A stretch of DNA of 64,000 nt, taken from NCBI GenBank assembly GCA_020137815.1, contig CM035350.1:3286001-3350000 (forward strand). Direction: 5' to 3'. Below are positions 1 to 64,000 of this stretch, one piece after another. Made by a program: the position numbers and the translations under genes. The notes under the pieces are model-generated. The model did no database searches and was not told the DNA's origin. It saw only the letters and a list, made by a program, of their open reading frames with translations. The stretch is from Hormiphora californensis (lineage: Eukaryota > Animalia > Ctenophora). Positions within the stretch are counted from its first letter, which is position 1. Every line of letters starts with the position of its first letter.

Positions 1-1020
1 AATCGCGGATAAAAAGTCGCGGATAAAAATCGCGGATAAAAAATCGCGGATAAAAAATCGCGGATAAAAAATTGCGGATAACAAATCGCGGATAACAAAT
101 CGCGGATAAAAAATCGCGGATAAAAAATCGCGGATAAAAAATCGCGGATAACGTTTTTATCTCTTTTTAGGCAACTTGTGGTCATTCTTAGGTGATTTTG
201 ATCGATTCCAGGTCATTTGCTCATTTCTATGTCAATTTGGCCATTTCTGTACCATTTCTGGCCACGTTGGTCAATTCTAGTTCATTTCCAGGTCATTCCT
301 GTTATAGTGCATTGGCTAGACCATTTTCGTGTGGATTTAGATGGTTCTGGGACACTTTGGTCAATTACGAGTAATTTATGTGTATATTTGGATACTTTTA
401 GGACTTAATGTGACCGAAGTGTCCTAGAACCATCTAAATCCACACGAAAATGGTCTAGCACAATGCACTATATACAGGAATGACCTGGAAATGAACTAGA
501 ATTGACCAACGTGGCCAAGAAATGGTACAGAAAGGCCAAATTGACATAGAAATGAGCAAAATGACCTGGAATCGATCAAAATCACCTAAGAATGACACAA
601 GTTGCCTAAAAAGAGATAAAAACGTTATCCGCGATTTTTTATCCACGATTTTTTATCCGCGATTTTTTATCCGCGATTTGTTATCCGCGATTTGTTATCC
701 GCAATTTTTTATCCGCGATTTTTTATCCGCGATTTTTTATCCGCGATTTTTATCCGCGATTTTTTATCCGCGATTTTCTATCCGCGATTTTTTATCCGCA
801 ATTACTTATCCGCGATCCGCAATCCGCGATTACTTATCCGCGATTACTTATCCGCGATCCGCAATCCGCGATCCGCAATCCGCGATCACTTATCCCCGAT
901 CCGCAATCCGTGATTACTTATCCGCGATCCGCGATCCAATCCGGGATTAATTATCCGCGATTTTATCCGCGATCCGGGACATTATCCGCGAATCCGCGAA
1001 TCCCCGTTTATTAATACCAG
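1..1020. mobile_element. Foldback non-autonomous element with subterminal ATCCGCG-containing tandem arrays (left end outside window)
   Basis: About 150-362 is the reverse complement of about 411-625. The (AAAAATCGCGGAT)n array on the left mirrors the (ATCCGCGATTTTT)n array on the right. ORFs here are repeat translations. Confidence 0.75.
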
Positions 1021-3127
1021 CTAAAGAGTTTGTACAAAACAAAGTTAAACAAGAATATTAATTAAATATTAACGTATACCTCAACAAAAATCCGTCGACC
1101 CCCCCCCCCCCTCTGGCCTTAATTGAATATTAATTGCACTAATAGTAGTAGCTATAGTGCCATGTTTCTCTACCTTCACCTGCATGTGATATGACCACTT
1201 TTAATTGGTCAATGAGATTGAGAATACTGAAACCTGAGACAAAGCAGATGAGCTGTTTTATAATTAGCCTCGCTATGTGATCTCACAAGCAAAAAAATCT
1301 TAAAAATCAAATTACACTTACTTCTGAGGTGATCCACTTGCTCTTTGTGCGTCTTTCCATGGCACCTCCACGCCATACCAAGCAAACCTTCAGTTGGAAG
1401 TGGAACTAAATTTATGTTATTTACTTGTTTAGTAATTCGCCATTTATTTATGCTGCGCCATAATTTTAATAAATTCGAAACTGAGGTCGATGAAAGTTGA
1501 ATTTGATCCAATTTATGCCTTAATTAGGCCCTAATTGGTCAATTATTTACCAATAAGGGTGAATCCTTATTGGTAAGTTTAAGTTAAGTTTAAGTTTAAT
1601 CACTATTTATCACAAAGTCAATATAAAAATATTAAAACCTTGTCCCGCTCTTACACCAAACATATTTAATATAAATAGATATAAAAAATAAGCTACAAGG
1701 CTGATGTGAAAGCACCAGCGGTTACCTAAAGCGGGTTAAGCTAGTTCACGATACAATGAGGCAGATAACATCAGCATAAACTGCAAAATTTATTAACTGA
1801 GATACAACGGCTTTTGAAAAAGTGCACAAACAAACCAACACAGCCCGCAGACAAACAAAACGAACAAACAACCAAACAAATAAATAAGCAAACAAACAAA
1901 CAAGTTAACACTAAACAGACAGGCAAACAATAAAGTTAACAAACAAGCATACATACAAACAAACAACAAAAGAACAGTCAATAAATAAATAAAACAAAAG
2001 GTACAAGTGAACATCAAAATAATAACAACAGAACATAATATCAGATGAGACACACGGTTAATAGGTAATAATAGAGTTCAGCATCACGAATAGTTTATTG
2101 TCCATACATGGCATAGTTTTTTATCGGTAAAAACGTTAAAACGGTATGTATGGATCTTCTTTCTTCTTTCGTTTCTCCCTTTAGACTCAGTCAATCTGGA
2201 GCCTCATCTACTCAGACTCTACACAAACTCGTAGGCCAAGATACACTTAAAACAGAAAAAACACACTAAGAACCTAAAATTCTCACTACTCTGGCTTGGA
2301 TGATCCCTCTACTAAGTCTCATGAAGATGTAGGAAGGACAGGGAAAGGGGAAATGAAGCAGGTTAAGGAGGGGAGCAGCAGGTTAGGGAGGAAGCAGCAG
2401 TGCAGGTTAAGGTTGGTATCGAAGACACCTCACACTCTGTTTAGAGGTATCAGAAGGGCTTGCCCTATTTTTATAGCGCGCCCAAAACGTTATACTGAGC
2501 ACTGAAAAGTTGTAGTCTACACTACATAGTTCTAGCTAAGGGGTTTGAGCCGCGCACAGGGCCACACCGAGACCAAATCTCGTTACTTTCCTGATTTCTT
2601 TGACACAAACAAGTATTGCAGAGCGGCCAATAGAGCTGGCGGTTTCAAACTTCGTCCGTATTCGGAGGGATAGATTAGCAGTTCAGTGTTTCAAACCAGG
2701 TTTAATTTGGCAAAGTAGAAGCTGAGTTACAACATGTTTTGTACAAATGGTTCAACTTGAAGACCTTTTAATTTTGATGGCAGACCTTTCAAGATAGAAA
2801 CTTCAAAACTTTGCCACGATCTTTGATATGATGTTAAGCATACCTGACCTACTTTTTCAAAAAATTTTTTCATCATTAACACCTAAAACTGATTTCAAAC
2901 CAAGGTTCCGGGGATAATTTTTTAAATATGAGTACAGAATTATAATTTTCAGACAATTTGGTGGGGAATACCAAAATTGTGTGTCATTTTCATTGAGTGG
3001 TTGAGGAGCTATTAATTTTTGAAGTGAATCAAGCGGGTTTGTTACCCCTACTCAGGCCGCTTCGCGGCCTTCGTTTGGCGTGCTTCGCACGCCGCGCCGG
3101 CAAGGGAGGGGTAACTTCGTTACCAAA

Positions 3128-3527
3128 GGTTAAGGAGGATGTAGCAGGTTAAGGAGGGAGCAGCAGGTTGAGGAGGATGTAGCAGGTTTCAGGAGGGAGC
3201 AGCAGTGCAGGTTAAGGAGGGAGGCAGGCAGGTTAAGGAGGGAGCAGCAGGTTAAGGAGGGAGCAGGAGGTTTCAGGAGGGAGCAGGAGTGCAGGTTAAG
3301 GAGGATGTAGAGGTTAAGGAGGATGTAGCAGGTTAAGGAGGGAGCAGCAGGTTGAGGAGGGAGCAGCAGGTTAGGGAGGGAGCAGCAGGTTAAGGAGGGA
3401 GCAGCAGGTTAGGGAGGAAGCAGCAGTGCAGGTTAAGGAGGGAGCAGCAGTGCAGGTTAAGGAGGGAGCAGCAGGTTAAGGACTCCTTAATAAGGAGGGA
3501 ACAGCAGGTTAGGGAGGGAGCAGCAGG
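3128..3527. repeat. Purine-rich minisatellite, about 19-bp unit AGGTTAAGGAGGGAGCAGC
   Basis: Many degenerate tandem copies; a shorter array is at about 2358-2412. Confidence 0.85.
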
Positions 3528-3654
3528 TAATGTAAATGTAAATGTAAATGTAAATGTCAATGATGAGATCTTGTTCAGGATTAAATAGGGAGGAAAATTA
3601 GAAAAATATCACAAACTCGTAGGCCAAGATACACTTAAAACTACACTTGTTCCG

Positions 3655-4060
3655 ATAAATGTAAATGTAATATAATCATTTATATATACCAATTTATAGT
3701 GTAAAATAATGGAGCACGCACCAACAGCCTACGCTTGACATACTCTCTCACTTTCAAAAGTGGTACAGATACAAAACACGAGCATAACAAAACACGAACA
3801 TACAAACACGAACATAAACACGAACATACAAAACACGAACATACAAAACACGAACATATACCGAAACTTTCAATGAATAGATGATGTTTCAGGTACTTTT
3901 TGAACTCTGCAACAGAGGCTGATTCTCTTAGGAGTCGTGGTAGACTGTTCCATACGACTGGACCAGCTATAGAGATACCACGTTTAGTAACATTGTGTCG
4001 AAGCTTGAGCCTACAGTGTATTTTCTCTTCCAACAGGGTACTATCGTCGTCCGCTCTTAG
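3655..4060 (-). mobile_element. 5'-truncated L2/CR1-group LINE: ORF2 C-terminus, 3' UTR and (CATTTA)n tail
   Basis: The peptide RGISIAGPVVWNSLPRLLRESASVAEFKKYLKHHLF matches the typical L2-clade ORF2 C-terminal motif (R.FS.AGP..WNSLP..LR...S...FK..LKT.LF). A short microsatellite tail follows at about 3657-3670. Confidence 0.8.
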
Positions 4061-4557
4061 TCCAATCTGTTTTCTCTGCCTCATTCCAACCCTCTGGGTA
4101 CCCACCCCCTTATTGGCATGGGGTCCAACCAATAAGGTCATGAACCCCCCCAACGGTTGTCACACACAATTAAGACGCTGCACGTAAAACGGGGGATGGG
4201 AAGTTCAACTTCCGAAGTTGAAAGTGTGCTGTTGTGTGACAACTTCAAAAAATACGACTTTAGAGACTTCATCATTGGAAAGATCTTGCAAATCTTTTCA
4301 AAACAATCGTTATCAGCATCATTTTATCAGGAAGCGGACTACGGAGACGGGAGATCAGAGATGTCACGACTCACGAGAAACGTTGGGGGGAGGACGACAG
4401 TTGAAAAGAAGGACTTTAAAAAATGTTTTTAAAAAGGCGATTTTTTTATTTTTTTTTTAACGGGGGGAAAAGTTTTAATTAATTACACCCAGAGCGGCGC
4501 GGCACCATTTTCGCAGCGTTTTTAAAAACTTCCTCGCCGCGGCGCTCTAAAAAAGTA

Positions 4558-4941
4558 ATAGTGGAAGCTCTTACGGTAATTCCCACGCCCCGTGGGAAAG
4601 TTTTTGACCGTGGGAAAGTTTTCAAAGCGTGGGAAAAGAGAGATACATACAATAAATACAAAAAATAAATTATTTTTTCTTAGTTATTGTATGTATCTCT
4701 CTTTTCCCACGCTTTGAAAACTTTCCCACGGTCGAAAACTTTCCCACGGTGCGTGGGAATTACCGTAAGAGCTTCCACTATAAAGTGTGCAGCACAGATA
4801 GTGGAAGCTCTTACGGTATTCCCACGGCCGTGGGAAAAGAGAGATAGATAGAAATACTAAGAGAGAGAAATTTCTCTCTCTTAGTATTTCTATCTATCTC
4901 TCTTTTCTCACGGTCGTGGGAATACCGTAAGAGCTTCCACT
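4558..4941. mobile_element. Two adjacent palindromic MITEs of one family (TAGTGGAAGCTCTTACGGTA termini)
   Basis: 4558-4780 and 4798-4941 each end in the reverse complement TACCGTAAGAGCTTCCACTA and are almost wholly self-complementary. Confidence 0.8.
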
Positions 4942-5197
4942 AAGAAATAAAAGCTGCATTTTTGCAGAAACAAAATCTCGTAAAAAATGCGCGTTGTGTT
5001 GGCCAGCGTTAAAATCTGGGTGTTTCGTGAGTGCTGACAAACGGTTTTTAGGGTTAGGAGCCACTCTTGTTGTGTCCCTCTCCCATATTCTCCGTGTGCC
5101 AACACAACGCTATAATGGTACACCCGCACAGTCGTGTTCCTCTCATTTTCTATTATTTTTCACCTTTCTTTTTTAAGGTTTCACCTTTCTTTTTTAA

Positions 5198-6548
5198 AGG
5201 GATACTGACATATTCAAAATTTTTTGACTTTTTCAACGATCCTGGGTGTGGTAACTGGTTGGGAGATAAAAATAGGATTAGTCGAAGTGCGAAACTCTCT
5301 ACTCCCTTCGTTCTCAAGATATAGGGCCCCACCTTTTAGCACTTCGTATTGGTTTATGGTAAAGGGGGAGAGTGTATTGCAAATTACATGTAACACGAGT
5401 CGTTTATCTGTCAATATCTCAACTTCACATGCACGATTTTGACCGGATTTTTTCTGGAAGTGAGAAATGTTTTAAATTTTTAGTATTTTCTTATGATGTA
5501 TCAGAATGACCAAAAAATCAGTAAATAAACAAGTAAACATTTCAGTTTGAGGTGAACTGGAGTGCATTGTCAATTAAACCCAATTAGGTCAATTAGAGCA
5601 CTTTGCCGACTCTAAGGACTTGGAAAAGTTTGTCATGTGATTCAGCGTATCAAAATTAGTGTGTAAAGTGCCCTCAATGCGATCTTTCAGCATTCAGTTG
5701 AAAGTGCAATATATGCCAATTAGACGAATTATGCTCAATTAGGACACTTCTTCACCTCTGACGGCTTGGAAAAGTCGCTTACGTGATTCAGCGTATCAAA
5801 ATTAGTGGGGATAGTGCTCTCCACATGAATTGATAATGTTTTCATGCGATAAGTTACAGTTACGATCAATTAGACCCGATTATGCTCAATTAGGGCACTT
5901 TCTCCACCCTGAGCGCTTGCCAAAGTTGTCCACGTGTTCAACGTATCAAAATTAGTCGGTTATAGTGGTTTTGCCTTTTATACCAATTAGTTGGCTAAAT
6001 TTTTCAGTTATACTCTTCAGGATACAATATTCATTTCAGGGCTGAATAGTTAATAACTATTGACTATGTTATTGATATGGGCTAATATTAACAAATTTGT
6101 ATGTAAAATTAGAGGAAGTACAGCCAAGTTGATTGAAATTAGTTACTGAAACCATGATAATATTGTTCAAGAAGGCATACATTTCAAAAAAACAGGTCTT
6201 GCTTAGTTATAGTCTTATCTATTCATGACAAGACTAGAGACAAATGGAAATAAAAAACGGAAACTAGAAGTGATCTTAAAGTTTTTAGAAAAAATCGCGT
6301 CAAATCGCATGTGTATTAGCTGAGATAAGACATATAAACAGGCTCGTGTTTACCTGTAATCTGTAATACGGTCTCCTTCTCTTACCATAAACCAATTAGG
6401 AGGTGCTAATATTCGGGTCCCTTATCTTGAGAAGTAGAGGGAGTAGAGAGCTCGGATTCGACACAATGTATTTATTCTTTCAGATGATTTGATTGAGCAA
6501 TGTTTTACTAAAATTTGAGATGGTCGATTTGAATATGTCAGTATCCCT
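5198..6548. mobile_element. Non-autonomous DNA transposon, Kolobok-like (TTAA TSD, purine-purine terminus)
   Basis: TIR AGGGATACTGACATATTCAAA / TTTGAATATGTCAGTATCCCT, flanked by TTAA at 5194-5197 and 6549-6552. Imperfect subterminal IRs and three internal CGTATCAAAATTAGT repeats; no transposase ORF. Confidence 0.8.
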
Positions 6549-6553
6549 TTAAG

Positions 6554-6595
6554 GTTTCAAACTTTTCAACACTACTTTAAACAAATTAATTTGAG
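6554..6595 (+). other. Genomic copy of a ctenophore-type spliced-leader exon fused to a downstream 5' UTR
   Basis: GTTTCAAACTTTTCAACACTACTTTAAACAAATTAATTTGAG matches the Pleurobrachia-type SL as I recall it (not searched). It is followed by GCGGC, not by a GT donor and SL-RNA intron, and an ATG lies 33 nt downstream. Confidence 0.7.
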
Positions 6596-6628
6596 GCGGC
6601 ACCCTCCCTCAAATTTCCCGTGTAGACA

Positions 6629-7699
6629 ATGTCAAACACCAAAGTGGAGGGCATCGATAGCCCAAAAGATACTGAAACCAAGCCGGCGCCGAAAACATCC
6701 GATAAGCCGAAGGACCCGATAGTCAAGAGAGAAATGGAGGATCGAGCAGCAGCTGTAATCGTCAAACTGGTATCGTTGTCTGCCGAAACACACCCGCTCG
6801 CTCAAAAAATGCTCCTAGCCTATAAATTTGGTGCGAGTATAACAACCAATATCAGTAACCTGGGTAAACCCTCCCGTCCGGAAGCTTTGGAGGCCGCGGC
6901 TTTCCTCGGTATAATACAGGAGGCCGATCGCGATCCCTCTAGCTCGGGTGGTAAGAGACCGGCCAAAAATCGGCAAACCTTAAGCCACCGGATCATCAAG
7001 AAGATAGAAAGCCTGTTCCCGGCTCGGTGTACTGACTGCTCCGCCTTATACCAACCCGATTTTGAAGAGACACATATTCACATGCTGGTCATGTTAACCG
7101 ACACTCCCATGACTGTGAAGTTATCAGCGAGCGCGTGAGAGGCCATCGCAAAATTGGAAAGAGTGAGGAATAATGGTTTCAAATGGCTTTGCTTGGAATG
7201 TTCAGAAAAAACAAGTCTTTCACTCAGAAAGTCACTGACCCTGTACGAAATAGGACCCAACCCCCCAGAAGATCATGAAAATGATAAGAATGGTCCAGCT
7301 GGAGAATATTCACAATCCGACACCATTGACCTGTCCCAGATTGATGCCTCTCAACAAGTTAAAGATGAGGAATCAAAACAAGTGGAGAAAAAAGAGCAAC
7401 CCCCCTTTGAAAGGATCTCCAAGCCATGTAGCTTCTTCCGCAAAGGAAATTGTCGACACGGTCCAGACGGCACCAAGGAAGTGGACGGACAGACCTGTCG
7501 ATACGTACACAAAGCTCCTGTCATCCCCCCTACCCAACCACCAGCCGGAGTCACGGACCCAGTTGGCGAAACTGATTGCCAGGTTTTTGTTGAATATGGA
7601 AGATGTGAGCATGGAATAAATGGAAAAATCAGAAGAGGAACGGTCTGGCCAGGAATACATCCCAGAAGTATGCAGCACAAACATGGTTTATTAACATAA
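6629..7699 (+). mobile_element. Frameshifted, 3'-truncated LINE ORF1-like protein (PHD-like and CCCH zinc fingers)
   Basis: ORFs 6629-7138 and 7154-7699 join across frameshifts. Motifs CTDC...FKWLCLEC (PHD-like), CSFFRKGNCRHG...CRYVH and CQVFVEYGRCEHG (CCCH-like) are typical of CR1/L2-group ORF1. No ORF2 follows. Confidence 0.65.
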
Positions 7700-7817
7700 A
7701 ATATATATCCCAACGGCCAACACCCCACACAGCACACTACCCCAACACCCCACCCCCCCCCCCCCAACACAGCACACTACCCTCAATCCCTACACTAGGC
7801 CCCCACATGTCACATAC

Positions 7818-8813
7818 CCATGCTGATGTAGGTGTAGATGATCCACTGTGCGGAGTCAACGGCAGGCTTCTCTTTACACCGCGTTATTGAGTGGATATGA
7901 GATGCTTTATTTGCCAGGGAAAACAGCAGTGCACACTTCTGAGAATATTTACATGTGTGGGGTAAGTCATAGTTAATTTGACTTCTATACCTACAAGATG
8001 TGAGGTGAATCTAAACCGAAACTCGAGTTTAGGATTCACTTCGCATCCTGTTGCCTTGCTGGATCCTCTTTCCGTGCACACCGGTTGAGTCGCTTGACAC
8101 TCTCCGTGCTCCGGAGAGAATAAGAAGAAAGTATGAACAATTCAACGCTCCGGAGGGTTAGAACATAACAAGCATTTAACAAGCATCCTGCATAGAAGTC
8201 AACATTTTCAGTCATCACTCTCTTACCATTAATGTTGTTAGAGTGTCTATACTGGGAGATTCTGAATTCAGTAGGAAGAGACACCCAGCCACTGCACCCA
8301 CCAAACCTAGCTTTGTTAGAGTCCTGTTACTCCTATCTAGCCATAGCAACAGGAAAACGATAGCGTAACCTAGGTGGGGGAGGTTAAGATAGCATACTAC
8401 CAAGGTGTGTTTCTTGTTTGATAAAATATATTACAGCACTCACGTGAATATTTAGAGGGGAGATTGTATAATTTGAGGTGGGTAGTAGCGATAAGTCCCA
8501 AAAAGGGAGTACCTTGTATAACGTATATGACAGAGGGACTGTAAGAGAGAAAGTCGTATCCCTGTCGATAGTTGTACAATATCTTGATCGTTAACCTGTA
8601 AACAATAATCTGTCTCAACACAGCACACACCCATTCCCTAGATGCTGCAGAAATATGTTTGATTTGTCAAACTTACGAGCAAAGATCAAATAGGTATGCG
8701 TTGAAGCTCAGCCCAGCAACTGACCATCCCTTGACGATTCTCAAGATTTGTGGGATCTGAGCGACGAGAGCCAGAACCATGCATGAGGCACGGAACAGCT
8801 CTGCAACCTCCAT
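7818..8813 (-). CDS. PQ-loop repeat membrane protein, SLC66A3/PQLC3- or MPDU1-like (partial; last exon not located)
   Basis: Exons 8813-8677, 8595-8513, 8369-8227 and 7938-7818 are GT-AG bounded with matching phases. They give MEVAELFRASCMVLALVAQIPQILRIVKGWSVAGLSFNAYLFDLCSLTIKILYNYRQGYDFLSY...KCALLFSLANKASHIHSITRCKEKPAVDSAQWIIYTYISM, with a PQ motif followed by S.AGLS. Confidence 0.75.
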
Positions 8814-9627
8814 CACTGAAGGTAAGGGGTCCTGCTATAAGAAGGAGTTTGGTTGTTAGGGGTAACATTGTGTTACAACCGCGTGATAAACAAACAAACA
8901 AACACACTGCACAATTTCACTTCTGCATCAGAGTTCCGTGCTCCTTCATCAATATTTCCATTTGACGTGTCTGGGTGCGTTGCTGAAGGGCGCGACGACA
9001 CACAACAGACTGAACACGAGGAGCGCGCGAGTGCCGCGCACAGAAAGCTCACACTTCGTTTCACCCCAGGACGGCTGCTGCAGTGGTTGTGGGAGCCAAT
9101 TAAGTGAGACGAGGGCTAATTACGTGAATAGGATGGGTCAATTAACTGCTTGTTGGATTACCAAGAAGGAACAACATAATAGTAAGTCAGGGTACAAAAA
9201 ACACTCGGCCTAATGGTCAATATCTGACGTGAAACGTTGCCTAGTTTAAATAAAATTTAAAAATCTGTTTTCAGTAAACACGGCTGGTGTGGCAATGATA
9301 GAACAGTTAACCAAAACATGGCATAAGAACAAATGTAATGCCGGGTAGCTGATGAGGTGTAACACTACACAACCCTATCATGAGGCCCTGAAATTCAATA
9401 CTGCAGCACGTCACGAATAACCCACATACTGCACAGCTTTCACCCCACAAAACTCATAATTTTATAAATTCAATGAAAACTACTTAAAACAATACAATCT
9501 GCAATCTAGAAAAACATCACAAATATAAACAAAGACACTACCCACACGGCAGACAAAGAAGTGTGCGTAAGTAAGAGGGGACAGAAAGAAAGGAAGAAAG
9601 AAAGAGAGAGGGGGATAGAGAAAGAAG

Positions 9628-10085
<458 letters not shown>

Positions 10086-10256
10086 TTCACAGGAAGTTTT
10101 GACTGTTTCGACACCTTACCTAACCTTACAGCGAACATCGAATATTAAATGCATTATGCGGGGGATAATAAATCTAATATTCTCTAGACTGTCACAGCTG
10201 CAAGTATCAAAACTATTCATAATTTCCCCCTCCTGAACTGTCCGCCCCTGCATTTC

Positions 10257-13200
10257 TCACTGGGAGGCTGTTTCAGCATCTCGTTGGGAAAACCTCACCC
10301 GTTTAGGCCCCACCACGCTCACTGGTCCAATGTTTTTGGGTACAAATCTTCGAACCACGGCGTTCTCGTGGCCTAACTTGAAGCCCCAATTTGACTCTTT
10401 AACCATTCCATCTGAGGGGGCAGAGAGAATGAGTAATATCAGACCTATTATACTAGCAGTATGTAGTACATTATCTGTATATTGATACCCCAGGTACCTG
10501 CATGGCTAGGTAACAACAACATACCTTCCCAGGTACCACAAAAAGCTGCCAATTCACCTATCTAACACTGAGCTGTGACTGATGTATTCTGTGAGACTAC
10601 ATTTCACCTACCTAACACTGTGACTGATGTATTCTGTGAGACTACATTTCACCTACCTAACACGGTGACTGATGTATTCTGTGAGACTACAATGGCAGGA
10701 AGTCCATTGTACGCTATGACGTCACCCGGCTGAGGGTACACCACCACATTCCAACCAGGTATGCTGGTAGCTCTATCACTCCAGTCCCCCGTGTTTTCTG
10801 GTAGTATCTATCAGGGAGAGAGAGGAGTTAGTTTGGTTACTGTACTCCATTGATACCATCACACTCAGTGGCAGGTGAGTAGAACTTCGCTCCTAATAAA
10901 AGGCTGCAATAAAAGGCTGCAGAAAAAGGCTGCAATAAAAGGCTGCAATAAAAGGCTGCAATAAAAGGCTGCAATAAAAGGCTGCAGAAAAAGGCTGCAA
11001 TAAAAGGCTGCAATAAAAGGCTGCAAGGGATCACGTATCTAACCAGACTAAAGCGGGGAATAGACCGAATCGTCCTACCCTAATAGTGTTTCGTATCACG
11101 TATCGGCTGTAGAGAGACCGAATCACCCTCCCCTAATTATAGTGATTCGTGTCACGTATCCAACTAGACCATAGGCGATAGAGAGACCGAGATAGAGAGC
11201 GAGTACGAGTGAGAACTGAGAGAGTGAAAAATCAGAATCACGGTATGGTATCACGTACCATGGTATCCTCTAATGAAAAGCGGTTACCAATTGACAATGA
11301 GACCTCATCGGTCCCGATACGTGATTCTCTACCGCTATGTATTCTCCATTAGTCTTTCCGTATCGATCAACGATTCAGTAGAGGTAGTCAGTAACTACTG
11401 AGAGTGTTGGTTAATTAAATGAAAGGTGGTTACCTATAATTTCACCTAATCGGTGCCAATACGTGATTACTGATTTTCTACCGATATTCGCCAATAGTCT
11501 TTATGTACACAATTCAGTAGAGCGGAATCACACATAATACTATGATAGGTGAACCAAGTGGTTGGGTGGTTCACCTGTCATTGTGCTACACGCTCAATCA
11601 ATGGATCTATCGTACCGGTAGGTAGCTACCTCATTAGACCAACACTCTCAGTAGTTACTGACTACCTCTACTGAATCGTGGATCGATACGGAAAGACTAA
11701 TGGAGAATACATAGCGGTAGAGAATCACGTATCGGGACCGATGAGGTCTCATTGTCAATTGGTAACCGCCTTTCATTAGAGGATACCATGGTACGTGATA
11801 CCATACCGTGATTCTGATTTTTCACTCTCTCAGTTCTCATTCGTACTCGCTCTCTATCTCGGTCTCTATCGCATATGGTCTAGTTGGATACGTGACACGA
11901 ATCACTATAATTAGGGGATGGTGATTCGGTCTCTCTACAGCCGATACGTGATACGAAACACTATTAGGGTAGGACGATTCGGTCTATCCCCCGCTTTAGT
12001 CTGGTTGGATACGTGATCCCTTGCAGCCTTTTATTGCAGCCTTTTATTGCAGCCTTTTATTGCAGCCTTTTATTGCAGCCTTTTATTGCAGCCTTTTATT
12101 GCAGCCTTTTATTGCAGCCTTTTATTGCAGCCTTTTATTGCAGCCTTTTTCTGCAGCCTTTTATTGCAGCCTTTTATTAGGAGCGAAGTTCTACTCACCT
12201 GCCAGAGGGGTTTAGCAGCTTTAGTCAAGGGAAACATAGGGGAATGTGACATGCGGTGTACAAATATTGAACAATGATGGGTTTGTGCCGGTTTTGTTGT
12301 CGGTAAGGTAATAAACAAAGCTCTTCTTGATCTATTGAACCCTCACGAGGGCGGTGTGAGCCATACAAAGCCCTAATCCCCGACACACCACCTAGTATAA
12401 TACAGCTATAACCAAATAGCTGCAGCTGCACTCATGAGTTGACCGATCTGCACTGTATTTATGGGAGATTGAGTGAGCACACCCACACAAAGCTGGCTAG
12501 CAAAGGAACAACAATATAAAGGCCTCTAATCACTGAGCTGTATGTGTTTGTAATCCTTGTTTAGGGAGAAGCTGCTGTTTGCTTTTAAAATAATGTGGCC
12601 TAATCAGTGGCCTATTTTCATCCAGAGTCAGGACGAGATTGCTTTCTGATCGTCTCGAGGCATTACAAAGTTTTCATAAAATTTCTGCTTTCCCCTTGAT
12701 CATCCAGGCTAAAATATACTCACATCATTGATGATTCTCCTTGGAACGTACGCACCGGCACTGAGACACACCTCTCCTACAAATGTATTGTGTTTAGCCT
12801 CCCCTGCACCTGGACCCTTCTTGATATCGGCAGAAAAGTCCTTGGACCCGACCTGCAGGGAGAATATCGGTTGAGAAGTCCTTGGACCCGACCTGCAGGG
12901 AGAATATCGGTTGAAAATCCGGTTAGATTCCCCTGTTTGATTTATTTTAGGGAGCTGTTTTGTTAAACTGCCTGGGTTAACTAGAGCTGTAATTGGCATA
13001 GGCTGTGGTGTAAAAAAGGTCAACTAAATTGAATATTGTATAGGGAGCTGTTTTGTTAAACTGCTTGGGTCAACTAGAGCTGTAATTGGCATAGGCAGTG
13101 GTGTAAAAAAGGTCATCTAAATTGAATGTATAGGGAGCTGTTTTGTTAAACTAGAGCTGTGAGTCGTCTCCCCCATGATATATGAGAGAGACTGACAGTG

Positions 13201-13470
13201 TTTGTTGGGATACTGGCTAGACCAGAACATGCGCTAATTATAAGTAAACGTTTTTCAAGTGCAACCTTTCAGAACTTTACCCATAGCAACACCCTCTCCC
13301 TCTCTGATCTGTCTCTCTATTCGTCTCATCTAGTGACGCTTCCTTCCCCACCATATGTATATCACTCTCCCGCTCTCACTCTTTCAACCACTTTCCTAAG
13401 AACAGTGTTACACATGATACTGCAGCACGTGCCAAATGTCTCGGCAACTAGCGCCAAACAGCAATTATAA
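10257..13470 (-). CDS. NlpC/P60 (CHAP-like, papain fold) family protein, catalytically degenerate; N-terminus uncertain
   Basis: In-phase GT-AG exons 12852-12724, 12391-12347, 10807-10657 and 10411-10257, with a candidate upstream exon at about 13470-13380. Protein: VGSKDFSADIKKGPGAGEAKHNTFVGEVCLSAGAYVPRRIINDVVCRGLGLCMAHTALILPENTGDWSDRATSIPGWNVVVYPQPGDVIAYNGLPAIVVSQNTSVTVLDGMVKESNWGFKLGHENAVVRRFVPK. The motif order fits K-C-N.FV...AGA.VP / IPGW..V..PQPGD / GH..IV / N.WGF proteins. Confidence 0.7.
10869..12204. mobile_element. Foldback element with (AATAAAAGGCTGC)n subterminal arrays, inside an intron of the NlpC/P60-like gene
   Basis: Arms at about 10869-11415 and 11638-12204 are near-perfect reverse complements, with termini TGGCAGGTGAGTAGAACTTCGCTCC. 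No clear TSD. Confidence 0.85.
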
Positions 13471-13779
13471 CCTCACTCTTTTACAGCCGAGAAGCTACTA
13501 CAACTATTAGCCTTACCCATGCTTACGTGGGCTTTGTTATCTCTAGTGTTCTTTTCAAATCTATACTCCCTGCATCGTCTCTCGACTTTATACCGTGCCC
13601 TTTTTGTCTATAACTATTATAATAGTATAGTATAATACCCCCCTTCTCCCGATTTGAAGCTCTCGCTCATGCGAGATGAACATGCTATGGAGTTCATAGC
13701 TTTTATTACAGTAATTATAAGCTGGTAGCAATACCATAATATTTTCTAATCTAATCATCAATACGACCAACTTCATCAA

Positions 13780-16119
<2,340 letters not shown>

Positions 16120-17058
16120 TATAGCACTATAGTACTGGACGAACTACCTTACCAATGCTTTATGCCACCCGTTTTTACATTTATCCACCGCTCTTTCTTG
16201 GTTGATAATCCGCCGCTCTCTTTTTTACATTTCACACTTTACTTCCCGTTCGAAGTTCGAACCATTTTCTATGATAACGCCTCCAGCCCGCCCGTACATG
16301 CTGCATACTTTAGTGGTATATTGCTTGTCAGTGGTATCAGCCTCCCTTTCAGCTGAACGTGGACGATTTTTGTAGACAGCCGTCCCTCTCTCTCCCTCTC
16401 TCTTTCTCTCCTCCATCCTTCTTCTCTATCTCCCCCTTCTCACATGTCGTCTTTGGAAATTGTCATTAGCACGTATATACAATATAACCAGGGCGGTGGT
16501 CCACTACAGGCCTATATTCATTACTATATGGAGCTAGACCGAGCTGTAATTGGAGGGCAACCCCTGCTGTTAATCTCTCTCACACTTCCTCCAGTCCATC
16601 TCTCCCCCAAACCGCAATCCGTCACAACTATAGTTCCTCCTTCCTCCTAATAATAATATGGACTGGGAGCTGCTGTTAGAGCCTCATTGTGTGCATATAT
16701 ATTTTATATTGCTAGTATTATATGTGTGCCCTATCCAGTAACGCTCCACTGATGCATAGCTCTCTGTTTGTGAGATGAAGAACCCAAATCTTAGCTATTA
16801 TAGAGTTCGACTTGATCGCTTTGTTCGACCCTCTCTCTCTCCGCGATCATCTTGGCTCTCTCTCCGTGTCCCGAAACTAGAAAAATTTGAACAAAACAAT
16901 TAGTTTAACTGGTGTGCCACTGAAACCGAGTTGCTTCTAAAAGATCTAGATCCTATCTTATCTGTTGTTCAACTTCATACTTTTAGTATTTTGTCTAATG
17001 TAGAACGGGCCTCCGACTCTGATCAAGTGAATTGTTCCTTTCCCCCTAAGCTCACCTA

Positions 17059-36911
<19,853 letters not shown>

Positions 36912-37340
36912 ATGCGAAATTAAATTGTCTAGATTAGGGGAAGAGAAAAGAACCTGTTAAATATTAAAGACATATCTGTGTTCCCCTCTCACTTTAAATA
37001 ATATTAGTACTTCAAATAATAATATTACATAGTTCTACAAATAATTACTCCCATTGAAATAAAATAAGATTGCGTTACATAAGCGTCTTTTAGTTGTAGG
37101 TTACTTGCAACCTGACAATCTAGATTGACCTAATACAGTATTTTAGTTCAGTGTTTTAACTATATATCGGTATTCGTTATAGCAAGGGTAGTGACAGAGC
37201 TCCCTTGCTATTTAACACTCCCTATCCCTACAGAGTCTCAGTACAAGGGTCAACTCAGTTCCTATAATATGAGGTACAGCTCATCTAACAACTCCTAGAT
37301 GGTCTGGTACCCTTCTCTAGATATTATGTAATATCCGCTG

Positions 37341-44644
<7,304 letters not shown>

Positions 44645-44837
44645 TCTAAAATCTAAAAAGACAACAGTTGTAAACTGACTATATATGTACTGTGATATAA
44701 TACGATGTAAATAATTGATATATAATATGGTTAAAGAAAAACCCTGACCAATCGTTACCTCGAACCACGAACCAACCGCAACGATTTCGCTAAATCAAAA
44801 TGTTTGTGCTAGCTAATCAAAATAACTTACTAAATTT

Positions 44838-46026
44838 ATGTAATGTAATGTAATGTAATATATGCATTTAATATACCACTTTCTAGTGTAAATAATACGG
44901 TGTCCGTATTGATAGCCAACGCTATACGAACACACACACTTCCTAAAGTGGTTATAAGACCAAAAAACACGAACGTTCTACGTAAACATACGAAACGAGT
45001 TAGTAACCCATTTTAATGATCCCGTTTTGAATGTAATATTTCCCATTTGGATCTTCCAGTCTAAGCCTCTTTACGGTTTCTACTAGTTGTTTTCGTTCCT
45101 TTTGTTGAACAGGAGTCAGATCCGGTGAGAAAAATACAGATGAAAAGTTTTCCGATTGTTTCAAGAGTTTTGCTTTCCTAAGAAGTGCAAACAGAGATTC
45201 TCTGCTCTCCAGAGAGATAACCAGTGGTCTCGTTTTGGAACTTGAATCCAGTTTTTGGCCGACTCGTTTCATTGATTTAGTAACAGGTTTCTCATTTAAC
45301 TCTTCGAATAGTTCTTTCACTGAGATTGAATCAACTCGGGTCGTAGACTCAGGTAAACCAAACACCACGAGGTTTTTAGCTCTATCAGGCTCCACCACTG
45401 CATTGCTAGACGCTGAGCTCCGAGGGGTTGCTGCATTTTTCACTACCTTAGGGGTGATCACAGAGCAGTTTTGACTCAAAACGGTAGAATATGCTTTCAT
45501 TTTAGCAACAGAACTGGACGTAGACTCGAGATGGCGGTCTTGTAGAGCGATAATCTTCTTCTGTAGGTCAATTACAGAGATCCGATGCTTATCAAGTTCC
45601 TCCTTGCATTTCTGCATGCGCAGTTCAGCTTCTTTCACTTTACAATCCATGACATGCTGAGAATTCATATACCGATTTACAACACGTATACTGCTAACAA
45701 TAGTCCTGCTACTCAGATTAATAACCTCCTCAATGCTACAGTTTTTGAACGCATTCCTTAACATTCTATCATGATCGTCGATTTGGGCGTCACTGCTAGT
45801 GTACCTCTTGATTTTAGCATGATCAATGTCCCAATCTTGAGGGTTGGGATTAGCTTCCATTTCTTTCCGGCAGTCAGGGTTGAAGATCATTGAAAGATGA
45901 AGAGCCCATGTTGCGATTGAGTCATCATTTATCATAGGGCTATCACCCTTCTCCTCTGTCGTTGTCATTTCTACACCTAGAGGCCGAGCCTCAATAAATA
46001 GTTTTACGTTGTAGTTGATGAAAGTT
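44838..46026 (-). mobile_element. ORF1-only non-autonomous non-LTR element: SL-like 5' end, intact ORF1, L2-like 3' UTR and (CATTA)n tail
   Basis: SL-like AACTTTCATCAACTACAACGTAAAACTATTTATTGAG at 46026-45990, then ORF1. The 3' UTR at 44999-44860 aligns with the LINE 3' end at 3660-3800, and a (TAATG)n tail is at 44838-44858. Confidence 0.75.
45000..45968 (-). CDS. L2/CR1-type ORF1 protein (coiled coil + RRM-like + C-terminal domain), 322 aa from the ATG after the SL-like segment
   Basis: Intact ORF (an in-frame upstream ATG is at 46040). Motifs RAKNLVVFGLPE, KRVG...TRPLVI and LRKAKLLK...VFFSPDLTPVQQKERKQL are characteristic of CR1/L2 ORF1. Confidence 0.8.
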   Translation of the reverse strand: MTTTEEKGDSPMINDDSIATWALHLSMIFNPDCRKEMEANPNPQDWDIDHAKIKRYTSSDAQIDDHDRMLRNAFKNCSIEEVINLSSRTIVSSIRVVNRYMNSQHVMDCKVKEAELRMQKCKEELDKHRISVIDLQKKIIALQDRHLESTSSSVAKMKAYSTVLSQNCSVITPKVVKNAATPRSSASSNAVVEPDRAKNLVVFGLPESTTRVDSISVKELFEELNEKPVTKSMKRVGQKLDSSSKTRPLVISLESRESLFALLRKAKLLKQSENFSSVFFSPDLTPVQQKERKQLVETVKRLRLEDPNGKYYIQNGIIKMGY

Positions 46027-46449
46027 CTAGTCAAGCTCATTAGCTCTAACTTTTGCCTAACAGACGGTCAATAACAGATGCCCTTCAAAAAATATGTAGA
46101 TTTTAAATTTGCCCCCTCTCGTTTGGGCGCCGTTGCGATCTGCTTGTTTGGTGGCCTGTTTACAGGTGTGTGCTACCAAAAAAGTTGATTCACTAAAATG
46201 GCTCTAACCGCCAAACCACTCAACCGTTTTGGCTAATTCGTTTATCTGGTAGGAAATGTCAAGGCCTAACCCCAGCCTAAACCCCAGCCCTAATCCTAAC
46301 CATACTTTAGCCCTAACCGGTAACCTTGGCCTATGCTACAGGCCCTAGAAGCCGTGGAAAACGCGCGCACTTGGGGTCTGCAGCGCATGCCAACCGGTAA
46401 CCCTAAAAACCGTTTGTCAGATTTTGACGCTGGCCCTCGCGCTCTCGTT

Positions 46450-47812
46450 TACGGTGGCTGATTCACGCCAACTTTTTTCTCGATGAAAAAATATCAAAGA
46501 AAAATTACGAAGAAAAATTTCAATGAAAAAAAACACACACAAACTTTTTTGGCGTGAATCAGCCACCAGCCATGGCTGATCTCCGCCAACGTTTCACAAA
46601 AAAACGTTGGCGTGAATCAGCCACCCCATGGCTGATCCACGCCAAGTAACGTGTTTCGACCTAGAACTCACTAGAGGCAAGCCAATTCCGGTTGTACATC
46701 CTAGGTATGGGTCTCCTGAACATGAAAAACCAAAATGTCAGTCTCAATTGTTTGGGGGGAGGTGTGTAATTAGCCCCTAATTGATTGGTAATTGAGCATA
46801 AGGAGAAAAACGCTGTATATACCCTTAGGAAAGGAGAAGAGACACAATTAAGGGCACCAAAGTGTTCAGCGTCCTCGCATTATTGGGGATAGGTGCCAGA
46901 ATTAAGTCTCTATCTCATCTGGTTAATTGGATAATTGGATAATTAAGTATGCATATAGCCGTTTGCTGGCCATATGGCTATAAGCCACTTAGGAATGGTT
47001 TAGAGACTTTTCATTGGTGCCATTTTGAAGGCAATGGCCAAGTTATGGGGGGTCGATGTCGGACTTTTAAGCTCTATCTTCAACCGTTTAGCCGTTATTT
47101 GGCTTTAAAGGTGCTCAAAATTAGCAAAAAACGGTAAAAAGCCCGATTTTGAGCACCTTTAAAGCCAAATAACGGCTAAACAGTTGAAGATAGAGCTTAA
47201 AAGTCCGACGTCGACCCCCCTTAACTTGGCCATTGCCTACAAAATAGCACCAATGAAAAGTCTCTAAACCATTTCTAAGTGGCTATAGCCGTATGGCCAA
47301 AAACGGCTATGTGCATACCTAATTATCCAATTATCTAATTAACCAGATGAGATAGAGACTTAATTCTGGCACCTATCCCCAATAATGCGAGGACGCTAAA
47401 CACTTTGGTGCCCTTAATTGTGTCTCTTCTCCTTTCTTAAGGGTAGATACAGCGTTTTTCTCCTTATGCTCAATTACCAATCAATTAGGGGCTAATTACA
47501 CACCTCCCCAAACAATTGAGACTGACATTTTGGTTTTTCATGTTCAGGAGGCCCATACCTAGGATGTACAACCGGAATTGGCTTGCCTCTAGTGAGCTCT
47601 AGGTCGAAACACGTTACTTGGCGTGGATCAGCCATGGGGTGGCTGATTCACGCCAACGTTTTTTTGTGAAACGTTGGCGGAGATCAGCCATGACTGGTGG
47701 CTGATTCACGCCAAAATATTTTTTGTGTTTTTTTTTTCTTTGAATCTTTTTTTCTTCTTTTTTTTCTTTCGATTTTTTCTATTAAAAAAGTTGGCGTGAA
47801 TCAGCCACCGTA
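46450..47812. mobile_element. 1.36-kb foldback element, IS3EU-like (TACGG...CCGTA termini, 6-bp TSD)
   Basis: Long inverted arms with repeated GGTGGCTGATTCACGCCAA. CTCGTT lies at 46444-46449 and 47813-47818 directly outside the termini. Confidence 0.8.
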
Positions 47813-48260
47813 CTCGTTTTTCTAGAGCGGGAAAAAGTTCAACATTAACCTGCGCGCCACACTGTGGCAGCGTGAGCACATGGATTTAACGCGTGTTCCA
47901 GTCACTCTATTTATACGTCTCTGCGCGGCGGTACGCTGTACTGTGCTATTTTCCATTTTGAAATTTTGTGTCCAAATTTGGCAAAATCCCTTTTGCTAAG
48001 GTCTTGGAATGTGCTACATAACAGCCTCCTCATGCGTATGCCAAGCACTTTCCGGGTGACAAGCAGTCGGTAACCCCTTTAAATTGCATAATACATACCG
48101 TGAATAGCAGTGACTTTTTATCTTTCGAGTTTTGCGACAAAATCTCACACCCAACACTTCCCCGCGGCCTCAAAATATTATTATTTATTATTAAATCTGT
48201 TTACAATAACTTGACACTGTCAATATTGTCAAAATATAAACATAATTACATTTTTGTAGC

Positions 48261-49454
48261 ATGACTGATAGCGAAGCAGAGAAAGAGGTCGAAAACCTAA
48301 TTTCAGTATATAAAGAAGCATGTAAGAAAGTCGAAAAACCTCCCATCAACAAATTTGTGGAGTTTCTCAACCTTGTCGACAAGGAAAATGAGCCTTCAAT
48401 TGATGGATATAACATTGACCTCAGTGGGAATCTTCCAGAGTTCAAATACAACCGGCTCGATCATAACGATGCTATCGCAATTGCTAGGGAGCTCAGCGAG
48501 GACTTTATCATTTCAGATCTGAACCTTTCCTTCAACAACATTGAAAACACTGGTGCCATTGCCCTCGGAAAGTCTCTCCAGGACAATAAGTTCCTTGAAT
48601 CACTGGACCTTTCCATGTGTGACATTGATGTCAAAGGAGTTGAGGCAATCTGCACTGGCCTACAAATGAATGACAACCTGAAACGGTTGAATCTCAAGGG
48701 GAACAAGTTTGGGAGGCAGGGTGGCATTCTTCTCTCTGCAACTCTTCAGGTTAACTCCACCCTCCGTGATTTGAACATTGCAGACACAGACCAGACAAAC
48801 GAGAGTCTTATTGCCCTGACAACGGTCCTTCATCATAACACCACTATCAAAAAGCTGGATGTGAGCAATCCCCTACTTGTGAGCGAGCAAGAGGAAACCA
48901 CTGTCCACTTTTCCAAAATGCTCAAAGTCAACTATGGGCTGACTGAGTTGAGGCTCTGCAAACACGGAATCATGGACTTTGGAGCTAGTCAGCTGGCGGA
49001 TGCCCTTTGCGACAACAACTCTCTCCTTTTCCTTGATTTAGGATGCAATAAGATCAGTGAGGATGGAGCCAGAGCGCTGGCCGGGCTCATCCGACAAAAC
49101 ACTCCCCTGAAAAAGTTATCTCTGACCTCCAACAGGATCGGTGACAATGGAGTTGTAGTGATCAGTGAGGCCGTCGCTACTAACAACTGTAATCTCACCA
49201 CCCTCATGGTAAACAATAATGGTATCACGGAGAAGGGTCTGTGTGCTGTAGCTGCGGCCCTTCGTCTCAACATCACCCTCACCAATGTCTACATCTGGGG
49301 CAATGAGCTGAGGAACACAGCGTGCGATGCTTTTGAGCGGCTGATGGATGGAAACAAACCCCGGATTCTACCTCATAACACGGATATTGAGCCATACAAA
49401 GTAGATGGAGTTACCTACCTGTCCGAGGCTGGACACTACCTATTCTCTCATTGA
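48261..49454 (+). CDS. LRRC34: Leucine-rich repeat-containing protein 34 (RI-like LRRs), copy 1, intronless, 397 aa
   Basis: 28-aa RI-like LRRs with LRRC34-type motifs PLLVSEQEETTVHFSKML, LCKHGI, LDLGCNKI, VYIWGN and NTDIEPYKVDGVTYLSE. Confidence 0.88.
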   Translation: MTDSEAEKEVENLISVYKEACKKVEKPPINKFVEFLNLVDKENEPSIDGYNIDLSGNLPEFKYNRLDHNDAIAIARELSEDFIISDLNLSFNNIENTGAIALGKSLQDNKFLESLDLSMCDIDVKGVEAICTGLQMNDNLKRLNLKGNKFGRQGGILLSATLQVNSTLRDLNIADTDQTNESLIALTTVLHHNTTIKKLDVSNPLLVSEQEETTVHFSKMLKVNYGLTELRLCKHGIMDFGASQLADALCDNNSLLFLDLGCNKISEDGARALAGLIRQNTPLKKLSLTSNRIGDNGVVVISEAVATNNCNLTTLMVNNNGITEKGLCAVAAALRLNITLTNVYIWGNELRNTACDAFERLMDGNKPRILPHNTDIEPYKVDGVTYLSEAGHYLFSH

Positions 49455-49617
49455 ACTTTTATATCAGATAAAATCCAGATTTATTGTTTAGACTGTTGAA
49501 AGTGTTGAAATTGTAAAAATAAAATTGAAATTGTTCGCTTAGAAATTGAGAAGTTTGTTTTCTCCAAACTCTGTCGTCCATTACTTTCTACCTCAATATA
49601 AACGAATTTTGCCCAGG

Positions 49618-50802
49618 ATGGACCCGCTCGAAAACACTGAAAGTCCAGAATGCCAGCGGCTTAAAAAGTTATATTTCGATGCCTGTGAGGAGCATGGATG
49701 TTTCCATCTCGATCCCCTCGTTGACATTCTGGAAGGACACAGCCCTCATGGAACACGTCTTATCCTCCGGGGAAACATGAAAATGTTCAGAAAGAAGGCC
49801 CTCACGGACTCTGATTTCCTTGCCATGGCTATGGTCCTCAGAACGGACACTTTTATAACTCGTCTAGACCTCTCCTACAACTCAATCAGCGATGAAGTTT
49901 GTGTAGGTCTGGGGGAGGCAATTGCAAAGAACAAAACCCTCAAACAGCTCAACCTTTCGATGTGCGATCTAAGCGTTGATGGTTGTTTTGCGATTTGTAA
50001 GGGCCTGGAATTCAATTATGCCATCACCCACGTCAACATGTCGGGCAACAGTTTCGGTCGGGATGGCTCTGTGGAGCTGGCTGCCACCCTCCAACTAAAC
50101 AACACCATAACCCACCTCTACCTATCATCCACCCACCAAACCGCCCAGAGCGTTATTCCTGTGTGTACTGTGGTTAGCTGTAATGGTACGGGAATCCAAC
50201 ATTTAGATCTCTCCCGGACCATCCCTCCCTCAGACCCTGAGGTGCTGGGCGAGCATGTCAACAGGCTGCTAGTCCTCTGCAACACTCTCACTTCCCTTCG
50301 GCTGGCTAAGTGCGATCTGACTGATGTTTGTGTGAAGATTATCGCACCTGCACTTGTACAAAATGTAACCCTGACCTCTCTTGACCTGTCCTGTAACAAA
50401 ATCTCCAGCGACGGCGCCAAGACTCTAGCTGAGGTGCTGCGGGCGAACCAAACCCTACTGGAACTAAAGATGTGTTCTAACCGTATAGAGGACGAGGGTA
50501 CAGTGGCACTGGGTCTGGTACTTTCTAGTGGGAATGATACCCTGAAAAAGCTGTGGATAACAAACAATTCGGTGACGGGCCGAGGTTTGTCTTCCCTGGC
50601 TAACGCCCTTCAATTCAACATGACCCTATCCCACGTGTACATTTGGGGTAATGCTCTCGACAATATGGCCTGTAATGCCTTCTCTCATCTTCTTATGGGA
50701 GAGACACCTAGATTGAGGAGTTCAAATGTGGACATAAAACCATATGTGGTGGACGGGGTTAACTATCTGGCGGAACAGGGTCGACATGGATTCTCCCATT
50801 AG
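49618..50802 (+). CDS. LRRC34: LRRC34 paralog, copy 2, intronless, 394 aa
   Basis: Colinear with copy 1 (LNLSMCDL, LDLSCNKISSDGA, HVYIWGN, VDIKPYVVDGVNYLAE, ends FSH). First ATG at 49618. Confidence 0.85.
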   Translation: MDPLENTESPECQRLKKLYFDACEEHGCFHLDPLVDILEGHSPHGTRLILRGNMKMFRKKALTDSDFLAMAMVLRTDTFITRLDLSYNSISDEVCVGLGEAIAKNKTLKQLNLSMCDLSVDGCFAICKGLEFNYAITHVNMSGNSFGRDGSVELAATLQLNNTITHLYLSSTHQTAQSVIPVCTVVSCNGTGIQHLDLSRTIPPSDPEVLGEHVNRLLVLCNTLTSLRLAKCDLTDVCVKIIAPALVQNVTLTSLDLSCNKISSDGAKTLAEVLRANQTLLELKMCSNRIEDEGTVALGLVLSSGNDTLKKLWITNNSVTGRGLSSLANALQFNMTLSHVYIWGNALDNMACNAFSHLLMGETPRLRSSNVDIKPYVVDGVNYLAEQGRHGFSH

Positions 50803-51055
50803 TGTGTGACTGCCTATTTTATTTGTCATTTCGAGATTGTTCTTTGTAATTGTGTCATTGTGTTATTTCGTTTAGTATGAAGCTCTGAGCTTTTTGTAAA
50901 GGTAACTTTTGAATTGTATCAACTTTTGGATTTCATTTCACATAACTTCACCATGTCTTACTGTTTCCCACCCGGACTGGGTTAAATACCCTCGACTAAC
51001 CACGCTCCCTGTTTCTAGAAAATAATACCGAGCTATACTAACCACTAACCGCCAC

Positions 51056-60940
<9,885 letters not shown>

Positions 60941-61414
60941 GTACACATGTGTGCCGACTGCCGGTGGCACTTTCTAGTGATAGTGTTAAATATTGTAGAG
61001 CGACGTTCATTATACTTGAAACTGGGGCGATCACGTAACGATCGCACATCTTTAGAAAACTCCATTCTCTGTCCTCGTGCTGGCGATTATGAGACGTAGA
61101 ACACTCAATAAACACCACTGAATTAGCAGGAACACACCACCCCCAAATTCTTCCTTGCAGTACATTGTGTCTGATGTGTTCTCCAGTAGGGTACATTATA
61201 TCATGCTTGTTTTGTTCAAACCCGAATGGCAGTCTAGCTTGGCAAATATCATGCATATAATTATAATAAAAATATAAATATGATAAAGCTAAATTATCGA
61301 AGTCGAAGTGCAAGCATGATACGTACATATTAGTGACCAGTGTCCACTGTTCACCCATCCCCACCAATCCCTTTGCCCACCAACCATGACAAAATACACA
61401 TTAGCATAGCAACA

Positions 61415-63052
61415 CACGGTGCACCAGAAGGATCGTCAACCCAAAGTTGAGCCCGCAAAACAAACTTTTGTTGGGGGTGACCCAGGAGGCCTTCCTGAAC
61501 ATCCCCACGGTGAGAAAAGTATATGTTATCGGGGAAAATTTTTGTAAAAATCGAAAAAACTGGTTTTTGGTCCAAATTTGTGCATAACTTACTTGACTGC
61601 CGTTTGATGAAATATCTGATTGACATAAAATAAGTATACAAGACCTATTTTTGCACGAGGAATCGATTGCCGGTGGAGAGAAATCTCTAAAATGACCAGA
61701 AAATTGTCAAATATGGGAATTTTGTCATTTTTTTGAGGTTTTTGGCCCTTTAACCATTGAAAACGTTGAGATAGGAAGTTGGCAATAGCGCCAATCGTTG
61801 AAATGGTCATTTTTCTACGGGATCCCAAAATTTCATGTATATCCGATTCATGGTTAGATTTTGGCAAACTATTGAGATGTGCTTACTGAAAAAAGGATAA
61901 CTTGATTTTCTCGTTTTTTGCGATTTTTTAACTTTTGAAAGAATTCTGATTGAAATGGCCAATCAGGGCCATGCTAAAGTTGTTTATGGGACAATTTTCG
62001 ACCAAAATCCAAGATTTCATGCAAATCCAATGACAGATCATTGATTTATAGAAAGTTGAAATAGGCAAAAAAGGCCAATTTTTACCATGAAAACAAAAAT
62101 ACACATTTTTTCTTGTCAATTTCCATCAACAACTGGTACCCTACCTATTATTTGCACGTAGAATCGATTGCCGGTGGAGTGGATCCTCTTAAATGATTGG
62201 AAAAGCGGTCAAAATGCCATTTTTTGGAGGTCCAAAAACTTCCAAAATATGACATTTGTACCGCTTTCCAATCATTTAAGAGGATCCACTCCACCGGCAA
62301 TCGATTCTACGTGCAAATAATAGGTAGGGTAACAGTTGTTGATGGAAATTGACAAGAAAAAATGTTTATTTTTGTTTTCATGGTAAAAATTGGCCTTTTT
62401 TGCCTATTTCAACTTTCTATAAATCAATGATCTGTCATTGGATTTGCATGAAATCTTGGATTTTGGTCGAAAATTGTCCCATAAACAACTTTAGCATGGC
62501 CCTGATTGGCCATTTCAATCAGAATTCTTTCAAAAGTTAAAAAATCGCAAAAAACGAGAAAATCAAGTTATCCTTTTTTCAGTAAGCACATCTCAATAGT
62601 TTGCCAAAATCTAACCATGAATCGGATATACATGAAATTTTGGGATCCCGTAGAAAAATGACCATTTCAACGATTGGCGCTATTGCCAACTTCCTATCTC
62701 AACGTTTTCAATGGTTAAAGGGCCAAAAACCTCAAAAAATGACAAAATTCCCATATTTGACAATTTTCCGGTCATTTTAGAGATTTCTCTCCACCGGCAA
62801 TCGATTCCTCGTGCAAAAATAGGTCTTGTATACTTATTTTATTTCAATCAGATATTTCATCAAACGGCAGTCAAGTAAGTTATGCACAAATTTGGACCAA
62901 AAACCAGTTTTTTCGATTTTTACAAAAATTTTCCCCGATAACATATACTTTTCTCACCGTGGGGATGTTCAGGAAGGCCTCCTGGGTCACCCCCAACAAA
63001 AGTTTGTTTTGCGGGCTCAACTTTGGGTTGACGATCCTTCTGGTGCACCGTG
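61415..63052. mobile_element. 1.64-kb foldback element, Chapaev-like (CACGG...CCGTG termini, 4-bp TSD AACA)
   Basis: About 800-bp near-identical inverted arms, AACA at 61411-61414 and 63053-63056, and mirror-image ORFs. Confidence 0.88.
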
Positions 63053-64000
63053 AACACACCCATTTCCACTAATGGGTGTGTTGCTATGGTTGGTGGGCAA
63101 GGGGATCGCTAGGGAGAGCGGGTGGATAGTATCCACGTGCAATTATTTTGTGGGTGTAGTGTCCCTACTTCCTGCTGATTCGTTCCAGTGCTTATTGACT
63201 TCTTCTTCGTCGAGGCTGTCCTCAGGATTTTGGACCAAAAGTTTACTATACCTCAATTTTCTTCCTAACGGTGTACCCCAGAGTATCTCATCCTTGGGAT
63301 TAAAGGATGTAACACAGGGTGCTACGTTCCCCAGCCTGGAGGGAATAAAGTTTTCTCTAGATTTGCGATCGCCTCAGTTTCTAGTATACCTTACTCTCGT
63401 TTTTTAAGAAACGCTTTAGTAAGAAACTTTTTTATAAGAAACTTTTCAAATGTAAATTGCACAATTCAGAGACACCACAACAAAATAGAACACCCCTAAC
63501 TAGTTTAGTTTCTTGATAAAGGAGAAATTCTTTTTCTTTTTGGATTGCTTACACCTGTAGTTTCCTAGAAAAAAAGTTTCTTATTTAAAAGTTTCTTGAA
63601 ATATGCGAGCTTAATTAACGAGAGTAAGGTATATTATAATCCTTACTGTAATATTTTGGTAACCTAATATTCCTCAATCTTTTTTGATAGCCTCAATTAT
63701 TTTTCAAGTTTCAAGTTTCATATATTTTTACGCTGTAGAGAGAGTATTATTGAGATTCATTTTTAAAACTAGCGCATTGTTCGAAGCAGCAGCCATTGTC
63801 TCCACTCTCCAGCGTACTGTGTTAAGCTATAGCTTCTTTACTGTCTTGTACTTGGATGAAGGCCGACGGGTGTACGCAGTAGGGGCTTGCTTCTTGGGTA
63901 TTGTTGGGTAATGGTACAGATGGTGATATTGTAAGGTGAAGATAGGATAGGAGCAAGCAAATGCAAAATGCAATTAGAGTTGCACGTGCATAATCGTTTC

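Follow-up and report, generated by a model that had tools for sequence, protein, structure and literature searches.

Transposon RNAs that become trans-spliced to a spliced leader (SL) have been described in Schistosoma and Hydra (PMC5832876, PMC12220107). In the passages concerned, Boroni 2018 lists six genomic SL copies of Schistosoma mansoni that are joined to transposable elements and suggests either elements that were trans-spliced and retro-transcribed or chimeric assembly (PMC5832876), while in Hydra the SL is present on about 30% of the Iso-Seq reads from transposons (PMC12220107). These are remarks made in passing; the Hydra passage deals with RNA only, and chimeric assembly is left possible in Schistosoma. 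The ctenophore elements described here differ from both, inasmuch as entire families, in several LINE lineages, regularly start with the SL at their 5' end, with independent support from contigs.

A second comparison is provided by dinoflagellates, in which a genomic copy of the DinoSL heads retrogenes that arose by retroposition of formerly trans-spliced RNA (PMC5585692, PMC12014239). The passages on this SL relic propose that it serves as a promoter or as a new acceptor (PMC5585692, PMC12014239), and the AG inside the relics is discussed as an acceptor in one of them (PMC5585692). The cargo of these retrogenes is a cellular gene and their relics are truncated and stacked, whereas the cargo in ctenophores is the LINE itself, and the leader, almost complete in length, is unstacked in all 10 heads.

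NeSL, CRE, SLACS and CZAR encode a restriction-like endonuclease and insert within SL gene arrays. These non-LTR elements likewise adjoin an SL exon, as described in PMC4640811. The ctenophore elements, in contrast, are of the APE type and occupy dispersed sites with flanks that contain neither an SL promoter nor an SL intron. R2 carries a 5' HDV-like ribozyme. L1Tc is described as carrying one as well, and the likeness of both to the ctenophore elements is a functional analogy only, in that an exact element 5' end is cut from a longer co-transcript. Unlike the ribozymes, the processing that we propose for ctenophores would be carried out by the host spliceosome and would add a cap.

The protein-coding part of the ctenophore elements resembles CR1 and L2 LINEs, lineages for which PHD-bearing ORF1s are typical (Metcalfe and Casane 2014, PMC4120745). 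The PHD finger in ORF1 is shared; an APE-type ORF2 in a relative and tandem tails in relatives, apparently without target duplications, may be further common features. Two features differ: CCCH fingers have 0 occurrences in PMC4120745, and the 5' end of the ctenophore elements is the SL of the host.

A spliced-leader copy heads a LINE remnant

The window (the whole 64-kb stretch of DNA that was analysed) contains a 42-mer at 6554–6595 on the forward strand, which ends AATTTGAG and is followed by GCGG in place of a GT donor. A 33-nt 5' UTR (6596–6628, +) separates the 42-mer from an ATG at 6629. This arrangement had been described in an earlier, sequence-only reading of the locus, and its coordinates are confirmed at 6554–6629. 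The 42-mer is present once in the window, where the second-best 42-nt match has 15 mismatches; with a chance expectation of ~1e-19, coincidence cannot account for it. The SL of Hormiphora californensis is printed with 44 nt (Schultz et al. 2021, PMC8527503), and the 42-mer matches all of it except the first two. The SL gene at locus L010 carries the same 42 nt, as do mRNAs L001, L005 and L011 at their heads. By its leader, the window probably derives from a pleurobrachiid ctenophore. The earlier identification of the 42-mer as a ctenophore SL therefore holds, as the sequence is found in the published leader, in an SL gene and at the heads of four cellular mRNAs. The description of the copy as a full SL exon needs a small correction. 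The sequence common to L010, L005 and L011 is 43 nt long, of which the window copy has 42, only the first base being missing. In H. californensis, the leader is present on 56% of Iso-Seq reads and in 718 genomic copies, and 491 copies of the Mnemiopsis motif were counted in Mnemiopsis (Schultz et al. 2021, PMC8527503); the passage that reports these figures counts genomic leader copies without classifying them.

We considered whether the locus is an SL RNA gene and rejected this because GCGG replaces the GT donor and the sequence upstream of the SL matches the flank of the SL gene at 8/20 positions. In the left target flank (5158–5197, +; direct repeat D11), a pyrimidine-rich unit of 21 nt occurs twice; it ends in AG and is in register with the SL start, and the window has no further copy of it. 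The first 6–7 nt of the SL also match this tandem unit; part of the SL head may well represent microhomology at the junction.

The ATG opens a LINE ORF1 remnant (6629–7665, +) that covers ~345 of ~514 amino acids, is interrupted by a stop codon and by a stretch out of frame, and is cut at its 3' side. Translated with X at the stop, the frame is 62–63% identical to two proteins of 514–515 amino acids (P0002 and P0003), homologues in which a PHD finger is accompanied by three fingers of the CCCH type. The PHD finger of the window copy (C4HC3; 7028–7201, +), recognised in alignment A1 and in a three-frame translation, has its middle four ligands out of frame. The internal stop, TGA, lies at 7136–7138, and the frame is lost at ~7070–7150, which removes these four ligands. 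The C4HC3 pattern is present in P0002–P0004 and in 132 of 149 relatives, and it is broken in the window copy and missing from P0001. CCCH-type zinc fingers follow at 7427–7663 (+), the first complete and the second damaged in the alignment; the Pfam zf-CCCH match falls below the cut-off in P0001 (E 0.02) and above it in P0004. Four relatives (P0044, P0053, P0061 and P0077) and others have an extra N-terminal domain ahead of the PHD and CCCH fingers, which by eye resembles a Tudor or chromo-barrel domain.

Similarity to the 514–515-amino-acid homologues stops at about 7663–7666, which makes the stop at 7699 a chance stop. Depth in the DNA runs drops to the level of unique sequence in the bin 7622–7735. 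Elsewhere in the 64-kb window, neither the last ~170 amino acids of ORF1 nor ORF2 was found; the sole ORF2 trace is an unrelated C-terminal scrap near 3850–4020. The window copy is a dead, truncated fossil LINE. The earlier reading had extended ORF1 to 7699 and regarded the element as able to cycle, neither of which survives the broken frame and the end of homology at ~7665.

The proposal that the window ORF is a LINE ORF1, also made in that reading, is supported by the homologue in L009, an ORF1 at 25–29% identity that precedes an ORF for an APE endonuclease; the L009 contig ends before any RT. The ORF1 protein family comprises 1995 clusters at E ≤ 0.001, and among the matches listed most are 400–530 amino acids long. 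In Pfam, no LINE ORF1 family matches the window ORF. A fused ORF1-ORF2 protein was absent from the longer proteins searched, which is weak evidence, and a translated leader at the N-terminus was found in 0/149 ORF1 relatives. We tentatively assign the family to the CR1/L2 clade on the basis of its ORF1 type and motifs.

The SL head is a trait of the whole family

Short-read contigs of four DNA runs were aligned to 6572–6800, yielding 73 contigs; overall, 5 of the 13 listed runs were used. In run X1, a 70-nt contig spans 6575–6644 with zero differences at a depth of 659, compared with 37–53 for contigs of the unique flank. The depth over the SL-UTR junction is thus 12–18 times that of the unique flank in X1; contig depth is not copy number, but the value of 659 is most simply read as a junction present in many copies. 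The same contig, without differences in the SL or the UTR, is present in runs X5 and X7, the latter labelled as another species, and in X7 it continues into an ORF1 of the P0002 type. Sequence other than the SL ahead of the UTR (a loose end before 6596) was found in 0/73 contigs, which have 17 loose ends in total, bearing in mind that contigs lose rare variants and that a single outron-bearing source copy could escape. One X7 contig is cut within the SL (before 6577), which is how a reverse transcript that ended early would look. Diverged subfamilies, with 9–10 differences in 66–79 nt of the UTR region, are likewise headed by the SL; none of the 29 listed places at which contigs differ lies within 6572–6595. 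The SL head is therefore a trait of the whole family of the window element. Run X13, which is labelled as RNA, joins the SL to unrelated sequences. This run, presumed to be RNA, covers the SL and has no depth over 6710–7735, which speaks neither way on expression.

These contigs bear on the suggestion that the locus is a chimera of assembly, or that a cellular zinc-finger mRNA gave rise to it as a single processed copy. The lack of a Pfam LINE ORF1 match and of an ORF2 behind the frame in the window would suit such an origin, and chimeric assembly was raised for similar Schistosoma cases in the passage by Boroni 2018 (PMC5832876). The junction, however, is found in short-read contigs of three runs, the family is multi-copy with its 1995 clusters at E ≤ 0.001, and one member lies directly upstream of an APE ORF, all of which make a one-off copy or a chimera barely credible. 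A retrogene of a cellular gene with a relict SL was rejected on similar grounds, the cargo here being a multi-copy LINE ORF1.

Several LINE families begin with the host SL

An exact scan of metagenome contigs (≥1 kb) with a 38-nt SL core returned 15 matches at 14 loci. The scan favours exact, long leaders, and its proportions are not genome-wide. Nine matches are retroelement heads, four are heads of cellular mRNAs and two are true SL genes. The mRNA heads (L001, L005, L006 and L011) have the SL at the very start of the contig with an ordinary ORF behind it; judging by the translations, these include a probable cathepsin-like and a probable proteasome-like ORF. No cellular retrocopy with genomic flank was present among the 15 matches. 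Locus L010, which by its sequence is an SL RNA gene, accounts for the two true genes: at L010:263–1513, a 778-bp unit that pairs an SL RNA gene with a 5S rRNA gene (Rfam RF00001) is repeated in tandem, and each of the two SL copies is followed by GTAAG and lies beside a 5S rRNA gene. Viral contigs contained no match to the SL, to the window ORF1 or to the head of the second element described below.

Six SL-headed retroelements contain an ORF1 and an APE ORF2, and three contain an ORF1-like frame only. In the first group, L002, L003, L004, L007 and L014 combine a zinc-knuckle ORF1 with an APE ORF2, and L009 combines a PHD/CCCH ORF1 with an APE ORF. The APE domain (PF03372) was detected in L004 and L009, and RT is confirmed in L004, which thus has APE plus RT; its ORF1 is of another type than that of the window element. 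The ORF2 of L004 also contains, at ~residues 430–550 between endonuclease and RT, an in-frame 12-amino-acid tandem repeat of about nine copies that leaves the frame unbroken. The second group consists of L008, L012 and L013, with short tandem tails in L008 and L013. Searches of Pfam and PDB gave no name for the ORF1-like proteins of these three or of the second element; we take them to be putative LINE ORF1s from a motif, the SL head and the tandem tails. A small GC-rich inverted motif is common to L008, L012 and L013, just ahead of the likely ATG. The ORF1 groups of the SL-headed elements have no mutual BLAST matches and represent at least three unrelated types. All SL-headed elements, whatever their ORF1 group, share the sequence of the SL gene. 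Several unrelated comb-jelly LINE families begin with the host SL at dispersed sites. Sister copies and other families thus carry the SL at the start, as do the 5' ends of four mRNAs; the lack of either would, by the sequence-only reading, have spoken against its proposal.

The SL heads are 38–43 of 43 nt long (at least 41 nt in 8/10, 42–43 nt in 5/10), the +1 base of the SL is absent in 9/10 copies, and stacked leaders occur in 0/10 heads. UTRs are just 33–49 nt long in 5/10 elements, and five L2-like elements have UTRs of 145–188 nt with shared motifs that could be promoters. Short tandem tails are present in L004, L007, L008, L013 and the second element; the 3' end of the window copy is lost. 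L013 has no target duplication of at least 6 nt, and L004 and L007 have just 10 nt of upstream flank.

The flanks of the SL-headed elements resemble neither one another nor those of the SL gene. Where the flank is long enough for comparison, in six copies, the upstream sequence matches the SL gene at 1–8/20 positions, as against 20/20 for the gene itself, and the 3' flanks of L004, L007 and L013 differ from the SL intron. These features would be hard to reconcile with site-specific insertion behind the exon of an SL RNA gene in the style of NeSL, CRE, SLACS and CZAR, in which case the leader would be target DNA. Such elements do exist (PMC4640811), and L007 has a GT just past its SL, but this GT belongs to the family UTR shifted by 1 nt, and the endonuclease is of the APE type and not restriction-like. 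We consider site-specific insertion highly improbable, and NeSL/SLACS-type targeting of SL genes is excluded by the upstream flanks, the 3' flanks and the APE domain.

A second, ORF1-only retroposon and its surroundings

The window contains a second retroposon, complete in itself, on the reverse strand (46026–44838). Its 37-nt head (45990–46026, −) is leader-like and ends in TTGAG, being otherwise diverged from the SL; the same head is found in translation in protein P0005, where it is extended by residues like those of a translated SL start. Prokaryote genomes contained no match to this head. The body (44838–45989, −) consists of a 21-nt UTR, an open ORF1-like frame of 322 amino acids (45968–45000), a 3' UTR and a pentanucleotide tandem tail (44859–44838). 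The frame is 36% identical to the ORF of L013 and 82% identical to P0005. Together with L008 and L013, this element suggests a class of non-autonomous retroposons composed of leader, ORF1 and tail. One abundant repeat occurs twice in this context: upstream of the second element (46400–46300, −), and in L013 (L013:400–461), where it directly precedes the SL. In the run contigs, other SL copies are joined to the window repeat at 5000–5060, for which abundance and target preference are both possible reasons.

A non-coding, putatively Kolobok/T2-like DNA transposon of 1.35 kb (5194–6552, no strand assigned) ends 1 nt upstream of the window SL. It is flanked on both sides by TTAA and has terminal inverted repeats, with a perfect 25-nt inverted repeat (5194–5218 and 6528–6552), subterminal arms that are 79% alike and three internal repeats of ~150 nt; its depth is that of a multi-copy sequence in three DNA runs. 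Several long palindromes or foldback repeats that end in tandem arrays are located at 10880–12200 and 1–1000 (by eye) and at 4558–4942 (computed). A multi-exon gene resembling calcium-channel alpha2-delta (~17050–36911, +), with matches to VWA_N, Cache and VGCC_alpha2, seemingly starts at ~17060, as judged by eye, downstream of the SL-LINE copy, which gives no sign that this copy is placed in an intron of the host. Two single-ORF leucine-rich-repeat genes (48261–49454 and 49618–50802, +) lie in tandem 163 nt apart and form a candidate operon resolved by trans-splicing. None of the Rfam families passes its threshold anywhere in the window, and no ribozyme was thus recognised.

Discussion

The SL-headed copies were, with high probability, reverse-transcribed from SL trans-spliced RNA. 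This origin, which the sequence-only reading had put forward, is strongly supported by the identity of the SL, by the family-wide head and by the recurrence of the head in unrelated families. The evidence also has a weak side: no ORF2 was found for the window family, and the nearest relative with both ORF1 and APE is only 25–29% identical.

How the leader is maintained from one cycle to the next is a separate matter. In the model we propose, a host promoter or any transcription upstream would yield a read-through transcript of a genomic copy. The spliceosome would then take the AG that ends the retained A/T-rich SL as a trans-splice acceptor, so that the upstream flank and the old leader would be exchanged for a new, capped SL and the same junction would be restored. 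ORF1p and ORF2p would be made and the RNA inserted by target-primed reverse transcription, as is established for LINEs. Finally, the RT would halt 0–5 nt before the cap, presumably on account of the cap itself; the product, a leader of 38–43 nt joined to unrelated DNA, is what is observed. The range of head lengths fits an RT that stops at a capped SL. In addition, the absence of stacked leaders in 10/10 heads implies that acceptors upstream of the SL are not the rule.

The gain of a fresh leader in each cycle through trans-splicing at the AG of the retained SL, which the sequence-only reading had also suggested, is the explanation we favour, although we give it only about even odds. In its favour, the SL equals the current sequence of the SL gene in unrelated families while the UTRs drift, and near-full heads persist though the first base is usually lost. 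On the other side, the cross-family identity of the SL is partly built into the exact 38-mer search. Furthermore, the window SL ends in GAG and is a candidate weak acceptor. General splicing rules, which are not derived from ctenophores, disfavour a G at position −3 of the acceptor. L008, L009 and L013 retain TTTYAG in the first 6 nt past the SL, and use of this AG would delete the hexamer; hence either the choice of the first AG dominates or re-splicing does not occur.

The retained TTTYAG fits a different history, in which the SL came from trans-spliced RNA on one or a few occasions and has since been passed on within the element, where it would serve as an internal promoter or initiation element, with no renewed trans-splicing. 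The head of the second element, which is not the SL and yet is kept between copies, also fits an inherited head unless it is itself a second host SL. Hannon in 1990 is said to have found that the nematode SL RNA gene requires internal elements for initiation, which counts for inheritance, and SL relics have been proposed as promoters of dinoflagellate retrogenes (PMC5585692). However, the leader equals the present SL gene across unrelated ORF1s while the neighbouring UTRs diverge. Moreover, the +1 base is missing in 9/10 copies and yet 8/10 retain at least 41 nt; direct copying, cycle after cycle, would be expected to leave the first bases scrambled. Because the +1 base is usually lost, an initiator would miss the base it needs, and UTRs of 33–49 nt in 5/10 elements leave little room for a promoter. 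We regard inheritance without renewal as doubtful, though, as the main rival, it deserves to be taken seriously.

It is also conceivable that rare source copies carry an outron and a normal acceptor, perhaps with a promoter of their own, and that SL-headed copies are mostly dead ends. The GAG end, which would never be reused, and the TTTYAG remnants would then be explained, and a lone source could be missed when contigs drop rare variants. Yet 0/73 contigs of the four runs have an alternative upstream sequence, and the contig at 6575–6644 is unbroken over the junction. Lineages at 37% protein divergence would, in addition, need new sources, which would have to arise from the same SL-headed RNA. 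Maintenance by such sources is, in our view, unlikely.

Should the renewal of the leader by trans-splicing hold, several comb-jelly LINE lineages and their ORF1-only dependants gave up internal promoters, and the AG at the end of the SL acts as a self-renewing trans-splice acceptor that turns read-through transcripts into exact, capped, full-length RNA. We put this forward tentatively, as a possibility somewhat short of even. Among the open-access papers listed in our searches, none describes ctenophore LINE families headed by the SL or a cycle of repeated trans-splicing. The ctenophore elements pair LINE proteins of an ordinary kind with a 5' end that is unusual and recurrent, and a promoter-free cycle is a plausible prediction for them. 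Iso-Seq data and assemblies that already exist would suffice to test the model, since variants of the SL reveal if a leader originated from SL RNA or from element DNA.

How a non-LTR element restores its 5' end and its promoter is a central question, to which internal promoters and self-cleaving ribozymes are the known answers. The host SL as a standard LINE 5' end points to a third answer, which operates via the host spliceosome. It would account for the hundreds of donor-less, unclassified SL copies in ctenophore genomes and, if true, many of the 718 Hormiphora and 491 Mnemiopsis leader copies would be the 5' ends of full-length LINEs, for which the SL head would serve as an exact tag of full-length insertions. 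If true, it may also represent a general fate of LINEs in eukaryotes that practise trans-splicing.

What the first reader, a model, noticed from the sequence alone, without database searches (positions are those of the whole stretch)
44838..46030. Complete ORF1-only retroelement: SL-like head, intact ORF1 and a borrowed L2 tail
Seen: ORF1 stops at 45000 and is followed directly by about 140 nt of 3' UTR and (CATTA)n, with no ORF2. The UTR aligns with the RT-bearing LINE end at 3660-3800 (ATGTAATATATGCATTTAATATACCACTTTCTAGTGTAAATAAT vs ATGTAATATAATCATTTATATATACCAATTTATAGTGTAAAATAAT; AGCCAACGCT vs AGCCTACGCT; CACTTCCTAAAGTGGT vs CACTTTCAAAAGTGGT). Just 21 nt before the ATG is a 37-nt segment resembling the SL at 6554 (AACTTT.CA..ACTAC...TTGAG). 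Established: L2-type RTs recognise 3' tails, and ORF1-only elements such as HAL1 exist. Inference: a protein-coding non-autonomous element mobilised in trans by an L2 LINE and 5'-processed by a second SL variant. Together with 6554-7699, this points to an SL-dependent retrotransposon life cycle.
Basis: partly seen in the sequence, partly recalled or inferred. Interest (0 to 1): 0.85.

Follow-up and report, generated by a model that had tools for sequence, protein, structure and literature searches.

The report
Leader-capped, tail-swapping comb-jelly half-retrotransposon
A small jumping gene of a comb jelly keeps only its RNA-binding protein gene, starts with what is likely a second form of the leader that these animals splice onto messenger RNAs, and ends in a tail shared with a different, complete jumping gene that likely does the copying for it.

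Summary
Confirmed and extended. 44838-46026(-) is a 37-nt head, 21-nt 5' UTR, intact 322-aa ORF with LINE-1 ORF1p fold, 140-nt 3' UTR 70% identical to an APE-RT LINE end and (CATTA)n; no ORF2. It is a family: relatives at 41-85% protein identity; two (L001, L002) also run ORF1-UTR-microsatellite, with different tails; dN/dS 0.16-0.20. The head behaves as a trans-spliced leader: identical on a 44%-identical relative and, translated, in a PHD-type LINE gene model; the published ctenophore leader replaces it at the same junction in L003 and in an RNA contig. The tail-donor group has an unrelated ORF1, so the tail looks borrowed, not left by deletion. Not shown: the leader's gene, L2 clade by phylogeny, that trans-splicing is required. 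The window's LINE end holds no RT domain itself. Known parts: HAL1/HeT-A/Ag-Sponge, dinoflagellate leader retrocopies. This scan noted leader-headed LINEs before in dinoflagellates and Euglena, and an ORF1-only element in tunicate leader genes. New variant.

The parts
45990..46026 (-). Head: 5'-shortened copy of a likely second trans-spliced leader ('SL-B'), ending in AG at the junction
   Evidence: 37/37 identical in L001; stand-alone 42-nt contig with 0 differences in RNA run X18 and many DNA contigs with unlike flanks on both sides; with L001's 5' extension 34 identities, 5 mismatches, 6 gap columns against the leader at 6554
45969..45989 (-). 21-nt 5' UTR
   Evidence: sequence; partly conserved in L001, with a 10-nt exact block
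45000..45968 (-). Intact ORF1, 322 aa: predicted coiled coil (79-149), RRM (about 195-283), C-terminal domain (286-321), LINE-1 ORF1p-like
   Evidence: Foldseek best hits human L1 ORF1p, E 3.4e-6; VIA Z 10.4, rmsd 2.7 over 88 residues; no Pfam family above cut-off
44856..44999 (-). 3' UTR shared with an APE-RT LINE; predicted long stem-loop 44875-44952
   Evidence: 70% identity to 3670-3860; fold z -2.29; two-sequence consensus fold differs in part
44838..44855 (-). (CATTA)n microsatellite tail
3658..4090 (-). Comparator: 5'-truncated 3' end of an APE-RT LINE (last ~77 aa of ORF2, 3' UTR, (CATTTA)2); candidate tail donor and helper family
   Evidence: 84-88% identical to C-terminus of P0262, 930 aa, PF00078 + PF03372
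6554..6595 (+). Comparator: canonical ctenophore leader ('SL-A') heading another element
   Evidence: last 42 of 44 nt of the leader printed in PMC8527503; its last 26 nt equal the first 26 nt of L003
1575..1760 (-). Comparator: a second tail type, related to the tail of relative L002
   Evidence: local score 109.5 vs maximum 50.5 of 500 shuffles; blastn 74% over 90 nt, E 4e-8

Best explanation
This is a young, intact copy of a family of ORF1-only non-LTR retroelements of a pleurobrachiid-type ctenophore, whose head is likely a retrocopied trans-spliced leader and whose LINE-type tail likely lets an APE-RT LINE copy it in trans. Steps: (1) the element RNA is made, source of transcription unknown (inferred: read-through from flanking DNA); (2) a leader, SL-A or SL-B, is joined at one fixed junction 21 nt before the ATG (shown as two leaders at one junction; the splicing reaction is inferred); (3) ORF1p is translated and probably coats the RNA or joins the helper's particle (selection shown, role inferred); (4) the helper ORF2p recognises the 3' stem-loop and microsatellite and reverse-transcribes from it (shared tail shown, mechanism from known stringent LINEs); (5) copying to the RNA's 5' end writes the leader into DNA, usually a few nt short (shown). 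The lineage has changed tails more than once, so it behaves like a SINE that switches helper LINEs while keeping a protein gene.
For: Family: 13 clusters at 42-84% identity; 44 of 47 full-length members (318 aa or more, with a contig on record, of 65 members listed) lie on contigs under 2 kb, longest 3.5 kb, while three ORF2 relatives lie on 4.4-6.1 kb contigs. L001 and L002 show ORF1-UTR-microsatellite with no ORF2; L003 ends at the stop codon and cannot tell. dN/dS 0.163 (bootstrap 0.11-0.25), 0.196, 0.193 for the three pairs among L001-L003; dS saturated for the three pairs with the window. Head: 37/37 in L001, whose ORF is 50% identical in DNA and 44% in protein; translated head in 7 of 270 stored proteins, each with different upstream residues (only models extended upstream of the ATG can show it); P0042 has the head and L003 has SL-A before the same following sequence; RNA contig 25 of run X18, a 90% relative, has 9 loose letters at 45994 that are the SL-A end. 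In DNA runs X1 and X15, 25 and 16 contigs go on beyond 46026 with letters that match the start of the published leader and then disagree (agreement 0.47, 0.48); 24 and 21 contigs leave the stretch at 45988-45991 into unlike sequence (32 further loose-end rows not shown). Two RNA contigs of X18 join the head to unrelated sequence. Tail. Borrowed: gene model P0270, 70% identical to P0262 over 480 RT-region residues, has the same head but a PHD/zinc-knuckle ORF1 with no match to the family profile. Switching: L001 and L002 are 86% identical in the ORF but their UTRs barely align (score 37, 2 of 300 shuffles reach it); neither matches the window UTR; L002's matches another tail in the window; contigs in X1 and X15 branch at the ORF1 stop.
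Against: No SL-B gene (head followed by GT and an Sm site) was found, and the two unrelated RNAs behind the head were not identified as ordinary host mRNAs; they may be other retroelements. The 21 nt after the junction are partly conserved between the window and L001, so some of the head's constancy could be selection on the element's own 5' end. All read data are contigs: no strand, start site or level; RNA runs may hold DNA. One X1 contig (record 6) matches only up to 45989 with 26 unlike letters upstream, not explained. P0270 is a predicted, partly duplicated gene model, and the ORF1 of P0262 itself was not seen. Tail identity to the window's LINE end is only 70%, so the true helper may be a sister family (an X1 contig shares 55 nt of tail at 2 differences and then runs on unlike). 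Of 4 differences between this copy and the collapsed X1 contig, 3 change a residue, too few to test.
Confidence: 0.75

Rival explanations
1. The head is a once-captured leader that now is the element's own fixed 5' module (for example an internal promoter), kept by selection and passed between families by recombination; trans-splicing with SL-A only happens to some transcripts.
For: Partial conservation of the UTR just after the head; all translated heads found in stored proteins were SL-B type, none SL-A (7 of 270); a promoter role for retrocopied leaders is proposed for dinoflagellates (PMC5585692 passages); no SL-B gene found.
Against: Exact identity stops at the AG: the P0042/L003 subfamily and the PHD-type LINE P0270 have different sequence right after it; identical in two organisms whose element bodies differ by about 10%; shares 5' start and terminal five letters with the published leader. 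The SL-A reading frames hold stops or may simply not be in frame, so the protein count is biased.
Confidence: 0.13
2. The copies are processed pseudogenes of one or a few fixed source genes (a domesticated ORF1 or a master element with its own promoter and outron); leader-headed copies are dead ends.
For: A leader on a retrocopy shows only that the RNA was trans-spliced once; an X1 contig departs from the window exactly at the junction (record 6) and might be such a source; purifying selection would fit a host gene too.
Against: Many subfamilies over 41-85% identity, each with several intact members, three different LINE-type tails, and no intron seen in four loci; that contig does not show the AG an outron would end in.
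Confidence: 0.09
3. A one-off internal deletion of the LINE whose end lies at 3660, with a chance leader-like stretch.
For: Head likeness to SL-A is weak within the window alone.
Against: Same ORF1-UTR junction bridged in contigs of 4 of 4 runs and in X18; relatives with the same layout; identical head elsewhere; unrelated ORF1 in the tail-donor group.
Confidence: 0.02

Closest known systems
ORF1-present bipartite non-autonomous LINEs: HAL1 (L1 clade), HeT-A (Jockey clade), Ag-Sponge (CR1 clade) (PMC5786205 and PMC5753468, passages seen; Bao and Jurka 2010 not held)
   Same: ORF1 only, LINE-type 3' end, multi-copy, ORF1 kept under selection, presumed moved in trans.
   Different: Those are described as internal deletions keeping the 5' and 3' parts of one parent LINE. 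Here the 5' end is a spliced leader, the tail-donor group has a different ORF1 type, and tails differ between close relatives.
SINE-LINE pairs of stringent LINEs, UnaL2/UnaSINE and ZfL2 (PMC1636434, PMC4176376: search listing and abstract starts only)
   Same: Shared 3' tail with predicted stem-loop and short tandem repeat; head derived from a small RNA.
   Different: SINE heads carry a Pol III promoter (recalled) and SINEs encode no protein (PMC5786205 passage); this element encodes a 322-aa protein and its head is likely added by splicing.
Leader-relict retrocopies of dinoflagellates (PMC5585692 passages)
   Same: A trans-spliced leader is written into DNA by reverse transcription, often 5'-shortened; an AG in the relict is named as a possible new acceptor.
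   Different: There host genes with degenerate relicts; here a selfish family in an animal, head intact and ending at the junction, no tandem relicts seen.
Trans-spliced transposon transcripts in Hydra (PMC12220107 passage)
   Same: About 30% of TE long reads carry a leader.
   Different: The passage seen reports RNA only, not leader-headed genomic families.
Dispersed leader copies in ctenophore genomes (PMC8527503 section 37, read whole)
   Same: 718 copies in Hormiphora and 491 in Mnemiopsis; the leader at 6554 is this sequence.
   Different: Called spliced-leader loci there, with no link to retroelements in that section and one leader form printed.
NeSL-1, SLACS, CZAR, CRE (recalled; also named in earlier notes)
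   Same: Non-LTR elements found next to leader sequence.
   Different: They insert site-specifically into leader genes with an RLE endonuclease (recalled); here flanks upstream of the head are all different and the head lies 5' of the element in sense, as part of the copied RNA.

Membership tests
ORF1-only non-autonomous LINE (HAL1/HeT-A/Ag-Sponge kind) | encodes a LINE ORF1 protein | tested here: met
ORF1-only non-autonomous LINE (HAL1/HeT-A/Ag-Sponge kind) | no ORF2 between ORF1 and tail | tested here: met
   window, L001, L002 directly (3 of 4 loci; L003 ends at the stop); contig lengths 44 of 47 under 2 kb; not shown for every copy
ORF1-only non-autonomous LINE (HAL1/HeT-A/Ag-Sponge kind) | multi-copy family, ORF1 under purifying selection | tested here: met
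   (dN/dS 0.16-0.20 among L001-L003)
ORF1-only non-autonomous LINE (HAL1/HeT-A/Ag-Sponge kind) | 5' and 3' parts come from one parent LINE by internal deletion | tested here: inconclusive
   closest tail-donor relative with a visible ORF1 has another type, which speaks against; ORF1 of P0262 itself unseen
HAL1 in the strict sense | L1-derived with poly(A) tail (recalled) | tested here: not met
   microsatellite tail and non-L1-type 3' UTR
Trans-spliced leader exon | same short sequence at the 5' end of unrelated RNAs, ending at a fixed junction | tested here: met
   the unrelated RNAs are unidentified and contigs give no strand or start
Trans-spliced leader exon | interchangeable with a known leader at one acceptor | tested here: met
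   L003 vs P0042; X18 contig 25
Trans-spliced leader exon | donor gene: exon followed by GT and an Sm site | tested here: inconclusive
   no genome held; loose-end consensus cannot resolve it; 0 matches in viral and prokaryote collections, where none is expected
Trans-spliced leader exon | hypermethylated cap on a small RNA | not testable with these tools
   needs RNA work
L2 clade (helper LINE) | APE endonuclease plus RT in ORF2 | tested here: met
   P0262, P0269; shared with several clades
L2 clade (helper LINE) | RT groups with L2 references in a tree | not testable with these tools
   no named reference RTs were at hand; motif likeness to the L2/CR1 group is recalled only
SINE | non-coding, Pol III small-RNA head | tested here: not met
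   322-aa ORF under selection; no Rfam match over the element
NeSL/SLACS/CRE (leader-gene-targeting elements) | insertion at a fixed site inside leader RNA genes | tested here: not met
   sequence upstream of the head differs among all loci seen

The most novel reading that the evidence does not exclude
A promoter-less, self-renewing retroelement: the retrocopied leader's own terminal AG serves as the next trans-splice acceptor, so any read-through transcript is cut back to an exact, capped, full-length element RNA; ORF1 is the only inherited core, the host supplies the head each cycle and different LINEs supply exchangeable tails ('a protein-coding SINE'). The same route would serve the autonomous LINEs and account for many of the hundreds of dispersed leader copies in ctenophore genomes, with SL-B perhaps favoured on element RNAs.
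Probability: 0.4. Interest if true: 0.87.

Novelty: new variant of a known kind. Interest (0 to 1): 0.7.

Why it matters
How non-LTR elements get a promoter and a defined 5' end after each jump, and why ORF1-only elements keep their protein, are standing questions. Here a young intact copy, subfamilies across a wide range of divergence, two leader forms at one junction and a candidate helper make both testable in an animal with sequenced genomes. It also offers an explanation for the hundreds of scattered leader copies reported in ctenophore genomes and warns that such copies can corrupt gene models (several predicted proteins carry the translated head).

Tried and rejected
No own genome was held, so copies could not be collected. 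Pfam and PDB sequence searches did not name the ORF (only weak coiled-coil hits); fold search did. Search for longer ORF1-ORF2 fusions: none among 7986 candidates, weak evidence; the one long hit, P0073, is a gene model fused to a PSF3 domain. Viral and prokaryote collections: no relative, no head. Contig depths were far higher over the head than over the ORF in X1, X15 and X18, and higher over the element than over flanking unique contigs in X1 (284 vs 38-56), but the tool states that depth is no copy number or level, so they are not used as evidence. RNA run X10 covered the 3' part but not the head and X12 had one head contig in a genomic-looking context: absence in contigs proves nothing, but only 1 of 3 RNA runs laid showed the branching head. 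The idea that 1575-2230 is another ORF1-only element was not supported (no tblastn hit). Rfam: nothing over the element. Two-sequence covariation is too thin to support the tail fold. ESM Atlas could not read the LINE fragment; the stored homologue P0262 gave only generic RT clusters. Literature: searches listed no paper describing leader-headed or ORF1-only LINEs in ctenophores (0 papers with all four terms; one unrelated hit for a head motif); only listings were read for most. Derelle et al. 2010, which reports several ctenophore leaders (recalled), is not held, so SL-B may already be in print; PMC3795323 lists no ctenophore leader in the passages found; PMC5890265 passages showed no leader-LINE link. 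No supplements were read; those of PMC8527503 may bear on repeats and leaders.

Full report
Observation. On the minus strand, 46026-44838 reads: 37-nt head, 21-nt 5' UTR, an ORF of 322 codons with its stop at 45000, 142 nt of UTR and (CATTA)n. The UTR aligns from just after the stop codon to the tail with the LINE end at 3670-3860: 103 identities in 147 columns, score 101 against at most 52 in 300 shuffles. The head's likeness to the leader at 6554 is modest within the window (3 of 2000 shuffles reach the score; one other site scores as high). No exact target-site duplication lies at the junctions. The sequence at 6554-6595 is the last 42 nt of the 44-nt leader printed for Hormiphora (PMC8527503), and the closest named proteins are Pleurobrachia bachei gene models, so the host is a pleurobrachiid-type ctenophore (inference). 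No whole genome was held.

The protein. Pfam and PDB sequence searches give nothing above cut-off. A model from 28 relatives (mean pLDDT 61; 76-88 in most blocks of the C-terminal part) shows a long helix, an RRM and a small C-terminal domain. Foldseek ranks human LINE-1 ORF1p in places 1-11 (best E 3.4e-6) and VIA-align in places 1-3 (Z 10.4, rmsd 2.7 over 88 residues; ordinary RRMs follow at 8.4). A profile finds 4946 representatives at E 0.001 or better: a widespread ORF1 type.

It is a family without ORF2. Thirteen clusters at 42-84% identity were found. Of 65 members listed for ten clusters, 47 are full length with a contig on record; 44 of these contigs are under 2 kb, median 1374, longest 3525, whereas three ORF2 proteins sit on 4.4-6.1 kb contigs. 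Short contigs can also be fragments, so this is indirect. Direct: of three loci fetched, L001 and L002 run ORF1, about 200 nt of UTR, microsatellite; L003 stops at the stop codon. The ORF1-UTR junction is bridged by contigs in all four runs and in X18. dN/dS is 0.163 (bootstrap 0.11-0.25) for L001-L002 and 0.19-0.20 for the two pairs with L003; with the window dS is saturated while pN is about 0.4. The window copy differs from the collapsed contig of run X1 at 4 of 1041 letters: a young insertion (inference).

The head behaves as a leader. L001, 44% identical in protein and 50% in DNA, has the same 37 nt, extended by 5 nt at the 5' end, after unrelated flank. The translated head appears in 7 of 270 stored proteins, each after different residues: five close relatives, P0042 of a 41% subfamily, and P0270, a LINE gene model. 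L003 begins with the last 26 nt of SL-A followed by the sequence that follows the head in P0042. In RNA run X18 a 556-nt contig of a 90% relative carries the SL-A end at the same junction; the head itself is a stand-alone 42-nt contig with no difference, and two contigs join it to unrelated sequence. In DNA runs X1 and X15, 25 and 16 contigs extend past 46026 with letters matching the start of the published leader and then disagree with each other, and 24 and 21 contigs leave into unlike sequence at the junction (32 rows not shown). An X15 contig of the element begins exactly at 45994, where the two leaders part, as expected if genomic copies bear either (inference). Against: no donor gene was found, the unrelated RNAs are unidentified, the 21 nt after the junction are partly conserved, one X1 contig departs at 45989 without the head, and contigs give no strand or start.

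The tail is borrowed and has been swapped. The LINE end encodes the last ~77 residues of an ORF2, 84-88% identical to P0262 (930 aa, endonuclease + RT); the window copy has no RT domain. Its relative P0270 (70% over 480 residues) has a PHD finger and zinc-knuckle-like ORF1 with no match to the family profile; it is a partly duplicated gene model, and P0262's own ORF1 was not seen. L001 and L002 are 86% identical up to the stop and then barely align; neither matches the window UTR; L002's UTR matches a second tail at window 1600-1790 (score 109.5 vs at most 50.5). Contigs in X1 and X15 branch at the ORF1 stop. Four of the six tails folded have z of -2.0 to -2.8 with a long basal stem; the LINE end gives -1.1 and a short element at 3545 +1.6. 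L2 membership is not tested; the motifs look like the L2/CR1 group from recall.

Mechanism. Most likely (0.75): element RNA receives a leader at a fixed junction, ORF1p is made, a helper LINE's ORF2p recognises the tail as in stringent LINE-SINE pairs (PMC1636434, PMC4176376, abstract starts) and copies the RNA up to or near the leader's 5' end. Shown: layout, family, selection, two leaders at one junction, shared and exchanged tails. Inferred: splicing reaction, helper action, ORF1p role, source of transcription. Because a genomic copy has the old leader directly before the junction and that leader ends in a T-rich stretch and AG, the old head could act as the next acceptor; this would renew the head each cycle and explain identity across distant families (0.4, untested). 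Rivals: head as the element's own promoter module (0.13), dead copies of a source gene with an outron (0.09), one-off deletion (0.02).

Comparison. ORF1-only LINE derivatives are known (HeT-A, HAL1, Ag-Sponge; PMC5786205, PMC5753468 passages) but as internal deletions of one parent. Leaders are retrocopied in dinoflagellates, where both a promoter role and re-use of an AG are discussed (PMC5585692 passages). Hydra TE transcripts are trans-spliced (PMC12220107 passage). Ctenophore genomes hold 718 and 491 leader copies, not linked to retroelements in the section read. Ten paper searches listed no description of this combination; Derelle et al. 2010 was not held, so the second leader may be known. 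Earlier notes of this scan report leader-headed LINEs in dinoflagellates and Euglena and an ORF1-only element in tunicate leader genes (unchecked); none matches this sequence.

Verdict. Real, a family, and a new variant of a known kind: host-supplied head, ORF1 core, exchangeable LINE tail. Interest 0.7.

Noticed in passing
window 6554-7699 (+): Element headed by the canonical leader, with an ORF broken into two frames near 7138; PHD-like cysteines (by eye) and weak CCCH hits. Its 5' UTR could encode the same four residues that follow the head in gene model P0270.
   Followed up: partly
window 1575-1760 (-): LINE-type tail with stem-loop and (AAACTT)n, related to the tail of L002; no ORF found upstream.
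   Followed up: partly
window 3530-3657 (-) and about 2220-2300: Another short element ending in (CATTTA)4, unrelated to the tail studied; part of it recurs near 2220-2300.
   Followed up: partly
window 46046-47812 and 43500-44300: High-copy repeats flank the element, with nested inverted repeats (46450-46645 vs 47618-47812) and telomere-like runs; MITE-like.
   Followed up: no
run X1, records 2, 4 and 6: One contig shares 55 nt of the tail and runs on for 440 unlike letters (candidate closer helper); one has the ORF1 end with another 3' sequence; one departs at 45989 without the head.
   Followed up: no
proteins P0087/P0253: A distant ORF1 of the same type (31%) lies on 4.3 kb contigs, the size of a complete LINE; possible autonomous relative.
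   Followed up: no
proteins P0001, P0004, P0073, P0270: Public gene models contain the translated head or element pieces fused to other sequence, including a PSF3 domain: annotation artefacts.
   Followed up: partly
window 17584-19201: Two near-identical open frames in inverted orientation.
   Followed up: no
window 48246-50802 (+): Two tandem, apparently intronless leucine-rich-repeat genes (by eye).
   Followed up: no
window 20830-36911 (+) with 23811-24719 (-): Exons resembling a calcium-channel alpha2/delta subunit with a receptor-like seven-helix ORF nested on the opposite strand (by eye, recalled likeness).
   Followed up: no
window 32500-33640: Long homopolymer-rich purine/pyrimidine stretch that looks like low-quality sequence.
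   Followed up: no
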